Translations under genes and position numbers: made by a program
The notes under the pieces: model-generated
Seen by the model: only the letters and a program-made list of their open reading frames with translations
What the model was told of the DNA's origin: nothing
Database searches by the model: none
In this document: one piece after another, positions 1 to 64,000 of the stretch
Layout of the letters: each line of letters begins with the position of its first letter
Position numbering within the stretch: the first letter of the stretch is position 1
DNA from: Candidatus Poribacteria bacterium
Lineage (GTDB): Bacteria; Poribacteria; WGA-4E; PCPOR2b
NCBI GenBank assembly: GCA_965218095.1
Contig: OZ244587.1
Location: 1,408,001-1,472,000, forward strand
Reading direction: 5' to 3'
Length of the DNA stretch: 64,000 bases

Positions 1-425
1 GGATTGCGCACTGTGATGAGGTAAGCGGCATCGCCCCAAATCTCTTTCCAGAAAGGAAGAAAAAAGTTCAGGGCCGGATCTTTCCAGACCCAGGTTTTGC
101 CCTCCTTTTCCATAACAGCGACCAACTCCAGGGCCTTGTCTCTGTATTGTGGTATGAAGATCTTTTCCCTGACACGCTGCTGGAAGGAAGCGTCCCACCA
201 ACTGGTTCCTGCTGCGAAGTCTCCCAATTCAACCAGAAAATCCCAGATGGGAAGATACTCCCAGTACCCTTGCGGATTATGCCCATCCGCTTTCGTCAGT
301 CTCTCGGACTCTCCAGCGTAAGCTCCCCATCTGTGCACCATTTCCGCCACCAGGGAGGTCCCACTGCGCTCCACACCCAGCACAATTATGGGGAGGGGTT
401 TTGAGGTTCCTTCTGCAGCGCTCAT
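1..425 (-). CDS. Sulfotransferase family protein (3' end runs off the window; not in ORF track)
   Basis: Manual translation from ATG at 425: MSAAEGTSKPLPIIVLGVERSGTSLVAE...NPQGYWE...WVWKDP...YLITVRNP. Contains the 5'-PAPS loop RSGTS, KDP and VRNP motifs. Confidence 0.85.
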   Translation of the reverse strand, partial: MSAAEGTSKPLPIIVLGVERSGTSLVAEMVHRWGAYAGESERLTKADGHNPQGYWEYLPIWDFLVELGDFAAGTSWWDASFQQRVREKIFIPQYRDKALELVAVMEKEGKTWVWKDPALNFFLPFWKEIWGDAAYLITVRN

Positions 426-472
426 AGTCGCTTGTCCTTCGGTTAAAGCCCATTAATTAATCATCATATCTA

Positions 473-626
473 ACGTCAGTTCGATATAAGGATGCAGACG
501 GCACCTAGGGGCACGGAGTAATGGGGTGAAGGGGCGAGGAGGCGAGTGTGCTGAGTTCCCTCGCTCCCACACATACTCCAAAGCCCAATTCCTTGCCACC
601 GCAGAATTTTTACGTCGAACTCACGT
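473..626. mobile_element. 154-bp MITE-like element, possibly IS982-type ends
   Basis: Ends ACGTCAGTTCGA / TCGAACTCACGT (11/12 inverted match), exact 6-bp flanking duplication TATCTA (467-472, 627-632), no ORF. Confidence 0.75.
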
Positions 627-750
627 TATCTACTTCCCATCCCCCCGTCAGAATATACCGGCTTGTCCGCGGAAGAAATCCAACAGTTAGCTAAGGAGGC
701 TTAATCCTCGTGCAAATTTAACCACATCACGTTTCACACACTTCATTTCC

Positions 751-2106
751 TCAATTTCCTATTTCCTTTCCGAAGATCAGCAACGCATCTGCAATTGGTC
801 TGCCGAAGTTGGAAGGAACCAGTCGAATGCGGCGATTCCCTTGAGCCATTTTTTCCTTGCGTGGTGGCGGTACGCGGTGGCTAACCACCTCGCCATCAAT
901 AACCATCATCGTCGAGCCACCCACCACTGTCGAGGTTGAGCGCATCCTTTGCTCCCCATTCCAACAACAATTCTGTGAGCTTGGAGAGTTTAACGCCCCA
1001 GTTCACCTTTGGGGATTTTCCGGTGATTGTTACGAGGATCAACGTCCCATCGGCTTTAACGCTTATTGCTGTTCGGGGATACCACCAATCGTGGAATGCG
1101 CGCTCAAATCCTTCTGCATCATGTTCCTTCGGTGTCGTGGGAATTCCATCACGAAGTAGCAAAGGACCGCCGCTGATGATATGCTCAACCGCCTCCAATG
1201 TTTTTGGATCCCGGACTGTTCAGGGATAACTGTTTCGCAGATTACGTGGAAGAACAAATGCAGCACGGATTTTGTCTCCGACTGATATGTGGGCAATCAG
1301 CCAATCGCGCTTTAACCCATTTGCGGAGAGGACGCAGCCATCGTCAGGAATAGGGCTGCTGCCCGCTGCATCACGGATCTCGACGACCCGGTTATTTTGC
1401 ACAATCACTTCCACGCCATCCGGATCGGTCAGTGTATCGGTCAGTGTAACGGTGTGGAAAATCGGACGGTAAAGGATCAACTCATCCTCGATCCGCCCTT
1501 GATTGATACCGTCAATCATGAATGTTTCGCCGCTTGGAAGCACAATTTCCGCTTCGAGTGCAATTCGATCAATAATCGGCTTTCATTCGCCCATCGACCA
1601 GCGATAGTCCAATTGCGGCACGGTCCTGTTCAGGTTCACTGATCCATTCCCCATCAATCTTCAACGCCCCGACCGATTCACCGTGAAACATCCCCGTCAT
1701 CTCGAAATAGCCACCGTTGATTGCTGCGAAGGCATTGTGCTGTCGCGCCAACGAAACGAGGGATTCCCTGCCAATTCCTGCATCCACAGCGCGGTAAGGA
1801 CGGATGAACACCGCATCAGGGGGGAGTTCGAGGATATTCATGAGCACGCCTCGTTTAATCTGACGATGCTGAATCCCCGACGCCACTTGAACCGTCACAT
1901 CATGCCGAGACAGATCCATGTACGATCGGACAAATGCAGTTATTCGCCTGACACGAGCGGATCGCCCCGTCCAGACACCTGCAAAAGATCAGCAGGCAAC
2001 CCAGAACGATGAAGATGCGGCGATGCCGTTTGGTGAATCGTAAAACGTAAAGCGTAAAACGTAAAATGATTCGTTCATTCGTTGACTTTCCTATTCGCCT
2101 ATTCAC
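751..2106 (-). pseudogene. Phosphodiester glycosidase (NAGPA/DUF2233-like) pseudogene in several frames
   Basis: Consecutive fragments carry AAINGGYF, DGINQGR...IPDDGCVLSA, GGPLLLRDG, PRTAIS and ALNLDSGG motifs, broken by frameshifts and stops. Confidence 0.8.
2039..2066. repeat. Heptamer tandem repeat (CGTAAAR)x4
   Basis: cgtaaaa cgtaaag cgtaaaa cgtaaaa read directly. Confidence 0.8.
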
Positions 2107-3508
2107 AGCTCGTCAAGACCTGCTGTGCTCGTTTTTCCCACTCATCACAGGTTGCGTGAGTCCGTTGTACAGATGCCCCGATGTACTTCGTTGGATTGTG
2201 AAGGACTTCCCGCTGATTTTCCGTCAACTTTTCGAGAAACGGTCGCAATGTCTCATCTTCCCACAGGAGGTCTGTCAGTTTCCGTCCCGTTTGATGGACT
2301 TGGGCGACGAGTTTGCGTGTGTGGTCGTAAGCATCGGGAAATCCATAATACGCCATCAAAATATAGATCGGTTCAGTGACCGTATCGCCCGCACTCATCT
2401 CAAGATTGCGTCGCATATTATCCACCTTCACATTCATCTCGTCTAACGCACGAATCAGGCGATAGATCGAGTAATCAAACGCCGTGAACAATTCCGTCAG
2501 GAAACGGATCGACGCTGAGTTGGTGAGATCGCGTTGATGTTCCAAGATCTGGTCCATGTATACTGTTGTCATGCGCGGCACGAAGGCTTTCCAGAGGCTC
2601 TTGATCGTTTCAAAATCTTCGGGATTGATCTTATGCGGCATGGTCGAAGATCCGACCAATTGTGGGTCGTACTTCTTGCTAATTTCCGCGATCTCTGTGC
2701 GATAGAGATGGCGGATGTCATCCGCGAAATTCGCAAGGATGGTGTAGGTAGATGTAATCGCATGCGCCAGATCGGTGATAAATTCCGGCTCAACACACTG
2801 CGTCGAAGTATGCGTATCCGATGGTTTCAGCCCAAGTTCAGCAAGGAGATCTGCCTCGATCCGCTCCGGATGCTCCGTGATCAGCGAAAGCCCGTTGAAT
2901 GCTCCTACCGCGCCTGAGAATTGTCCGCGAAGCTCTTGACTCGTCCGATCTATCAGTTGCATCCGATTTCCGATTCGGCTGACGTAAAGCGCGACAGCGT
3001 AACCGAAGGTAATTGGTTCTGCGTGCTGTCCATGCGTCCGTCCGATCTGCACCGTTTCTGCGTGGTTTCGCGCCAACTGAATCAACCGATCCTCAAGTTG
3101 GATTAGATCTGGCAAGATTACCTTTCGGGTCAGATCTTTGAAGCGCAGCGCCGTTGCGGTATCAAGGATGTCCGCCGACGTAGCAAAGAGGTGAACATAC
3201 GGACGCGCTTTGGGACTGATTTTCCGCTGAATCACATTGACAAGTGAACGGATGTTGTGGCGGATGCGTGATTGCTCTTTATAGACCTCCACCGCTGTTA
3301 CTTCGTGCGCCACCCGTTCAACTTCATCAGCGATCTCGTGGGAGCAGATTCTGTGTTTGGCAAGCGTCCGCACCAATGCGGCTTCGACTTTAGCTTGATA
3401 TTTGACGTAGGCACCTTCAGAAACGTAAGGGAGTAGTTTCTTCATAAAAGCTTCGCTGCCGCCGTAGTATCTGAAATCGAGTGGACTGACTGCTTCGTAA
3501 AGTTCCAT
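2099..3508 (-). CDS. purB: Adenylosuccinate lyase
   Basis: GRTHGQHAEP and GSSTMPHKINP signatures. Start placed at MELYEAVSPLD, preceded by AGGAG. Confidence 0.92.
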   Translation of the reverse strand: MELYEAVSPLDFRYYGGSEAFMKKLLPYVSEGAYVKYQAKVEAALVRTLAKHRICSHEIADEVERVAHEVTAVEVYKEQSRIRHNIRSLVNVIQRKISPKARPYVHLFATSADILDTATALRFKDLTRKVILPDLIQLEDRLIQLARNHAETVQIGRTHGQHAEPITFGYAVALYVSRIGNRMQLIDRTSQELRGQFSGAVGAFNGLSLITEHPERIEADLLAELGLKPSDTHTSTQCVEPEFITDLAHAITSTYTILANFADDIRHLYRTEIAEISKKYDPQLVGSSTMPHKINPEDFETIKSLWKAFVPRMTTVYMDQILEHQRDLTNSASIRFLTELFTAFDYSIYRLIRALDEMNVKVDNMRRNLEMSAGDTVTEPIYILMAYYGFPDAYDHTRKLVAQVHQTGRKLTDLLWEDETLRPFLEKLTENQREVLHNPTKYIGASVQRTHATCDEWEKRAQQVLTSCE

Positions 3509-3521
3509 AATATCTCCTAAA

Positions 3522-3555
3522 CGTATTGCGTATTGCGTATTGCGTATTGCGTATT
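3522..3555. repeat. Heptamer tandem repeat (CGTATTG), about 5 copies, just upstream of the purB RBS
   Basis: Read directly; it explains the spurious YAIRNTQYAIR in the extended ORF. Confidence 0.85.
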
Positions 3556-3580
3556 TTGTCTGGTGGTTTATCCCAAATTG

Positions 3581-3727
3581 TGTATTGGTCAATAACATGT
3601 TGAATACGGCGAGATTCACTGGAAATTATACGAATTATGGAGAGCGTGACATTTCCATTATTCCCATAATCTGCAGTGAATTGAGTTTATCAGTTCACTT
3701 TCCTGCAAGATGTATTTGACCATTACA
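3581..3727. mobile_element. 147-bp MITE with TGT...ACA ends and 15-bp target duplication (IS481-like)
   Basis: TIRs TGTATTGGTCAATAACATGTTG / CAAGATGTATTTGACCATTACA (18/22). Exact direct repeat GTTTATCCCAAATTG at 3566-3580 and 3728-3742. Confidence 0.8.
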
Positions 3728-3913
3728 GTTTATCCCAAATTGGGCTGGTTTGCTTGTTTTTTCGTGCCGCTAAATTATACCACGTTTCTATCGCCGGGGA
3801 AGTAGGTTTTGGAATTTTTCTTGAGGCGGACAAGGCATCAGGAACGACGAGGCAACTGTTTTCCTTGAAAAATTCTAACTGTTCTTTCATGACTCCTTCC
3901 TAGTTGAATAGCG

Positions 3914-4543
3914 TCAAAAATCATCAATCATCAATAGGCGCGGCTTCATCACCGCGAACAGTTCTTTCCCCTGACGGCGTTCCACCGAATTCAGCGGGAT
4001 ATGAAGTTCGGAAATCTCAAAGGCGGGTTCAAACAGCGAGTGGATTTCCCCTTCCGTCGTACCAAACGGTGGACGCCCGTCCGGAGGTAAAGCGAAAAAC
4101 AGTGCGATGAAGGTGCCTGTCGGTTTCAGGATGGTTTGTACCAACTGTACGTACTCTGCACGACGAACCGGATTAATGGCACAAAAGCAAGTGTGTTCGA
4201 GGGCGTAATCGAAATGGGATTGATATTCATTCAGCAGGTCAAACATGTCCCGCTTGAGGAGTTCCGCCTTCAAATTTGCGCCTTGCAAACGCTTTCCCGC
4301 GCCCCGAATGGCTGAAGGCACAAAATCCACACCGACCACGTCAAACCCGTGTGCCGCGAAAAGCACAACCTCATATCCCGTCCCGCAGCCGAGAACCGCA
4401 ATCTTTCCCGGTGGAGGTGGTGAATCACTCGTCAGAAGAGACACAAATGGCGGCGCCGGCTGACCGAGATCCCAGTCGGGGGATTCCTGGTTATCGTAGA
4501 TGTTCTCCCAAAACTCAGGTTGATTGACATCACGGTCTTGCAT
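3914..4543 (-). CDS. Thiopurine/thiol (TPMT/HOL-like) SAM-dependent methyltransferase
   Basis: WDLGQPAPP, VLGCGTGYE, EHTCFCAI and PPFG motifs. Confidence 0.85.
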   Translation of the reverse strand: MQDRDVNQPEFWENIYDNQESPDWDLGQPAPPFVSLLTSDSPPPPGKIAVLGCGTGYEVVLFAAHGFDVVGVDFVPSAIRGAGKRLQGANLKAELLKRDMFDLLNEYQSHFDYALEHTCFCAINPVRRAEYVQLVQTILKPTGTFIALFFALPPDGRPPFGTTEGEIHSLFEPAFEISELHIPLNSVERRQGKELFAVMKPRLLMIDDF

Positions 4544-4567
4544 GAAAACTATCCTTTCGTGTTGAGA

Positions 4568-4596
4568 ATTATAATGGCGAGAGAACGGATAGTCAA
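4568..4596 (-). promoter_or_regulatory. Sigma70-type promoter for the methyltransferase
   Basis: Minus strand TTGACT-17 nt-TATAAT. Confidence 0.7.
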
Positions 4597-4619
4597 GAAC
4601 AAACCTTGAAACGTATGAC

Positions 4620-4648
4620 TTGTCTTAATGCCTGTCCTATGATACACT
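4620..4648 (+). promoter_or_regulatory. Divergent sigma70-type promoter
   Basis: TTGTCT-17 nt-TACACT with an extended TG. Confidence 0.5.
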
Positions 4649-4661
4649 ATAACTTGGCATT

Positions 4662-4713
4662 GTAGTGAGGCGATTCATCGCCATCCCAAACGCGCAATTC
4701 ATTGCACGACTAC
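4662..4713. repeat. GTAG-type REP-like doublet
   Basis: GTAGTGAGGCGATTCATCGCC...CGCGCAATTCATTGCACGACTAC: two small palindromes bounded by GTAG/CTAC. Confidence 0.6.
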
Positions 4714-4817
4714 AAACGGAATGTATAGTTTAATCTGAAAATTACTTAAGTTGCCGTGCTGGCTTTTATCAAAACTCACAAGTCTAGAACTGTCAAAACG
4801 AATAGGTAGAAGATAAA

Positions 4818-5135
4818 ATGGCTAGATATTTCGCTTTTGCTGTAGACAAACCTGACCTCGAACCTTACGAAATTTCGCGCACCCTGCGGGGGCAACTCCA
4901 CTACTTCACCGAAGGCACCAGCAGTCGTCGATGGAACGATAGCGAAAATCCCGACGAATTCTTCTTTCCGCTTGAACGAACTTCTGAACTGTTCGAGGAG
5001 GGGGTGTTCTATGTGACCTCTCCGTTGGATGATCAGAATCAAGCAGAAATTGAGATCACGGAAGAGCAAGAGGATTTTTTGGATTGGCTCGTTTCGAATC
5101 AGATTGAAAAGGTGCAGGTTCCAGAAGATATTTGA
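4818..5135 (+). CDS. Small acidic hypothetical protein (105 aa)
   Basis: Clean ORF with protein-like composition downstream of a candidate promoter; no motif recognised. Confidence 0.65.
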   Translation: MARYFAFAVDKPDLEPYEISRTLRGQLHYFTEGTSSRRWNDSENPDEFFFPLERTSELFEEGVFYVTSPLDDQNQAEIEITEEQEDFLDWLVSNQIEKVQVPEDI

Positions 5136-5335
5136 TAAGTTCGTATCCGTTGTGCCGACACAACTCAGGTCAGAACCTTATGCGAACTTACGAAATGAAT
5201 CAGTAGCTAGCGGATGGGTTGTGCTTCTTTTGTCCTATCTGGATGTTTGTTCCATTCAATAGTGATTTCCGGTGTCATCACGACGCGGCGGGAGCATTTG
5301 TCTCGCTCAGGATCCTGAGCATAGCATCACATAAA

Positions 5336-5348
5336 TAGGACTTACGCA
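5336..5348. mobile_element. Solo IS/MITE terminal repeat TAGGACTTACGCA
   Basis: Same end family as the 22403-22536 element; followed by degenerate heptamer repeats; no partner end found. Confidence 0.45.
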
Positions 5349-5470
5349 GCCGATGTGCAGAACCTGCAATTTCACCGCATCCTGCATCTTGAATCCTGAA
5401 TCCGACACAAGATGCAAGATGCACAGGAGGTTAGGGGATAATCAGCCGATTCGATGATTCGCCTATTTGC

Positions 5471-6601
5471 TTATTTCCCAAACCGCGCCAACCGAAATGG
5501 GTTGATGTCAAAGCCTGTCTCCTCCTGAAGCGCCATTTCCGCAAGTATTCGCCCGACAAGGCTGGAGAACTTGAATCCGTGACCGGAAAATCCAGTAGCC
5601 AAAATGAGATCGGGGCAATTCGGGTGTATGTCGATAATAAAATCTTCATCAGGTGTTTCAGTGTAGAGGCAAACCTGGGCGTAAAGGGCCTCGCCAGCAG
5701 CATCGGGAATGCGCTTACGCATAAAGGCACTCAAGTGCTCGATATATTCGGCATCAGGTGTGCGATTACACGCATCCGGAGACACCGGCTGCCCCAGACC
5801 GTGTCGCGCAACTTTCACACCTTCACTGCCGAACACGGGAAATCCGTAGAAGAATTCACCCCACGTTACATCAATGAAAACCGGAAAGCTGTCTGGCTGA
5901 AACAGACTCGCAGCCGTTGGCTGATAATAAACCATCTGTTGCCGCGTCACGATTAACGGGAGACTCAGTTCACTGAGAATTTGCCCTGTCCATGCGCCAG
6001 AGGTCACAATCACTTTCCTCCCTCGAAAGCGTTCCCCTTTTACAATCACTTCGGGGTTATCTCCCTGCCAATCGATGTTCATAACGGGAGTCTCCTCCCT
6101 AACCTCCGCCCCGTGCTCTTCGGCGAGTTGCAAGTGGGTCGAGACGCACGCTGAAGCATGAAGGAAACCGGTGTCCTTTTGCCAGAGGACGCTCATGCCG
6201 TCCTCGATTCTGAACTGCGGGAAGCGTGCGGCTAGTTGCCGTTGGCTCCACCATTCCGATTCGATTCTAGCGGCATCTAGGCTCGCACGCATATTACGGG
6301 GATAATAGTGTCCTTCGGGTGCAATCACTACGCTGCCCGTCGTGAACAACAGATCTGTTCCCGAAGCCTTTTCCAGACCCCGCCATTCCGCGTAGGCAAA
6401 CTTCATCAACTCTGTGTAAAATTGCTTGTCGTAGACCAGGCGGATGACGCGGGTATCTCCGTGAGAACTGCCAAAGGTATGTCCACGGGAGAATTGTTCC
6501 AACACTAGCGTTCTCGCTCCCAATTTTGCGAGGTGATATGCCGCTGCACTTCCCATACTCCCCGCTCCGATAATGACTGCGTCGTACATTTTTTCACTCA
6601 A
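5471..6601 (-). CDS. solA: Monomeric sarcosine oxidase / N-methyltryptophan oxidase family FAD enzyme
   Basis: GAGSMG, GSSHGDTRVIR, CLYTETPDEDF and GFSGHGFKF motifs. Confidence 0.88.
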   Translation of the reverse strand: MSEKMYDAVIIGAGSMGSAAAYHLAKLGARTLVLEQFSRGHTFGSSHGDTRVIRLVYDKQFYTELMKFAYAEWRGLEKASGTDLLFTTGSVVIAPEGHYYPRNMRASLDAARIESEWWSQRQLAARFPQFRIEDGMSVLWQKDTGFLHASACVSTHLQLAEEHGAEVREETPVMNIDWQGDNPEVIVKGERFRGRKVIVTSGAWTGQILSELSLPLIVTRQQMVYYQPTAASLFQPDSFPVFIDVTWGEFFYGFPVFGSEGVKVARHGLGQPVSPDACNRTPDAEYIEHLSAFMRKRIPDAAGEALYAQVCLYTETPDEDFIIDIHPNCPDLILATGFSGHGFKFSSLVGRILAEMALQEETGFDINPFRLARFGK

Positions 6602-6624
6602 GGCAACCTCTTCTAAGACCTACT

Positions 6625-7377
6625 TCATCGGAAACGGTTTGGCATTTCGTCAAAATTCTGCTCTTTATTCTCACCGCGCAGCAAGATCGCCGACTAGGTG
6701 TGTCCGAGAGAATTTATTTCAACTTGCTTGACCCGGGGTGGAACATAACGAACTGTCAAGCCACAACGCCGCCGCGTTGATTGATTTGGCAGACTCTCGT
6801 GAATCAATGTGCCGTGATGAATGGAGATCTCGCCCGCTTTCAGAATCAGGCCCACAGCGTTTTTCTCCTCTTCCTCGCTGACTGGAACTTCTTGATTGAT
6901 GCTCAACAGATTTCCTTCTAGTTCGGATTTTCCATGCTCCCGAATGCCGGAGCGGTGGGTGCCGGGAATAACTCGCATGCAACCGTTCTCGCGCTCGCTA
7001 TCGTCGATAGCGTACCACGCGGCAATCGTTTCGGGCGGTTCGAGTCCTCAGTAGGTCACATCTTGGTGCCATGCCACAAACTTATTCTCATCGGGACCAT
7101 ATTTGCAAAAGAAGTGCGTCCCCAGCATCATGACATCGGGGCCTATCAAGGCTTCGATACAGTCCACAACCCTCGGATGCGTTGCGATCTCCCAGATAAA
7201 TTCCTCATCAAAATGCCGATCGAGCAACCCGATCTGGCATTTCTCGCGGCCCTCTCCAGCTTCTAATTCGTCAAATAATTCTCGGTGTCGGGCGGTCTCT
7301 GCTTCATCGGAAATCTGAATTTTCGGAACGAAACCGCTCGTTTCATAAGCCTTGACTTGTTGTTTGGTTAGGGACAT
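6625..7377 (-). pseudogene. PhyH-like Fe/2-oxoglutarate dioxygenase pseudogene
   Basis: WHQDVTY*GLEPPETIAAWYAIDD...NGCMRVIPGTH...LIHESLPN...RRCG; in-frame TGA (7048-7050) and TAG (6694-6696). Confidence 0.85.
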
Positions 7378-7484
7378 TTTTCGCTCCTTTCTTGATTTTG
7401 GGTGTGTACTGCCATCGGAAATTTAGCCCATTGTCTAAACCAAGATTGTGATACAATGACAATCAGATTGAAAGGAGATTTCCG

Positions 7485-7769
7485 ATGGCAAAACGAAGAA
7501 GATTCACACCCCAATTTAAGGCGGAAGTCGTTATTGAGGCACTTATCAACCAAAGTTCACAAGCGCAACTCTGTCGACAGCATAACCTCAGCGAAGAACA
7601 ACTATCAAAGTGGAAACACCAACTCCTTGACAACGCAGCGATTCTCTTTGAATCCACTGATAAGCAATCCAACGACTCTAAAGAGCGGATTGCTCAACTG
7701 GAGCAACTCGTCGATCGATTGACCCTGGCATTAGACATCCCCAAAAAAGCCTCGACTTGGCTGACTTGA
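7485..7769 (+). CDS. IS3 transposase OrfA (HTH)
   Basis: RRRFTPQFKAEVV...LCRQHNL...LSKWK helix-turn-helix. Confidence 0.88.
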   Translation: MAKRRRFTPQFKAEVVIEALINQSSQAQLCRQHNLSEEQLSKWKHQLLDNAAILFESTDKQSNDSKERIAQLEQLVDRLTLALDIPKKASTWLT

Positions 7770-8605
7770 ATCGGTCTCAAAAGCGACAGATGGTTGAGGC
7801 TTTACAGACCAATTACTCGGTTCGACACATTTGTGAGGTTCTCGGCTTCAATCGGAGCAGTCTCTATTATCAACCCAAAAGCGACCCCTTAGAGCCAGTG
7901 CTACGAGATGAAATCGAAAAACTATCTGCCCGTTATCCGAAATATGGCTATAGGCGTATCACGCAGTTGCTGTTGCGTATGGGATACATGGTCGGTTACC
8001 GACGCGTCGCCCGATTGATGAAAGCGGATAATCTGCGGGTCGCCGTAAAACGTGGCAGTCAAACCACCCAATCGTTTGACTGTGTTGGTCAATCGGTCAA
8101 TCGGGTTGAGAATCTTGACATCTGTCGAAGCAATCAAGTTTGGGTCGGTGATATTACCTATGTCCGACTCAAAGGACAATTCGTCTATGTTTCGGTGTTA
8201 ATCGATGTCTTGACCCGAATGATAAGAGGTTGGCAGATGAGTCGGCACTTGACACAACCTCTCACATTAAGACCGTTGCAACAGGCATTAAGCCAAAGCA
8301 TTCCAGAAATTCATCATAGCGACCAGGGAGTTGAGTATCTTCCGACAGCCTATATTTCCACGCTTATCGGTCATGGGGTTGAGATTTCCTTAGCGCATCG
8401 GGGGCATCCGTGGGAGAACGGCTATGCTGAGAAGCTAATAAGAACCCTCAAGGAGGAAGAGGTCCATCTCAACGACTACGATGATATAATGGATGCCAGA
8501 GCGCGAATCGGTCATTTTATTGGACAGGTTTATAACCAGAAACGACCTCACTCGGCGTTAGGGTATTTGACGCCAGTTGAATTTGAGCAAAAACACTTGT
8601 CTTAA
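7757..8605 (+). CDS. IS3 transposase OrfB (DDE integrase core)
   Basis: YGYRRI, WVGDITY, HHSDQG, NGYAE, YNQKRPHSALGYLTP. Confidence 0.9.
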   Translation: MADLNRSQKRQMVEALQTNYSVRHICEVLGFNRSSLYYQPKSDPLEPVLRDEIEKLSARYPKYGYRRITQLLLRMGYMVGYRRVARLMKADNLRVAVKRGSQTTQSFDCVGQSVNRVENLDICRSNQVWVGDITYVRLKGQFVYVSVLIDVLTRMIRGWQMSRHLTQPLTLRPLQQALSQSIPEIHHSDQGVEYLPTAYISTLIGHGVEISLAHRGHPWENGYAEKLIRTLKEEEVHLNDYDDIMDARARIGHFIGQVYNQKRPHSALGYLTPVEFEQKHLS

Positions 8606-8797
8606 CTTTGATGATTTCTGGTCTAAATTAACGTTGGCACTTCAATGATATGTGATGCGTCTCAGATATTAGTGCTTAAAGATCATATTCTTTTCCCCCG
8701 TCTGGACGGAATGTAGTGAACAATAAAACGTCGATCTGGATACTTTGCCATCGCTTGTTCTTTCGCGTCTTGATAGGTATCCTCAAAGAAGGTTTCC

Positions 8798-8956
8798 TTA
8801 CGCAATCGCATATGCCTTCAAAGCATCAAGCCCAACCGTGTTTTGGGGACCGTGCGGTTCGCATAGACTATAGCAGAAGTAAACAAGGGGACATCCCTGG
8901 GAAACGGCTTCTAAGTCATCGGGAAACATCCGTTCCCAACGCACCTCTCTTATCAT
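8798..8956 (-). pseudogene. N-terminal fragment of a creatininase-family protein
   Basis: MIREVRWERMFPDDLE...YSLCEPHGPQNTVGLDALKA*: E-x-HG-x-x-x-x-x-G-x-D creatininase-like motif, stops after 52 aa; AAGGAG RBS. Confidence 0.65.
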
Positions 8957-9304
8957 CGTATTCTCCTTTTCCATCGGCACTTTGAACATTATCCAATTGT
9001 AGCACTCGCGATACAAAGTTGTATCATTGTTACCACAGCTTTTTCAAGTCCAATTTTCTTTCCCCTCCGTTTAGGTTAGATAATTGTGTGACCTGGTTCT
9101 GGCATCTTAATTGCGCATTTCAGAGAACCGTTGCAGAGCAAGATTTTATGATAAATCCACGAATCTGTCAACCACAATCTATAATAGTGGGTATGTTGCG
9201 GAATTCGCAGAATTTGATTTTTAGCTTGGCATCTGGTTTGTCCTGTGATATACTCTGAATATCTTACACAGTAAGCAAAATAAATCACGAAAGGAAGGAG
9301 AACC

Positions 9305-9934
9305 ATGAACAGACTTGCTCTCACTATCGCATCCCTGCTAATTGCAATTATATTCGTAGGGTGTTACACGCAGATTGGCTACTATGAACCACCACATCCA
9401 ACTCGAAAAACTTCCTATCATCGTCAAGATGATCAGCATCACCAAGAGGAAACCAAAGAGATCGAGGCTGAAGAAGAGGAAGAGGCGCAAGTTAAAGCAG
9501 AGGGCGAGCAGTCCGAAGCGGAGGACGAAGGGTATTACGGACACCACAACCCCACCTATGGCGATCACGACCTTTATTACCGCCCTTACTACTACGACTA
9601 CTATCCCCCCTATCCATATTATGGCGGCTATCACTCCCGCTATCCCTATTACGGGTATTACCACGATTCATATTATTCGTATTATGGACACGACTATCCT
9701 TATGGACATCACAGATACCGTTATCATCGGCATCACTACTCACGGCCCCGCTCCAAGATTGGTGATTTGCATTTTGGACGTCAACGCTCGCAAAGCCATC
9801 GGGGGGTCAGATCCGGTCAGCCATCGTTGAGGCGTCCGAGCAAATCAGCAGTAAATAGAGAATCCAGCCCTGCCCCCGCTCGCAGTTCATCGGGGTCACG
9901 GTACGACAGATCACGGAGATCTAGGAGGAGGTAA
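9305..9934 (+). CDS. Putative lipoprotein with Glu-rich, Tyr/His/Pro-rich and Arg/Ser-rich blocks
   Basis: Strong RBS (AAGGAG), signal peptide ending in lipobox-like FVGC, low-complexity mature region. Confidence 0.75.
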   Translation: MNRLALTIASLLIAIIFVGCYTQIGYYEPPHPTRKTSYHRQDDQHHQEETKEIEAEEEEEAQVKAEGEQSEAEDEGYYGHHNPTYGDHDLYYRPYYYDYYPPYPYYGGYHSRYPYYGYYHDSYYSYYGHDYPYGHHRYRYHRHHYSRPRSKIGDLHFGRQRSQSHRGVRSGQPSLRRPSKSAVNRESSPAPARSSSGSRYDRSRRSRRR

Positions 9935-9941
9935 GACGCAA

Positions 9942-11234
9942 ATGAGAAGATTGATGAGAATTACCATTGCTTTGGCGTTGATGTTCACCTGCTTTGTGTT
10001 TGGAAGCAAAGTCGGATTTGCACAGATAGAGGAAATTGCCCTCGGCAATACTTTCGGTCTTGGCGCAAGGGCAATGGGGATGGGTGGAGCGTTTCTCGGC
10101 ATCGCAGATGATTTCACGGCGCTCTACTGGAATCCGGCGGGGCTTGCCCAGATTAAGAAGTTCGAGTTATTTGGCGGCTTTTCGCACAGCGAGACAGATG
10201 TAGAAACGCAGTTCACCAGCGACCGTGTTACAAAAGCAGACAGATCAAAGACTCGTCCCAACGCGATCGGTTTAGTCTACCCTTTATACGCAGCTCGTGG
10301 CGGGGTTGCACTCGCACTGGGATATAATCGGCCGCAAAATTTTGATTCGGAGATTGCCATTAAAGGGCTTGATCCTTCTTCTGACCCTGTATTTGGTGGA
10401 TTTGATGTGGATGAAACGACCATCGACAAAGGCGGAATTGGTGCCTGGAGTTTTGGTGCCGGTGTATTTATATCAGAGAATATCCTGCTGGGTGGTTCAC
10501 TCGATTTCTGGTATGGGACGAGTTTCAACGAGTTGAATAATACTGCGAGGGACATCAACAACATCGATGCAGAAGTGAAACGGTTCGCCTTCCACGATAC
10601 CGTAGATCGGGAATATATGGGGCTCGGCGGTAGGGCAGGCATGCTTGCTTTCGCCGGGGAAAATGTTACATTTGGGTTGACTGTCACGCTCCCAATCAAT
10701 CTTGAAGTTGACGAAGTGTGGCGCCAGGAAACGGAAGTGACCTTCGACGATAGTGAAGTCGAAGTGGATGCGGATGAAGGGTCAACCCCTTTATTCGACA
10801 TTGAACGTCCGTTTGAGTTTGGTGGTGGGATTGCCCTCAAGCTCCTGGAGAAACGCCTGACCCTTGCAGGCGATGTTCAGTTCACAGACTGGACGCAATC
10901 CGAATATGATCCACGACCAGCAGAAGATGTCCCCAAGAACAACTTCGATCGGTTTTATGACAGCACTATCCAGATCCGCCTCGGTGCAGAGTATCGCATA
11001 CCGGAGATCGAAACCAGCGTGCGCGTCGGCTACTTCCGTGATCCGATTCCGTTCCAGAATAAGGAAATCGATAGCGATCGGGACTTTTTGACCATCGGCG
11101 TAGGCAAGATCTTTGATCGGGTTATCAAATTTGATATTGCCTACATGCGTGGTTCATGGGAACGATCAAGCAATTCACTGACAGAAGATCAGACTTCCCA
11201 TCGTGTGTTTCTGTCTGCGGCATATCGATATTGA
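9942..11234 (+). CDS. OmpP1/FadL-family outer-membrane beta-barrel
   Basis: Signal peptide, GARAMGMGGA...YWNPAGL hatch motif, C-terminal aromatic strand AAYRY. Confidence 0.88.
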   Translation: MRRLMRITIALALMFTCFVFGSKVGFAQIEEIALGNTFGLGARAMGMGGAFLGIADDFTALYWNPAGLAQIKKFELFGGFSHSETDVETQFTSDRVTKADRSKTRPNAIGLVYPLYAARGGVALALGYNRPQNFDSEIAIKGLDPSSDPVFGGFDVDETTIDKGGIGAWSFGAGVFISENILLGGSLDFWYGTSFNELNNTARDINNIDAEVKRFAFHDTVDREYMGLGGRAGMLAFAGENVTFGLTVTLPINLEVDEVWRQETEVTFDDSEVEVDADEGSTPLFDIERPFEFGGGIALKLLEKRLTLAGDVQFTDWTQSEYDPRPAEDVPKNNFDRFYDSTIQIRLGAEYRIPEIETSVRVGYFRDPIPFQNKEIDSDRDFLTIGVGKIFDRVIKFDIAYMRGSWERSSNSLTEDQTSHRVFLSAAYRY

Positions 11235-11283
11235 TGCCAATTCTGCCGGCGTGTACGAGTTTTTTTACGTCTCTCTTAGAAAT

Positions 11284-11326
11284 AAAAAAGGCGTTGATGA
11301 GGATTCTCTCAATCAACGCCTTTTTT
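11284..11326. terminator. Bidirectional intrinsic terminator between the fadL-like gene and rplQ
   Basis: AAAAAAGGCGTTGAT...ATCAACGCCTTTTTT. Confidence 0.85.
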
Positions 11327-11351
11327 AATCAACTTCTATGAACGTCCGCGC

Positions 11352-11705
11352 CTATTCCACCAACTGGATATAAGCCATCTGAGCGCCATCACCACGTCTC
11401 AACTCCCCCCTGATGATGCGCGTATACCCGCCATTCCGATCCCGATAGCGTGGGCCAAGTTCATCAAACAATTCCTGCAACACATAAGGATCGTGGATGA
11501 TTCGAGCTGCCTGCCGTCGCGCGTGTAAATCGCCTCGTTTTGCAAGCGTGATCAGCTTTTCAGCAACACGCCTCAGTTCTTTGCACTTCGGCAGCGTTGT
11601 GCGAATCTGTCCATGTTCAAATAGAGCTATCGCTTGGTTGCTGAACAATGCCTGACGATGGCTGCTGGTTCTGTTAAGTTTTTTTCCCGCTTTTCTATGA
11701 CGCAT
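11352..11705 (-). CDS. rplQ: 50S ribosomal protein L17
   Basis: MRHRKAGKKLNRTSSHR...GGYTRII. Confidence 0.97.
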   Translation of the reverse strand: MRHRKAGKKLNRTSSHRQALFSNQAIALFEHGQIRTTLPKCKELRRVAEKLITLAKRGDLHARRQAARIIHDPYVLQELFDELGPRYRDRNGGYTRIIRGELRRGDGAQMAYIQLVE

Positions 11706-11727
11706 TACTGCTCGTCCTTATCAAATT

Positions 11728-12702
11728 TTAAGCAACCTTTTCATCACCATTGAGGGTCATTCCTAAAGAAAGTCCCATACTCGCAAGAATATCCTTGATT
11801 TCGTTCAGGGATTTCCTGCCGAAGTTGCGAAACTTGAGCATCTCCTGTTCGGTTTTGATCACGAGGTCCCGGATGGTCGTAATCTTCGCGGCTTCCAGAC
11901 AATTTGCGGAACGTACCGAAAGTTCGAGCTCCGCAACCGGTTTCGATAAATATTTCTCGCGCTGGAGTTTTTCTTCATCAATCTCTTCGATAGGCTCAAC
12001 ATAAGTTTCATCGAAATCGCTAAATAGCCGTAACTGATCTAACAGAATATCTGCGGCTTGTGTAATTGCATCTTTCGCTGTGATGCTCGCATCCGTCCAC
12101 ACTTCTAAGATAAGCCGGTCGTAGTTCGTCATGTGTCCAACCCGTGTCTCTTCGACCAGGAAATTGACTTTTTTGACCGGTGAAAACTTGGAATCGAGAG
12201 GAATAACTCCGATTGGTTGATCGGGAGGCATATGTTCCTCTGCAAGTTCATACCCCCGTCCTCGACGAACCTGCATTTCGATGTTCCATCCATCACACTT
12301 ATCAAGTGTTGCAATATGTAGGTCTGGATTAATGACATCAACCTGTCCATTGGGTTGAATATCTGCCGCTGTAATCTTACCAGAGCCCTCCCCGAATAAG
12401 CGCAAGGTAATGATTTCGTCAGTATGCACTCTGAACCGAATCTCTTTGAGGTTAAGGAGGATCTGAGTGACATCCTCCCTCACGCCATCAATTGTTGAAA
12501 ACTCATGCTTCACACCATCAATAGCGATGGAGATAACAGCGGCCCCCTGAATTGAAGAAAGCAGAACGCGCCGAAGGGAGTTACCGATTGTAATTCCAAA
12601 CCCTTGTGCAAGCGGTTCAGCAATGAATTTCCCGTAATCCGGCTTTAAGGTATCCAAATCCGCAACAAGACGCTTTGGTTTGGTGATTTCCCACTCTGTC
12701 AT
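11728..12702 (-). CDS. rpoA: RNA polymerase alpha subunit
   Basis: [29 protein letters not shown]. Confidence 0.98.
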
Positions 12703-12734
12703 CGATCTTATCTCCCTACATCAAAATGGCTGTG

Positions 12735-13361
12735 TTATCTGGAGTAAAGTTCAACGATTAACTGCGTTTCGAGGTCTGTAGCCAGTCGCTCTACGTTTGG
12801 AAATGCCCGAACAACTCCCTCTTGTTTGTCGGTGTTCAGCTCAAGCCACTCTGGCGTGCCCCTGTGCTGAGAACGTTCTAAGGCTTCTTGGATAACTGCC
12901 GCGTTGCGACTTTTCTCTCGCGTTTGAATAACATCACCAATTTTTATCAGAAAAGAGGGAATGTTGACTCGTTTTCCATTTACAAGGAAGTGGTTGTGTG
13001 TCACGAGTTGTCGAGCCTGCCGGCGTGAATTGGCGAACCCTAAACGGTACACCGCGTTATCCAACCGACGCTCCAATAATATAAGCAGATTTTCCCTCAC
13101 AACCCCTTTTTGGCGCGCCGCCATCGTATAGTAATTTTTAAATGGCTTTTCAAAAACGCTATAGATACGCTTTGATTTCTGCTTTGCACGCAATTGGCAC
13201 CCATAGTCTTTTACTTTCGGCAGTTTTTGACCATGTTGACCAGGCGGATAACTCCGACGCTCAAATGAACACTTCGGGGAATCACAACGTTGTCCCTTCA
13301 AAAAGAGCTTTTCCCCTTCTCTTCGGCATAGCTTGCACACAGATCCTAAATATTTGCTCAT
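12735..13361 (-). CDS. rpsD: 30S ribosomal protein S4 (Cys/Zn type)
   Basis: CKLCRREG...PPGQHG...LERRLDN. Confidence 0.97.
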   Translation of the reverse strand: MSKYLGSVCKLCRREGEKLFLKGQRCDSPKCSFERRSYPPGQHGQKLPKVKDYGCQLRAKQKSKRIYSVFEKPFKNYYTMAARQKGVVRENLLILLERRLDNAVYRLGFANSRRQARQLVTHNHFLVNGKRVNIPSFLIKIGDVIQTREKSRNAAVIQEALERSQHRGTPEWLELNTDKQEGVVRAFPNVERLATDLETQLIVELYSR

Positions 13362-13420
13362 GCTTTTCTGGTTAAATCTGGACCATTTCCTCCTTTCTCA
13401 AACTAACCAATCTCTAAAAA

Positions 13421-13813
13421 TCAAACACGACGACGTTTGGGTGGTCGACAACCATTATGAGGAATTGGAGTTACATCTTTCATTGAGGTAATTTCCAGTC
13501 CAGCAGCAGAGAGAGATCGAATTGCCGACTCTCTTCCAGAGCCTGGTCCCTTGACCCTTACCTCAACACGCCTCATCCCACGCTCCATCGCTTTCTTTGC
13601 ACACACTTCTGCGGTCTGCTGTGCCGCAAATGGCGTAGATTTTCGTGAACCACGGAAATTCGTTCCGGCGCTCACCCACGCAATCACATCCCCGTTTGGA
13701 TCAGTGATGGTAACAATCGTATTGTTAAAAGTCGCTTGAATGTGAGCGATCCCCTCGGGGACATCCTTTTTTTCTCTTCTCTTCGGTCGACTAGAAGCAC
13801 TAGATCCTTGCAA
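13421..13813 (-). CDS. rpsK: 30S ribosomal protein S11
   Basis: [26 protein letters not shown]; TTG start chosen after AAGGAG. Confidence 0.96.
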
Positions 13814-13845
13814 GAGCAATCTCCTTTCTAATGACACAAACAGTA

Positions 13846-14241
13846 TTACCCACCTTTACGCGCAGCTTCTTTTGCCTTTCTTCCAACTGAAATGGTTTTG
13901 GCTTTTCCTTTGCGCGTTCGGGCATTAGTGCTCGTTCGTTGCCCGCGGGCAGGCAACTGCCGACGATGGCGAAACCCACGATAACTATTGATGTCCATCA
14001 ACCGTTTGAGATTCAACTCAACTTCGCGCCTTAAATCCCCTTCAACTTTGTAGTCTCGGTTGATTGTCTCTCTTAATCGGCTGATTTCCGCCTCATCTAG
14101 ATCTTGCGCTTTTTTGGCGGAATCGATTTGTAAATCTTCCACCATCTTCGATGCGTTATATCGCCCGATCCCATCAATATATGTCAGGGCAATATCGATT
14201 CTTTTATTTCGGGGTAAATCAACACCAGCAATTCTTGCCAT
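13846..14241 (-). CDS. rpsM: 30S ribosomal protein S13
   Basis: [10 protein letters not shown]...[12 protein letters not shown]. Confidence 0.97.
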
Positions 14242-14290
14242 GCCTTTTCCTCCTAACTTCTCATATTGTGCGTGAAAACAAATAAATCAC

Positions 14291-14407
14291 CTATCCTTGT
14301 CTTTGCTTATGTTTTGGACTCGCCGGACAAATGACACGGACGACGCCTTTTCTTTTGATGATCTTACATCGGTTACACATTTTCTTAACTGAGGCACGAA
14401 CTTTCAT
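14291..14407 (-). CDS. rpmJ: 50S ribosomal protein L36 (not in ORF track)
   Basis: Manual translation [38 protein letters not shown]; GAGGAG RBS. Confidence 0.97.
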
Positions 14408-14462
14408 CATTTCTCCTCGCATTCCCAGGGACTATGGGAGAACGCAGTAGTTGTCGAAAAAT

Positions 14463-15803
14463 CTATCTTGAACGGCGCCCCTTCACACGCCTATCCTTCA
14501 GAAATCCTTCATAATGCCGCATCGTCAAATAGGATTCAATTTGCGATACTGTATCTAATACGACCCCGACAACAATTAAGATAGAAGCGCCGCTAATCAA
14601 TGCGCCGGTACCCAGCCATCCCTGCAAAAGTAAAGGGAAAACAGCAATTCCAGCAAGGAAAAGTGCGCCAGGTAAAGTAATCCTAGTTAAAGTATCATTG
14701 ATGTAGTCTGCGGTCTTCTTGCCGGGACGAATTCCCGGAATAAAACCGCCGTATTTCCTCAGATCGTCAGCCATCTGTACAGGATTAATCTGAACGGCGG
14801 TATAGAAGTAGGTGAAGCCTATAATCAAAAGTGCGTAGGTCACCCAGTATAAGGGACTGCCCGGGCTGATAGCGGCTTGTAGGCCCAAAACCCATCCCCA
14901 CGTTTGCGGCAAAAAGCCTAAAACTGTTGAAGGAAATTGCATCAACGTGACAGCAAAAATAATCGGAATCATACCGGCTGCATTGACACGTAAAGGAATA
15001 TGCGTTGCTTGTCCACCAAGCACTTTACGCCCGACAACTCGCCGTGCATATTGAACGGGCAGCTTGCGAACAGAAAGGGTAATATACACCGTTCCCATAA
15101 TAGCCACAACACCTAAAGCCACGAAGACAACCAATTGTGGAAGTCCCAAGCTGGGATCACTGAGTAAACGGTTGAATAGCGTAGAAACGCCGCCCGGCAT
15201 ACCTGCGAGGATGCCCACGGTAATGATCAACGAAATCCCCTGACCGATCCCCCGTTCTGTAATCTGTTCACCAAGCCACATCACGAAAGATGTTCCGGCC
15301 ATCAGGGTGAGCATGGTTAGCAAGGTCCACCAAATGTTTGACAGATGAGCCGGAACAATGTCTACATCAACCCCAAGGTTTCTGGGATTGCGCAGCAGAA
15401 AACTAATCCCGAGTCCCTGGACAGCACTGAGAATAACGGTGGCGTAGCGGGTGTATTGCGTAATCTTTTTCCGGCCGTCTGGCTCTTTAGAAAGTTTCTC
15501 AAGGTAGGGGATAACAACCGCCATGAGCTGCATGATGATCGAAGCGCTGATATACGGCTGGATACCGAGTGCAAAGATCGTCATGTTTTTGAATGCGCCA
15601 CCCGAGAAGAGATTGACAAAATCAATCATGTTTCCGCCGGGCCGATCTTTTAACGTGTCAAAGAATTGTTCTAAGGCGACATCATCAATTCCGGGGATTG
15701 TGATATGTGCACCCAATCGATAAACAATCAACAACATAGCCGTAAAGATAATTCTCTGCCGCAGCTCTGGAATTTTGAAAGCGTTCTGAAATGCCTTAAT
15801 CAC
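14463..15803 (-). CDS. secY: Preprotein translocase SecY
   Basis: FALGIQPYISASII, WLGEQITERGIG, GGFIPGIRPG. Confidence 0.98.
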   Translation of the reverse strand: MIKAFQNAFKIPELRQRIIFTAMLLIVYRLGAHITIPGIDDVALEQFFDTLKDRPGGNMIDFVNLFSGGAFKNMTIFALGIQPYISASIIMQLMAVVIPYLEKLSKEPDGRKKITQYTRYATVILSAVQGLGISFLLRNPRNLGVDVDIVPAHLSNIWWTLLTMLTLMAGTSFVMWLGEQITERGIGQGISLIITVGILAGMPGGVSTLFNRLLSDPSLGLPQLVVFVALGVVAIMGTVYITLSVRKLPVQYARRVVGRKVLGGQATHIPLRVNAAGMIPIIFAVTLMQFPSTVLGFLPQTWGWVLGLQAAISPGSPLYWVTYALLIIGFTYFYTAVQINPVQMADDLRKYGGFIPGIRPGKKTADYINDTLTRITLPGALFLAGIAVFPLLLQGWLGTGALISGASILIVVGVVLDTVSQIESYLTMRHYEGFLKDRRVKGRRSR

Positions 15804-16250
15804 TTAGATTACCTCAGCTTTACCACCTATCGATTCTATCTTTTCAACAGCGGAGTTTGAAAATCGGTGTCCCTGTACCGTTAATTGTTTTTCGAGATTA
15901 CCTTCTCCAAGAATCTTGATCTTCGCATTTTTCTTTTTTATAATTCCAGCTTCTCGTAAAATCTCAGGGGTAATTGTCGTCCCACTGTCAAAACGATTCA
16001 GCGTCTTGATGTTCACCACATCATACTCGATCCGTTTATGTGCGATTCTTCTCGGACCACGCTTGGGCAAGCGCCTTACTAATGGCATCTGTCCCCCTTC
16101 AAACCAGGCGGGAATCGACCTGCCAGACCTGGATTTCTGCCCCTTGTGACCACGACCACAGGTTTTGCCCCAACCTGAACTCTCCCCACGTCCAACCCGC
16201 TTCTTGGCGTGCGTTGAGTTTTTTGCAGGCTTGAGTTCGTTTAGTTTCAT
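15804..16250 (-). CDS. rplO: 50S ribosomal protein L15
   Basis: RVGRG..SG.GKTCGRGHKGQ, FEGGQMPL. Confidence 0.97.
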   Translation of the reverse strand: MKLNELKPAKNSTHAKKRVGRGESSGWGKTCGRGHKGQKSRSGRSIPAWFEGGQMPLVRRLPKRGPRRIAHKRIEYDVVNIKTLNRFDSGTTITPEILREAGIIKKKNAKIKILGEGNLEKQLTVQGHRFSNSAVEKIESIGGKAEVI

Positions 16251-16296
16251 CAGTATTCTACTCCATTTTATCCACTGTCAATTGGCGATGATTTTT

Positions 16297-16327
16297 AACC
16301 TTCCGAAGGTTTTAAACCTTCGAAAGG
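16297..16327. repeat. Nested palindrome of the ~33-bp family in the rpsE-rplO spacer
   Basis: AACCTTCCGAAGGTTTTAAACCTTCGAAAGG. Confidence 0.8.
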
Positions 16328-16368
16328 ATTCGATGGAAACTGGGTCTGAAACTGAGAATGTCGCCTTC

Positions 16369-16872
16369 TCAGTTTAACAGTTCCTCAACTGTTTTTCCGC
16401 GGAGGCGAGCCACTTCGTTAATGTCTTTTAGATCTCTCAGGGCTTTCATGGTAGCTTCTGCTGTATTTTTTACATTTCTGGATCCAAGTCGTTTGGTCAA
16501 TACATCTTGAACACCGGCAAACTCCAGAATTACTCTTGTTGCAATTCCAGCGATAATCCCTGTGCCAGGACTAGCAGGCTTAAGCAGAACCTTTGCCCCT
16601 CCATATTTACCTATCATTTCATGGGGAATTGTATTTCCTGATAAAGGGATACGAATCAGGTTTTTTTTCGCATCAGCAATACTTTTACCGATTGCTGATG
16701 GAATCTCGTTTGCGCTTCCAAATCCAAGCCCAACAATCCCTGCTCGGTCTCCGACGACGGAAAGTGCATTAAAGCTTGGTGTTCGTCCCCCTTTGCGCAC
16801 ACGCATCACGCGGTTGATATCGATTGGACGTTCCTCAAATTCAAACTCGTCCGGGTTAATTCTTTCCCTCAA
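16369..16872 (-). CDS. rpsE: 30S ribosomal protein S5
   Basis: INRV...KGGR, VVGD, PASPGTGIIAG; TTG start chosen after AAGGAG. Confidence 0.96.
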   Translation of the reverse strand: MRERINPDEFEFEERPIDINRVMRVRKGGRTPSFNALSVVGDRAGIVGLGFGSANEIPSAIGKSIADAKKNLIRIPLSGNTIPHEMIGKYGGAKVLLKPASPGTGIIAGIATRVILEFAGVQDVLTKRLGSRNVKNTAEATMKALRDLKDINEVARLRGKTVEELLN

Positions 16873-16952
16873 AAGCAAGTCTCCTTCACGATGAAATGCC
16901 CAGTTTATTTCCAAACGCGCTTATCATATAACCCCTCAAATAGCTAGCTGTT

Positions 16953-17321
16953 TCAAAACCGGAGGCCCTCTTCCCTGACAGCCTCCGCAAGTGCTTTAAT
17001 TCTTCCATGATAGAGGTTTCCACCACGATCAAATACAACTGATTCAATCCGATGTTCTTTTGCTTTGCGACCAATCAGTGTTCCCACTTGTTGAGCCGCG
17101 TTGGCATTGCCTCCTGTTGGAAGGCTGCTTTTCAACTCTGGCGATAAGGTTGATGCCGCAGCAAGCGTGTTACCTGTTTCGTCATCAATAATCTGCGCGT
17201 AAATATGCTTTAGACTTCTATAAACAGAAAGTCTTGGGCTTTGATTTGTACCTGTAATTTTTTTGCGGATTCGCTTTTTTCGCTTATTCCGAGCAATAGA
17301 TTTCCTCTTTAATCGATCCAA
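16953..17321 (-). CDS. rplR: 50S ribosomal protein L18
   Basis: [24 protein letters not shown]; TTG start after GGAGG. Confidence 0.96.
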
Positions 17322-17407
17322 CGATTGCCCTCCAACAGATGATAGAAAAAGAATTAACAAATAAAATCATGGTCAATTCCGGCTTGCCGACCTATTAAAT
17401 CACCGCA

Positions 17408-17974
17408 TTACACGCCAGTTTTACCTTCCTTCATACGGACGCGCTCATCTTCGTAACGGATGCCTTTAGAAGGTTCGTAGACTTCAGGTTTTTTGATCTG
17501 ACGAATTGAAGCGGCGACTTGCCCAACAAGTGCTTTGTCAATGCCACTAACGGTTATTGGGGTATGAGGTTGTCCACCCACAGTTTCAGAATTCCCAACA
17601 CTCAGTGTGATGCCATCGGGCGGCGGATAAGTTACAGGATGAGAATATCCGACATTTAAGACCAAACGACTCTGGGGATCTATTTGTGCGCGATATCCCA
17701 TTCCAACAAGGATGAGCTTTTTTTCAAAACCTTCAGTAACGCCCGTCACCATATTCGCAATAAGGCTTCGAGTCAGCCCATGTAGCGATCTATGTGACTT
17801 TTGATTGCTCAACCTTTCAATCGTGACCAATCCGCCAGCTAAGTTAACCTCTATCCCGCCGGGAATGGTCCAATTCAAACGGCCCTTGGGACCTTCAACA
17901 GTAATATCTCTTTCGTCCAGAACCACCTTAGCGTTTGAAGGCACCTTAATCGGCATCTGTCCTATTCGCGACAT
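17408..17974 (-). CDS. rplF: 50S ribosomal protein L6
   Basis: MSRIG, GPKG, GMGYRA, KGIRY. Confidence 0.97.
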   Translation of the reverse strand: MSRIGQMPIKVPSNAKVVLDERDITVEGPKGRLNWTIPGGIEVNLAGGLVTIERLSNQKSHRSLHGLTRSLIANMVTGVTEGFEKKLILVGMGYRAQIDPQSRLVLNVGYSHPVTYPPPDGITLSVGNSETVGGQPHTPITVSGIDKALVGQVAASIRQIKKPEVYEPSKGIRYEDERVRMKEGKTGV

Positions 17975-18008
17975 TGTACTCGTCTCCGGAATTCAACAAA
18001 AGTTGAGA

Positions 18009-18407
18009 TTACCAAACATAACAGAGGACCTCACCGCCTATGTTGGCTTTTCGACATTCAGATGCCGTTTTCACACCTCGAGAGGTTGACAACAGAGCAA
18101 TTCCTAAATTGCCATACACGCGAGGTAACTGATCCGCTCTCACGTATACCCGCCGTCCCGGCTTGCTAATTCGCTTCAGTCCGGTAATAACCCGTTCTCT
18201 GTTTTCTCCATACTTCAAATAAATCCGCAAGATACCTTGTTTCCGATCATCAATCCAGCGATAGTTGCGGATATACCCCTCTTCATGTAAGGTACGAGTG
18301 AGCTCCATTTTTAATTTTGATGCGGGTATTTCAACACGCTCATGTCCAACCATATTCGCGTTGCGGATGCGGGTTAACATATCTGCAATCGGATCTGTCA
18401 TAGACAT
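18009..18407 (-). CDS. rpsH: 30S ribosomal protein S8
   Basis: [16 protein letters not shown]...SKPGRRVY...GGEVLCYVW. Confidence 0.97.
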
Positions 18408-18421
18408 GTAATTCTTCTCCT

Positions 18422-18607
18422 TTACCAACTTGCCTTTGTTACTCCGGGAATTTTCCCGCTTCTGGCGAATAGACGAAAACAAATCCGGCAAAGCTGAAAT
18501 TGACGCAGGTAACTGCGGGCACGTCCACAGTGGCGACAACGATTATATTTTCGTGTCCGAAATTTCGGAGTTCTCTTCTGTTTAGCAATGAGTGCTTTTG
18601 TTGCCAA
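18422..18607 (-). CDS. rpsZ: 30S ribosomal protein S14, Zn-binding 61-aa type
   Basis: RCRHCGR...LCRIC...PGVTKASW. Confidence 0.96.
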
Positions 18608-18669
18608 CTTAATTTCTCCTTTCCTTCTACTAGTTAAGGAAAAAGCAGGAAAATCGGAGGTGAGTCGGT

Positions 18670-19209
18670 CTATTCTCTGAACGGCATTCCCATGAGACGT
18701 AATAACTCTCGCCCTTCCTCATCAGTTGGGGCCGTTGTTACGATAGTAACATTTAATCCCCGAACTTCGCTCATTGTATCGTAATCAATCTCCGGGAAAA
18801 TTACCTGTTCCTGCAGGCCTAAGGAATAATTACCACGGCCATCAAAAGCATCAGGGGAAAGACCACGAAAGTCACGAATCTGCGGAAGAACAGCATTGAC
18901 TAGTTTATTAAAAAATTCATACAGTTGGTCCTGCCGCAAAGTTGCTTTACAACCGATAGCCATACCGGCGCGAACCTTAAAGGCGGCCACAGATTTTTTG
19001 GCGCGAGTAATAACGGCACGTTGACCAGCTATTTGCGTCAGTTCGTCAACTGCATTATCCAAAAGTTTCGAATCTTGTGTTGCCGCACCGACTCCTATAT
19101 TCAGGGTTATCTTTTCAAGTTTTGGAACCTGCATGACATTCGGATAATTGAAACGTTGTCGCAATGCAGGGAATACCTCTTCTTGATAGAGAGTTTTAAA
19201 TGGGCTCAT
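18670..19209 (-). CDS. rplE: 50S ribosomal protein L5
   Basis: VPKLEKI, RDFRG, FDGRGNY. Confidence 0.97.
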
Positions 19210-19274
19210 TAATCCTTACCTAACCATATAGTAGAATTCTGTTGAAATCGGAGTCACGCCCAACCCATTCTCAA

Positions 19275-19634
19275 TTAATCGCGCTCGGCATCCTCACCAC
19301 ATTTCTTGCACACGCGCCCACGGTATTTCTTCGTTCGGGTCCCAACTTCCTTTTCAATGACTCGACGTCTTATTCGAGTAGGAGTGTTACATCTCGGGCA
19401 AATGAGCTTTAAGTTGGAAATGTGAATAGTCCCTTCCTTTTCGACAATGCCACCCTGCGGTATCTGAGGATTTGGACGTGCGTGCCTCTTAATCATGTTG
19501 ATTCCTTCAACAATTGCGCGATTTTTTCGCGGAAGGATTTCCAGAATGACTCCGCTTTTGCCCTTATCCTTTCCACTTAAGACTAACACGAGGTCGTTCT
19601 TTCTGACATGCAATTTTCTCTGCAACGGTGCCAC
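19275..19634 (-). CDS. rplX: 50S ribosomal protein L24
   Basis: GKDKGK KOW motif, IHISN, CPRC...CKKC. Confidence 0.96.
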   Translation of the reverse strand: MAPLQRKLHVRKNDLVLVLSGKDKGKSGVILEILPRKNRAIVEGINMIKRHARPNPQIPQGGIVEKEGTIHISNLKLICPRCNTPTRIRRRVIEKEVGTRTKKYRGRVCKKCGEDAERD

Positions 19635-19646
19635 CTCCAGTTATGC

Positions 19647-20015
19647 CTAAATGACCTCAGGCGCCAGGGAGACGATTCGTGTAAATTCCTTTTCTCTGAG
19701 CTCACGAGCAACAGGACCAAAAATACGTGTTCCACGAGGCTGGTTTTGCAGATCGATTAAAACGGCAGCATTCTTATCGAATTTGATATAAGAACCATCA
19801 GGTCTGCGATATTCTTTGGTCGCACGCACCACGACAGCTCGTACGACGTCTCCCTTCTTAACCTGGCCATTTGGGCTGGCTTCTTTCACACTTGCTACAA
19901 TCACATCGCCGATTCGTGCGTAACGTCTCCGACTCCCACCAAGCACCCGAATACACATGAGTCGCTTTGCCCCTGTATTATCGGCGCAGGTCAATATGGT
20001 GTATGCTTGGACCAT
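19647..20015 (-). CDS. rplN: 50S ribosomal protein L14
   Basis: [19 protein letters not shown]. Confidence 0.98.
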
Positions 20016-20054
20016 TACTGTATCCTTCCCGATTGCTTTCTAAAAATCTTCGCC

Positions 20055-20330
20055 TCACGGGGTGACAGGTTCAGCTTTAGAAATAATCTGACGAACTCTC
20101 CACCGTTTACGACAACTGAGTGGACGAGTTTCAACGACTTGAACAAGATCGCCAGCACGACACACATTCTGTTCATCGTGAGCAAGCACTTTGGTTGTAC
20201 TTCTCACGATTTTCTTATAAAATGGATGCTGATAAGCTCGGACAATTGCAACAGCAACTGTCTTGTCCATCCGATCACTTGTTACAATGCCTGTCCTGAG
20301 CTTGCGACTACCTCGCCTTTTCTTACTCAC
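20055..20330 (-). CDS. rpsQ: 30S ribosomal protein S17
   Basis: MDKTV, AHDE, ETRPLS. Confidence 0.96.
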   Translation of the reverse strand: MSKKRRGSRKLRTGIVTSDRMDKTVAVAIVRAYQHPFYKKIVRSTTKVLAHDEQNVCRAGDLVQVVETRPLSCRKRWRVRQIISKAEPVTP

Positions 20331-20384
20331 TTACTTCCTCTCTTAACAGAATCCTTGAGATTGAGCAGCATACCGTATCGAAAT

Positions 20385-20591
20385 CTATGGCGCCTTCTCA
20401 ATCCCAAGTTCACGTATGCGAAGAATTGTATGAATACGTGCGATATCCTTCTTAACTTTTTTAAACTGGGACGTATCTTCAAGCTGTCCAAGTATTCTTC
20501 GGAATTTAGTGTTAAATAGGGCTTCCTTGAGATCCCGAAGTTCGCTCGCTAATTCTTCAGATGATTTACTGCGTAATTCATTAGCAGTCAT
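20385..20591 (-). CDS. rpmC: 50S ribosomal protein L29
   Basis: ELR...GQLE...KKDIARI.T; operon position. Confidence 0.94.
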   Translation of the reverse strand: MTANELRSKSSEELASELRDLKEALFNTKFRRILGQLEDTSQFKKVKKDIARIHTILRIRELGIEKAP

Positions 20592-20598
20592 CGCCCGA

Positions 20599-21012
20599 TT
20601 ATTCTCCTATTCGGCTAATAAATTTCGTTTGAATCGGCAATTTGTGGGCCGCTCTCTTCATCGCTTCCTTTGCTTCTTCCGGTGAAACACTGCTCAACTC
20701 GTACAGGACACGTCCCGGTTTGACGACAGCAACCCAAAACTCGGGAGATCCTTTCCCACTTCCCATTCTCGTTTCAGCGGGTTTTTTGGTTACCGGTTTA
20801 TGCGGAAAGATCTTAATCCAAACCTTGCCACCACGGCGCACATAGCGTGTTATCGCGATACGTGCAGCTTCAATTTGACGGCTCGTAATCCAACCGGGCT
20901 CCAGCGCTTTTAAACCATACTCACCGTAGTCTATTCGTGAACCCCGATAAGGTTTACCACGGCGTTTGCCCCGTTGCACTTTACGGTGCAAGACCCGTTT
21001 TGGCATCAACAT
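20599..21012 (-). CDS. rplP: 50S ribosomal protein L16
   Basis: [16 protein letters not shown]. Confidence 0.98.
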
Positions 21013-21054
21013 TTTGTGACCTCCTTATAACCCGTACTTGCTTTAAAGAAAATC

Positions 21055-21891
21055 TTACCTTCCTTGACCCTGGCGAGATCTGCGTCGTTTTGGTTTCCTA
21101 TCAGCGGGTAAAGTCGAGTCTCCTTCCCCCCTGCCGCCGAAACGTCCAGCAGGCGAACGGCGTGGTTGGCGTCTTTGAGAGGAGTCAGTTGGCACCTGCC
21201 TCGTGCGGCTAGAAGGAGCAGTGATTTCTGGAAGGGCGGGTGTACCAATAATCTCTCCCTTGAAAATCCATGTTTTGACGCCAATCTTACCGTAGGTCGT
21301 ATTGGCTTCAGTGAATCCATAATCGATGTTCGCCCTAAGCGTATGCAGAGGAACCCTACCTTCAATATTCGATTCCGAACGTGCCATTTCGGCACCACCA
21401 AGGCGACCACTGATAGTGATTTTAACCCCTTGGGCACCGGCTTTCATTGAAGCCGCAATACTTTTCTTCATTGCCCGTCTGAAATTTGACCGACGCCCAA
21501 TTTGCAGCGCGACAGCTTCAGCAACAAGTTGAGCATCTAATTCAGGACGCTTAATCTCACTCACATTGATCCGAATGGTCCGTTCGGTTCGCGGCGCTGA
21601 ATCTACCTGCAGGATGTGCTCTAAATCTGCTTGTAATTTTTCTGCTTCAACTCCACGTCGCCCAATGACAATACCGGGACGCGCTGTATGTATATGAATA
21701 TTACACCGATCTCCAACTCTTTCGATTTCAATCCGGGAAATACCAGCACGTGACAACCTTTCCTTAATAAAGGACTGGATCTTCAAATCTTCATGAAGCC
21801 ATTGGGCATACTCTTTTTCAGTGTACCATTTTGAGTCCCAGGTCTCAATGATCCCCAAGCGTAATCCACGCGGATGCGTTTTCTGTCCCAC
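21055..21891 (-). CDS. rpsC: 30S ribosomal protein S3 with long basic C-terminal tail
   Basis: (V)[29 protein letters not shown]; GTG start after GAGG. Confidence 0.97.
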
Positions 21892-21986
21892 TAAAACCTC
21901 CTCATCAGAATTCAGCACGGCAAAGACTGCTGCTCAAGAGAGGTAAAAGGACATATATCAGTCTATGCAGCAGGTCTGCAGGATTT

Positions 21987-22361
21987 TCAGTGTCCATTTT
22001 CCTCCCTTTCCTCCCTTTCCTCACCCAGTACGACCGTAATATGACATCTTCGGCGCAAAATCCTGTTTACCATGCCTCGTGCCCTTGGCCGAAACCATTT
22101 CCGGGTAACCCCATCGTTGATGAAAATCTGTTTGACAAACAAATTAGTTTCATCAATGGCGGCGCCCTGCCGTTGTGCGTTTTCCCGTGCATTCGCCGCA
22201 GCAGATTGAATCAATTTGCGAATCACCGGAGAAGCCGCTTTATGCGTAAATGTTAATTGATTTAGAGCTTCTTCAACATATTGATGTCTAACCAAATCAG
22301 CAACCAGACGCGCTTTGCGCGGAGCAATAGGCACGTTACGGATGCTCGCTGTAGCTTCCAT
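21987..22361 (-). CDS. rplV: 50S ribosomal protein L22
   Basis: APRKARLVAD, SAAANA, PRARG, HITVV. Confidence 0.96.
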   Translation of the reverse strand: MEATASIRNVPIAPRKARLVADLVRHQYVEEALNQLTFTHKAASPVIRKLIQSAAANARENAQRQGAAIDETNLFVKQIFINDGVTRKWFRPRARGMVNRILRRRCHITVVLGEEREEREENGH

Positions 22362-22402
22362 GATAAGAATCTCCTGAATCAGCAGAGCATTTTTAATCTT
22401 AT

Positions 22403-22536
22403 TAGGAGTCACGTACTTCATATTAAGCAAATTTCTCTGCACCTGCACCCCCGATAGATCAGGATGCAAGCACCTGCGCTTATTCCGAGAATCGGCATGA
22501 GTCATGGAATGATTGGGACCAACTGCGTAACTCCTG
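22403..22536. mobile_element. 134-bp MITE-like insertion between rpsS and rplV
   Basis: Ends TAGGAGTCACGTA / TGCGTAACTCCTG (10/13), flanks CTTAT/TTTAT; the spacer is 176 bp where it is usually short. Confidence 0.6.
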
Positions 22537-22537
22537 T

Positions 22538-22801
22538 TTATCTTCCACTAGTATGTGATCTAAATGTTCGAGTAGGAGCAAATTCTCCAAGTTTATGCCC
22601 TACCATGTTTTCTGTCATATATACAGGGAAGAATTTCTTCCCATTATGAATAGCAAGGGTATGACCAATCAGGTCCGGAGTCACTGTAGATCTACGCGAC
22701 CAGGTACGAATCACACGCTTCGTCCCAGATCGATTCATCACTTCGATTTTTTTCAGAAGTTTCGGATCTATGTAAGGCCCTTTCTTTACAGAGCGCGGCA
22801 T
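22538..22801 (-). CDS. rpsS: 30S ribosomal protein S19
   Basis: [24 protein letters not shown]. Confidence 0.98.
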
Positions 22802-22860
22802 AAAGCACCTCCTGCGGATGATGAGAAAAAATACCTGGACGCTACGTCAATGAAGCCAAA

Positions 22861-23685
22861 TTACTTCCGACGGCTGACAATATACTGGCTTGATCTCTTT
22901 TTCGGATTTCTTGTTTTGTATCCTTTGGTTGGAACTCCCCAGGGGGTCACAGGATGTCTCCCGCCGGCGCTTTTCCCTTCACCACCGCCGTGCGGGTGAT
23001 CATGCGGATTCATCGCCACGCCGCGAACCTTGGGACGACGGCCCTTCCATCGGGACCGCCCTGCTTTACCAATAGATATATTTGCATGGTCAACACTACC
23101 CACTTGTCCAATTGTCGCCATGCACTTCACTGGAAGCAAACGAACTTCACCGGAAGGCATTTGAATTCGCGCGTTTTTTCCTTCGCGATCAACTAATTGG
23201 GCGACAGCGCCTGCGCTTCGTACCAGTTGTCCCCCTTTATCCGGCTGCATTTCTATGTTATGTATCGAGGTTCCTAAGGGAATCTTTTCAAGAGGCAAAG
23301 CGTTGCCAACCTTGATAGCCGCATCCGGGCCAGAATTTAATACATCACCAACCTGTAACCCCAGAGGTGCAATGATATAGCGCTTCTCGCCATCGGCGTA
23401 ATGAAGGAGCGCAATACAGGCAGATCGACTGGGGTCATACTCAATCGAGGCAACCTTAGCAGGGATGCCAAATTTATCGCGTTTAAATTCAATGCTTCGG
23501 TATCGCCGTTTATGCCCGCCTCCACGCCTCCGAACAGTCATACGTCCTAACGCATTACGTCCAGCCTTTTTCTTTAATCCCTTCACCAGGGATTTTTCGG
23601 GCTTTCGACGCGTCGTCTCCTCAAAAGCGTGTCCTGTCATAAATCGGCGACTTGGTGTTACCGGTGAATATGTTTTAACTGCCAC
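22861..23685 (-). CDS. rplB: 50S ribosomal protein L2
   Basis: [21 protein letters not shown]. Confidence 0.98.
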
Positions 23686-23722
23686 GCTGAACGCCTCCTA
23701 ATCAGTCTTGAAAAATGCACCA

Positions 23723-24022
23723 CTAAATACTCTCAAAAACCTGGATAGTTGTTCCTTCAGCAACGGTAATAATTGCTTTTTTCCTGTTCGGTCGCCTACC
23801 GCGTCGATGCCGCCAGAATTGTCCTTTAGACTTCCCTCGAACTTGCATGGTATTAATCTCAAGAATCTTACCCTTGAGCTCGAAGAGTTCTTCAGCCGCT
23901 TTACGAATCTCCGGTTTACTGGCTTTCACATCAACGACAAAAGAATACTTGTTCGACTCTCGAAGGATTGTGCTCTTTTCTGTAATTAATGGTTGCCTGA
24001 TAATCTGATATGGATCTGTCAT
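23723..24022 (-). CDS. rplW: 50S ribosomal protein L23
   Basis: PLITEKS, KKAII. Confidence 0.96.
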   Translation of the reverse strand: MTDPYQIIRQPLITEKSTILRESNKYSFVVDVKASKPEIRKAAEELFELKGKILEINTMQVRGKSKGQFWRHRRGRRPNRKKAIITVAEGTTIQVFESI

Positions 24023-24679
24023 CTACAATTCCTCAATCAATGAACCGTTTGTTGGCTGAACAAATTTGTCTTCGAGTTTCTCAGCCGCACTTTCGGTAAG
24101 AACAATCTTATCATGCCAGAGAACATCATAAATATTAAGGGTATTCCAAACACAAATGTTTACGCGGGGGATATTCCTCACAGATAAATAGACGTTCGAT
24201 TCAGGCTGACCGAGGACGAAAAGGACTTTACCCACAAGTCCTAAACCATCCAAAACCTGGGCCATGTCCTTTGTTTTTGGACAATCTAAGGAAAAGTCCT
24301 CAATCAAAATACAATCACCACTTTGAAATTTACCTGCTAAAGCCGAGTGTAACCCGAACCGGCGTACTTTCCTGGGGGTATATTGGCGAAAACTACGCGG
24401 TTTCGGACCAAATGTCACACCACCATGTACACGGATGGGCGATCGATTATCCCCCATTCGGGCGCGGCCTGTTCCTTTTTGACGATGTATTTTTTTTCCA
24501 CTTCCTCGGACTTCTGCGCGTGTTTTGGTAGAAGCGGTTCCTCGACGTTGATTCGCAAGATATGCAACAACACACTGATGTATAACCGCTTCATTAACGG
24601 TTGCATTGATGAACACATCAGATAACTCTCTTTGCCGCAGGATATCTCCTGAACGGTTGTATACATCTAAAGCTGCCAT
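24023..24679 (-). CDS. rplD: 50S ribosomal protein L4
   Basis: TKTRAEVRG.G, QKGTGRAR, FGPKPR. Confidence 0.97.
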   Translation of the reverse strand: MAALDVYNRSGDILRQRELSDVFINATVNEAVIHQCVVAYLANQRRGTASTKTRAEVRGSGKKIHRQKGTGRARMGDNRSPIRVHGGVTFGPKPRSFRQYTPRKVRRFGLHSALAGKFQSGDCILIEDFSLDCPKTKDMAQVLDGLGLVGKVLFVLGQPESNVYLSVRNIPRVNICVWNTLNIYDVLWHDKIVLTESAAEKLEDKFVQPTNGSLIEEL

Positions 24680-24700
24680 ATTCGATAATCCTGTATCTAT

Positions 24701-25339
24701 TTATCTTCCACCCTTCACTGCCTTCTTGATTACAAGGAAACCATTGCGGGGACCCGGAACAGCGCCTTTAATGACTAACAGATTCCTTTCCGCATCCGCC
24801 TGGACAACCTGCAGGTTCTGGGTAGTTACCTGCTTACCTCCATGTCGTCCAGGCATTTTCTTGCCTTTGAAAACCCGCGAGGGCGAAGCACTATGTCCAA
24901 TAGAACCCGGTCGTCGATGATTTTTCTCGCTGCCATGGCTCTTCTTCATACCAGAGAAGCCCCACCGCTTAACCACACCGGTAAATCCGCGCCCTTTGGA
25001 GACGCCCGTTACATCGACAAAATCTCCTGGAGAAAAAATGTCTGCGTTGATGGTTGCGCCGATGGATAAACCTTCGGTGCCATTGACGCACAACTCTCTC
25101 AAAAACCGATGGGGGTTGACGGCGGCTTTTTTGAAATGTCCACTTTCAGGGCGATTGACCTTGTTCTCGCTTCGATTGCCGAAGCCCAACTGGATCGCAT
25201 TATACCCTTCCCGATCCTCGGTTTTTATCTGTACAATCGGACAGGGTCCCGCTTCGACAACCGTGACCGGAATCGCGGCGCCGGAATCGTCGAAGATTTG
25301 TGTCATGCCAATCTTCTTTCCTAATATGCCATCATTCAT
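24701..25339 (-). CDS. rplC: 50S ribosomal protein L3
   Basis: GKKIGMTQ, SKGRGF.G, KGAVPG. Confidence 0.97.
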   Translation of the reverse strand: MNDGILGKKIGMTQIFDDSGAAIPVTVVEAGPCPIVQIKTEDREGYNAIQLGFGNRSENKVNRPESGHFKKAAVNPHRFLRELCVNGTEGLSIGATINADIFSPGDFVDVTGVSKGRGFTGVVKRWGFSGMKKSHGSEKNHRRPGSIGHSASPSRVFKGKKMPGRHGGKQVTTQNLQVVQADAERNLLVIKGAVPGPRNGFLVIKKAVKGGR

Positions 25340-25399
25340 TTGTCACATCTCCGAAACAACGGCGTTTCGTTCCAATGGAATCGTAGAAACAGCGCGTAT

Positions 25400-25711
25400 C
25401 TACAACAGCGTAATTTTTACGTCAACACCGGCAGGCAAATCTAAGCGCATTAGCGCATCGACTGTCTTCGGGGTTGTCTGTAAAATGTCTAACAGCCGCT
25501 TGTGAATTCGCATTTCAAACTGCTCACGGGATTTTTTATCTTTGAATGTTGACCGCTGTACGGTATAAATATGTTTCGTCGTCGGGAGCGGGATGGGACC
25601 TGATACTAACGCTCCTGTCCGCTTTGCGGTATCCGCAATTTGACTTGCAGATTGATCTAGCAAACGGTGATCAAACGCTTTCAAACGAATCCTGATTCTC
25701 TGATTGTCCAT
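25400..25711 (-). CDS. rpsJ: 30S ribosomal protein S10
   Basis: [23 protein letters not shown]. Confidence 0.97.
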
Positions 25712-25838
25712 CAACATCTCCAATTACGCCACGTATCGCGCTTGAAAGCCCCAAATTTTAATTTTTTTGCGTCCTAGGAACCCGGAAAAGGAAGCCAAAA
25801 AACCGATTTTCATGTTTAACATTTAATGATATGCAGCA

Positions 25839-27038
25839 TCACTCAACAACTTTTGAAACGACGCCTGCTCCAACAGTGTGTCCACCTTCACGAATTGCGA
25901 ACCTGAGTTCCTCTTCCAAAGCAATCGGCTTGGTAAGCTCAACAGTAATATGGATATTATCTCCAGGCATGATCATCTCAACGCCTTCAGGCAGATTCAT
26001 GACGCCAGTCACATCTGTTGTACGGAAGTAGAACTGAGGACGATAGCCACTGAAAAATGGCGTCCAGCGACCACCTTCCTCTTTGGTCAGAATGTAGGTT
26101 TCAGCTTCAAAGCTTGTGTGCGGCGTAATACTACCAGGGGCCGCTAGCACTTGACCACGCTGAACATCTTGACGTTCAATACCACGCAGCAGCACGCCAA
26201 CGTTGTCGCCTGCACGCCCTTCGTCAAGGAGTTTACGGAACATCTCGACGCCGGTCGCAACAGTGCTGCGAGTGTCAGCAAGCCCAACGATCTCAACCGT
26301 ATCGCCAACATGCACGATTCCGCGTTCGATACGACCTGTCACAACAGTACCCCGCCCGGTGATTGAAAAGATATCTTCCACAGGCATAAGGTAGGGTCTA
26401 TCAACGTCCCGTATTGGCTCAGGAATATGATCGTCGCATGTCTGCATGAGCTCTAGAATCGAAGCACATTCAGGAGCATTCGGATCGCCACCACCTTCCA
26501 TGGCCTGGAGGGCGGAACCGCTAATAACCGGGATATCATCGCCTGGGAACTCGTATTCTGTCAGGAGTTCTCGGACTTCGAGTTCTACCAACTCCAGAAG
26601 CTCCGGGTCGTCAACCATGTCCGCTTTATTCAGATAAACAACGATACTCGGCACGTTAACCTGCCGCGCGAGAAGGACATGCTCACGGGTTTGGGGCATG
26701 GGACCATCAGCCGCAGAAACAACCAAGATTGCCCCATCCATCTGCGCCGCACCGGTAATCATGTTTTTGATATAGTCAGCATGCCCGGGGCAGTCAACGT
26801 GAGCATAGTGCCGATTCTCAGTTTCGTACTCAACATGCGCCGTGTTAATCGTAATACCGCGCTCCTTTTCTTCAGGAGCGGCGTCGATCTCATCGTAAGT
26901 TCTTATGTAGTCTTGGTTACCCAATTTTGACAACACCATAGTAATCGCGGCAGTTAACGTGGTCTTACCGTGATCGACGTGTCCAATTGTGCCAACATTG
27001 ACATGGGGCTTCGTCCGTTCAAATTTTGGTTTTGCCAT
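25839..27038 (-). CDS. tuf: Elongation factor Tu
   Basis: [21 protein letters not shown]. Confidence 0.99.
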
Positions 27039-27145
27039 GTATAGATCTCCTCACATTCTATAGTAATTTAATACAGCCATCATCTGCTCACCCATCAGTT
27101 TTACTGCTGAAGATTTGCAGCAAACGACATCAGCAGTGAGAGCAG

Positions 27146-29287
27146 CTAAGCAGAAAGTCCTTTTGATGAGATAATTTCCTGAGCAATGCTCTGTGGAACA
27201 TCACTGTAGTGTGCAAACTCCATCGAATAAGTCGCCCGCCCCTGCGTTAAAGACCGGAGGATTTTAACATAGCCAAACATTTCAGCCAGTGGAACATAGG
27301 CGCTAATCACTTGTATCCCAGACTTTGACTGCATATCCGTCTGGAGAATCCGTGCGCGACGTGCATTTAGATCACCCATCACCTTTCCTAAATACGCCTC
27401 AGGGACAATGACTTCGATTTCCATGATTGGTTCAAGCAGGTTTGAACCTGCTTTCTTCATCGCTTCTTTGAACGCAATCGAGGCAGCGATTGAAAACGCC
27501 ATTTCTGAAGAATCAACGGGATGATAGGAACCGTCGTACAATCTGACGCCGACATCAACAACGGGATACCCACTTAAAACCCCAACATTCATTGCATCTT
27601 CGATACCTTTACGGATAGCGCGTATATATTCCTGGGGGATGGCGCCGCCCTTGATCTCATCGACGAACTCAAAACCGCATCCCTGTTCTAAAGGGTAAAC
27701 TTCAATCTGCACATGTCCGTACTGACCGCGCCCACCGGATTGCTTGACAAAGCGTCCTTCAACTTTCGCCGACCGACGGACCGTTTCACGATACGCTACC
27801 TGGGGCTTCCCAATATCCGCAGACACCTTAAATTCTCGAATCAATCGGTCAACAATAACCTCCAGATGTAACTCTCCCATACCGGAGAGAAGGGTTTGCC
27901 CTGTTTCTTTGTCTTGATGAACCTTAAAAGTTGGATCTTCTTCAGCCAACTTTGATAACGCCAAGTTCATCTTCTCTATATCCGACTTTGTCTGGGGTTC
28001 AATTGCAATAGACATCACCGGAGATGGAAACACCATCGACTCCAAAGCGATTGGGGCATTTGGATGGCAAATTGTGTCGCCGGTCGTGACGGATTTGAGA
28101 CCAATGACTGTGGCAATATCACCCGCATACACAGCTTGACGCTCCTCACGCTTATTTGCGTGCATCTGCATCAGCCTCCCAATCTTTTCAAATCCGTGAC
28201 GTGTACTATTGTACACAGTATCCCCTTTGACTAAAACGCCAGAGTAAACACGGAGAAATGTAAGCTTTCCAATGTGCGCATCCGTCGTGATTTTGAAGGC
28301 TAATGCGGAAAAAGGTGCGTCGTCGCTTGCTAAACGCTTGTCTTCTTCTTGGGTATTTGGGTTCAAACCGATCACCGGCGGCACGTCTATCGGGGCAGGC
28401 AAATAATCAACAATCGCATCTAACAGAGGTTGGACACCCTTATTCTTGATTGCCGCGCCACACAAGACAGGAATTATCTTCCCATTTAACGTTGCGCCTC
28501 TCAAGCCGGCTTTGATTTCTTCGTCTGATAACTCAATCCCATCAATATATTTAATCAAGAGCTCACCATCATATTCAGCAATTGCTTCCAACATCTGTTC
28601 ACGATATTCCAGCACGCTTTCCATTACTTCTTCTGGAATATCTATTTCGTGCATAATAGATCCGAAACTTGTTTCGTCCCATCCAAGTCCTTGTAACGAA
28701 ATCAGATCCACAATGCCGCTGAATCTCTCCGATGAGCCAATCGGTAATTGGATTGGTATTACCCGGACGCCGAGCCGCTCAATCATCATTTCGAGCGTCC
28801 GGAAAAAGTCTGCACCGGTTCGATCCATTTTATTGACGAAGGCAATACGTGGCACCTGATATTTATCCGCTTGTCGCCATACAGTTTCGGACTGGGGTTC
28901 AACACCACCAACTGCACAGAATACAGCAACTGCCCCATCAAGAATTCGTAGCGATCGCTCAACTTCAACCGTAAAATCGATATGTCCAGGGGTATCAATA
29001 ATATTGATACAATGCCCATTCCATTGGCATGTCGTTGCAGCAGCGGTGATGGTAATGCCACGCTCTTGCTCCTGGACCATCCAATCCATTGTCGTAGTCC
29101 CATCGTCGACGTCACCCATGCGATGTACCCGCCCTGTATAGTATAATATGCGCTCGGTTACAGTTGTTTTCCCGGCATCAATGTGTGCCATGATGCCAAT
29201 ATTCCGCGTATGGGTCGAAGGAAATCGGCGTTGATCTATAGTCCGCCGGTTTTCAGATGTGATTTGATGCTGCTTTGCAAGTCTCAT
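27146..29287 (-). CDS. fusA: Elongation factor G
   Basis: [22 protein letters not shown]; start uncertain. Confidence 0.97.
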
Positions 29288-29334
29288 TTTCTAAATCACC
29301 CACGACATGATAAGGACATTGAGTGCATTCTTCG

Positions 29335-29808
29335 CTACCAACGGTAATGGGCAAATGCTCTGTTTGCCTCTGCCATGCGATGTTGATCGAGTTTTTTACG
29401 AATTGAAGCTCCTTCATTCCTCGAAGCATCGAGCAACTCTCCCGCCAACCGCTCTGATATGGTTTTCTCACCACGATCTCTTGCAGATTGGATAATCCAA
29501 CGGAGTGCCAGCGTTGTGCGACGCTCCGCCTTGACATCAACTGGAACCTGGTAAGTTGTACCTCCAACACGCCGAGATCGAATTTCAAGGACCGGTTTAA
29601 CGTTGTTAATCGCCTGACGGAAAACTGTAAGCCCCTCCTCCTGGTTACTGCGCTTCTCAACAATGTCTATACTATCATATAGAATTTTCCGGGCAACGCT
29701 TTTCTTCCCACAAACCATCAAGAAGTTTATAAACTTCGCAACAAGCGTACTGCCATATTTGGGATCTGAGAGGATTTCCCGTTTAACAATCTCTGCGCGT
29801 CGTGGCAT
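29335..29808 (-). CDS. rpsG: 30S ribosomal protein S7
   Basis: [22 protein letters not shown]. Confidence 0.98.
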
Positions 29809-29822
29809 CTCTTACTCCTCCT

Positions 29823-30194
29823 CTACCTGGGGCGCTTTGCTCCATATTTTGATCTGCCCTGTCTTCGATTTTCAACACCTGCTGTGTCCAATGTGCCCCG
29901 GACAATGTGATATCTGACATTGGGTAAATCTTTGACTCTTCCACCACGCACAAGCACAACAGAGTGCTCTTGAAGATTATGATCTATGCCGGGGATATAG
30001 CAAGTTGCTTCCTGACCATTCGTAAAACGGACACGAGCTACCTTCCGGAGGGCTGAATTCGGCTTCGTGGGTGTTACGGTCCTGACCTGTAAACAGATGC
30101 CTCGCCGTTGGGGACAATTTTCCAAAACGGGAGATTTACTTTTCTTACGTGGCCTTTTACGAGACTTTCTGACTAATTGACTAATTGTTGGCAT
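29823..30194 (-). CDS. rpsL: 30S ribosomal protein S12
   Basis: [23 protein letters not shown]. Confidence 0.98.
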
Positions 30195-30238
30195 ATTTAC
30201 CTCGAATAACTAATTGTTGGCATATTTACCTCGAATAA
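30181..30238. repeat. Exact 29-bp tandem duplication of the rpsL RBS and start
   Basis: CTAATTGTTGGCATATTTACCTCGAATAA x2. Confidence 0.92.
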
Positions 30239-30398
30239 CTGTGTGCAGACAAAAATAAAGCCCCATAGGGGCTCACAAAGTCGGACTCAATAATGGAGTA
30301 AAAACTTTGAAAAAACACACCAAAGTGCTTCGGGACTGAAAATCCCCCCCCTTCTGCCTAATTCAAGGCATATATCTAACGGCACTGTCGAAGGGTGA

Positions 30399-30427
30399 AT
30401 TATACCAAAACTATGATTGGATGTCAA
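30399..30427 (-). promoter_or_regulatory. Consensus sigma70 promoter of the ribosomal superoperon
   Basis: Minus strand TTGACA-17 nt-TATAAT with TG extension, about 200 nt upstream of rpsL. Confidence 0.88.
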
Positions 30428-30527
30428 GTGATTTTCTATATTTTTTGGTTTACACCATAAGGATTTTGAAGTTTTTTATAAGGCAAGCCGCTTTTTGATA
30501 ATGGCGTTTGATTTTCAAGTACAAACC

Positions 30528-30962
30528 TCAGGACTTTGATTCGAAGTAAACCGGATCCGGTTCGACCCACTCTTCTTCGCCATCTACCCAGACTTCGCGT
30601 TTCCAGATTGGCACGATTTGCTTGAGCCGGTTCATCGCGTAATGGCACGCCTCAAAAGCATCCTTACGATGCGGAGAAGCGACCGCAACGGCAACGCTAA
30701 CCTCACCAATTTCCAGCCGTCCCACACGATGAATCACGGCGACACGGTCTAGTCCCCACTTTTTGTAAATCTCCTGAGCAATTTCTGCCAGCTTCTTTTC
30801 GGCCATTGGTAGATAGGCTTCGTATTCGAGATAGGAGACCTCCCGACCTTCCGTGTTGTTGCGCACAGTGCCTAAAAAATGGACAATCGCCCCCGCATCA
30901 TCTGTTTCGACAGCGCGAATCACATCTTCCACTTTGATAACTTTCCTGGTAATCTTAAACAT
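30528..30962 (-). CDS. moaE: Molybdopterin synthase catalytic subunit
   Basis: GA..HFLGTVR, LEYEAY, HRVG.L, SPHR, VPIWKRE. Confidence 0.95.
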   Translation of the reverse strand: MFKITRKVIKVEDVIRAVETDDAGAIVHFLGTVRNNTEGREVSYLEYEAYLPMAEKKLAEIAQEIYKKWGLDRVAVIHRVGRLEIGEVSVAVAVASPHRKDAFEACHYAMNRLKQIVPIWKREVWVDGEEEWVEPDPVYFESKS

Positions 30963-31209
30963 CTTGACCTCCCGTCACCGGTGGAATCAAGGCGACCTCA
31001 TCGCCCTCCGAAAGCTGGGTATCTGGTGTGGCATACTCCCAATTCACAGACATTTGCATGACATCGTAGTATTCTGCAATTTCGGGCCACTCCGCCTCAA
31101 GGCGTTCCAAAATATTCCCCAAGGTTGCCTCATCCGGAAGTTCCATATCTTCTTCGTCTCTACCTAACTCTTCATGTAATACTGCGAAATATTTGACTTT
31201 AACTTTCAT
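30955..31209 (-). CDS. moaD: Molybdopterin synthase sulfur carrier
   Basis: MKVKVKYFA...SVN.EY...GDEVALIPPVTGG followed by QDV; adjacent to moaE. Confidence 0.9.
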   Translation of the reverse strand: MKVKVKYFAVLHEELGRDEEDMELPDEATLGNILERLEAEWPEIAEYYDVMQMSVNWEYATPDTQLSEGDEVALIPPVTGGQDV

Positions 31210-31260
31210 TATTTCTCCTACGGAAAAGGATTTCAGAATAGAGGTGGAAAAATCGTTGAT

Positions 31261-31289
31261 ATTATACCTCAATGCAGATCTGAAAACAA
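31261..31289 (-). promoter_or_regulatory. Sigma70-type promoter for moaDE
   Basis: Minus strand TTGTTT-17 nt-TATAAT. Confidence 0.55.
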
Positions 31290-31361
31290 AACAAAACCTC
31301 TTTTCATCCCAAATTGATTGTGCTATACTGTTGAACATTATCGGGCAAGGAGGCAAACAAG

Positions 31362-32261
31362 ATGGAAAAGCGACAGTTAGGAAAAAACGGTGATTTCGTT
31401 TCCGTGATTGGTTTCGGGGCATGGCCCATTGGTGGGGCAATGGGGGCTGTCGATGAGGGATCTGCAATTTCGACGGTGCATGCGGCGCTTGACTACGGCA
31501 TCACGCTCATTGACACCGCACAAGCGTACCGCACTTCGGAGACAATCCTCGGCAAAGCGTTGAAGGGAGGTCGCCGGGAGCGAGTTTTTCTCGCCACAAA
31601 GGTCAGCGGGGAATACTCACGGACAGCCATCCGCAGTGCGATGGAGAATAGCCTGCGTGATTTACAAACAGACCATGTAGACCTCTATCAAATCCACGGA
31701 TGGAATCCGCAGTACTCCATCAACGAGAGCATGGAAACGATGGAAAGATTGCGTCAGGAAGGGAAAACACGCTGCATCGGCGTCTCGAACTTTAACGTCG
31801 ATCAGATGAAACTCGCCGCGCAAACTGCTTCTTTTCACTCGCTTCAACCGCGTTATAATCTGCTGGACCGCGAGATTGAGGTGGATATACTCCCCCACTG
31901 CGAAGCGGAAGGCATCGGCATCCTCCCGCATAGTCCGTTAGCCAAAGGATTACTTACCGGCAAATACACGCCAGACTACCAATTTCCGGCAGATGATGAA
32001 CGCTTAGGAATGCCCCGGTTTCAAGGTGAGGAATTTCGACGCAATCTAGCGAAGGCAGGAAAGTTGAAAGCCATCGCGCAACGATGGAATCTCACGCTGG
32101 TTCAATTGGCGATTGGCTGGCAATTACGACTGTCGGGAATCACCTGTGTCCTCGTCGGCGCGAAAAATCCTGAGCAGGTCACGGAGCATGTCGGTGGGCA
32201 AGGGTGGATGTTGACTGATGCGGAGTTGCAGGAGGTAGAAAACGTGCTGGCGGCAGCGTAA
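31362..32261 (+). CDS. Aldo/keto reductase
   Basis: IDTAQAY, LATK, DLYQIH, IGVSNF, SPLAKGLLTG. Confidence 0.93.
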   Translation: MEKRQLGKNGDFVSVIGFGAWPIGGAMGAVDEGSAISTVHAALDYGITLIDTAQAYRTSETILGKALKGGRRERVFLATKVSGEYSRTAIRSAMENSLRDLQTDHVDLYQIHGWNPQYSINESMETMERLRQEGKTRCIGVSNFNVDQMKLAAQTASFHSLQPRYNLLDREIEVDILPHCEAEGIGILPHSPLAKGLLTGKYTPDYQFPADDERLGMPRFQGEEFRRNLAKAGKLKAIAQRWNLTLVQLAIGWQLRLSGITCVLVGAKNPEQVTEHVGGQGWMLTDAELQEVENVLAAA

Positions 32262-32303
32262 GAAACAAAGACAAAGAGAAATAGGGTAGCAAGGAGTCAT
32301 CCC

Positions 32304-32547
32304 ATGACAAAGAAAGTCTTAATTCTATCCTTGGCGTTGCCGGTAGTTGTTATTGCTCTCGTGATTCTTCCATACGGACTATCTGTGTGGCGCCAAAGCA
32401 TCTCCGGGCAACAGCGACTCATGGAGATAGAAGTTGTCCCCAATGTGATTAAGATGGCGAATCGATATACCGGATTCAACGAACTTAAAAACGTGCGAAT
32501 CACGGCAGATCCGGTTAATAAAGAATGGGAACCTTTTTTGAGGAGAA
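32304..32547 (+). other. Possible remnant of a membrane-anchored protein
   Basis: AGGAG RBS and hydrophobic N-terminus (MTKKVLILSLALPVVVIALVILP); the ORF then runs out of frame into the next gene. Confidence 0.3.
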
Positions 32548-33504
32548 ATGATGGACATTTCAGACATCAAACAGATCGGTGTCGTTGGTGCAGGCACAAT
32601 GGGCGCGGGCATCGCAGAGGTCTTCGCGGAATTCGGCTACGACGTCATCTGGTACAACAAATCTAAGGAAGGGACGCAACGCGGGCTTAATCACATCCGA
32701 TTTAACCAGGCAACGCTCATCCAGAACGGCACCCTCACACAAACAGAGGCAGATGCTGCATGGGCGAAGATTCACACAACCCACGATCTGGGGACTCTCG
32801 CAGCAGTTGACGTGATCTCGGAATCCATTGCTGAGAATCTCGAAGTGAAAGCGGAGATCTTCAGAAAGCTCGATCAGATCTGTAGCTCAAAGGCAATCTT
32901 CACAACCAATACTTCGGGTTTAAGCATCTCGCAGATTGCAACGGTAGTTTCATATCCCGAGCGGTTTGCGGGGATGCATTACATCAATCCACCTCACATC
33001 GTTCCGGCTGTGGAAATCATCAAGGGCGACGAGACCTCGGATGCTGCCTGTGATCTTTTGATCGACCTAGCGAAGCAGATTGGGAAGCAACCCGTTCTTG
33101 TACAGAAAGATGTTCCTGGATTTGTCGCCAACCGTATTCAGTTTGCGGTGATTCGTGAGGCGTTACATCTTGTTGAAGAAGGCGTCGCATCACCTGCTGA
33201 CATTGACACGGTGATGAAGCATGGATTGGGGTTGCGTTGGGCATTGCTTGGTCCGCTAGAGATTGCAGATTTGGGTGGGCTTGATGTTTTCAACACAATT
33301 GGCGCCTATCTGTTGAAGGCATTAAGCGATGCAAAAGGTTCTCCGAAAGTATTGCGAGATTTGGTGGCGGAAGGAAAGCTGGGCGCAAAGAGTGGATCTG
33401 GCTTTTACGATTATTCATCAGGGAAGACACAGGGGCTCATTACCGATCGGGATAAAAAGTTGTTGCAGATACTACGGATTAAGTCTCGCGACACGGCAGC
33501 GTAG
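32548..33504 (+). CDS. 3-hydroxyacyl-CoA dehydrogenase family protein
   Basis: GAGTMG, ENLEVK, TNTS, GMH..NP, PGFVANR. Confidence 0.92.
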   Translation: MMDISDIKQIGVVGAGTMGAGIAEVFAEFGYDVIWYNKSKEGTQRGLNHIRFNQATLIQNGTLTQTEADAAWAKIHTTHDLGTLAAVDVISESIAENLEVKAEIFRKLDQICSSKAIFTTNTSGLSISQIATVVSYPERFAGMHYINPPHIVPAVEIIKGDETSDAACDLLIDLAKQIGKQPVLVQKDVPGFVANRIQFAVIREALHLVEEGVASPADIDTVMKHGLGLRWALLGPLEIADLGGLDVFNTIGAYLLKALSDAKGSPKVLRDLVAEGKLGAKSGSGFYDYSSGKTQGLITDRDKKLLQILRIKSRDTAA

Positions 33505-33568
33505 TATCCCCCAGCGGATCGCGGAGGGTAATCTGAAACCCGAAAGCGGCTGCCTATTTTTGGATCAG

Positions 33569-34447
33569 CTACCGGGGCGCGCCCTCAACCGTCGGATAAC
33601 GGAAAGCGTATTCCGTCGATAAGAGTCGGGTTGGCTCCACACGGGTACTGGCAGGCAACAATTCTTCCCCATCTCTCCGAAGGCAAGATGTACGGCAGAG
33701 GCGGGCAAGGGAAACAGTGTTGGACGTCTGAGGACTCGACCGAGGGTCCTTGTGAATTCACGATTGGTGACGGGTTGGGGAGCGACCGCATTGACCGGGC
33801 CGTTGAGCGAGTCGGTGGTGAGGACGTGGTGAATCGCGCCAATGACGTCATCCAATGCAATCCAACTCATGTATTGCCGACCGCTTCCTATCCGCCCACC
33901 GACACCTTTGCGGAACGGTGGGAGCACCTTCGCCAGCGCCCCGCCGGCTGTACTGAGCACAACCCCGATACGGAGATTCACCACGCGAATGCTGCCGTAA
34001 ATCACCGCCGCATCCACTGCCTTCTCCCATTCCCAGCAGACCTGAGCGAGAAAACCTCCTCCCCATGCCCGATCTTCGTTGAGGATGTCTTCGCCGCGAT
34101 TGCCATAGTAGCCGACGCACACTCTAAAACTCGGGGGGACTGCGTAAGCCCTGCGAGGGATTCACATAGCAGCCGAGTTCCCTTAACCCGGCTGTCGCGG
34201 ATGCGCGCCTTTCTCTCAGGCGTCCACTTGCCGGCGCCGATATTCTCTCCAGCGAGATGTACCACAGCGTCCAGTCCTTCGAGGCTTTCAGTATCTATCT
34301 CCCCTGCTTCCACATCCCAACGGACTGCTGTCTCTCCAGAAGTCGGTTTCGACCGGACAAGCCGGGTTATGTGGTGTCCATCGGCGGCAAGAGAGGACAC
34401 CAGGGCTGACCCAATAAGTCCGGTTGATCCAGTGCAAGAATATTCAT
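33569..34447 (-). pseudogene. TIGR01777/YfcH-like NAD-dependent epimerase pseudogene
   Basis: MNIL / TGSTGLIG, VVHLAGENI, GYYG, GSGRQYMSWI and GPVNAVAP lie in different frames (at least 3 frameshifts). Confidence 0.85.
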
Positions 34448-34462
34448 CAGTAAACTTCCTTG

Positions 34463-35320
34463 TTACAACGAAGCTTTCAATTGCCCGCGATCAATCCACT
34501 TGTATGCTGCCATTGCATTCTTCCAGAAGTACTTCTCGGCGGCGACCTCTCCTTTAGCATTGAAGTATTCTGTCACGATGCGTTGCACGGTTGCATAGTC
34601 TGCAAAGCGTTCGGATACGGGCCAATTGCTTCCGTAGACCAACCGATCCTCCCCGAATGCGTTCCACAGCACATCCACCGTCGGTGTGTAGTACACCACA
34701 TCGGTAGGGGCGGGGTTGTCCTGTGTGTTTTCCACCAATCCTGACACCTTCATGTAGACATTGGGATGCGCTGCGGCTTTTTGTATGCCCTTGACCCAGG
34801 CCGCATCCGGCACCTTGCCGTTGATGCGGACGTGAGCAACATGGTTGATGACGATACGCAACTCAGGAATACGTTCTGCTATCGACGCTACATCGGGCAG
34901 CCCTTCCATCCCCAACAGGAGATCTAACGCCAGGTCCTTCCCGGCCAACTTTTCAATCTGAGAGAAATCGCCATTTTTGATCGCTTGACTGATATTTCCC
35001 CTGAGTCGTATGCCACAAAAGAGTGGATTCGCGGCAAAGCGATTCAGACGCGCCTCGAAATCCTCCCATTCAATTTTCAGATGTCCGACGAAGCCTACGA
35101 TAAACGGTTCGCTTGCTGCGAGGTCGAGTATCCACTGGTTATCTTCAACCCATTCGCTTGCCTCAACGATGACGGTCCCAGTCACGCCTTCGGGGATGGC
35201 AAGCGCTTTGTGGTGTTCCGGGAGCACACATCGGTAGAGCAGTTCGTCGTCGGGGCTTGGCCAGGGTACGCCCTCGGGCCGATCCGGGGCGTAAAAATGT
35301 GTATGTGTATCGATAATCAT
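34463..35320 (-). CDS. Amidohydrolase_2 family (sugar-lactonase-like)
   Basis: IDTHTHF, VINH, MKVSG, YGSNWP. Confidence 0.88.
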   Translation of the reverse strand: MIIDTHTHFYAPDRPEGVPWPSPDDELLYRCVLPEHHKALAIPEGVTGTVIVEASEWVEDNQWILDLAASEPFIVGFVGHLKIEWEDFEARLNRFAANPLFCGIRLRGNISQAIKNGDFSQIEKLAGKDLALDLLLGMEGLPDVASIAERIPELRIVINHVAHVRINGKVPDAAWVKGIQKAAAHPNVYMKVSGLVENTQDNPAPTDVVYYTPTVDVLWNAFGEDRLVYGSNWPVSERFADYATVQRIVTEYFNAKGEVAAEKYFWKNAMAAYKWIDRGQLKASL

Positions 35321-35398
35321 TCTATGCCTCCGTTCATCGTAATATGTTTAGTGTGGGGTGATTCAGTGTTTCAACTCGTCTATATTGAACGTATCGCT

Positions 35399-35447
35399 GT
35401 AACCGTTAGGTGGTCTCCTTCTGTATTCTTCCTACCTGAGCGGTTAC
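35399..35447. repeat. Short inverted repeat with GTAACCG ends (IS66-like mini remnant)
   Basis: GTAACCGTTAGGT / ACCTGAGCGGTTAC; a related end sits at 37797-37808. Confidence 0.45.
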
Positions 35448-35493
35448 CTTTTCACTTCTGAATCCGCTTTGGAGAAGAACGAATTTCCGGCTT

Positions 35494-36435
35494 TCAAGCC
35501 TTCGGAAGCGCCTCAAGCACCTGTGCCGCGATGTTCAATCCCACCTGTTCGCTCCAGGCTTTAGTTAGGCGTTTCCACAGCGGGCCCGGCTCGCCATTCC
35601 CGATGGGCAGTCCGTTGACGCGCGTCGCGGGACAGATGCCGAATGGGGTGCTGGAAAGGAAAGCTTCGTCCGCGTTGATGACGTCGTAAACCTGCAGCTC
35701 TTGCTCTCGAAATGGCATCCCAAGCTGTTTGGCGAGTTCAATAACCACCTTTCGACTGACGCCGGGAAGAATATTGCGGAGCGTCGGCGAGTAAATCGCC
35801 CCTTCTTTGCAGATCAGGATGTTCGCGCCCGAGCACTCGGTGATGTTTCCCTCAAGGTCCAGAAGAAGTGAAGTGGCTTTGGGGTCCACCAAGTGGGTTT
35901 CGCGGTCTGCCAGGTGCCAATGCAGGCGGCTTCGATACTTAATCTTCGGGTCGAGACACTGCGGAGGAATATGCCGAATGCTTGGCGTGATCAGATGGTA
36001 GCCATCTCGCATCGGTTCAGTATAGTATGAAAAATCCAGCGGAAACGTGTGGATGCACACCGTCGGGCGGTTTTCGGCTTCAGTGAGTGGCCGTCCAGCA
36101 TAGAGGGGGACTTTCCCTGCCGTGACAAAGTGGATGAGACCCAGCTCTCCATCGGGAGCTACCCCCTGTCTGTTTTCCGCTGCAAGTCTCCTGGAAATCT
36201 GAGCCATCTCCAGCTTTTCCAGCCCTGGATCGATGCCTGTATAAGCTAACGACGCATAGAGCCGATCTAGATGATCGTCCAACCGGAACAGTTCCTGGCG
36301 GTAGGTCCGCGTCATTTCAGTGACAGTCGCGCCTATGACGATTCCCTTGTCGTAGATAGGAATAGCGGCTTGCGACACGGGGGGCCACTCTCCGTTAAGG
36401 TAAACACGCGGTTCGTTCATAATAATCCTTTGCAA
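35494..36435 (-). CDS. PLP-dependent class IV aminotransferase
   Basis: EMTRTY, FRLDDHLDRL, KIKYRSR, ECSGAN, LPGVSR. Confidence 0.9.
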   Translation of the reverse strand: MQRIIMNEPRVYLNGEWPPVSQAAIPIYDKGIVIGATVTEMTRTYRQELFRLDDHLDRLYASLAYTGIDPGLEKLEMAQISRRLAAENRQGVAPDGELGLIHFVTAGKVPLYAGRPLTEAENRPTVCIHTFPLDFSYYTEPMRDGYHLITPSIRHIPPQCLDPKIKYRSRLHWHLADRETHLVDPKATSLLLDLEGNITECSGANILICKEGAIYSPTLRNILPGVSRKVVIELAKQLGMPFREQELQVYDVINADEAFLSSTPFGICPATRVNGLPIGNGEPGPLWKRLTKAWSEQVGLNIAAQVLEALPKA

Positions 36436-36467
36436 GTTTTGCCTACAGATTGATTGGCAGGCAAAAT

Positions 36468-37613
36468 TTACCAGTTGGTGTAAGAACCATCTCGTCTATG
36501 TAGGTGAGGGGCTTCCCAGAACCGGAATTCCTGACTTGCCATTTCCTCGTTGAACTCCACACCCAGCCCCGGCTCTTGAGGCAGAGGGAAACTCGTCCCT
36601 TCAAGCTCATGCTGCACCGGGAACAGGTCCGCATTAAAAGCGAACTCTCGGGCGCGCACTTCCAGCCAAGCAAAATTCGGCACGGCTGCGCCAAAATGGA
36701 CGTGAGCCGCCGTGCTGATTGGCCCCAACGGGTTATGCGGCATCAGGTCAATGTAGTGTGCTTCACACCAGCCAGCCACTTTCATGGCTTCGGTCAAGCC
36801 ACCCACATTACAGACATCGATTCGGGCAAAATTGGTCAACCCACGTTCAATATACGGCATAAATGTCCATTTGTTTGAAAACTCCTCGCCAATTGCCAGA
36901 GGCACTGGGGTCATCTGTCGTAGCACGGCGTAGGCTTCGGGGCATTCATTGCGAATCGGCTCTTCCAGAAAATCGAGGGTGCCGGACGGCAGCCTCTGGC
37001 AGAAGGAAGCCGCTTCCGCCACACTCAGGCGGTGGTGATAATCAATTCCAAGCGCCGGGGCTAGCCCGACAGCTTCCCGAACCTTGTTCATCCATTCCGC
37101 TGTAAGGGCAATGGACGCACGTGGTTCAAACAGATTCTCATCGCCGCCTGTATCCGGATGCCCAGGCACAAACCGTATGACATCCCAGCCTTCCTCGACC
37201 AGGACTTTAGCATCCTCCACTACCTCCGGTCCGGCCAGGGAACCTGAAGTTACAAAACAAGGCACCGTCTCCCGATGCGCCCCACCCAGAAGTTGGTAGA
37301 CCGGCACGTCCAGTTTCCTGGCAACCAGGTCGTGTAGGGCAGTATCAATGGCGGAGATTGCCCCGGTAAGAATCCGTCCCCCTTCAAAGTACTGGCTGCG
37401 GTACATCTCCTGCCAAAGTGCCCCGATACGCATGGGCTCTTTGCCAATCAAAAATTCACGGAAATGCCGCACTGTTCCCTGCACCGCAAGTTCTCGTCCG
37501 GAAACTCCGGACTCACCCCAGCCGTAATATCCCTCATCGGTTTCAATCTTGAGGACGAAGAGATTTCTCAATCCTGCCCAGACCGGATAGGCCTTCACAT
37601 CTGTAATTCTCAT
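36468..37613 (-). CDS. Enolase-superfamily acid-sugar dehydratase (galactonate dehydratase-like)
   Basis: GWGE, SAID.ALHDL, D.H, EEP, GEE, PHNP.GP. Confidence 0.88.
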   Translation of the reverse strand: MRITDVKAYPVWAGLRNLFVLKIETDEGYYGWGESGVSGRELAVQGTVRHFREFLIGKEPMRIGALWQEMYRSQYFEGGRILTGAISAIDTALHDLVARKLDVPVYQLLGGAHRETVPCFVTSGSLAGPEVVEDAKVLVEEGWDVIRFVPGHPDTGGDENLFEPRASIALTAEWMNKVREAVGLAPALGIDYHHRLSVAEAASFCQRLPSGTLDFLEEPIRNECPEAYAVLRQMTPVPLAIGEEFSNKWTFMPYIERGLTNFARIDVCNVGGLTEAMKVAGWCEAHYIDLMPHNPLGPISTAAHVHFGAAVPNFAWLEVRAREFAFNADLFPVQHELEGTSFPLPQEPGLGVEFNEEMASQEFRFWEAPHLHRRDGSYTNW

Positions 37614-37808
37614 GTGCTTCTCCTTGTGTATACTATTCAGGTGGTAAAACGAAGAAGAATTGGAAATCAGCGCGATCTAACAGATGCTCGCATCCGATTT
37701 ATCAGGGTCACATTACAAGGGGGCAAATCACGCCCCGATAGATCGGGATTTCGCTTCGCTCAACTTGTAATGCAAACTGTCAGTTTGTGCGACTACCTGA
37801 ACGGTTAC

Positions 37809-37891
37809 GATAGAGTGTTTGCTACCTTCACGTAACAGATAAAACCGTTTCCCTCAAGATATTTGATGAGATCGCGCCGTTTGACTGACAT
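37809..37891 (-). pseudogene. Truncated HicA-family toxin
   Basis: MSVKRRDLIKYLEGNGF, frameshift, LLREGSKHSI, then cut at a GTAACCGTTCAG IS-like end. Confidence 0.7.
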
Positions 37892-38111
37892 TTCCTATCT
37901 CAACAGGTATCTGCTCAAGTAGTGCTCCCCCAATAGGGATGTCTTAATTCTGCTGATGATAAGCAATTATTATTTCATGTAGTGCATCTTGAAGCATTTC
38001 CCGGCACCCTTCTAATGTGTTCCCTTCCGTGATTACCTCTGGCCATTCTACTAATTGTCCCATATAGCCGGAATCTATTTTTGAATATTTTGCGGTATAG
38101 GTCATTAACAT
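37854..38111 (-). pseudogene. HicB-family antitoxin with internal TAA
   Basis: MLMTYTAKY...EWPEVITEGNTLE.CREML.DAL...QQN*DIPIGGALLEQIPVE. Confidence 0.75.
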
Positions 38112-38156
38112 ATTATCAAATCCTTCGTGTTGTAGATTGATGATGCGTCGATCCAA

Positions 38157-40805
38157 TCACCCAATCGACGCTATTTCCAGATGCTCCTTCCACTGCGTCT
38201 GTAATATCTCTTTCAATACTTGATGCATTGACTGACGCAGGCCTGGGTCCGCCTTAGCGAGCTGGTTTGCTTCAGATTTAGCAACCTCAAGCAGCAAGGC
38301 ATCTTTGATAATATTGGCGATTTTGAAGTCCGGAAGCCCCGCTTGCCGGGTCCCAAAGAATTCGCCAGGACCCCGAATTTCTAAATCTGCCTCTGCAAGC
38401 TCGAAGCCGTCATTGGTTCGCGTCATCACTTTGATTCGGCGTATCCCATCGTCGGTCGTTGGGTTGCCGATGAGATGGCAGGAAGATTTGTGTCTGCCGC
38501 GCCCCACACGTCCACGTAACTGATGCAGTTGCGACAGTCCAAACCGCTCGGCGTTTTCAATCACCATGATCGAGGCGTTCGGCACGTCGATTCCCACTTC
38601 AATCACTGTGGTTGAAACCAGAACATCAATTTCTCGATTTTTGAGGCGGGACATCACGTCCTGTTTTTCCACGGATCGCATCCGTCCGTGCAGCAATCCA
38701 ACCCGCAAGTGTGGAAATACATCGCTCTGAAAGTGGTCTGCCATCTCCGTTGCAGCTTTAATCTCTTCCAACTTCTCGGATTCTTCAACGAGTGGGTAGA
38801 CGATGTAAGCCTGTCGCCCACGTTGGATCTGTCCTTCAATCTGCGCGTACAGTTTGCCGCGATCTGCCTCTTTCACCCATTTGGTCGTGATCTTCCGCCG
38901 TCCCGGTGGGAGTTCATCAATCACGGACACATTCAGGTCGCCGTAAACCGTCAAGGCGAGTGTCCGCGGGATAGGAGTCGCTGTCATGACGAGGACATCT
39001 GGTGTGTTCCCTTTGTCTCTGAGGGTTGCCCGCTGCATTACGCCGAACCGGTGTTGTTCGTCAATAATCACCAGTCCAAGCTGGTGAAATTCTACCCCCT
39101 CTTGGATCAGGGCGTGTGTCCCAACAATGACATGCGCCGCCCCGTCGGCGATAGCAGCGAGCACCTCATTACGTTCCTTCTTGGGGAGATCGCTCTTGAG
39201 TAAGACAACGTTCAAGTTCAACGGGGCGACCAGTTCTGACAGATTATAGGTATGTTGCTCGGCGAGAATCTCTGTGGGAACCATCAGTGCCCCTTGATAC
39301 CCGCTTTGGATGGCACACAGCAATGCCATCGCCCCAACGATTGTCTTGCCGGATCCGACATCACCTTGGAGCAGTCGATTCATTGCCTGTACGCTCGCCA
39401 TGTCCGCCTTAATCTCCTCGAAGACCCGTTCTTGCGCATTTGTCAGTCGAAATGGCAGCGCGCTGATAAACCGATCTAGCAGTTCTCCCTCGACTTGAAA
39501 GGCGAGCCCTTTCTCCTCTGTTTTCCACCGCTGCTTTTTGAGTTCAAGTCCCAACTCTAGCAGGAAAAATTCATCAAACGCAAGCCGCCTCCGCGCCGCT
39601 TCAAGGTACGCTTCCGATCTTGGAAAGTGAATCTCACCTATCGCGGTGCGCCGATCTATCAACTGATGTTTCTGTCGGATGTCTAGCGGCAAGATTTCGG
39701 GGTACTGCTCGGCGTACTCATCGAGCACCACTTTGACCCACTGACGGAGCATCCGTTGGGTAAGCTTCGCTGTCAACGGATACTTGGGTACAATCCGACC
39801 TGTGTGGATGAGATCGGCGTCCTCCTCTTCAAGGATCTCGAATTCAAAGTCGGTCGTTTGAATCTCGTTGTTGTGACGGGTGAACTTCCCGCTCACGACA
39901 ACCTGGGCACCGATCTTCAGCAGGCTTTTGAGATAGCCGACACGACGCCCAAAGCTGACAAGCTGCGCAACGCCAGTTTCATCGTAGACCGCAATCTTGC
40001 CGACGGGTTTCGCCCCCCGGCGACGCGGCGTAAATTGGGTTTGATTGACAACCTTGCCCTGAATCGTTTCATACTCACCGCTACGTCCGACTTCATAAAT
40101 CGACCGAAAATGCCCGCGATCAAGGTAGTCACGCGGGTAGTATTCCAGCAAATCGCCAACTGTGTGGATATTGAGTTCTACCGTGAGCTTCACCGCGCGG
40201 CGTGGTCCAATTCCATTTGCATACTGAATCTGCGTCTCTAGAAACTTCAGCGACGCCGGGTTGGTTGAAGCGGGGATATCCTCGATTGGTACTTCTTGTT
40301 CGATTTCGGACTCTTGATTGCGGATTTCGGATGTGCCGGTTGGGGCAATTGTGTCACATTGTCTATCAAAACCATTAGGGCTGGGCTGATTCACTAATTC
40401 CTGACTTTCTCCGCCACTTCCTTCCGAGGGGGAAGAAACTTTCGCTGGTCCGCTGGACAGCGATTGAAACAAGGGCAGGTCGTTAACAGCCTCGCGCGGC
40501 ACAGATTTTTTAGTAGGTGGTGTTTTCAGGCTTTCCGGTGTCATCTCGTCGATCTGCTTCACAGCGGCTTGTACTACATTCAGCCGTTCCATCGGTGACA
40601 ACGCCTCATAATCTGTGAACAGATCTGCCAGCGTACTGAGCGACTGTTTTTCTGAGAGACTCAGCGTCAACCGTCGGGCGTTCTTAATCCAGAGTTGGAC
40701 ATAGACGCCTAAGCCGTTAATCACCACGCTGTCTCGGCAACCGCTCCGGATTTCCTGCTGAAACGGGCGTCGGATTGTCGTTAGAATTTCTGTGAGCTCA
40801 TTCAT
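38157..40805 (-). CDS. recG: ATP-dependent DNA helicase RecG with N-terminal extension
   Basis: YYPRDY, RLLQGDVGSGKT, DEQH, MTATPIPRT, QLRGRVGR, DLEIRGPGE. Confidence 0.96.
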   Translation of the reverse strand: MNELTEILTTIRRPFQQEIRSGCRDSVVINGLGVYVQLWIKNARRLTLSLSEKQSLSTLADLFTDYEALSPMERLNVVQAAVKQIDEMTPESLKTPPTKKSVPREAVNDLPLFQSLSSGPAKVSSPSEGSGGESQELVNQPSPNGFDRQCDTIAPTGTSEIRNQESEIEQEVPIEDIPASTNPASLKFLETQIQYANGIGPRRAVKLTVELNIHTVGDLLEYYPRDYLDRGHFRSIYEVGRSGEYETIQGKVVNQTQFTPRRRGAKPVGKIAVYDETGVAQLVSFGRRVGYLKSLLKIGAQVVVSGKFTRHNNEIQTTDFEFEILEEEDADLIHTGRIVPKYPLTAKLTQRMLRQWVKVVLDEYAEQYPEILPLDIRQKHQLIDRRTAIGEIHFPRSEAYLEAARRRLAFDEFFLLELGLELKKQRWKTEEKGLAFQVEGELLDRFISALPFRLTNAQERVFEEIKADMASVQAMNRLLQGDVGSGKTIVGAMALLCAIQSGYQGALMVPTEILAEQHTYNLSELVAPLNLNVVLLKSDLPKKERNEVLAAIADGAAHVIVGTHALIQEGVEFHQLGLVIIDEQHRFGVMQRATLRDKGNTPDVLVMTATPIPRTLALTVYGDLNVSVIDELPPGRRKITTKWVKEADRGKLYAQIEGQIQRGRQAYIVYPLVEESEKLEEIKAATEMADHFQSDVFPHLRVGLLHGRMRSVEKQDVMSRLKNREIDVLVSTTVIEVGIDVPNASIMVIENAERFGLSQLHQLRGRVGRGRHKSSCHLIGNPTTDDGIRRIKVMTRTNDGFELAEADLEIRGPGEFFGTRQAGLPDFKIANIIKDALLLEVAKSEANQLAKADPGLRQSMHQVLKEILQTQWKEHLEIASIG

Positions 40806-40869
40806 TGTTTCCCCACTAGCTTTCTTTCAAAGTTTGCGTGTTGTTGTCAGGCAATTGCATCACATATTA

Positions 40870-41718
40870 GGTTCTGTTGACATTTGAGTATAAGGTTGTG
40901 GCATAATAGAAGAATGACGCCAATAACCTTACCTGATGAACAATGGAATAAGATATACCGGTTTCTTCTTAGCTGTCCCACCATCTATGTTGGCGACGAA
41001 GCTGCTACACGCCGCTTCGTCGAAGCCGTCCTGTGGGTGACTCGTAGTGGCGCTCAATGGAGACTTCTACCAGACACCTATGGCAAATGGAACACCCGCT
41101 ACAAGCGGTTTGCTCGATGGTGCGACAAAGGTATCTTCACACAGATGCACCACCACTTCGCCTCTGACCCCGATATTAAGTCGCTTATTGTGGACAGTAC
41201 CATCTGCCGCGCTCACCCGTCTGCGGCGGGCACCTTAAAAAGCTGGCGCCTTAAAAAACCGGTGGCACTGAAAACCAAGCATTAGGTCGCTCTCGGGGCG
41301 GTTTCAGTACAAAAATTCACATCACCGTTGACGGACTAGGCAATCCCCTAAGAATTCATCTGACACCCGGTCAGAGACATGACATAACTGAGGCGGAAGG
41401 GTTGATAATCGGATATAACAGTGAATATGTGATTGGAGACTAAGGGGTACGATTCGGACGCTTTTATCGCGGTTATTGAGGCGAATGGAGCGATTGCGGT
41501 GATACCGCCAAAAAGTCATCGTGTTGACCAAAGAACGTATGACAAACACTTACTACAAAGAGAGACATCGGGTTGAATGTTTCATCAACAAGATAAAATG
41601 GTATCGTCGTATCTTCTCTCGGTTTGTCTCTCGGTTTGAGAAGCTAGCTGTCCGTTATTTTGGATTTCTCAGCTTTGTCGCCACTCTTATATGGCTCCCT
41701 TGAAATGTCAACAGAACC
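40870..41718 (+). mobile_element. IS5-family (IS427-like) element with degenerate transposase
   Basis: Perfect 16-bp TIR GGTTCTGTTGACATTT with TA on both sides; GAQWR.LP..YG.W, VDST..RAH and YKERHRVEC motifs split over frames. Confidence 0.9.
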
Positions 41719-41767
41719 TAGTGTCCTTCTTGTGTGCGCATCGCAAAAAGATAAAAGAGATTGCTAA

Positions 41768-43342
41768 TTAGTCCGCAAATCCCCCAGTCATCAATAGCCC
41801 GATTTTGGACAGGTCATCCCGAAACTGCGTTGCCTCCGTCAGCACCCCCTTGTACATGACAAAGATTCGGTCGCTCAACGCCAGTACCTCATCAAGTTCT
41901 GTGGAGATTAGCAGCACGGCGCGTTGCCCCTGACGCTGTTCGAGAAGCTGTTGATGCACATAGTCGGTCGCCCCGATATCCAATCCGCGGGTTGGATTGA
42001 CAGCCAGCAGCAGTTGTGGCTCTTGTGAAAGCTCCCGCGCAACAACAACCTTCTGCTGATTTCCCCCGGATAACGACTTCGCCGGTGCATGCGGATGGGT
42101 CGTCCGCACGTCATAGCGTTGGATTAGTGCCTCGGCATCGGCGTCAATCCGTTTGAGATCTAAGAACGCCTTCCAACCTTTGAAAGGTTTGAAACCTTTC
42201 AAAGGTTTTGACTGATATCCCTTGAGTCGATGAACGTTGAGAATCAGATTCTCCGCGATTGTGAAACTCAGAATGAGTCCAGCTATCTGTCGGTCTTCGG
42301 GAATATAGCCATATCCCAATTGGCGACTCTTGCTCGTTGGGAGATTGGTGATTGACTGTCCGTTAAAACGGATGGTACCGCTCTGAGACCTGCGCAGCCC
42401 AACAATTGCTTCCATCAGTTCGATTTGTCCATTACCATCAATGCCAGCGATGCCCACGATTTCGCCGGCGCAGACATCAAATGGGCAGCTATCAACCGCA
42501 ACCTGATCACGGTGTCCGACAACGGTTAAATCGCGGATTTCAAGGATTGGCGGGCCGGGGGCTTGGGCGCTTCGCTGAATCTGTAGTAACTCGTGTCCGA
42601 TCATCTGTTTCGCTAAATGGGCGGGAGAGGTGTCAGCGACTTTCGTAGTCGCAACACGCTTACCGCGACGCAACACGGTAATCCGATCGCTGATTTTCAT
42701 CACCTCTTTCAGCTTATGGCTGATGAAGATAATGGAATGCCCATCGGATTTGAGACGACGAAGGATGGCGAACAGTTCCGTAATCTCTTGTGGAGACAGA
42801 ACCGCGGTCGGCTCATCGAGGATAAGGATTCGTGCATCCGCTGAAAGCGCTTTGAGGATCTCAACCCGTTGCTGAAGCCCGACCGAAAGCTGCCAGACCT
42901 TCATGTGCGGTGAGATGGACAGACTGTAACGGGTGGAAAGCTGCTGGACATTTTCCTCGGCTTCGTTCCGCCGAAACCGAAATTTGCCACATCCAGAACT
43001 GAGGGCAATATTTTCAGCCACGCTCAGCGAAGGCACAAGCGTAAAGTGCTGATGCACCATGCCAATCCCGTGAGCAATCGCGGTCTTCGGTGAATCAATA
43101 ACGATCGGCTTCCCGTCGATCAGAATCTCCCCGGCATCGGGTTGATACAAGCCGTAGATCAGGTTCATCAGTGTGGACTTACCCGCCCCGTTTTCACCGA
43201 GTAGCGTGTGAATCTCCCCCTGCCGCAACGCGAAATCCACGCCATCCACGGCGAGGTTGTTCCCGAATGCTTTGGTGATGCCGTGCAGTTCAAGTGCGAA
43301 AGACGATTTGATAGAGTTCATTAGCCGGTTAAGAACCCTCAC
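41768..43342 (-). CDS. Nucleoside/sugar ABC transporter ATPase (CUT2, two NBDs)
   Basis: GENGAGKS, LDEPT, ISHKL, LSGGNQQK, PTRGLD. Confidence 0.93.
   Translation of the reverse strand: MRVLNRLMNSIKSSFALELHGITKAFGNNLAVDGVDFALRQGEIHTLLGENGAGKSTLMNLIYGLYQPDAGEILIDGKPIVIDSPKTAIAHGIGMVHQHFTLVPSLSVAENIALSSGCGKFRFRRNEAEENVQQLSTRYSLSISPHMKVWQLSVGLQQRVEILKALSADARILILDEPTAVLSPQEITELFAILRRLKSDGHSIIFISHKLKEVMKISDRITVLRRGKRVATTKVADTSPAHLAKQMIGHELLQIQRSAQAPGPPILEIRDLTVVGHRDQVAVDSCPFDVCAGEIVGIAGIDGNGQIELMEAIVGLRRSQSGTIRFNGQSITNLPTSKSRQLGYGYIPEDRQIAGLILSFTIAENLILNVHRLKGYQSKPLKGFKPFKGWKAFLDLKRIDADAEALIQRYDVRTTHPHAPAKSLSGGNQQKVVVARELSQEPQLLLAVNPTRGLDIGATDYVHQQLLEQRQGQRAVLLISTELDEVLALSDRIFVMYKGVLTEATQFRDDLSKIGLLMTGGFAD
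42175..42207. repeat. 33-bp palindrome inserted in frame in the ABC ATPase
   Basis: AACCTTTGAAAGGTTT-G-AAACCTTTCAAAGGTT, read as KPLKGFKPFKGW. Confidence 0.85.
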
Positions 43343-44458
43343 GAACGGGAACGAAAAGAACGCTCATCCGTCTCCCCAAAAAACAACTCTTCACTTTGAG
43401 TTACCATTTGAATAGCAATTCGATCTTTTAAGATTCGTGGACTGAAATTTGTGCGAACTTCTTCATCAACTCGGTCCAGTAAATATGGGATCTCGTGGCC
43501 GGGATTGTTCATTTGACAATCAGCTACCATGATGCGTAGCATATCCTCCAAATGATCTTTGTGTACCTCAAAACCGAATGCTTTTTGCCGAGGCTTAAAA
43601 ACACCTCTGAATATATCACGGGCAATACCATTTTTAAAATCATCTAATACATAGCGGTTCCGAGTTTCGCCGGGATTTCTGTTTGGCGCGTTGCTCTGAT
43701 TTAAGTGGTTTTCTAAAGTTTCAATCACATAAATTTCACCGGATTTAAGGGCGCGAGCGAATTTGGTAAATACAGGATTCGCTATATTTTTGATGACACC
43801 CAGAACTTGCTTTTTTTTACTTGCAAACAACCTGTTATACAATTGCACCCCTTCTTGACTTGATACAAGGTATTCATCGACCAAAGGACCATCCAAGAAC
43901 AGATATGGCTCATTAATTTCAAGGCAGTGCTCAACCTCATAGTATCGTAAGTATGCTGTCGGATATATGCCGAAAAGACCTCGTTTTTCGCGTGCAATGA
44001 AATCATCCGTATCGGCTGCATCAGAGAGCAAAACCTTGCTTGACCACATAGTGTAACGAGTCTTGCATCGGCCGACAATGTGAGAGGCTACCAATGCCAA
44101 CGCAAATCGCTTGCCCTGCTGAATATTTCTGCATCGGAAGGGCGAAGGTTCCGTCTATAGCGGCGACCTCCCCTTTCTCTAATTCTCTCGCTTCACTGAA
44201 TAAACCAAACTCCACCTTACGCAACGGGGGTAAACGGGGATTAGCTGGATCATCTTCCATAGTCTCGCGCGCTTCCTGTATTGCCCGATTTACCTGATCG
44301 CTGTTGAGCATTTCTACAACATCGTCGGCGATCCCACCGAAATTAGAGGCGAACTCATTTCTCAATACACGTCTCGATCCACGGAGGAGTTCGTGAAACA
44401 TTTCAACCTGTCGCTTGCGTTTCGATGGGTTGAAGAGTTCCCAAATCCTTCTGAACAT
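43339..44458 (-). pseudogene. NurA-like (RNase H fold) nuclease split by a one-base frameshift near 44047
   Basis: VAAIDGT, LFLDGPL, VLGVIK and IPYLL..V.E motifs. Frame switch at CAC TAT G TGG TCA; the joined product is about 372 aa. Confidence 0.72.
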
Positions 44459-44478
44459 TTGAAATTTCTCACTTCTTA

Positions 44479-46026
44479 TTAGCTGCTATTCGGGACCGTG
44501 TTATCGCTACGCATGAGTTCAAATGGAGATGGCGCCATCTGTACCAGAACAACAGCGAACGATTCAAACATCTTAACAAGGGCATGACCCGTACCAAGTC
44601 CTAACGCCTCTACAGAAAACCCTCTTCCCATTGTCTGCGTTGCAGAGTCCGCTTCATCCTTGCTGTTCTGATGCATCACTATATGCGTGTTGAGATTATT
44701 CATCACAAGCTGAGGGATTTGTGAAGCGTTTTGAAGACTAAGAATAATTGAGTGATCAAGAGTTCGCCCTTCACGCATAATGCGGTTGAATGAACCAGCG
44801 AGTGTATCGCTGTAACGTGACTCATTATCAAAAATGCGATGTGCTTCATCTACCATGTGAACAATGCCCATTCCTTCTCCCTTACTGCGATGCGATTGGC
44901 AACCATCCAAGACGTAAGACAAGAGTAAGGCATAGGATGAATCGTCCATCTGTGAATAATCAATGACCAAAATCCGCCCTTTACTTACATCAAAATCAAA
45001 TTGGCGTATTGTCTCGCCGTCAACAGCATCAAGCCATGGCATTTCCTCCCTGCGGGCTCGGACTTTTCGCAATATGGTGTTCCCCGTTCCACCATGAATC
45101 CGTTCTCCCGGATCTACGGACTCCATGCGATTTTGGACAACTTTCAAGATGTCATCAAGTGAATATGACTTCGTCTCAATAGAATCGGCGGCACTCGCAA
45201 ATCCTTCAAATTGTAGTTCTTCCTCTGTTCTAGGAAAGAAGAAACCCGCCAACATAGGTGGTGATAAATCTGATGCCCTGCACCCAGCGACAATATCTAC
45301 ACGGTTTGGATCGCACTTGCCGTGGAATCCAACACGAGTTACGCGATTAGCTGAACGAGGTTTCAATTCATATTTTTCAAAGCGTTTCCAGATGGTTCCT
45401 ACATTTGGGTCGCTATTTTGAGACTTAATCAACTCATAGTCAGGCTTTGCGTCATGAACCAAAACGCATTTGTTAAATTTCATTGCCTGATTGATTAAAT
45501 TCCCGGCAATGTTTGATTTTCCCGAACCTGTCCCACCTGCAATCATGATGTGGTGGTTAAACGTTCGCGCATCAATGCAGAGCGGCACACCGTTTGCATT
45601 GAGAAGTTCACCGATGACATTAAAACTTCCATCTGTATGCGTTGCTTTCTGAGGGATTCCAATAACTCGGTTTATCGTTTCTATATCCAGCTCAGTCACG
45701 GGAGCACCCGGCAAGGGACGTATCCGGGGTGTGAGCATCTGATGCCCGTCATATTCTCCTAATATCAATATATCAAATACCTGTACTGACTCTACGGATT
45801 GCACATCGTCGCAGGACTCCATAAGTTTGAGTCCATGAAGAATCGTTGGATCAAGGGGATTACCCACAATCGAGATATTTCGGTTAGGTTGGACAACCTG
45901 TCCAATCCAAGATTTATCACCTTGATCCATACGGACATAATCAAACAAAGCAAACTCTTCCTCCATTCGTCCCATTGCCTGAATATGCGTTAAGTCGCTG
46001 TTTGGATTGTCATGTAATATGATCAT
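44479..46026 (-). CDS. HerA/FtsK-superfamily ATPase (HAS barrel plus DUF87-like)
   Basis: Beta-rich N-terminus, HHIMIAGGTGSGKS (Walker A), HMVDEAH (Walker B), REGR arginine finger, SLQ motif; GGAGG RBS. Confidence 0.88.
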   Translation of the reverse strand: MIILHDNPNSDLTHIQAMGRMEEEFALFDYVRMDQGDKSWIGQVVQPNRNISIVGNPLDPTILHGLKLMESCDDVQSVESVQVFDILILGEYDGHQMLTPRIRPLPGAPVTELDIETINRVIGIPQKATHTDGSFNVIGELLNANGVPLCIDARTFNHHIMIAGGTGSGKSNIAGNLINQAMKFNKCVLVHDAKPDYELIKSQNSDPNVGTIWKRFEKYELKPRSANRVTRVGFHGKCDPNRVDIVAGCRASDLSPPMLAGFFFPRTEEELQFEGFASAADSIETKSYSLDDILKVVQNRMESVDPGERIHGGTGNTILRKVRARREEMPWLDAVDGETIRQFDFDVSKGRILVIDYSQMDDSSYALLLSYVLDGCQSHRSKGEGMGIVHMVDEAHRIFDNESRYSDTLAGSFNRIMREGRTLDHSIILSLQNASQIPQLVMNNLNTHIVMHQNSKDEADSATQTMGRGFSVEALGLGTGHALVKMFESFAVVLVQMAPSPFELMRSDNTVPNSS

Positions 46027-46053
46027 CCTTTACCTCCAAATCCCCGTCTACTA

Positions 46054-47043
46054 CTAAAATTTCACTCGAGGTGCCTTGAATTCACCCACGAGAATCTTTT
46101 GATGGATTTCCTTGACCTTTGCTTGTACATCTGCCGGGATACGATCTTTAAGTTCCGGATTGTAAATTAGCTTCACGGTCTCATTAAGCGACATCCCCAT
46201 CCACATAATCTTGGGTTCAAACTTGCCCGCTTTCACCAGATTTGCTATGTAAACAAAGGCTTTCGTATCAATAGCAGCGCTCGCAAGAATCGCATCGGGA
46301 GCGATGTCGTTCTGATCGCGGTTAGAACCGAAAGCATAGACATCTACCCCGGCTTTACGGCTATCTTCGACGGCATGGAAAACCCCGCGCCCCGCCGCAT
46401 CGGCGTTATGGAAGATGAAATCCGCACCCTCCGTAATTTGAGACAACGTCAATTCCTTCGCTTTTCCGATATTCTCCCAGTCCCCGACATAGGAGCGGGA
46501 AACGTTGATATTTGGATTGACGGATTTTGCACCTTCTTCAAAGGCAAAGAAGGTGCTGTTGATCGGTGGGATGTTCATGCCCCCTACAAGCCCGATCTTT
46601 CCGGTCCTGGTCATCATGCCGGAAATGACCCCCAGCAGATAGGTTACCTCCTCAAGTTCAAAAACGATTGGGGATACATTATCCAGAACCGTATTCCCAG
46701 AAGTAGTGATAAACACCGTATCCGGGAAATCTGGTGCAACGGCTTTTGCGGGTTCCTGATACTCAAATCCGTGTCCAAAGATTAGATCATATCCCCGAGT
46801 TGCGTAGAATCGAAAATGTTCTTCCCACTGCGATGGGGTTTTGCTTTCGACATGGCTGACCTCCGCCCCAAGTTCCTTTTCGATTCGCTTGAGTCCGTCG
46901 TATGCCAGCGCATTCCAGCCCGCGTCACTAATCGAGCCGGGTGTCAGCAGCGCAACCTTGAATTTAGCCGCGTCGGCTATCCCGCTGCTAAATCCAAACA
47001 GTAGGATGAGTAAACCATAAATGATCCAGTTCTGATTCCGCAT
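46054..47043 (-). CDS. BMP-family ABC substrate-binding protein (nucleoside type)
   Basis: Signal peptide, D.GWN..AY.GL, GYDLIFGHGFEY, GADFIF. Confidence 0.9.
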   Translation of the reverse strand: MRNQNWIIYGLLILLFGFSSGIADAAKFKVALLTPGSISDAGWNALAYDGLKRIEKELGAEVSHVESKTPSQWEEHFRFYATRGYDLIFGHGFEYQEPAKAVAPDFPDTVFITTSGNTVLDNVSPIVFELEEVTYLLGVISGMMTRTGKIGLVGGMNIPPINSTFFAFEEGAKSVNPNINVSRSYVGDWENIGKAKELTLSQITEGADFIFHNADAAGRGVFHAVEDSRKAGVDVYAFGSNRDQNDIAPDAILASAAIDTKAFVYIANLVKAGKFEPKIMWMGMSLNETVKLIYNPELKDRIPADVQAKVKEIHQKILVGEFKAPRVKF

Positions 47044-47260
47044 AGAAACACCTCAACTGTACTATTACTAAATCCGTGAGAAAATCTGTTTCAGTTGGCA
47101 CATTGAGGAGACGACCAGGGATTTGAGTACAAGGATTCAGAGGTTCAATGAACCCTTGTACTCATGAACCTCTGCACTTTTGCGACGTGAGTGTTGCAGT
47201 TTCGATACGAGTTCTCAAGGGTTTAGTGATAGCACACCATCGCAGCACACCACCCCGCTA

Positions 47261-47380
47261 TTATCTAAAAATAACCCACGCTATCCCAAGCGCCAACAGT
47301 GTATTGAAGATCGTTGCCGCCAGATATACCGCTACAGGTCTTCCTCTCATATTCCGAAACTCCCCAAAAGCAGAATCCCC
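47261..47380 (-). pseudogene. C-terminal remnant of a membrane protein (YeiH/sulfate-exporter-like), or a 29-aa hydrophobic peptide
   Basis: AFGEFRNMRGRPVAVYLAATIFNTLLALGIAWVIFR*, bounded upstream by a palindrome. Confidence 0.4.
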
Positions 47381-47383
47381 CTA

Positions 47384-47416
47384 AACCTCGCGAAAGTTTC
47401 AAACCTTCGCAGAGTT
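47384..47416. repeat. Degenerate copy of the 33-bp palindrome
   Basis: AACCTCGCGAAAGTTTCAAACCTTCGCAGAGTT. Confidence 0.65.
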
Positions 47417-47752
47417 AGTTTCTGACTAAAATTTCACGTACTGATTATATGACACACCCAACAGGCTGTCAAGCTTATTCCCCACGGACCGCACTAATCG
47501 TGGCGCCAAAACTTATCCCATACCGTCCCAAAGTCCGCATCGCGTGCGACGATTTCGCGGCTGCCCACAAATTCCACTATGCCCATTCGCCCCCTTTGTG
47601 TCAACGAAAAAGTGTTGACGAATGCGGTGAAATCTGCTAAACTCTCGCATAATGTGTAATGTTCAAGATCGTGGAAAACGAACAACATAAAACATTGATG
47701 ATGTGGATTTAATGGATTCTCACAGATTAAAAATCAACGACGATAGGGTTTC

Positions 47753-49084
47753 TTGTTGAAGAATTGGTTATCTAATATACTTTGCGGCTATCTGGTGTTT
47801 TCAAATCAAAGACCTGCCAGCATCGTTCTGGTGCTGATCCTGTATTTCGCTTTGGCGGTCGGCTGTACCATGCTACAGGTTCAGGGTGAAGAGTGGCCCA
47901 CCTGGCGAGGCCCACGCGGCGATGGTAGTTGGAATGGGCCGCCGTTGCCAAGCGAATGGCCTAACGATGGGTTGCCCGTCATCTGGCGTCGGCAAATCGG
48001 GGGCGGGTATTCGGGTGTCGTGGTGGCTGATGGGCGCGTGTATACAATGGATCGACAGACCGAGCCGGGGGAGGTTGAGGGTGTCCTCTGTTTCGATTCA
48101 GGAACTGGGGAGCGGCTGTGGAGGCATTCTTATGAGGCGCCGTACGGAGACCTCGATTACGGTAGTGGGCCCCGTGCGACGCCCACAGTTTTTAAGGGAC
48201 GTGTTTATACACTTGGTGCGGTTGGACACCTGCACTGCTTGGATGCCGAATCAGGCCAGGTCATCTGGGTGAAGGACACGGAAGCCGAGCTCGATGCCGA
48301 GCGTCCGCAATGGGGCTTCGCCGCCTCGCCGGCGATCTGGAAGCACCTTGTAATTGTGCACATCGCCGCCAAGCCTAGGGGCTGTCTGGTCGCGTTTAAT
48401 CGCATCAGCGGAGAGGAGGTTTGGCGTAGCTCGGACGCCCCGGCGGGCTATTGCACGCCGATTATCATCAACCACGGGGAACACGAACAACTCATCTGCT
48501 GGACGCCGGAGAACGTCCTTGGCGTCTCACCGAGCACAGGCGAGGTCTACTGGTCAGTTCCGTATCAGGTGACCAACGGTGTCTCGATTGCCACGCCGAT
48601 TTTCCACGAAGGTCTCGTGTTCGTCAGCGGTTACTGGGAAGGCTCGAAGGCCATCCGCCTCGGGGAACATCCGCATGATGCGAAGCTGATTTGGGCCGAG
48701 ACTCGATACCTTCGCGCCTTGATGTCACAGCCACTTTACCGGAACGGGTATGTTTACCTACTGGACAAGTTCCATGGTCTGATCTGCTTCAAGTTGCAGA
48801 CGGGTGAGAAGGTCTGGGACGACAATAACCGGATGACCCCCAAGGGGCGTAATCCACAGGCAACCATGGTGTGGGTAGGTAATACGGATCGGGTGCTGGT
48901 TCTGAATTCCGATGGCGAATTGATTCTGGCGCGGTTCACGCCCGAAGGTTACCGTGAGCAGTCTCGCACCCGGATTATCGGTCACACATGGGCGCACCCG
49001 GCGTACGCCGGTGACCGAATCTACGCACGGAGCGACGAAGAACTGGTTTGTGTGAGGCTGACCAATACAGGTGCCAGAAGGTGA
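47753..49084 (+). CDS. Secreted PQQ-like/BamB-type beta-propeller protein (start uncertain)
   Basis: Hydrophobic leader, EWPTWRGP, repeated D..TG...W motifs, TWAHPA...IYAR. Confidence 0.85.
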   Translation: MLKNWLSNILCGYLVFSNQRPASIVLVLILYFALAVGCTMLQVQGEEWPTWRGPRGDGSWNGPPLPSEWPNDGLPVIWRRQIGGGYSGVVVADGRVYTMDRQTEPGEVEGVLCFDSGTGERLWRHSYEAPYGDLDYGSGPRATPTVFKGRVYTLGAVGHLHCLDAESGQVIWVKDTEAELDAERPQWGFAASPAIWKHLVIVHIAAKPRGCLVAFNRISGEEVWRSSDAPAGYCTPIIINHGEHEQLICWTPENVLGVSPSTGEVYWSVPYQVTNGVSIATPIFHEGLVFVSGYWEGSKAIRLGEHPHDAKLIWAETRYLRALMSQPLYRNGYVYLLDKFHGLICFKLQTGEKVWDDNNRMTPKGRNPQATMVWVGNTDRVLVLNSDGELILARFTPEGYREQSRTRIIGHTWAHPAYAGDRIYARSDEELVCVRLTNTGARR

Positions 49085-49095
49085 AAGGTACAGAT

Positions 49096-50712
49096 ATGAA
49101 AATAAGGAGCGAATTTCCGCCGGTGATTTTCACCGACGATGCGTGGATTCTCAGCGCGACCGAGCCTCCGGTGACGGTCGAGGATTTGCGAGAGAAGGTG
49201 GTGGGAAGCTATACCGGGACGGGGGGCGCCCTATGGTGGAGCGTTGGGGACCATGAAGTATACCATTATGAAACGCAGGTGGGGGAGATGTTCGGCAAGG
49301 GATACGAGCATCTAGACGAGACAGCCTCCTCCTTCGTACATTCAGGGACGCCCGGCGTCGTGCCACGGATCGCTGAGAACTTGAGGGGCCTGGTGAAATC
49401 CAGCGGGGGACCGCTGTCAGCGCTGGCAAGTCTCTGCCGTGATGCGGGTGTGGTGTTCTTTCCACGGGTGCGGATGAACAGCCACTACGTCCTCGATCCG
49501 CAGCATCCGGGTTACGGAAGGTTCCGACGGGAACATCCCGAACTGCTCATCGGCAGGCCCGGCGAGACGGCGCCTGAAGGCTCGATCGAGTGGGCGATCA
49601 GGACGGGTCTCAACTACGCCTTTCCCGAGGTTCGGGCACACATGACTCGGATTATTTTCGAGGTGTTCGAGCGTTTCGATGTGGACGGGGTGGAGTTGGA
49701 CTTCATGCGTCACCCGGCCTTCTTCCGGATGGAGGAAGCCTACGCCAATCGCTACCTCATAACCGACATGGTGCGGTGTTTGCGAGAGCGGTTGAGAGTA
49801 GTAAGCGCGGAAAGAGACAAAGATCTGCTACTAGCAGTGCGGGTACCGCCCACGCTGGCAGACTCGGTCCGGATTGGTCTCGACGTACCGCGGTGGATAG
49901 CGCAGGAATTGGTGGATATCGTCGTGGTCGGCGGGGGCTTCATTCCCTTCGAGACGCCGGTCGGCGAGTTCGTCGAAGCGGCACGAAGGACAGACTGCCG
50001 GGTGTACGGATGCATCGAGGCAACGCGCTATATCGACGAGAAGAATCTTAGAGCGTTGGCCAGCCGCTGGTGGGAAGACGGAGCGTCGGGGATTTACCTT
50101 TACAATTTCTACACTATGTCAGCCAAGTGGAATCAGCGCATTTACCAGCAACTTTCCGACCCCGCTGCGTTGAGATGTCTCGACAAACGCTACGAACTAG
50201 ACCGTACCGGTCCTTTCAGCCCCACTGAAGGCCACAGCGCCGCATTTCGTTATGCGAGTCCGTGCGCTCAGTTACCGGTAGTGCTTCACCCGGGTTATAC
50301 AGGAACAGGTCCCTTGCTTCAGTTCCGAATTGCCGATGACCTTGGGTGTGCCCAAGCCGAGGGTACACTTGGCGACTGCGGTCTGGCGTTGCGGCTCCAA
50401 AACTTCACCCCCGAAGACGCACTTGAGGTGCGGCTCAATGGGGCGCTTATCCCGTGGGGTTCGGGCAGGGTTTCCTTTGACGGATGGAGTCGGTTGCAGT
50501 TGGAGCCGCAGTTCTGGATGCACTACCCGACGCAGCCTGTGGCTGTGAGGCAGTCTGGGGTCAGCGTCGAGTTTGACTTGCTTGCTCCGCCGTTGCGGCA
50601 GGGGGAAAACGAACTGGAAATCCATCTGGCGTCACAAAACCGCCAGGGGCGCGAGCCAGTGGTGCTGGAGGGTGTGGAAGTTACGGTGGCGTATCAGTGT
50701 ACGAGGGCTTAA
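49096..50712 (+). CDS. GHL10/DUF187-like TIM-barrel protein with C-terminal beta domain
   Basis: RVRMN, LNYAFPEVR, DVDGVELDFMR, GIYLYNF, LRQGENELEI. Confidence 0.75.
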   Translation: MKIRSEFPPVIFTDDAWILSATEPPVTVEDLREKVVGSYTGTGGALWWSVGDHEVYHYETQVGEMFGKGYEHLDETASSFVHSGTPGVVPRIAENLRGLVKSSGGPLSALASLCRDAGVVFFPRVRMNSHYVLDPQHPGYGRFRREHPELLIGRPGETAPEGSIEWAIRTGLNYAFPEVRAHMTRIIFEVFERFDVDGVELDFMRHPAFFRMEEAYANRYLITDMVRCLRERLRVVSAERDKDLLLAVRVPPTLADSVRIGLDVPRWIAQELVDIVVVGGGFIPFETPVGEFVEAARRTDCRVYGCIEATRYIDEKNLRALASRWWEDGASGIYLYNFYTMSAKWNQRIYQQLSDPAALRCLDKRYELDRTGPFSPTEGHSAAFRYASPCAQLPVVLHPGYTGTGPLLQFRIADDLGCAQAEGTLGDCGLALRLQNFTPEDALEVRLNGALIPWGSGRVSFDGWSRLQLEPQFWMHYPTQPVAVRQSGVSVEFDLLAPPLRQGENELEIHLASQNRQGREPVVLEGVEVTVAYQCTRA

Positions 50713-50795
50713 GATGTAAGTGTAATCACCACATGTTACATTCTGACACATTCCCACGCAAATACTTAACCCCTGACCAAGACAAGGAGAAGGGA

Positions 50796-51905
50796 ATGGC
50801 GAAATACCGCGGCGCGATCATCGGATTGGGGTGGATGGGGATGCTCTACGATCTGGCCCAACGCATGGGGGTATGGCACGTCGACGATATCGACCGTCCC
50901 ACACCCGAACTGGACATCCACCGCAAATTCCACTACCACGAGCAGCACTTGACCAGAAAAGCGATGCCGAGCAGCTACGCGGAGGCGCTGTGGGACCGAC
51001 CGGAAATCGAATTGGTCGCCGGCGCCGAGCGGGATCGCAAGCGGCTCGCAGCTTTCGGAGAGCGATACGGCGTCCAGGCGCTGTACACTAATGCGAGGGA
51101 AATGCTGCGCCAGGAAAAGCCTGACATCGTAGCAATTTCCACTAACACCAAGGGGCGGGCGGACCTGACCTGCTGCGCCGTCGAGTGCGGCGCCAAAGGC
51201 ATTGTGACGGAGAAGCCAATGGCCTACACCCTCGAAGAGGCAGATCACATGGTCAAAGCGTGCGCCGATGCGGCCGTACCGCTTTGCTGTGGTGCTATCT
51301 CGACAAGCCATCCCGCCTTTGGCACGGCCAAAGATTTGATAATGAGCGGGGCCATCGGCGAGGTGCTCTCTATTGAGGCCGAGTCGGACAAGAATCTATC
51401 TCAGCACCAGAACTGGTCGTATTTTGTCGACAGCCATCCGGCCTGGGTCATCGGCTCGGGAGACCTGCCCAGGCGCGAGTCGGGTAGCAACGAGTTTCGC
51501 GGTCAGGGCATGATGGTGACTAACACGAGCCTTGTCGTGCACTTCAGGAAGGGGGCGCCGGCGGTGCGCATTACTGGCGTGGATGGTGAGCTTCTCCACC
51601 CAGAGCATTACAGCGAATGGCTGCTGTTTCAGGATATGGACACCCCCGCCGGTCAGTGTCGGGTGGAAATGCCTTGGCCGGGCCCGCAGGTGCAGCGGCC
51701 CGGCGGTGGGTCGATTTACGGACTGGCGGATGTCATGGACTGCTTGGCGGGCACGCTCGACGAACCGAAGAATTCGGGACGTAGCGTCGCCGTCGCACTC
51801 GAAGTCGAGATCGCTATAAAGTTGTCTTCAGCTCAAGGCGGCAAGCGGATCGACCTGCCGTTAGAAGACCGTTCCCTGGGCCTTGAGTACGACTGGCATA
51901 GATAA
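50796..51905 (+). CDS. Gfo/Idh/MocA family oxidoreductase
   Basis: IIGLGWMG, PDIV.I.T, TEKPMA. Confidence 0.88.
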   Translation: MAKYRGAIIGLGWMGMLYDLAQRMGVWHVDDIDRPTPELDIHRKFHYHEQHLTRKAMPSSYAEALWDRPEIELVAGAERDRKRLAAFGERYGVQALYTNAREMLRQEKPDIVAISTNTKGRADLTCCAVECGAKGIVTEKPMAYTLEEADHMVKACADAAVPLCCGAISTSHPAFGTAKDLIMSGAIGEVLSIEAESDKNLSQHQNWSYFVDSHPAWVIGSGDLPRRESGSNEFRGQGMMVTNTSLVVHFRKGAPAVRITGVDGELLHPEHYSEWLLFQDMDTPAGQCRVEMPWPGPQVQRPGGGSIYGLADVMDCLAGTLDEPKNSGRSVAVALEVEIAIKLSSAQGGKRIDLPLEDRSLGLEYDWHR

Positions 51906-52108
51906 CGAGAAGAACTGCAACTCGGGAAGGTCATTGAAATCCCAATGTTCCACTGTAAGAGGGCGTTGGAGCAGCAGAGTGTTGAGACGTTGAAGGACAT
52001 ATCCCCCAACACCCCATTGCCCCATTACCAGTTCTCCAATCCCCTAATACCACCGTTAGACTACAGACTAGCATACCTTTCCCAACCACAGACAGGAGGA
52101 ATTATCCC

Positions 52109-53680
52109 ATGCCAGAACCACGCATCATGTTCTACCACGACGGACGCCACCCGCACATCTACCGCTACGAGCCGCCCATGCAGAAGGAAGAGTACCAGGC
52201 TTGCATTGACGAGTTGGTGGGCACACCGATTGAAGCTGTGATGTTCTGCCTGGGAGAAGGACGTACGGTTCTGCACGACACGAAGGTGGGCGAGTTGCTG
52301 GGCCACAATGTGGACCAGTGGGACCACCTCGTCTTCCGACGCGCCCACCAGAACGCTAGATGCCTAATCGAGGAGGGGAACGACCCCCTGCGGATCGTGT
52401 GCGAGCGGGCGCACAAAAAGGGCATTCTGCTCTACCCCACTTTGCTTGTGCAGAATTTTGGACCGGAGACCGCGTCGGTGCGCTGTTCGAATTTTCGTCT
52501 GGAGAACCCACAGATGGAAATCCGCGTCCACGGGGATCTCGACCCCGAAATGCCGTGGATCGACGGACTCGACTTCAAGCACCGGGAAGTCCAAGACGAG
52601 CGTTTTGCCCTGATCGAAGAAACGCTGAACGAGTATCCGGTTGACGGATTTGAATTGCAGATGAATAACTATCCACGTTTCTTCCACCCCGACGAGGTAG
52701 AGGCGGGAATCGGCGTGATGACCGACTGGATTGGGCGGGTGTACGAGGCGGTCAAAAAGAGCGGCGCGGAACGGGAATTGGCTATCCGCGTCCCGTGCAG
52801 CCTGGAGGATGCGTTGTCTGTCGGACTAGATCTGCAAGAGTGGATACGGCGGGAAATTGTGGACGTCCTCATCGGCGAACCGTTCTCGGGCCCGCACCGG
52901 ATAGATCCGAATACCGATTTTCGTCCGCTGGCAGCGGCGATAAAGGGCTCGGCGTGTCGCTTTCTCGCCGCCATTCACAGCCATGTAGACTCCGACCGGC
53001 TGGCTGAAGCGCCTATTTCTATGGTCCGGGCGGCCGTCTGCAATTACTGGGATCAGGATATCGATGGGCTCTATCTAGCACAGTGGTTTCCCCACTGGCC
53101 CTATCAGGCGGACTTCTATGAAAGGCTACGCGAGATACCGCATCCCGACATCATGGCGGCAAAGGACAAGTACTACTATATCCCTACCGAGAACGCCCGT
53201 TCCCTCGAGCCCTGGGCACCCACGCAACTGCCGGTCAAGATAGCAGTGGATGAGCCAGTCACGGTAGAGTTTGCCATCAGCGACAATCTGCCGCGCTGGG
53301 ACCGGGTAGGCCGGGTGCACGAAGTATTACTGAGGGTAGGAATCGCCGGCACCACGGAGTTAGATCGCATCGGCTTCAAGCTCAACGGGAAGGTTTTGCC
53401 AGAGAATATTCTGCGCAAGATTAATCAGATGTACCGGATGAGCGGACCGCGCAACCGCTCGGGGCCAACCTACTGGTTCGTCTTTCGACTTGATCGAGAG
53501 CGCTGGCCCCGGCAAGGGGAAAACGTGCTGGAAGTTTCGCTGCTTGAGCGCGATCCGGATGTGCTTCCCGGCGTGTCCCTCCGCGATGTCGAACTGGAAG
53601 TCAAATACTTGATGGGCAAGAACTTCCACCGCGGGTATGTGGATGCAGACCTGGGCCCTTGTGAGCATGCAGCGTCGTAG
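52109..53680 (+). CDS. Second GHL10-like TIM-barrel protein
   Basis: MFYHDGRH, G.DPL, LDF.H.EV, PVDGFEL, DGLY, RQGENVLEV; AGGAGG RBS. Confidence 0.75.
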   Translation: MPEPRIMFYHDGRHPHIYRYEPPMQKEEYQACIDELVGTPIEAVMFCLGEGRTVLHDTKVGELLGHNVDQWDHLVFRRAHQNARCLIEEGNDPLRIVCERAHKKGILLYPTLLVQNFGPETASVRCSNFRLENPQMEIRVHGDLDPEMPWIDGLDFKHREVQDERFALIEETLNEYPVDGFELQMNNYPRFFHPDEVEAGIGVMTDWIGRVYEAVKKSGAERELAIRVPCSLEDALSVGLDLQEWIRREIVDVLIGEPFSGPHRIDPNTDFRPLAAAIKGSACRFLAAIHSHVDSDRLAEAPISMVRAAVCNYWDQDIDGLYLAQWFPHWPYQADFYERLREIPHPDIMAAKDKYYYIPTENARSLEPWAPTQLPVKIAVDEPVTVEFAISDNLPRWDRVGRVHEVLLRVGIAGTTELDRIGFKLNGKVLPENILRKINQMYRMSGPRNRSGPTYWFVFRLDRERWPRQGENVLEVSLLERDPDVLPGVSLRDVELEVKYLMGKNFHRGYVDADLGPCEHAAS

Positions 53681-54081
53681 GTCTTGTATCTCTTTGTGAG
53701 AATCCGGATGACTGTTTATCGAAAGTAATTGCTGTCCGATTTCACCCCTGTGAATCAACATTCATGAAGGTTCACAGTTTTCAGTAACCCGACATCTTAT
53801 GAACGTTTTTGAGATGGTTGAAACCCCCGCAGAGAGTGGGGGTATACGCAATCTTGCAACGGGTGTCATGTAGTTCTTGGCTTTTCAACCGGCCCAATAT
53901 CTTATACCGCGTCCATATCTACACGCTTTAATCTCAGTATTGGAATTGTTCACAGCTACAAACAGAAGTGGCAGCGGCAGAAGCAGTGGCAGCTATCCTT
54001 TGACTGCGACTGCCAATTGGGTTAGTAGTCGGTTGATCGAAAATTGATATTACAAATTGAAACACCCGTTAAGAGCGTGTG

Positions 54082-54114
54082 TGAACCTTCCGACGGAACC
54101 CGTCGGAAGGTTCA
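54082..54114. repeat. 33-bp hairpin between convergent genes
   Basis: TGAACCTTCCGACGG-AAC-CCGTCGGAAGGTTCA. Confidence 0.75.
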
Positions 54115-54201
54115 TTTTGAGGTGAGTTCGTCGAGCGGTTGAGAGGACTAACTCCTTTTTTCGCGCAATCGTTATCCAATCATTTCAAGTCTCGAAACCC
54201 C

Positions 54202-55011
54202 TTAAACATCGTCAGGCGGAGAAGGTACATTATCTTGACAGTAGACTGGGCGGAAAAGGGTTTGGCGTTTGAACGGCATCTCGGCGAGATGTTTCGGATG
54301 AGGTTCCCACTTGTGCCACTTGGCGCCGACACCGTTGTAGCAATTGAAGATGGCGACCCGATCAAGCGCATCGTCCTCCCACCGTGCGCCGGTGTGGGTG
54401 ATCGCTTCCGTGAAAAACAGCACCGAGCCCGCTGGGCAGGAATAATCTTCCCAGAGCAGACAATCCCGATTTTGCGTCGACTTTGGCGGTGGGAAAGCGC
54501 CTTTGTGGCTGCCGGTCAGAAATAGCGTTCCACCGCCGCCTTTTTTGACTGGATTCAGTTCCCACACAACCCGCGTCAATCCACTGTGAGCCTTATCGTA
54601 ACGCAGATGATAGGTGTGTGAATTGCCGGGAAAATTCAACATTCCACGTCCACCGTGGGGGTTGAAATTGTCATGCCCTTTTGATCTGATCGTCAGGAAA
54701 GTGCCCTCAAAGCGGAAACCGTAGCAGTCCTCGCTCGCGTAACCAGACGCAACAAACTCGTTCATGAAGCCGAGGACAATCGGGTGATCGGTCAACTTTT
54801 CGAGTGGACCACCGATTGATGATCGCTGATGCTCCGGGATCGAATCTTGATCTTGTTGCAAGCGGTAACAAAAGTCACGCATCTCGCTGATCTCGTCATC
54901 AGTCAACACGCCGGGGATCGCGATCCAACCTCGCGTATCGAAAATGAACTTCTGATCCTCGGTAAATTCGATTGACAGTTTGTTATCGGCATTAGTTTTG
55001 GGTAAAGCCAT
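54202..55011 (-). CDS. PhyH-like Fe/2-oxoglutarate oxygenase with HGG motif
   Basis: FDTRGW..IPGVL, PHGG, VVWEL..V, GGT.FL.GSHK, AGSVLFFTEAITH; AAGGAGG RBS. Confidence 0.82.
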   Translation of the reverse strand: MALPKTNADNKLSIEFTEDQKFIFDTRGWIAIPGVLTDDEISEMRDFCYRLQQDQDSIPEHQRSSIGGPLEKLTDHPIVLGFMNEFVASGYASEDCYGFRFEGTFLTIRSKGHDNFNPHGGRGMLNFPGNSHTYHLRYDKAHSGLTRVVWELNPVKKGGGGTLFLTGSHKGAFPPPKSTQNRDCLLWEDYSCPAGSVLFFTEAITHTGARWEDDALDRVAIFNCYNGVGAKWHKWEPHPKHLAEMPFKRQTLFRPVYCQDNVPSPPDDV

Positions 55012-55097
55012 AAAAATACCTCCTTCATTCCGAGTTTCGTAATTCACCGCAATCCCAAATTTGTGATGGCCTAGAGCATGGTGGCGTAAGTTCTTGA

Positions 55098-55166
55098 CCC
55101 CCTCTAACTCTCCCTGGAAGGGGGAGAACCGATTTCTCATCCCTTCGTAGGGGAGGCTGGGAGGGA
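55098..55166. repeat. CCCCTC/GAGGG-type intergenic palindromic repeat
   Basis: CCCCCTCTAACTCTCCC...GGGGAGA...CCCTTCGTAGGGGAGGCTGGGAGGG. Confidence 0.5.
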
Positions 55167-55293
55167 TCACTTCTCGTGTACTAGCTGCATGTGCGCCTTT
55201 AACCCTGCCCATCCGTCCACTTCCGGCGAGCGGCGGTCACGAACCGCATACAAAAAGTCGCAACACTCCATCTCTAGCGCTTGGTCATCTCTT

Positions 55294-56109
55294 TCAGGCA
55301 TGTGGCCAGAACTGATTCCACGCGGTCATCCAATTCTTTGCCTTGCTTTCAACAGTCAGTGGGCCCGTAATCTCGACACCGGGGCGTCCCTTAAACTCGG
55401 CGAGCTTATCGACGCTTACCACTTCAATCTTGATCGTCGTTGGCCAGTCCGGCACATAAGGCCCAGTTACGGTAAGATCCTTCAGGGCGTTCTGGGCAGC
55501 GTTTTCAATCATCTGCCGAGCGCGAACCGGCGCAATTTGCCGGGCGCTGAATCGGCTGAGGCCTTTCTTCACCGCCACAGTGGGAAGGTCCTCGCCGAGG
55601 AGTTCCTTCGCCTCCCGACAAACCGCCTCATCGCCCGTCACCAACACCACGGGGACACCGTAGTGGCCATTAAGCGCGGCATTGACGCCGGTCTCACCGA
55701 CCAGATCGTCGTTGAACCAGAGGTTCCTGTATTGAACGCCCGAGATGGTATGACACAGAACCCCATCCGGCGTGCCGCTGCGGGCATGCATCCCAATGAG
55801 CAAACAAGCGTCGCATCCGTTCTCCCACATCTCAGTATAGCGACCCCATTCATGATGGGCGACCCATTCGCAATCGGGGTCGAGCATATCGGGAATCAAT
55901 GAGTTAAACGTCCATCCCTTCCCGGCGCCATGGCAATCAACCACAACGATCTGCGTGGCGCCTGCGGCCTTCGCGCCTCGAACAGCGGCGTTGATCTCCT
56001 CAGTATAGAGTTTGCGTCCTTCTTCAAACATGTCCGCCCCGCCGCCGACCTGCTCCCACACAACGATACCACTCACACCTTCCATGTCGCACATGATAAG
56101 CACTCGCAT
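55294..56109 (-). CDS. M55-family D-aminopeptidase (DppA-like)
   Basis: DMEG, DCHG, IGMHA, HT, GE, VTGD. Confidence 0.92.
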   Translation of the reverse strand: MRVLIMCDMEGVSGIVVWEQVGGGADMFEEGRKLYTEEINAAVRGAKAAGATQIVVVDCHGAGKGWTFNSLIPDMLDPDCEWVAHHEWGRYTEMWENGCDACLLIGMHARSGTPDGVLCHTISGVQYRNLWFNDDLVGETGVNAALNGHYGVPVVLVTGDEAVCREAKELLGEDLPTVAVKKGLSRFSARQIAPVRARQMIENAAQNALKDLTVTGPYVPDWPTTIKIEVVSVDKLAEFKGRPGVEITGPLTVESKAKNWMTAWNQFWPHA

Positions 56110-56332
56110 TGTTACCCTCCTTCAACAAATAGTGATGCATGTTGTGTAATGCATAGCATGTAATGCGTGATGCATATCGCATAAAATTTCCCACGTTTCA
56201 CGATTATATCTTAGCATAAATGTATCTGTTTTTCACCAGAAATGTGCGGTGACAGCTTGATGCTGCGAATTTTTGGACCTGATGGGGCTTTACGGAAGCG
56301 ATATATCAAGTTTCTACGCTTTACGTTTCACT

Positions 56333-56361
56333 TTGCCATAAAGCTCAATGTTTGGTATACT
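56333..56361 (+). promoter_or_regulatory. Sigma70 promoter for the TPR-ltaE unit
   Basis: TTGCCA-17 nt-TATACT with TG extension. Confidence 0.7.
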
Positions 56362-56516
56362 ATAATCTGTTGCTGGTGGTTTGCTAATTAAGCATCTCGT
56401 TTGAGCGTATGTTTCCGCAAATGTGCTCACGCCGGAACCAAAGAATTTCTCTAGACCTTCAAGCATCGAAACATGGGTAAATCAACAAATCGCTCACGGT
56501 TCTTGGTTCATCGACC

Positions 56517-57095
56517 ATGAGCGAATCAACTATATCCGAAGGAGGTTTGTTTGAAATGGCTGATATTACGGATGATGAAGTAACAATGGACGAATCGGAA
56601 GAAACAATAGAAGAAACAATAGAGGAAACAATAGAGGAAATGGACGAATCGGAAGAAACGACAGAAGAAGCGGAGAGTTCTTCCTTAGAAGCCCTTGGCG
56701 ATGATTTACTGTTCCTACGTGGCGACAACATGAGTTTTTATCTGGCTTCCAAAGCATACTATGAAGATCAAAACTACGAGGAAGCAATCGAGAAATATCA
56801 AGCCGCCATCGAATATGAAAAATCACAGTCCCAGGATTCCCTGAAGCTGGCAGACTCGTCGGAGGATTCAGAAGAGAAAACACAGGAAAAAGAACCAAAC
56901 GACGTGATCGCCAAATCCATGTACTGGCTAGGGGAGTCTTATGTAAAAACAAACCAAACTAACCCGGCACTTAAGACGTTTGAGCAGTTAGCAAGTAACT
57001 TGAGTGAACACTATCTTGGGATAGCGGCTCAACGACGAGTCGCCACACTCAACGCAGATAATCCGACTTTTCGTGAAGGAAGTGAGTCTGTGTGA
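56517..57095 (+). CDS. Acidic TPR-like protein with EETI repeats
   Basis: AYY..QNYEEAIEKYQ and SMYWLGESY...AL..FEQL helical repeats; start may be the ATG after GGAGG near 56556. Confidence 0.75.
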   Translation: MSESTISEGGLFEMADITDDEVTMDESEETIEETIEETIEEMDESEETTEEAESSSLEALGDDLLFLRGDNMSFYLASKAYYEDQNYEEAIEKYQAAIEYEKSQSQDSLKLADSSEDSEEKTQEKEPNDVIAKSMYWLGESYVKTNQTNPALKTFEQLASNLSEHYLGIAAQRRVATLNADNPTFREGSESV

Positions 57096-58150
57096 TGGAC
57101 AGGATAATTGACCTGCGAAGTGATACGGTTACCAAACCCACCCGAAAGATGCGCGAAGCCATGCTGAATTCAGAGGTCGGCGATGATTGCTATGGAGAAG
57201 ATCCGACCGTTCAGCGTCTCGAAGCACTGGTGGCTGAGAAGGTCGGCAAAGAAGCTGCGATGTATGTCCCTACCGGCACAATGGGAAATACCGCCGCCAT
57301 TCTCGCGCACACTCATGCCGGTGATTATGCCATTGTGGATGCAGAATGCCATATCTACTACTACGAACATGGCAGTTTGTCGTCGTTGGCAGGGGTCATG
57401 CCGATTGTGCTCGACAGCGTGGATGGCGTTCCTGAACCTGATGAAGTTGAACCCTATCTGCAGCGCGATCCTGCCAAATTTCCTAAAACGAGGCTGATCT
57501 GTTTGGAAAACACGCATAACCGTCGCGGCGGTCGAGCTGTCACATTGGATCGGATGGGGGCGATGCATCAATTGGCGCAAAGATATGATGTCCCGGTTCA
57601 CTTAGATGGCGCCCGGATTTTCAATGCTGCACACGCACTGGGCGTCGAAGCCCGGGAGATTGCAAGCCACGTCGATTCAGTGATGTTCTGCCTATCAAAA
57701 GGGTTGTGCGCTCCGGTTGGATCCATGCTCGCTGGAGAGGCGGATTTTATCCAGAAGGCGCGACATGCTCGGAAACGGCTCGGCGGTGGCATGCGACAGT
57801 CGGGCGTGCTTGCCGCCGCCGGTATTGTTGCGCTAACGGAGATGACCAATCGACTCGGCGAAGATCACGCCAACGCAAAACTCTTGGCGAAAGCGTTATC
57901 CCAATTTGACGAACTGGATTTGGGCCCAGCGGACGTTCATACCAACATGGTTTTTGTCAAAACAAAACCACTGGGCATCTCCGCCGCGGATTTTGCTGAT
58001 CGCGTCCTCCAACACGGACTTAAAGTCTCTGTTTATGGACCAACGACCGTCCGAATGGTGGCAAACCACGATGTGAGTCGTGAGGACGTGCTGTACGCCG
58101 CGGAGGTGTTGGTGGATTTGGTCAAATCCCTTCTGCTTCGGAGACCTTGA
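57092..58150 (+). CDS. ltaE: Low-specificity L-threonine aldolase
   Basis: DLRSDTVT, LENTHN, HLDGARIFNA, CLSKGL.APVGS. Confidence 0.94.
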   Translation: MMDRIIDLRSDTVTKPTRKMREAMLNSEVGDDCYGEDPTVQRLEALVAEKVGKEAAMYVPTGTMGNTAAILAHTHAGDYAIVDAECHIYYYEHGSLSSLAGVMPIVLDSVDGVPEPDEVEPYLQRDPAKFPKTRLICLENTHNRRGGRAVTLDRMGAMHQLAQRYDVPVHLDGARIFNAAHALGVEAREIASHVDSVMFCLSKGLCAPVGSMLAGEADFIQKARHARKRLGGGMRQSGVLAAAGIVALTEMTNRLGEDHANAKLLAKALSQFDELDLGPADVHTNMVFVKTKPLGISAADFADRVLQHGLKVSVYGPTTVRMVANHDVSREDVLYAAEVLVDLVKSLLLRRP

Positions 58151-58174
58151 AAAGGTTCAAAACCTTTTCAAGGT
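58144..58174. repeat. Palindrome of the 33-bp family supplying the ltaE stop codon
   Basis: ACCTTGAAAAGGTT-CAA-AACCTTTTCAAGGT. Confidence 0.8.
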
Positions 58175-58516
58175 TTGATGACGCTCAGATTGAAAAGGAA
58201 AATGGCAGCACAAATCATTGAAGAAAATGATGGTATGAAAAAGAAATAACGAATACAATAGTACTTACCTTTCGCATTATTTCCTTTTACGTTTTCACCC
58301 TCCCCCCCGGCCCCTCTCCCGTCAAGTTGCTTTGAATCCCGATCCCATCGGGGCAGGAACTTGGGAACGAGGGCAAACCTGCGAAATCAAATGAGATGAC
58401 CTACCGCCGCCTCTCAACTATGCACCCAAAGGGAACTAACAGTGGCGCCTCTGCCGGATGTGCTGGCGCCGACATGGGGGAGATTCAACAACCCACGGAT
58501 TGACTCCATAAGTCGT

Positions 58517-60463
58517 ATGAGCAGCGCATTTCAATCCCCTCAGAATCCATTCACCCTTCGTGCAATCACCATCGGTGTGATTGGGTCGTTGATCATCAGC
58601 ATCGGAACCACCTATAACCTGATGGTGATTCACGGCTCCTACATGGCAATCGACTTCAGCGCGGCGGCGGCAATTTTCCTGTTCTTTGTCCTGACGTTTA
58701 TCGTCAATCCGACGCTTAATCGTGTGAAAGCTACGTCGGCGCTCAGAACCGGAGAACTCAAAACGATCTACGTCATGCTGCTGGTTGCCTGTGCGATTCC
58801 AACGATGGGGCTCAGCGCCCAACTCCTCCCAATCGTAACGGCGCCGTTCTACTTTGCCACGCCGGAAAATAGTTGGGCGGAAATGATCCAACCGCACATC
58901 AAGCCGTGGCTCATTCCACATGGCGAGTCAGGGATCAAATACTTCTACGAAGGGCTACCGCGTTGGGAAAGTCGCATTCCCTGGGGGCTCTGGATCAGGC
59001 CGCTGCTGATCTGGGGCAGTTTCCTGACCGTGCTCTACTTCGTGATGATCTGTATGATGGTCATCTTGCGGCGGCAGTGGCTGGAGCGAGAAAGGCTTGT
59101 CTACCCACTTGCGCAGCTCCCGCTGGAGATGGCATATCGAGAAAATGGGTTGCTGCTCAACCCCTTCTTCAGAAGCCGTCTGATGTGGCTGGGGTTCGGC
59201 ATTGCTTTTGGCGTGAGCAGCCTGAAAGGGCTTCACTTTTACAATCCCCTTATCCCGTCCTTCAACATGGTACAGAGCCATCTCATCTTCCGAGATACAA
59301 CCCATCTCATCTTCCGCCTGAGTTTCCCAATGCTCGGCTTCTTCTATCTCGTGAATCTTGATGTCGCATTTAGTATGTGGTTTTTCAGTTGGTTGAGCTT
59401 GATGGTACGCGGATTTATGGTCTATTTCGGTTATCGGATGACCGAAAATCTGGGCATTTATGGCTCGCCTTCGCCGCTCTTTGCGCATCTGGGAATGGGA
59501 GCAATCACCGTACTGGTCGTGGCTGGATTTTGGACGGGACAGGAACATATCAAAGCGGTGCTTCGCAAAGTATTTCTCAACGATTCGTCCATTGACGATT
59601 CCGATGAAATGCTTTCTTACCGCGCCGCCGCCTGGGGCATGATCTGTGGGCTAATTTACATGGGATTGTGGTTGAACGCAACCGGAATTCCGCCGGTGAT
59701 GGTTGTTGTTTTCCTGCTTGCCACATTTGTGATTTTCATTGGGCTGACGCGGATGGTCGCCGAAAGCGGTATGGCAGAAGCGGTGGCTTCAACAATCGGA
59801 TCTTCTTTTGTGGTTTCAAGTTTTGGTGTGAATCGGCTGGGAGCAGAAGGCTTGACGGGGTTGGGGCTGACTTACGTCTGGTCGGCGGACGTCCGCACAT
59901 TCGTGATGGCATCCGCAGCAAACGGGCTGAAAGTCATCAACGATGAGGGGGGACACAAACGCCCGTTGTTCTGGGCGATGATGTTAGCCGTGCTCGTCTG
60001 CATGATTTCATCGATCTGGATGCTGCTTCGGCTATCTTACGTTCATGGTGGGCTGAATGGGAATCGCTGGTTTTATGGCGGCGGTGCGAGAGCGCCTTAT
60101 AACTATATTATCACACTACTGATGCAGCCGACGGACGTGAATTGGCTCGGCTGGTGGATCAAAGGGATCGGCGCAGGGATTATGGGTTTGCTCATGTTTT
60201 TGCGATCCCGTCTGTTATGGTGGCCGATGCACCCAATCGGATTTGCCATTGGACCGATTTGGATGATGGATCAGATCTGGTTCACTGTTTTTCTGGCGTG
60301 GCTTCTCAAGCTTTGTATTCTCAAGTATGGCGGCTTTAAACACTACCGTCAGGCACGTCCAATGTTTCTTGGATTGATCTTGGGGCAGTTCACTTGCAAC
60401 GGTTTTTGGATTTTCGTAGACTTACTAACAGGGCAGAAAGGCAATCAGATCTTTTGGATCTAG
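58517..60463 (+). CDS. Large polytopic membrane protein (DUF6785/DUF6784-like, putative transporter)
   Basis: Many hydrophobic segments; RRQW...E.L.YPL, WWP.HPIG and P.F.GLILG motifs. Confidence 0.78.
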   Translation: MSSAFQSPQNPFTLRAITIGVIGSLIISIGTTYNLMVIHGSYMAIDFSAAAAIFLFFVLTFIVNPTLNRVKATSALRTGELKTIYVMLLVACAIPTMGLSAQLLPIVTAPFYFATPENSWAEMIQPHIKPWLIPHGESGIKYFYEGLPRWESRIPWGLWIRPLLIWGSFLTVLYFVMICMMVILRRQWLERERLVYPLAQLPLEMAYRENGLLLNPFFRSRLMWLGFGIAFGVSSLKGLHFYNPLIPSFNMVQSHLIFRDTTHLIFRLSFPMLGFFYLVNLDVAFSMWFFSWLSLMVRGFMVYFGYRMTENLGIYGSPSPLFAHLGMGAITVLVVAGFWTGQEHIKAVLRKVFLNDSSIDDSDEMLSYRAAAWGMICGLIYMGLWLNATGIPPVMVVVFLLATFVIFIGLTRMVAESGMAEAVASTIGSSFVVSSFGVNRLGAEGLTGLGLTYVWSADVRTFVMASAANGLKVINDEGGHKRPLFWAMMLAVLVCMISSIWMLLRLSYVHGGLNGNRWFYGGGARAPYNYIITLLMQPTDVNWLGWWIKGIGAGIMGLLMFLRSRLLWWPMHPIGFAIGPIWMMDQIWFTVFLAWLLKLCILKYGGFKHYRQARPMFLGLILGQFTCNGFWIFVDLLTGQKGNQIFWI

Positions 60464-60473
60464 GTATTGAATG

Positions 60474-61268
60474 TCAAATGCCTTCATTTCCCATTTCCTC
60501 ACGCTTCCGATTCAGAAACGCCTCCAGCCCCTGTTGAACCTCCGGTGTCGTGAAACAGGTCGATAACGCCAACGCTTCGTAGGAGATCTCGAATCCGTTC
60601 TCCGGCACCGGATTTCGGGTCAGCGCGGCTTTGGCGGCTCTCACAGCGACAGAGCTTTTCTTCGCCAGCGACTCGGCAATCTTCCTCACTTCATCTATCA
60701 AGGCTTCCTTCGGGACAACGCGATTCACCAATCCCACGTTGAGGGCAGTTCGCGCATCAATCCGTTCACCCAGAAAAACCATCTCCTTCGCCTTTGCTTC
60801 GCCGATGAGGTGCAGCAGGCGATGCGTGCCGCCCCACCCGGGAAACCAGCCGTGCGTAATCTCTGGGACGCCGAAGCTCGACCCCTCCGACGTGATCCGC
60901 AAATCACACGCCAGTGCAAACTCAAGTCCGCCGCCAACTGCGTAACCATTGATCGCGGCAATCACGGGGACCGGCAGACTCGCCAGCCGACTGAGGACAC
61001 GATTTCCATCGATAACCCAGGTGCGGATATCTGCGGGGCCAAAGGTCGCAATTTGGTTGAGATCAGCCCCCACGCAGAAGGCGCGGTCTCCACTTCCTGT
61101 GAGGACAACCACACGCCCCGACGCATCACGGTGAAGGCGAGCGACTTCTGCGTCGAGTGCATCCAGCATTTCGCGGTCGACAGCGTTGAGTTTTTCTGGA
61201 CGGTTTAATTGGATTGTGGCTATTCCATCCGTTTGATGCACAAAGATCTTGGCACCTGTTTCGGTCAT
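60474..61268 (-). CDS. Enoyl-CoA hydratase/isomerase
   Basis: LNRP.KLNA, AFCVGADL, GGGLE.ALACD, PE...G..PG.GGT. Confidence 0.93.
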   Translation of the reverse strand: MTETGAKIFVHQTDGIATIQLNRPEKLNAVDREMLDALDAEVARLHRDASGRVVVLTGSGDRAFCVGADLNQIATFGPADIRTWVIDGNRVLSRLASLPVPVIAAINGYAVGGGLEFALACDLRITSEGSSFGVPEITHGWFPGWGGTHRLLHLIGEAKAKEMVFLGERIDARTALNVGLVNRVVPKEALIDEVRKIAESLAKKSSVAVRAAKAALTRNPVPENGFEISYEALALSTCFTTPEVQQGLEAFLNRKREEMGNEGI

Positions 61269-62393
61269 CTATTCAGTCCTCGCTTGCTTTTGTACCTGTT
61301 GTGCGGCTTCCAACAGCGCGGTTGCCAGAAACTGTGGATTGACCTCGTCTTTTCCACGAAACGTCCGGACCCGCTCGCCACCGATCTTCAGCACTGCCAA
61401 CTCCTTGCCGCCTAAATGGATGCCGACCTCTGCATTACGGGTTTCGCCCGGACCATTCACCTCGCAGCCCATGACGGCAACGGGAATCTTGATGCCATGC
61501 TTTTCCAACAATTCTTCAGCGGCGGCAACGATGCCTTCGTAATCGGCCGCAGGATCTCCTCGTCCACAAAACGGACAGGAGACGACATCCAGGATATTAT
61601 CCGCCAAGCTCAACGTCCGAAGCAACTCCTTCGCTGTCAAGACCTCCTCGACCGGATTGCCGGTGATCGAGATTCGGATTGTGTCACCAATGCCTTCCAT
61701 CAACAGTGTGCCGATGCCGATTGTGGATTTGACATGCGCCCGGCGGGGCGTCCCTGCCTCCGTCACGCCGAGGTGGAGCGGATAGCGCACTTTTGCGGAG
61801 AGCAGTCGATTCGCCTTGATCATCCGCAGTGGATCACTGGATTTGACCGAGATTGCAATGTCTGTAAACTCGTGGTCCTCGCAGATTTTGACGTGGCGCA
61901 TCGCACTTTCAACGAGGGCTTCCGCTGTCGGCGAAGGGTATTTTTCTAACAGATCTTTCTCCAAAGACCCTTCGTTGACGCCGATACGAATTGGGATGTT
62001 CGCGGCTTTCGCTGCGGAGAGGACTTCGGTGATTCGCTTTTCATGGCCGATGTTGCCGGGATTGATTCGCACTTTCGCAACGCAGGCGTCAACAGCGGCA
62101 AGGGCATACCGATAGTTAAAGTGAATGTCCGCGACAATCGGCACAGATGCACGTTTGACAAGTTCCGACAATGCACTCGCGTCCTTTTCTTCCGGCACGG
62201 CGACGCGCACAATTTGGGCGCCGGCTTCTACACACTTTTCGGTTTGGCGCAGTGTGGCGTCAACATCATGGGTCAGGGTGGTCGTCATTGTTTGGATCGA
62301 GATCGGGTTTCCATCGCCGATTGGTACGTTTCCGACGTTGATTTGTCGCGTGGGTTTTCGATTGCTGATTTGTAGTAAATTTTCCATGTTCAT
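61269..62393 (-). CDS. ispG: HMBPP synthase (MEP pathway)
   Basis: VADIHF, RINPGN, LHLGVTEAG, SCP.CGR, MGC.VNGPGE. Confidence 0.96.
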   Translation of the reverse strand: MNMENLLQISNRKPTRQINVGNVPIGDGNPISIQTMTTTLTHDVDATLRQTEKCVEAGAQIVRVAVPEEKDASALSELVKRASVPIVADIHFNYRYALAAVDACVAKVRINPGNIGHEKRITEVLSAAKAANIPIRIGVNEGSLEKDLLEKYPSPTAEALVESAMRHVKICEDHEFTDIAISVKSSDPLRMIKANRLLSAKVRYPLHLGVTEAGTPRRAHVKSTIGIGTLLMEGIGDTIRISITGNPVEEVLTAKELLRTLSLADNILDVVSCPFCGRGDPAADYEGIVAAAEELLEKHGIKIPVAVMGCEVNGPGETRNAEVGIHLGGKELAVLKIGGERVRTFRGKDEVNPQFLATALLEAAQQVQKQARTE

Positions 62394-62448
62394 AAAAGAC
62401 TTCCCCCCTTTCTATTGCCTGTCGTGCTAAGTCTCAAAGAGACAAGAA

Positions 62449-62497
62449 GGGCAGGCACAAGACCTGCTCCTACAAGCCCCGTCCTTTAGGGCGGGGT
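62449..62497. repeat. REP-like unit plus IS200/IS605-end-like hairpin
   Basis: GGGCAGGCACAAGACCTGCTCCTAC followed by GCCCCGTCCTTTAGGGCGGGGT. Confidence 0.5.
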
Positions 62498-62505
62498 CGT
62501 TAATT

Positions 62506-63594
62506 CTATGTGATCCCTAGCACCTCTTTCAATCCCCTTACAAACCGCTCATTATCTTCAGGTTTACCAATCGTCACCCGGATTGAATTGGGGAAACCGT
62601 ATCCAGCCACAGGACGAACAATCACGCCTTTTCGCATGAGGGCGTCGGAGACTTCCTGTCCAGATTGGTCAAAATGGACCAGAATGAAATTCCCTTCGGA
62701 TTCGACATACGCCAGCCCCATCTGATCCAAGGCTTCGTAGAGAGCGGCTTTGCCGGCGGCGTTGACCTCTTGGCTACGACGGACGTGCTCGACATCTTTC
62801 AGCACTGCCCGCGCCGCCGCCTGCGCAACTAAGTTGCAGTTGAATGGCTGACGCACGCGATTCATCGTTTCAATAATATCGGGCTTGGCGAGCCCGTATC
62901 CGATTCGCATCCCTGCAAGCCCGTAAATCTTGGAGAACGTCCGCGTGATGATGACGTTGCGCCCCTCGTAGATGTAAGCGAGGGTCTGCGGATAGTCGGG
63001 TCGATCGACATATTCATAGTACGCTTCGTCAAAGACAACGAGGACATCATCCGGCACACGCGCCATCAATTTTTCGGTCTCCGTTTTCGTAACCATTGTC
63101 CCGGTCGGGTTGTTCGGATTGGCGATGAAGATGACGCGGGTCTGATCGGTGATTGCATCCGCCATCGCTTCCAAGTCCTGCGTGTAACCGCACATCGGCG
63201 TGATGATTGATTTCGCACTGAAAATTTTGGCAACCAGCATGTAAACGACGAAAGCGCTTTCCGAATAGATGACCTCGTCGTCCGGCGATATGTAGGTCTC
63301 CCCGACCAGTTGCAGCACTTCGTTGGAGCCGTTCCCTAAGATCAGATTTTCGGGCGTAACGCCGAGGTGCGCCGCCAGATCTTGTTTCAGGTAGTACGCA
63401 TTCCCGTCGGGGTAAAGGTTCACCTCCGTTGCTGCACCCTGGATGGCACCCATCGCCATGGGCGAAGGGCCCAGCAGGTTCTCATTCGATGCCAGCTTGA
63501 TAATATCCGTGATTCCCAACTCACGCTGGACCTCTTCAATCGGTTTCCCCCCTTGATAGGGCTGGATGGTTTCAATTCCGGGTTTCGGTCTCAT
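62506..63594 (-). CDS. hisC: Histidinol-phosphate aminotransferase
   Basis: KLASNEN, GNGS.E, NPNNPTG, DEAY, RTFSK.YGLAG.R.GY. Confidence 0.93.
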   Translation of the reverse strand: MRPKPGIETIQPYQGGKPIEEVQRELGITDIIKLASNENLLGPSPMAMGAIQGAATEVNLYPDGNAYYLKQDLAAHLGVTPENLILGNGSNEVLQLVGETYISPDDEVIYSESAFVVYMLVAKIFSAKSIITPMCGYTQDLEAMADAITDQTRVIFIANPNNPTGTMVTKTETEKLMARVPDDVLVVFDEAYYEYVDRPDYPQTLAYIYEGRNVIITRTFSKIYGLAGMRIGYGLAKPDIIETMNRVRQPFNCNLVAQAAARAVLKDVEHVRRSQEVNAAGKAALYEALDQMGLAYVESEGNFILVHFDQSGQEVSDALMRKGVIVRPVAGYGFPNSIRVTIGKPEDNERFVRGLKEVLGIT

Positions 63595-64000
63595 AGCTCC
63601 CCTCGTTGATGAGTTCGTCGATTTCCTCCAATAATGGCTCTTTCGCTATTTCATCTTTCATTATTATTAACCTAAGTTGCTATCTATTCCAGAATGTCGA
63701 TTTTGGAAAATCGACCTACTCGAAATAACTATCTAAAAAAGAGCGGGCGGCAGTGGTAAATTCTATTGAGAGATGTTCGGAAGTTTCATAGTTTTCATAG
63801 TTTTCCGAGGAAATGCGAGAATTGGATAGAGACAAAAACAGGTTCAGAACTCACGCTAGGACTGAGTTCTGGGTGGTTCGCACGGGAAGGTTCTCGGAAA
63901 GTTACTCGGAAACCCACGTTGCCACCTAAAGAATTGGAAGACTGGAAGATTGGAAGACTAGAAGAGTTTATCCCTTCCAGCCTTCTAGCCTTTTTCCCTT

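Follow-up and report, generated by a model that had tools for sequence, protein, structure and literature searches.

Asparagine 92 and a Switching Residue 43 in Ribosomal Protein S12 of Candidatus Poribacteria, with Predicted Streptomycin Insensitivity

Introduction

The decoding centre of the Candidatus Poribacteria has probably been retuned across the whole phylum in a way that tolerates the loss of Lys43 from ribosomal protein S12 (uS12), and an intrinsic insensitivity to streptomycin is predicted to go with it. Glycine 92 of S12 is replaced by asparagine in this phylum, an ancient and phylum-wide state, and residue 43 switches among lysine, asparagine, threonine, serine, arginine and isoleucine. 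The threonine found in the genome studied here is a younger state, held at the level of a clade. Lys43 and Gly92 are among the most conserved residues of the bacterial ribosome, and they define streptomycin binding and the setting of decoding accuracy. In the mature numbering of Escherichia coli, the Thr43 site corresponds to K42 and the Asn92 site to G91.

An earlier reading, made from the sequence alone, had paired the two substitutions and proposed either intrinsic streptomycin resistance or a retuned decoding centre. Both substitutions are present, but they differ in age and do not form a single double allele: Asn92 is ancient and Thr43 is younger. The retuned decoding centre fits the comparative data, in which Asn92 is fixed and residues 43, 88 and 91 vary among resistance-giving states. 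The intrinsic streptomycin resistance of this particular lineage is predicted by homology.

The rpsL Gene and Its Product

The window, which is the whole 64-kb stretch of DNA that was analysed, holds one copy of S12, encoded by an rpsL open reading frame (ORF) whose minus-strand sequence and translation give a full-length bacterial uS12 of 123 amino acids (Table 1). The family profile TIGR00981 (rpsL_bact), with a cut-off of 112.95 bits, scores this ORF at 213.9 bits and aligns residues 1-123 of the protein with profile positions 1-123 of 124. Solved S12 chains are matched at E = 3e-58, and the two best of them carry lysine and glycine where the window has Thr43 and Asn92. The full-length profile score places the protein within bacterial uS12 (TIGR00981 rpsL_bact/PF00164), a membership that does not depend on Lys43 or Gly92, the hallmarks of the canonical pocket, both of which are absent. 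The gene is the first of the str operon and is followed on the same strand by those for S7, EF-G and EF-Tu.

Two conserved features of the decoding site are present, the KPNSA motif, which contacts the codon-anticodon helix, and Asp89, the site of methylthiolation by RimO. Pro42, Lys44, Pro45 and Asp89 are unchanged in all 121 of the 121 aligned S12 sequences. Like Asp89, Lys88, the other classic resistance site, is canonical in the window.

The codons for Thr43 and Asn92 lie exactly where the sequence-only reading had placed them, as confirmed by sequence and translation, and it was also correct that the step from glycine to asparagine takes two base changes. Its judgement that a read error is unlikely is borne out by public assemblies. 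The exact 123-residue protein occurs on 11 public contigs from several sources, the longest of 6.35 Mb, and two independent chromosome-level Poribacteria assemblies (L001 and L006) agree with the window in having ACG and AAT at these sites. The rpsL genes of these two assemblies differ from that of the window by 35-38 synonymous codons; for L001 there are 38 synonymous and 5 non-synonymous differences, a skew that indicates purifying selection on rpsL. Since the ACG codon is shared despite this much synonymous change, Thr43 has been kept over substantial divergence.

An artefact or a non-working copy, in which faulty sequencing or assembly would account for the two codons, or the gene would be a decaying or secondary rpsL beside a canonical one, is extremely improbable. 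A perfect 29-bp tandem duplication at the start of rpsL, private to the window, might be a sign of local misassembly, and the single-copy result covers the 64-kb window only. Sensitivity is dominant over resistance where a sensitive rpsL copy co-resides. Against an artefact stand the 11 contigs and the independent assemblies named above, and against decay stand the intact ORF, its place in a canonical operon, its score well above the family cut-off and the strongly synonymous character of its codon changes. As for a secondary copy, two copies of rpsL were reported in only 15 retained genomes of a published screen of 15,721 species (preprint 10.64898/2026.06.09.731231). By these comparisons of sequence, the Thr43 and Asn92 codons are not a read or assembly error, and the gene is established as a functional Poribacteria rpsL.

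Table 1. Features of the window discussed in the text, with positions on the stretch.
Feature	Position	Strand	Evidence or remark
rpsL, 30S ribosomal protein uS12, Poribacteria type	29823..30194	-	TIGR00981 213.9 bits; solved chains E = 3e-58
Codon 43, ACG = Thr; Lys near-universal	30066..30068	-	same ACG in L001 and L006
Codon 92, AAT = Asn; Gly near-universal	29919..29921	-	Asn in 21/21 Poribacteria loci
Codons 88-89, AAA GAT = Lys88, Asp89	29928..29933	-	minus-strand sequence
rpsG (S7), next str-operon gene	29335..29808	-	TIGR01029 211.4 bits
fusA (EF-G)	27146..29287	-	TIGR00484 1076 bits; joined with S7 for the species tree
tuf (EF-Tu)	25839..27038	-	profile scan of window ORFs
S10, spc and alpha ribosomal-protein operons, after tuf	down to about 11352		profile scan of window ORFs
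Promoter-like TTGACA-17-TATAAT upstream of rpsL, TG-extended	30399..30427	-	12/12 matches
G+C-rich hairpin, then T-run, within the conserved rpsL leader	30258..30274	-	
Perfect 29-bp tandem duplication, 2.1 copies	30180..30240	.	spans rpsL ribosome-binding site, ATG and first four codons
rpsD (S4), S12 accuracy partner	12735..13361	-	NF003717 256.4 bits
rpsE (S5), S12 accuracy partner	16369..16914	-	TIGR01021 195.1 bits

Samples, Species Tree and Taxonomic Setting

Several samples of S12 were compared. A scan of species-representative genomes gave 551 confirmed stretches, from which 80 loci were kept, 21 of them from Poribacteria and 59 from other phyla. A protein search retained the best 120 of 8,000 scored matches, and the closest of these with a taxon name were Candidatus Poribacteria. 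A wider set comprised 252 distinct related proteins, which were collected for their resemblance to the query and are hence a biased sample; 213 proteins with Asn92 were parsed from it. A further sample consisted of the 150 best cluster representatives at 50% identity, 149 of which cover position 43.

The loci nearest to the rpsL of the window belong to Candidatus Poribacteria and are 93-98% identical to it. S7 and EF-G of the window are 84-85% and 80-83% identical to those of the nearest loci, values that mark the window as a separate Poribacteria species. A maximum-likelihood species tree was built from concatenated S7 and EF-G, with 865 columns and 32 rows (22 Poribacteria and 10 outgroup), and the 22 Poribacteria rows were recovered on it as a clade (support 100).

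Asn92 across the Phylum

Alignment of S12 across the phylum, which had been proposed as a check of the sequence-only reading, separates the two substitutions: Asn92 is present in every Poribacteria locus and residue 43 is mixed. Asn92, encoded by AAT or AAC, occurs in 21 of 21 Poribacteria loci and in none of the 59 loci from other phyla, all of which have Gly92. The 150 best representatives at 50% identity have glycine at this position in 148 cases, serine in one, alanine in one and asparagine in none, the two exceptions to glycine being P0286 and P0328. The wider protein set divides into 216 proteins with Asn92 and 36 with Gly92 among its 252 members.

Position 92 needs a single change on the S7 and EF-G tree. 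Four further residues, Ile33, Phe57, Ala63 and Asp71, are fixed together with Asn92, being the same in the 22 Poribacteria rows (with one row ambiguous, X, at Asp71) and different in the 10 outgroup rows. S12 of the window has all five of these residues, and a protein of this description is here called Poribacteria-type S12, a name coined in this analysis and not that of an established family. On the evidence of this tree, the replacement of Gly92 by asparagine is traced firmly to one event at the base of the Poribacteria, accompanied by changes at residues 33, 57, 63 and 71.

Few matches carry another taxon name. A search with a profile built from 33 of the remoter Asn92 sequences found taxon-named matches in Poribacteria (P0180 and P0182), together with one match labelled only 'bacterium' and one labelled 'Fervidobacterium' on a contig of 1.1 kb. 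One 'Zixiibacteriota' match from the protein search lies on a contig of 1.8 kb, and looking up the sequence clusters brought in no other taxon. The short Fervidobacterium and Zixiibacteriota contigs may be mis-binned. Neither G92N nor G91N occurs among the papers mentioning rpsL, and the effect of Asn92 could be neutral.

Streptomycin and Decoding Accuracy in Model Bacteria

The roles of the two sites are known from model organisms. In the structure of the Thermus 30S subunit with streptomycin, Lys42 hydrogen-bonds the drug and forms a salt bridge with A913 of helix 27; K42R, which retains this bridge, is non-restrictive, and strong error restriction accompanies the breaking of the bridge in K42A and K42T (PMC2916820). 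K42T had earlier been described as a classic streptomycin-resistant and hyperaccurate allele of E. coli. In Klebsiella, K42T and K42N raise the minimal inhibitory concentration above 1,024 ug/ml at a relative fitness of 0.85 and 0.82 (PMC4182516).

Changes at P90 and G91 had likewise been said to give resistance or dependence. At P90 of the Thermus protein, a small side chain confers resistance and a bulky one, which clashes with helix 44, confers dependence; P90L is suppressed by C1490U, and dependence due to P90 changes is relieved internally by mutations at K42 (PMC3884664). The Klebsiella mutants G91D and P90L are streptomycin-dependent (PMC4182516), and in E. coli G92D and P91L were not introducible without the drug (PMC13390409).

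Natural occurrence of such alleles is described in a preprint that screened 15,721 species with a high-confidence resistance panel of 43R, 43N, 43T, 86C, 88R, 88E, 91L and 92D; 7.57% of the species carry a panel allele, and about 70% of these carry 88R (preprint 10.64898/2026.06.09.731231). Alleles beyond 88R and 43R, including 43N, 43T and combinations, were reported in only seven species, a rarity that the same preprint attributes to fitness cost. The Thr43 of the window is a panel allele, and its Asn92 falls at a panel position at which the panel residue is 92D. The main text of the preprint makes no mention of Poribacteria.

Residue 43 and Neighbouring Pocket Positions

Residue 43 is asparagine in 11 of the 21 Poribacteria loci, lysine in six, threonine in two (L001 and L006), serine in one (L008) and arginine in one (L025). 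Chromosome-level assemblies showing these states include OZ252032.1 and OZ244042.1 (threonine), OZ242335.1 and OZ220744.1 (lysine), OZ246958.1 and OZ242310.1 (asparagine), OZ244048.1 (serine) and OZ241378.1 (arginine). Lysine occupies this position in each of the 59 loci outside the Poribacteria and in all 149 of the representatives at 50% identity that cover it. On the S7 and EF-G tree, position 43 has undergone at least six changes in the 22 Poribacteria rows compared with none in the 10 outgroup rows, and it is the joint third most changeable of the 123 S12 columns. Lys43 is found in L005 and L018, the first two rows to branch off, and in L007, which makes the combination of Lys43, Pro91 and Asn92 the likely ancestral state.

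Threonine, encoded by ACG, is found in the window, L006 and L001, and a pair nested among them (L002 and L003) has lysine, encoded by AAG. One gain of threonine followed by one apparent reversal to lysine in this pair is the most economical reading of the sub-clade. The codons and the tree establish, at the level of sequence, that Thr43 was gained by AAG to ACG in the sub-clade of the window and kept over a long divergence. The other large Poribacteria clade has Asn43 (always AAC) with Ser91 as its basal state, and within it L008 has serine (AGT), and the sisters L013 and L025 have lysine (AAA) and arginine (AGA). Constraining the Thr43 rows to a single clade was rejected by the AU test (p = 1.1e-7), as was the same constraint on the Asn43 rows (p = 4e-4), with both groups named after the tree was seen.

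The wider protein set extends this picture. Residue 43 is other than lysine in 34 of the 213 parsed Asn92 proteins (arginine 16, asparagine 13, isoleucine 3 and threonine 2) and in none of the 36 Gly92 proteins (Fisher p = 0.0066, with relatedness ignored and both samples query-biased). Because Asn92 arose once, the association between Asn92 and residue 43 has an effective sample of one. Lys43 with Asn92 is the commonest combination (179 of 213); as it is also found in the earliest-branching L005 and L018, Asn92 does not require the loss of Lys43. All 13 other listed members of the 90%-identity cluster of the window have Lys43, so Thr43 is a minority state even among close relatives. Position 88, a lysine in the window, is arginine in 85 of the 213 Asn92 proteins, and position 91 is serine in 96, alanine in 65 and proline in 52 of them. 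Arg43 is always accompanied by Arg88 and Ala91 (16 of 16 among the Asn92 proteins).

Two further relationships of residue 43 were considered. Val40 pairs perfectly with Thr, Asn or Ser43 in 22 loci, and all four contrasts counted on all branches are concordant. As a compensating partner, Val40 was rejected: only three independent contrasts, all three concordant, fall on supported branches (p = 0.25), and in the wider protein set Val40 with Lys43 is the commonest pair (104). The fraction of identical codons between the window and the Thr43 species is 68-70% for rpsL, 61-64% for rpsG and 54-59% for fusA. This slightly higher codon identity in rpsL is not convincing either way as a sign of horizontal transfer of the Thr43 allele.

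Recurrent changes at a drug-contacting residue raise the question of antibiotic-driven selection. Under this explanation, streptomycin-like aminoglycosides are met repeatedly in dense sponge consortia, the changes at residue 43 together with 88R, 91A and 91S are target-site resistance, and reversions to lysine correspond to drug-free periods. The states seen at residue 43 (asparagine, threonine, arginine and isoleucine, with serine reached via asparagine) are those known from laboratory selections with streptomycin, and three of them, 43R, 43N and 43T, figure among the eight alleles of the panel (preprint 10.64898/2026.06.09.731231). The single-step alternatives glutamine, glutamate and methionine are absent among the 216 Asn92 proteins, the constant company of Arg43 with Arg88 and Ala91 stacks resistance-type states, and the tree shows repeated gains and apparent reversals. 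Selection by antibiotics is nevertheless unlikely as the explanation. The window holds no gene for aminoglycoside biosynthesis or modification, no sign of exposure was found, and the listed papers that pair Poribacteria with streptomycin appeared unrelated by their titles and the starts of their abstracts. Roughly one in three synonymous codons of rpsL changed during the time that Thr43 lasted, as would be expected of a stable state more than of episodic selection, and the fixed Asn92 is left unexplained.

The same back-and-forth changes between lysine and threonine and between asparagine and lysine resemble near-neutral toggling, as would be expected from relaxed constraint only. According to this account, the cost in speed is nearly neutral in slow-growing symbionts, residue 43 drifts, and Asn92 is an unrelated neutral marker of the phylum. 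In model bacteria, K42N and K42T exact their cost in growth rate (PMC4182516), and several further S12 columns show variation in the Poribacteria and none in the 10 outgroup rows. Relaxed constraint as the sole cause is still quite improbable, given that rpsL is under strong purifying selection, as seen in the synonymous and non-synonymous counts between the window and L001, and that the variation centres on positions 43, 88 and 91, which contact the drug and helix 44, and is not spread over the protein. Endosymbionts of the Wolbachia type, moreover, carry the cost-free 43R and not 43N or 43T (preprint 10.64898/2026.06.09.731231). Antibiotic selection and a relaxed constraint on speed may both act alongside the main explanation, which is the retuned decoding centre.

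A Proposed Mechanism for a Probably Retuned Decoding Centre

A retuned decoding centre would operate through a rebuilt S12 loop that packs on helix 44 of 16S rRNA beside the streptomycin site. In E. coli numbering, the rRNA side of the streptomycin pocket takes in nucleotides 13-14 of helix 1, 523-527 of helix 18, 912-915 of helix 27, and 1409-1410 and 1490-1491 of helix 44. Thr43 lacks the amine that contacts streptomycin and A913 of helix 27, and poor binding of the drug and a bias towards the error-restrictive state are expected from this loss, on the strength of the genetics and structures of model organisms. Asn92 adjoins Pro91, which packs on C1490 of helix 44. Changes in the Pro91-Gly92 loop shift the equilibrium of the decoding site in model bacteria, with Lys42 mutations acting as intragenic suppressors. 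By analogy with this K42/P90 suppression, Asn92 may have shifted the same equilibrium and altered the fitness landscape at residue 43, where alleles that are costly elsewhere might then be tolerated or favoured, a step that is the weaker part of the argument. The predicted outcome is streptomycin insensitivity in the lineages with Thr43, Asn43, Ser43, Ile43 or Arg43, that of the window included. These functional statements are carried over from Enterobacteria, Mycobacterium and Thermus, all of which have Gly92.

A stronger form of the proposal assigns the causal role to Asn92. Through epistasis of the kind known between K42 and the P90 loop, Asn92 would remove the cost of losing Lys43 and leave residue 43 free to switch, or switching adaptively, and most of the sponge-associated species would be insensitive to streptomycin and have restrictive ribosomes. 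This form is put forward tentatively, as a possibility somewhat on the doubtful side. If it is true, matching changes are expected in helix 44 of 16S rRNA (around 1409-1410 and 1490-1491) or in helix 27, and streptomycin could be used to select for these uncultured symbionts in enrichments.

Comparison with Known Systems and Implications

Laboratory and clinical alleles are the closest parallels to Thr43. The K42T/K43T and K42N alleles of E. coli, Klebsiella, Salmonella and Mycobacterium affect the same residue, and the threonine of the window is the same amino acid reached by the same single-base route from AAG to ACG. In contrast to these recent drug-selected mutants, Thr43 in the Poribacteria is a long-lived wild type that spans species, and it stands on an Asn92 background that is found in no model organism.

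Asn92 is comparable to the alleles of the P90/G91 loop (P90L/R/Q/W, P90A/G/C and G91D), which lie in the same loop and, for G91 (G92 here), at the same position. Relatives among the Poribacteria carry alanine or serine at the loop proline, and alanine is a resistance-type change in Thermus (PMC3884664). Unlike G91D, the Poribacteria replacement is asparagine and not aspartate, and an entire phylum has it as its fixed wild-type state. That all 21 species loci of this free-standing phylum have Asn92 argues against streptomycin dependence.

Natural lineages with a predicted intrinsic resistance through rpsL form a third group, which includes Planctomycetia with 88R; Sphingomonadales and Devosiaceae; Wolbachia and Ehrlichia with 43R; and Coriobacteriia. 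As in the Poribacteria, these are clade-wide wild-type variants of S12 at streptomycin-resistance positions that were discovered by comparative genomics. They differ in that they hold stable, low-cost 88R or 43R, whereas the Poribacteria combine a fixed 92N with an unstable residue 43 that includes the costly asparagine and threonine. Natural wild types of the resistance type are thus already known; a phylum-fixed Asn92 together with a toggling Lys43 position dominated by the costly asparagine and threonine was not found in the literature searched, and a search for Poribacteria with rpsL returned nothing related among its matches.

The published screen is consistent with restrictive alleles failing to persist in nature, a rule that the Poribacteria appear to break, with asparagine, threonine or serine at residue 43 in 14 of 21 loci on a fixed Asn92. 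Intragenic epistasis in the decoding centre can be studied in the rpsL gene of this phylum as a natural experiment with replicates. Streptomycin insensitivity is predicted for an uncultured phylum of sponge symbionts, and the drug is suggested as an enrichment handle for Poribacteria, as it already is for Planctomycetes. Resistance calls in metagenomes that are based on single residues will flag such harmless environmental wild types.

Gene Surroundings

Other genes related to decoding accuracy were sought within the window. S4 is full length, its residues 1-208 aligning with positions 1-202 of 202 in the NF003717 profile, and the intact C-terminus led to the rejection of a ram-type S4 truncation. 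Neither RsmG nor RimO is among the 71 ORFs scanned, and neither rRNA nor any other Rfam family reaches its gathering score in the 64-kb window.

The start of rpsL has several features of its own. The 29-bp tandem duplication is present in none of the 21 Poribacteria loci and nowhere in the leader alignment. An Rfam search of the conserved rpsL leader gave only a chance-level match to Spot_42 (18.6 bits, E = 0.35). The promoter-like site ahead of the gene is kept in L001, L002, L003 and L006, as seen in the alignment of their leaders.

Sequence and Predicted Fold of the rpsL Leader

The region immediately 5' of rpsL (window about 30195-30430, minus strand) is strongly conserved over five species, as seen in an alignment of the window with four Poribacteria rpsL loci from other species (L001, L002, L003, and L006, at about 2795-3000 in those loci). 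A perfect TTGACA-17-TATAAT promoter-like site marks the 5' end of this conserved leader, and a hairpin with a T-run lies within it. The consensus fold of these five close sequences contains 47 pairs, four of which have compensatory changes, and in the outer helix of the predicted fold an upstream segment is paired with the Shine-Dalgarno region. No Rfam family was found for the leader, the sole match being Spot_42 (18.6 bits, E = 0.35). The region may represent an undescribed ribosomal-protein leader or attenuator, with five close sequences too few for judgement.

The start of rpsL also carries a perfect 29-bp tandem duplication of 2.1 copies (window 30180-30240), which spans the Shine-Dalgarno sequence, the ATG, and codons 1-4. 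The upstream copy starts a mini-ORF of eight codons whose TAA stop lies 2 nt 5' of the true rpsL ATG. This duplication is present in none of the 21 Poribacteria loci; it may be a genuine recent event or an assembly artefact.

Additional Features of S12

Beyond Asn92, Poribacteria S12 shows fixed differences from the 10 non-Poribacteria outgroup rows at Ile33, Phe57, Ala63, and Asp71, where the outgroup residues are Val, Leu, Val, and Gly, respectively. The HNLQEH segment begins just after Asp71.

Outside the window, among public predicted proteins matched by the profile search seeded with distant Asn92 S12 sequences (P0169, P0170, and P0239), two tandem S12 copies are carried by proteins of 229-231 aa and an internal repeat by one of 146 aa. 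All three come from contigs shorter than 1.5 kb, and these repeat-containing proteins are probably assembly chimeras.

Genomic Surroundings of the Ribosomal-Protein Genes

In place of rpoB/rpoC, a gene for a MoaE-like molybdopterin synthase subunit precedes rpsL, so that the str operon is separate from the RNA polymerase genes here. The ORFs of S3, L22, and S8, whose bounds were taken from a mechanical ORF list, exceed their profiles in length; the extra length reflects either true extensions or start codons called too far upstream. The ribosomal-protein region is flanked by an IS3-family transposase and a truncated IS5-family fragment.

Features of the window
Feature	Position	Strand	Remarks
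Small ORF	7402-7722	+	upstream of IS3-family transposase
IS3-family transposase ORF	7757-8605	+	256 bits
S8, 176 aa	18009-18539	-	profile match from residue 45
S3, 287 aa	21055-21918	-	profile stops at residue 225
L22, 172 aa	21987-22505	-	profile match from residue 53
G+C hairpin and T-run	30274-30258	-	within rpsL leader
Promoter-like site	30427-30399	-	
MoaE-like gene	30528-30962	-	
RecG, 882 aa	38157-40805	-	
IS5-family fragment, 133 aa	40884-41285	+	profile positions 4-110 of 258
253-aa ORF	43339-44100	-	no family match; adjoins ATPase
ATPase, 515 aa	44479-46026	-	weak HerA, FtsK or VirB4-type matches

The best match of the 515-aa ATPase (E = 4.8e-13) is far under family cut-offs, and together with the adjoining 253-aa ORF this protein could form a HerA-like helicase pair. 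RecG is matched by NF008168 over residues 9-881 and by other RecG models from about residue 181-211 onward, a pattern suggesting that its N-terminus is longer than that of many RecG proteins.
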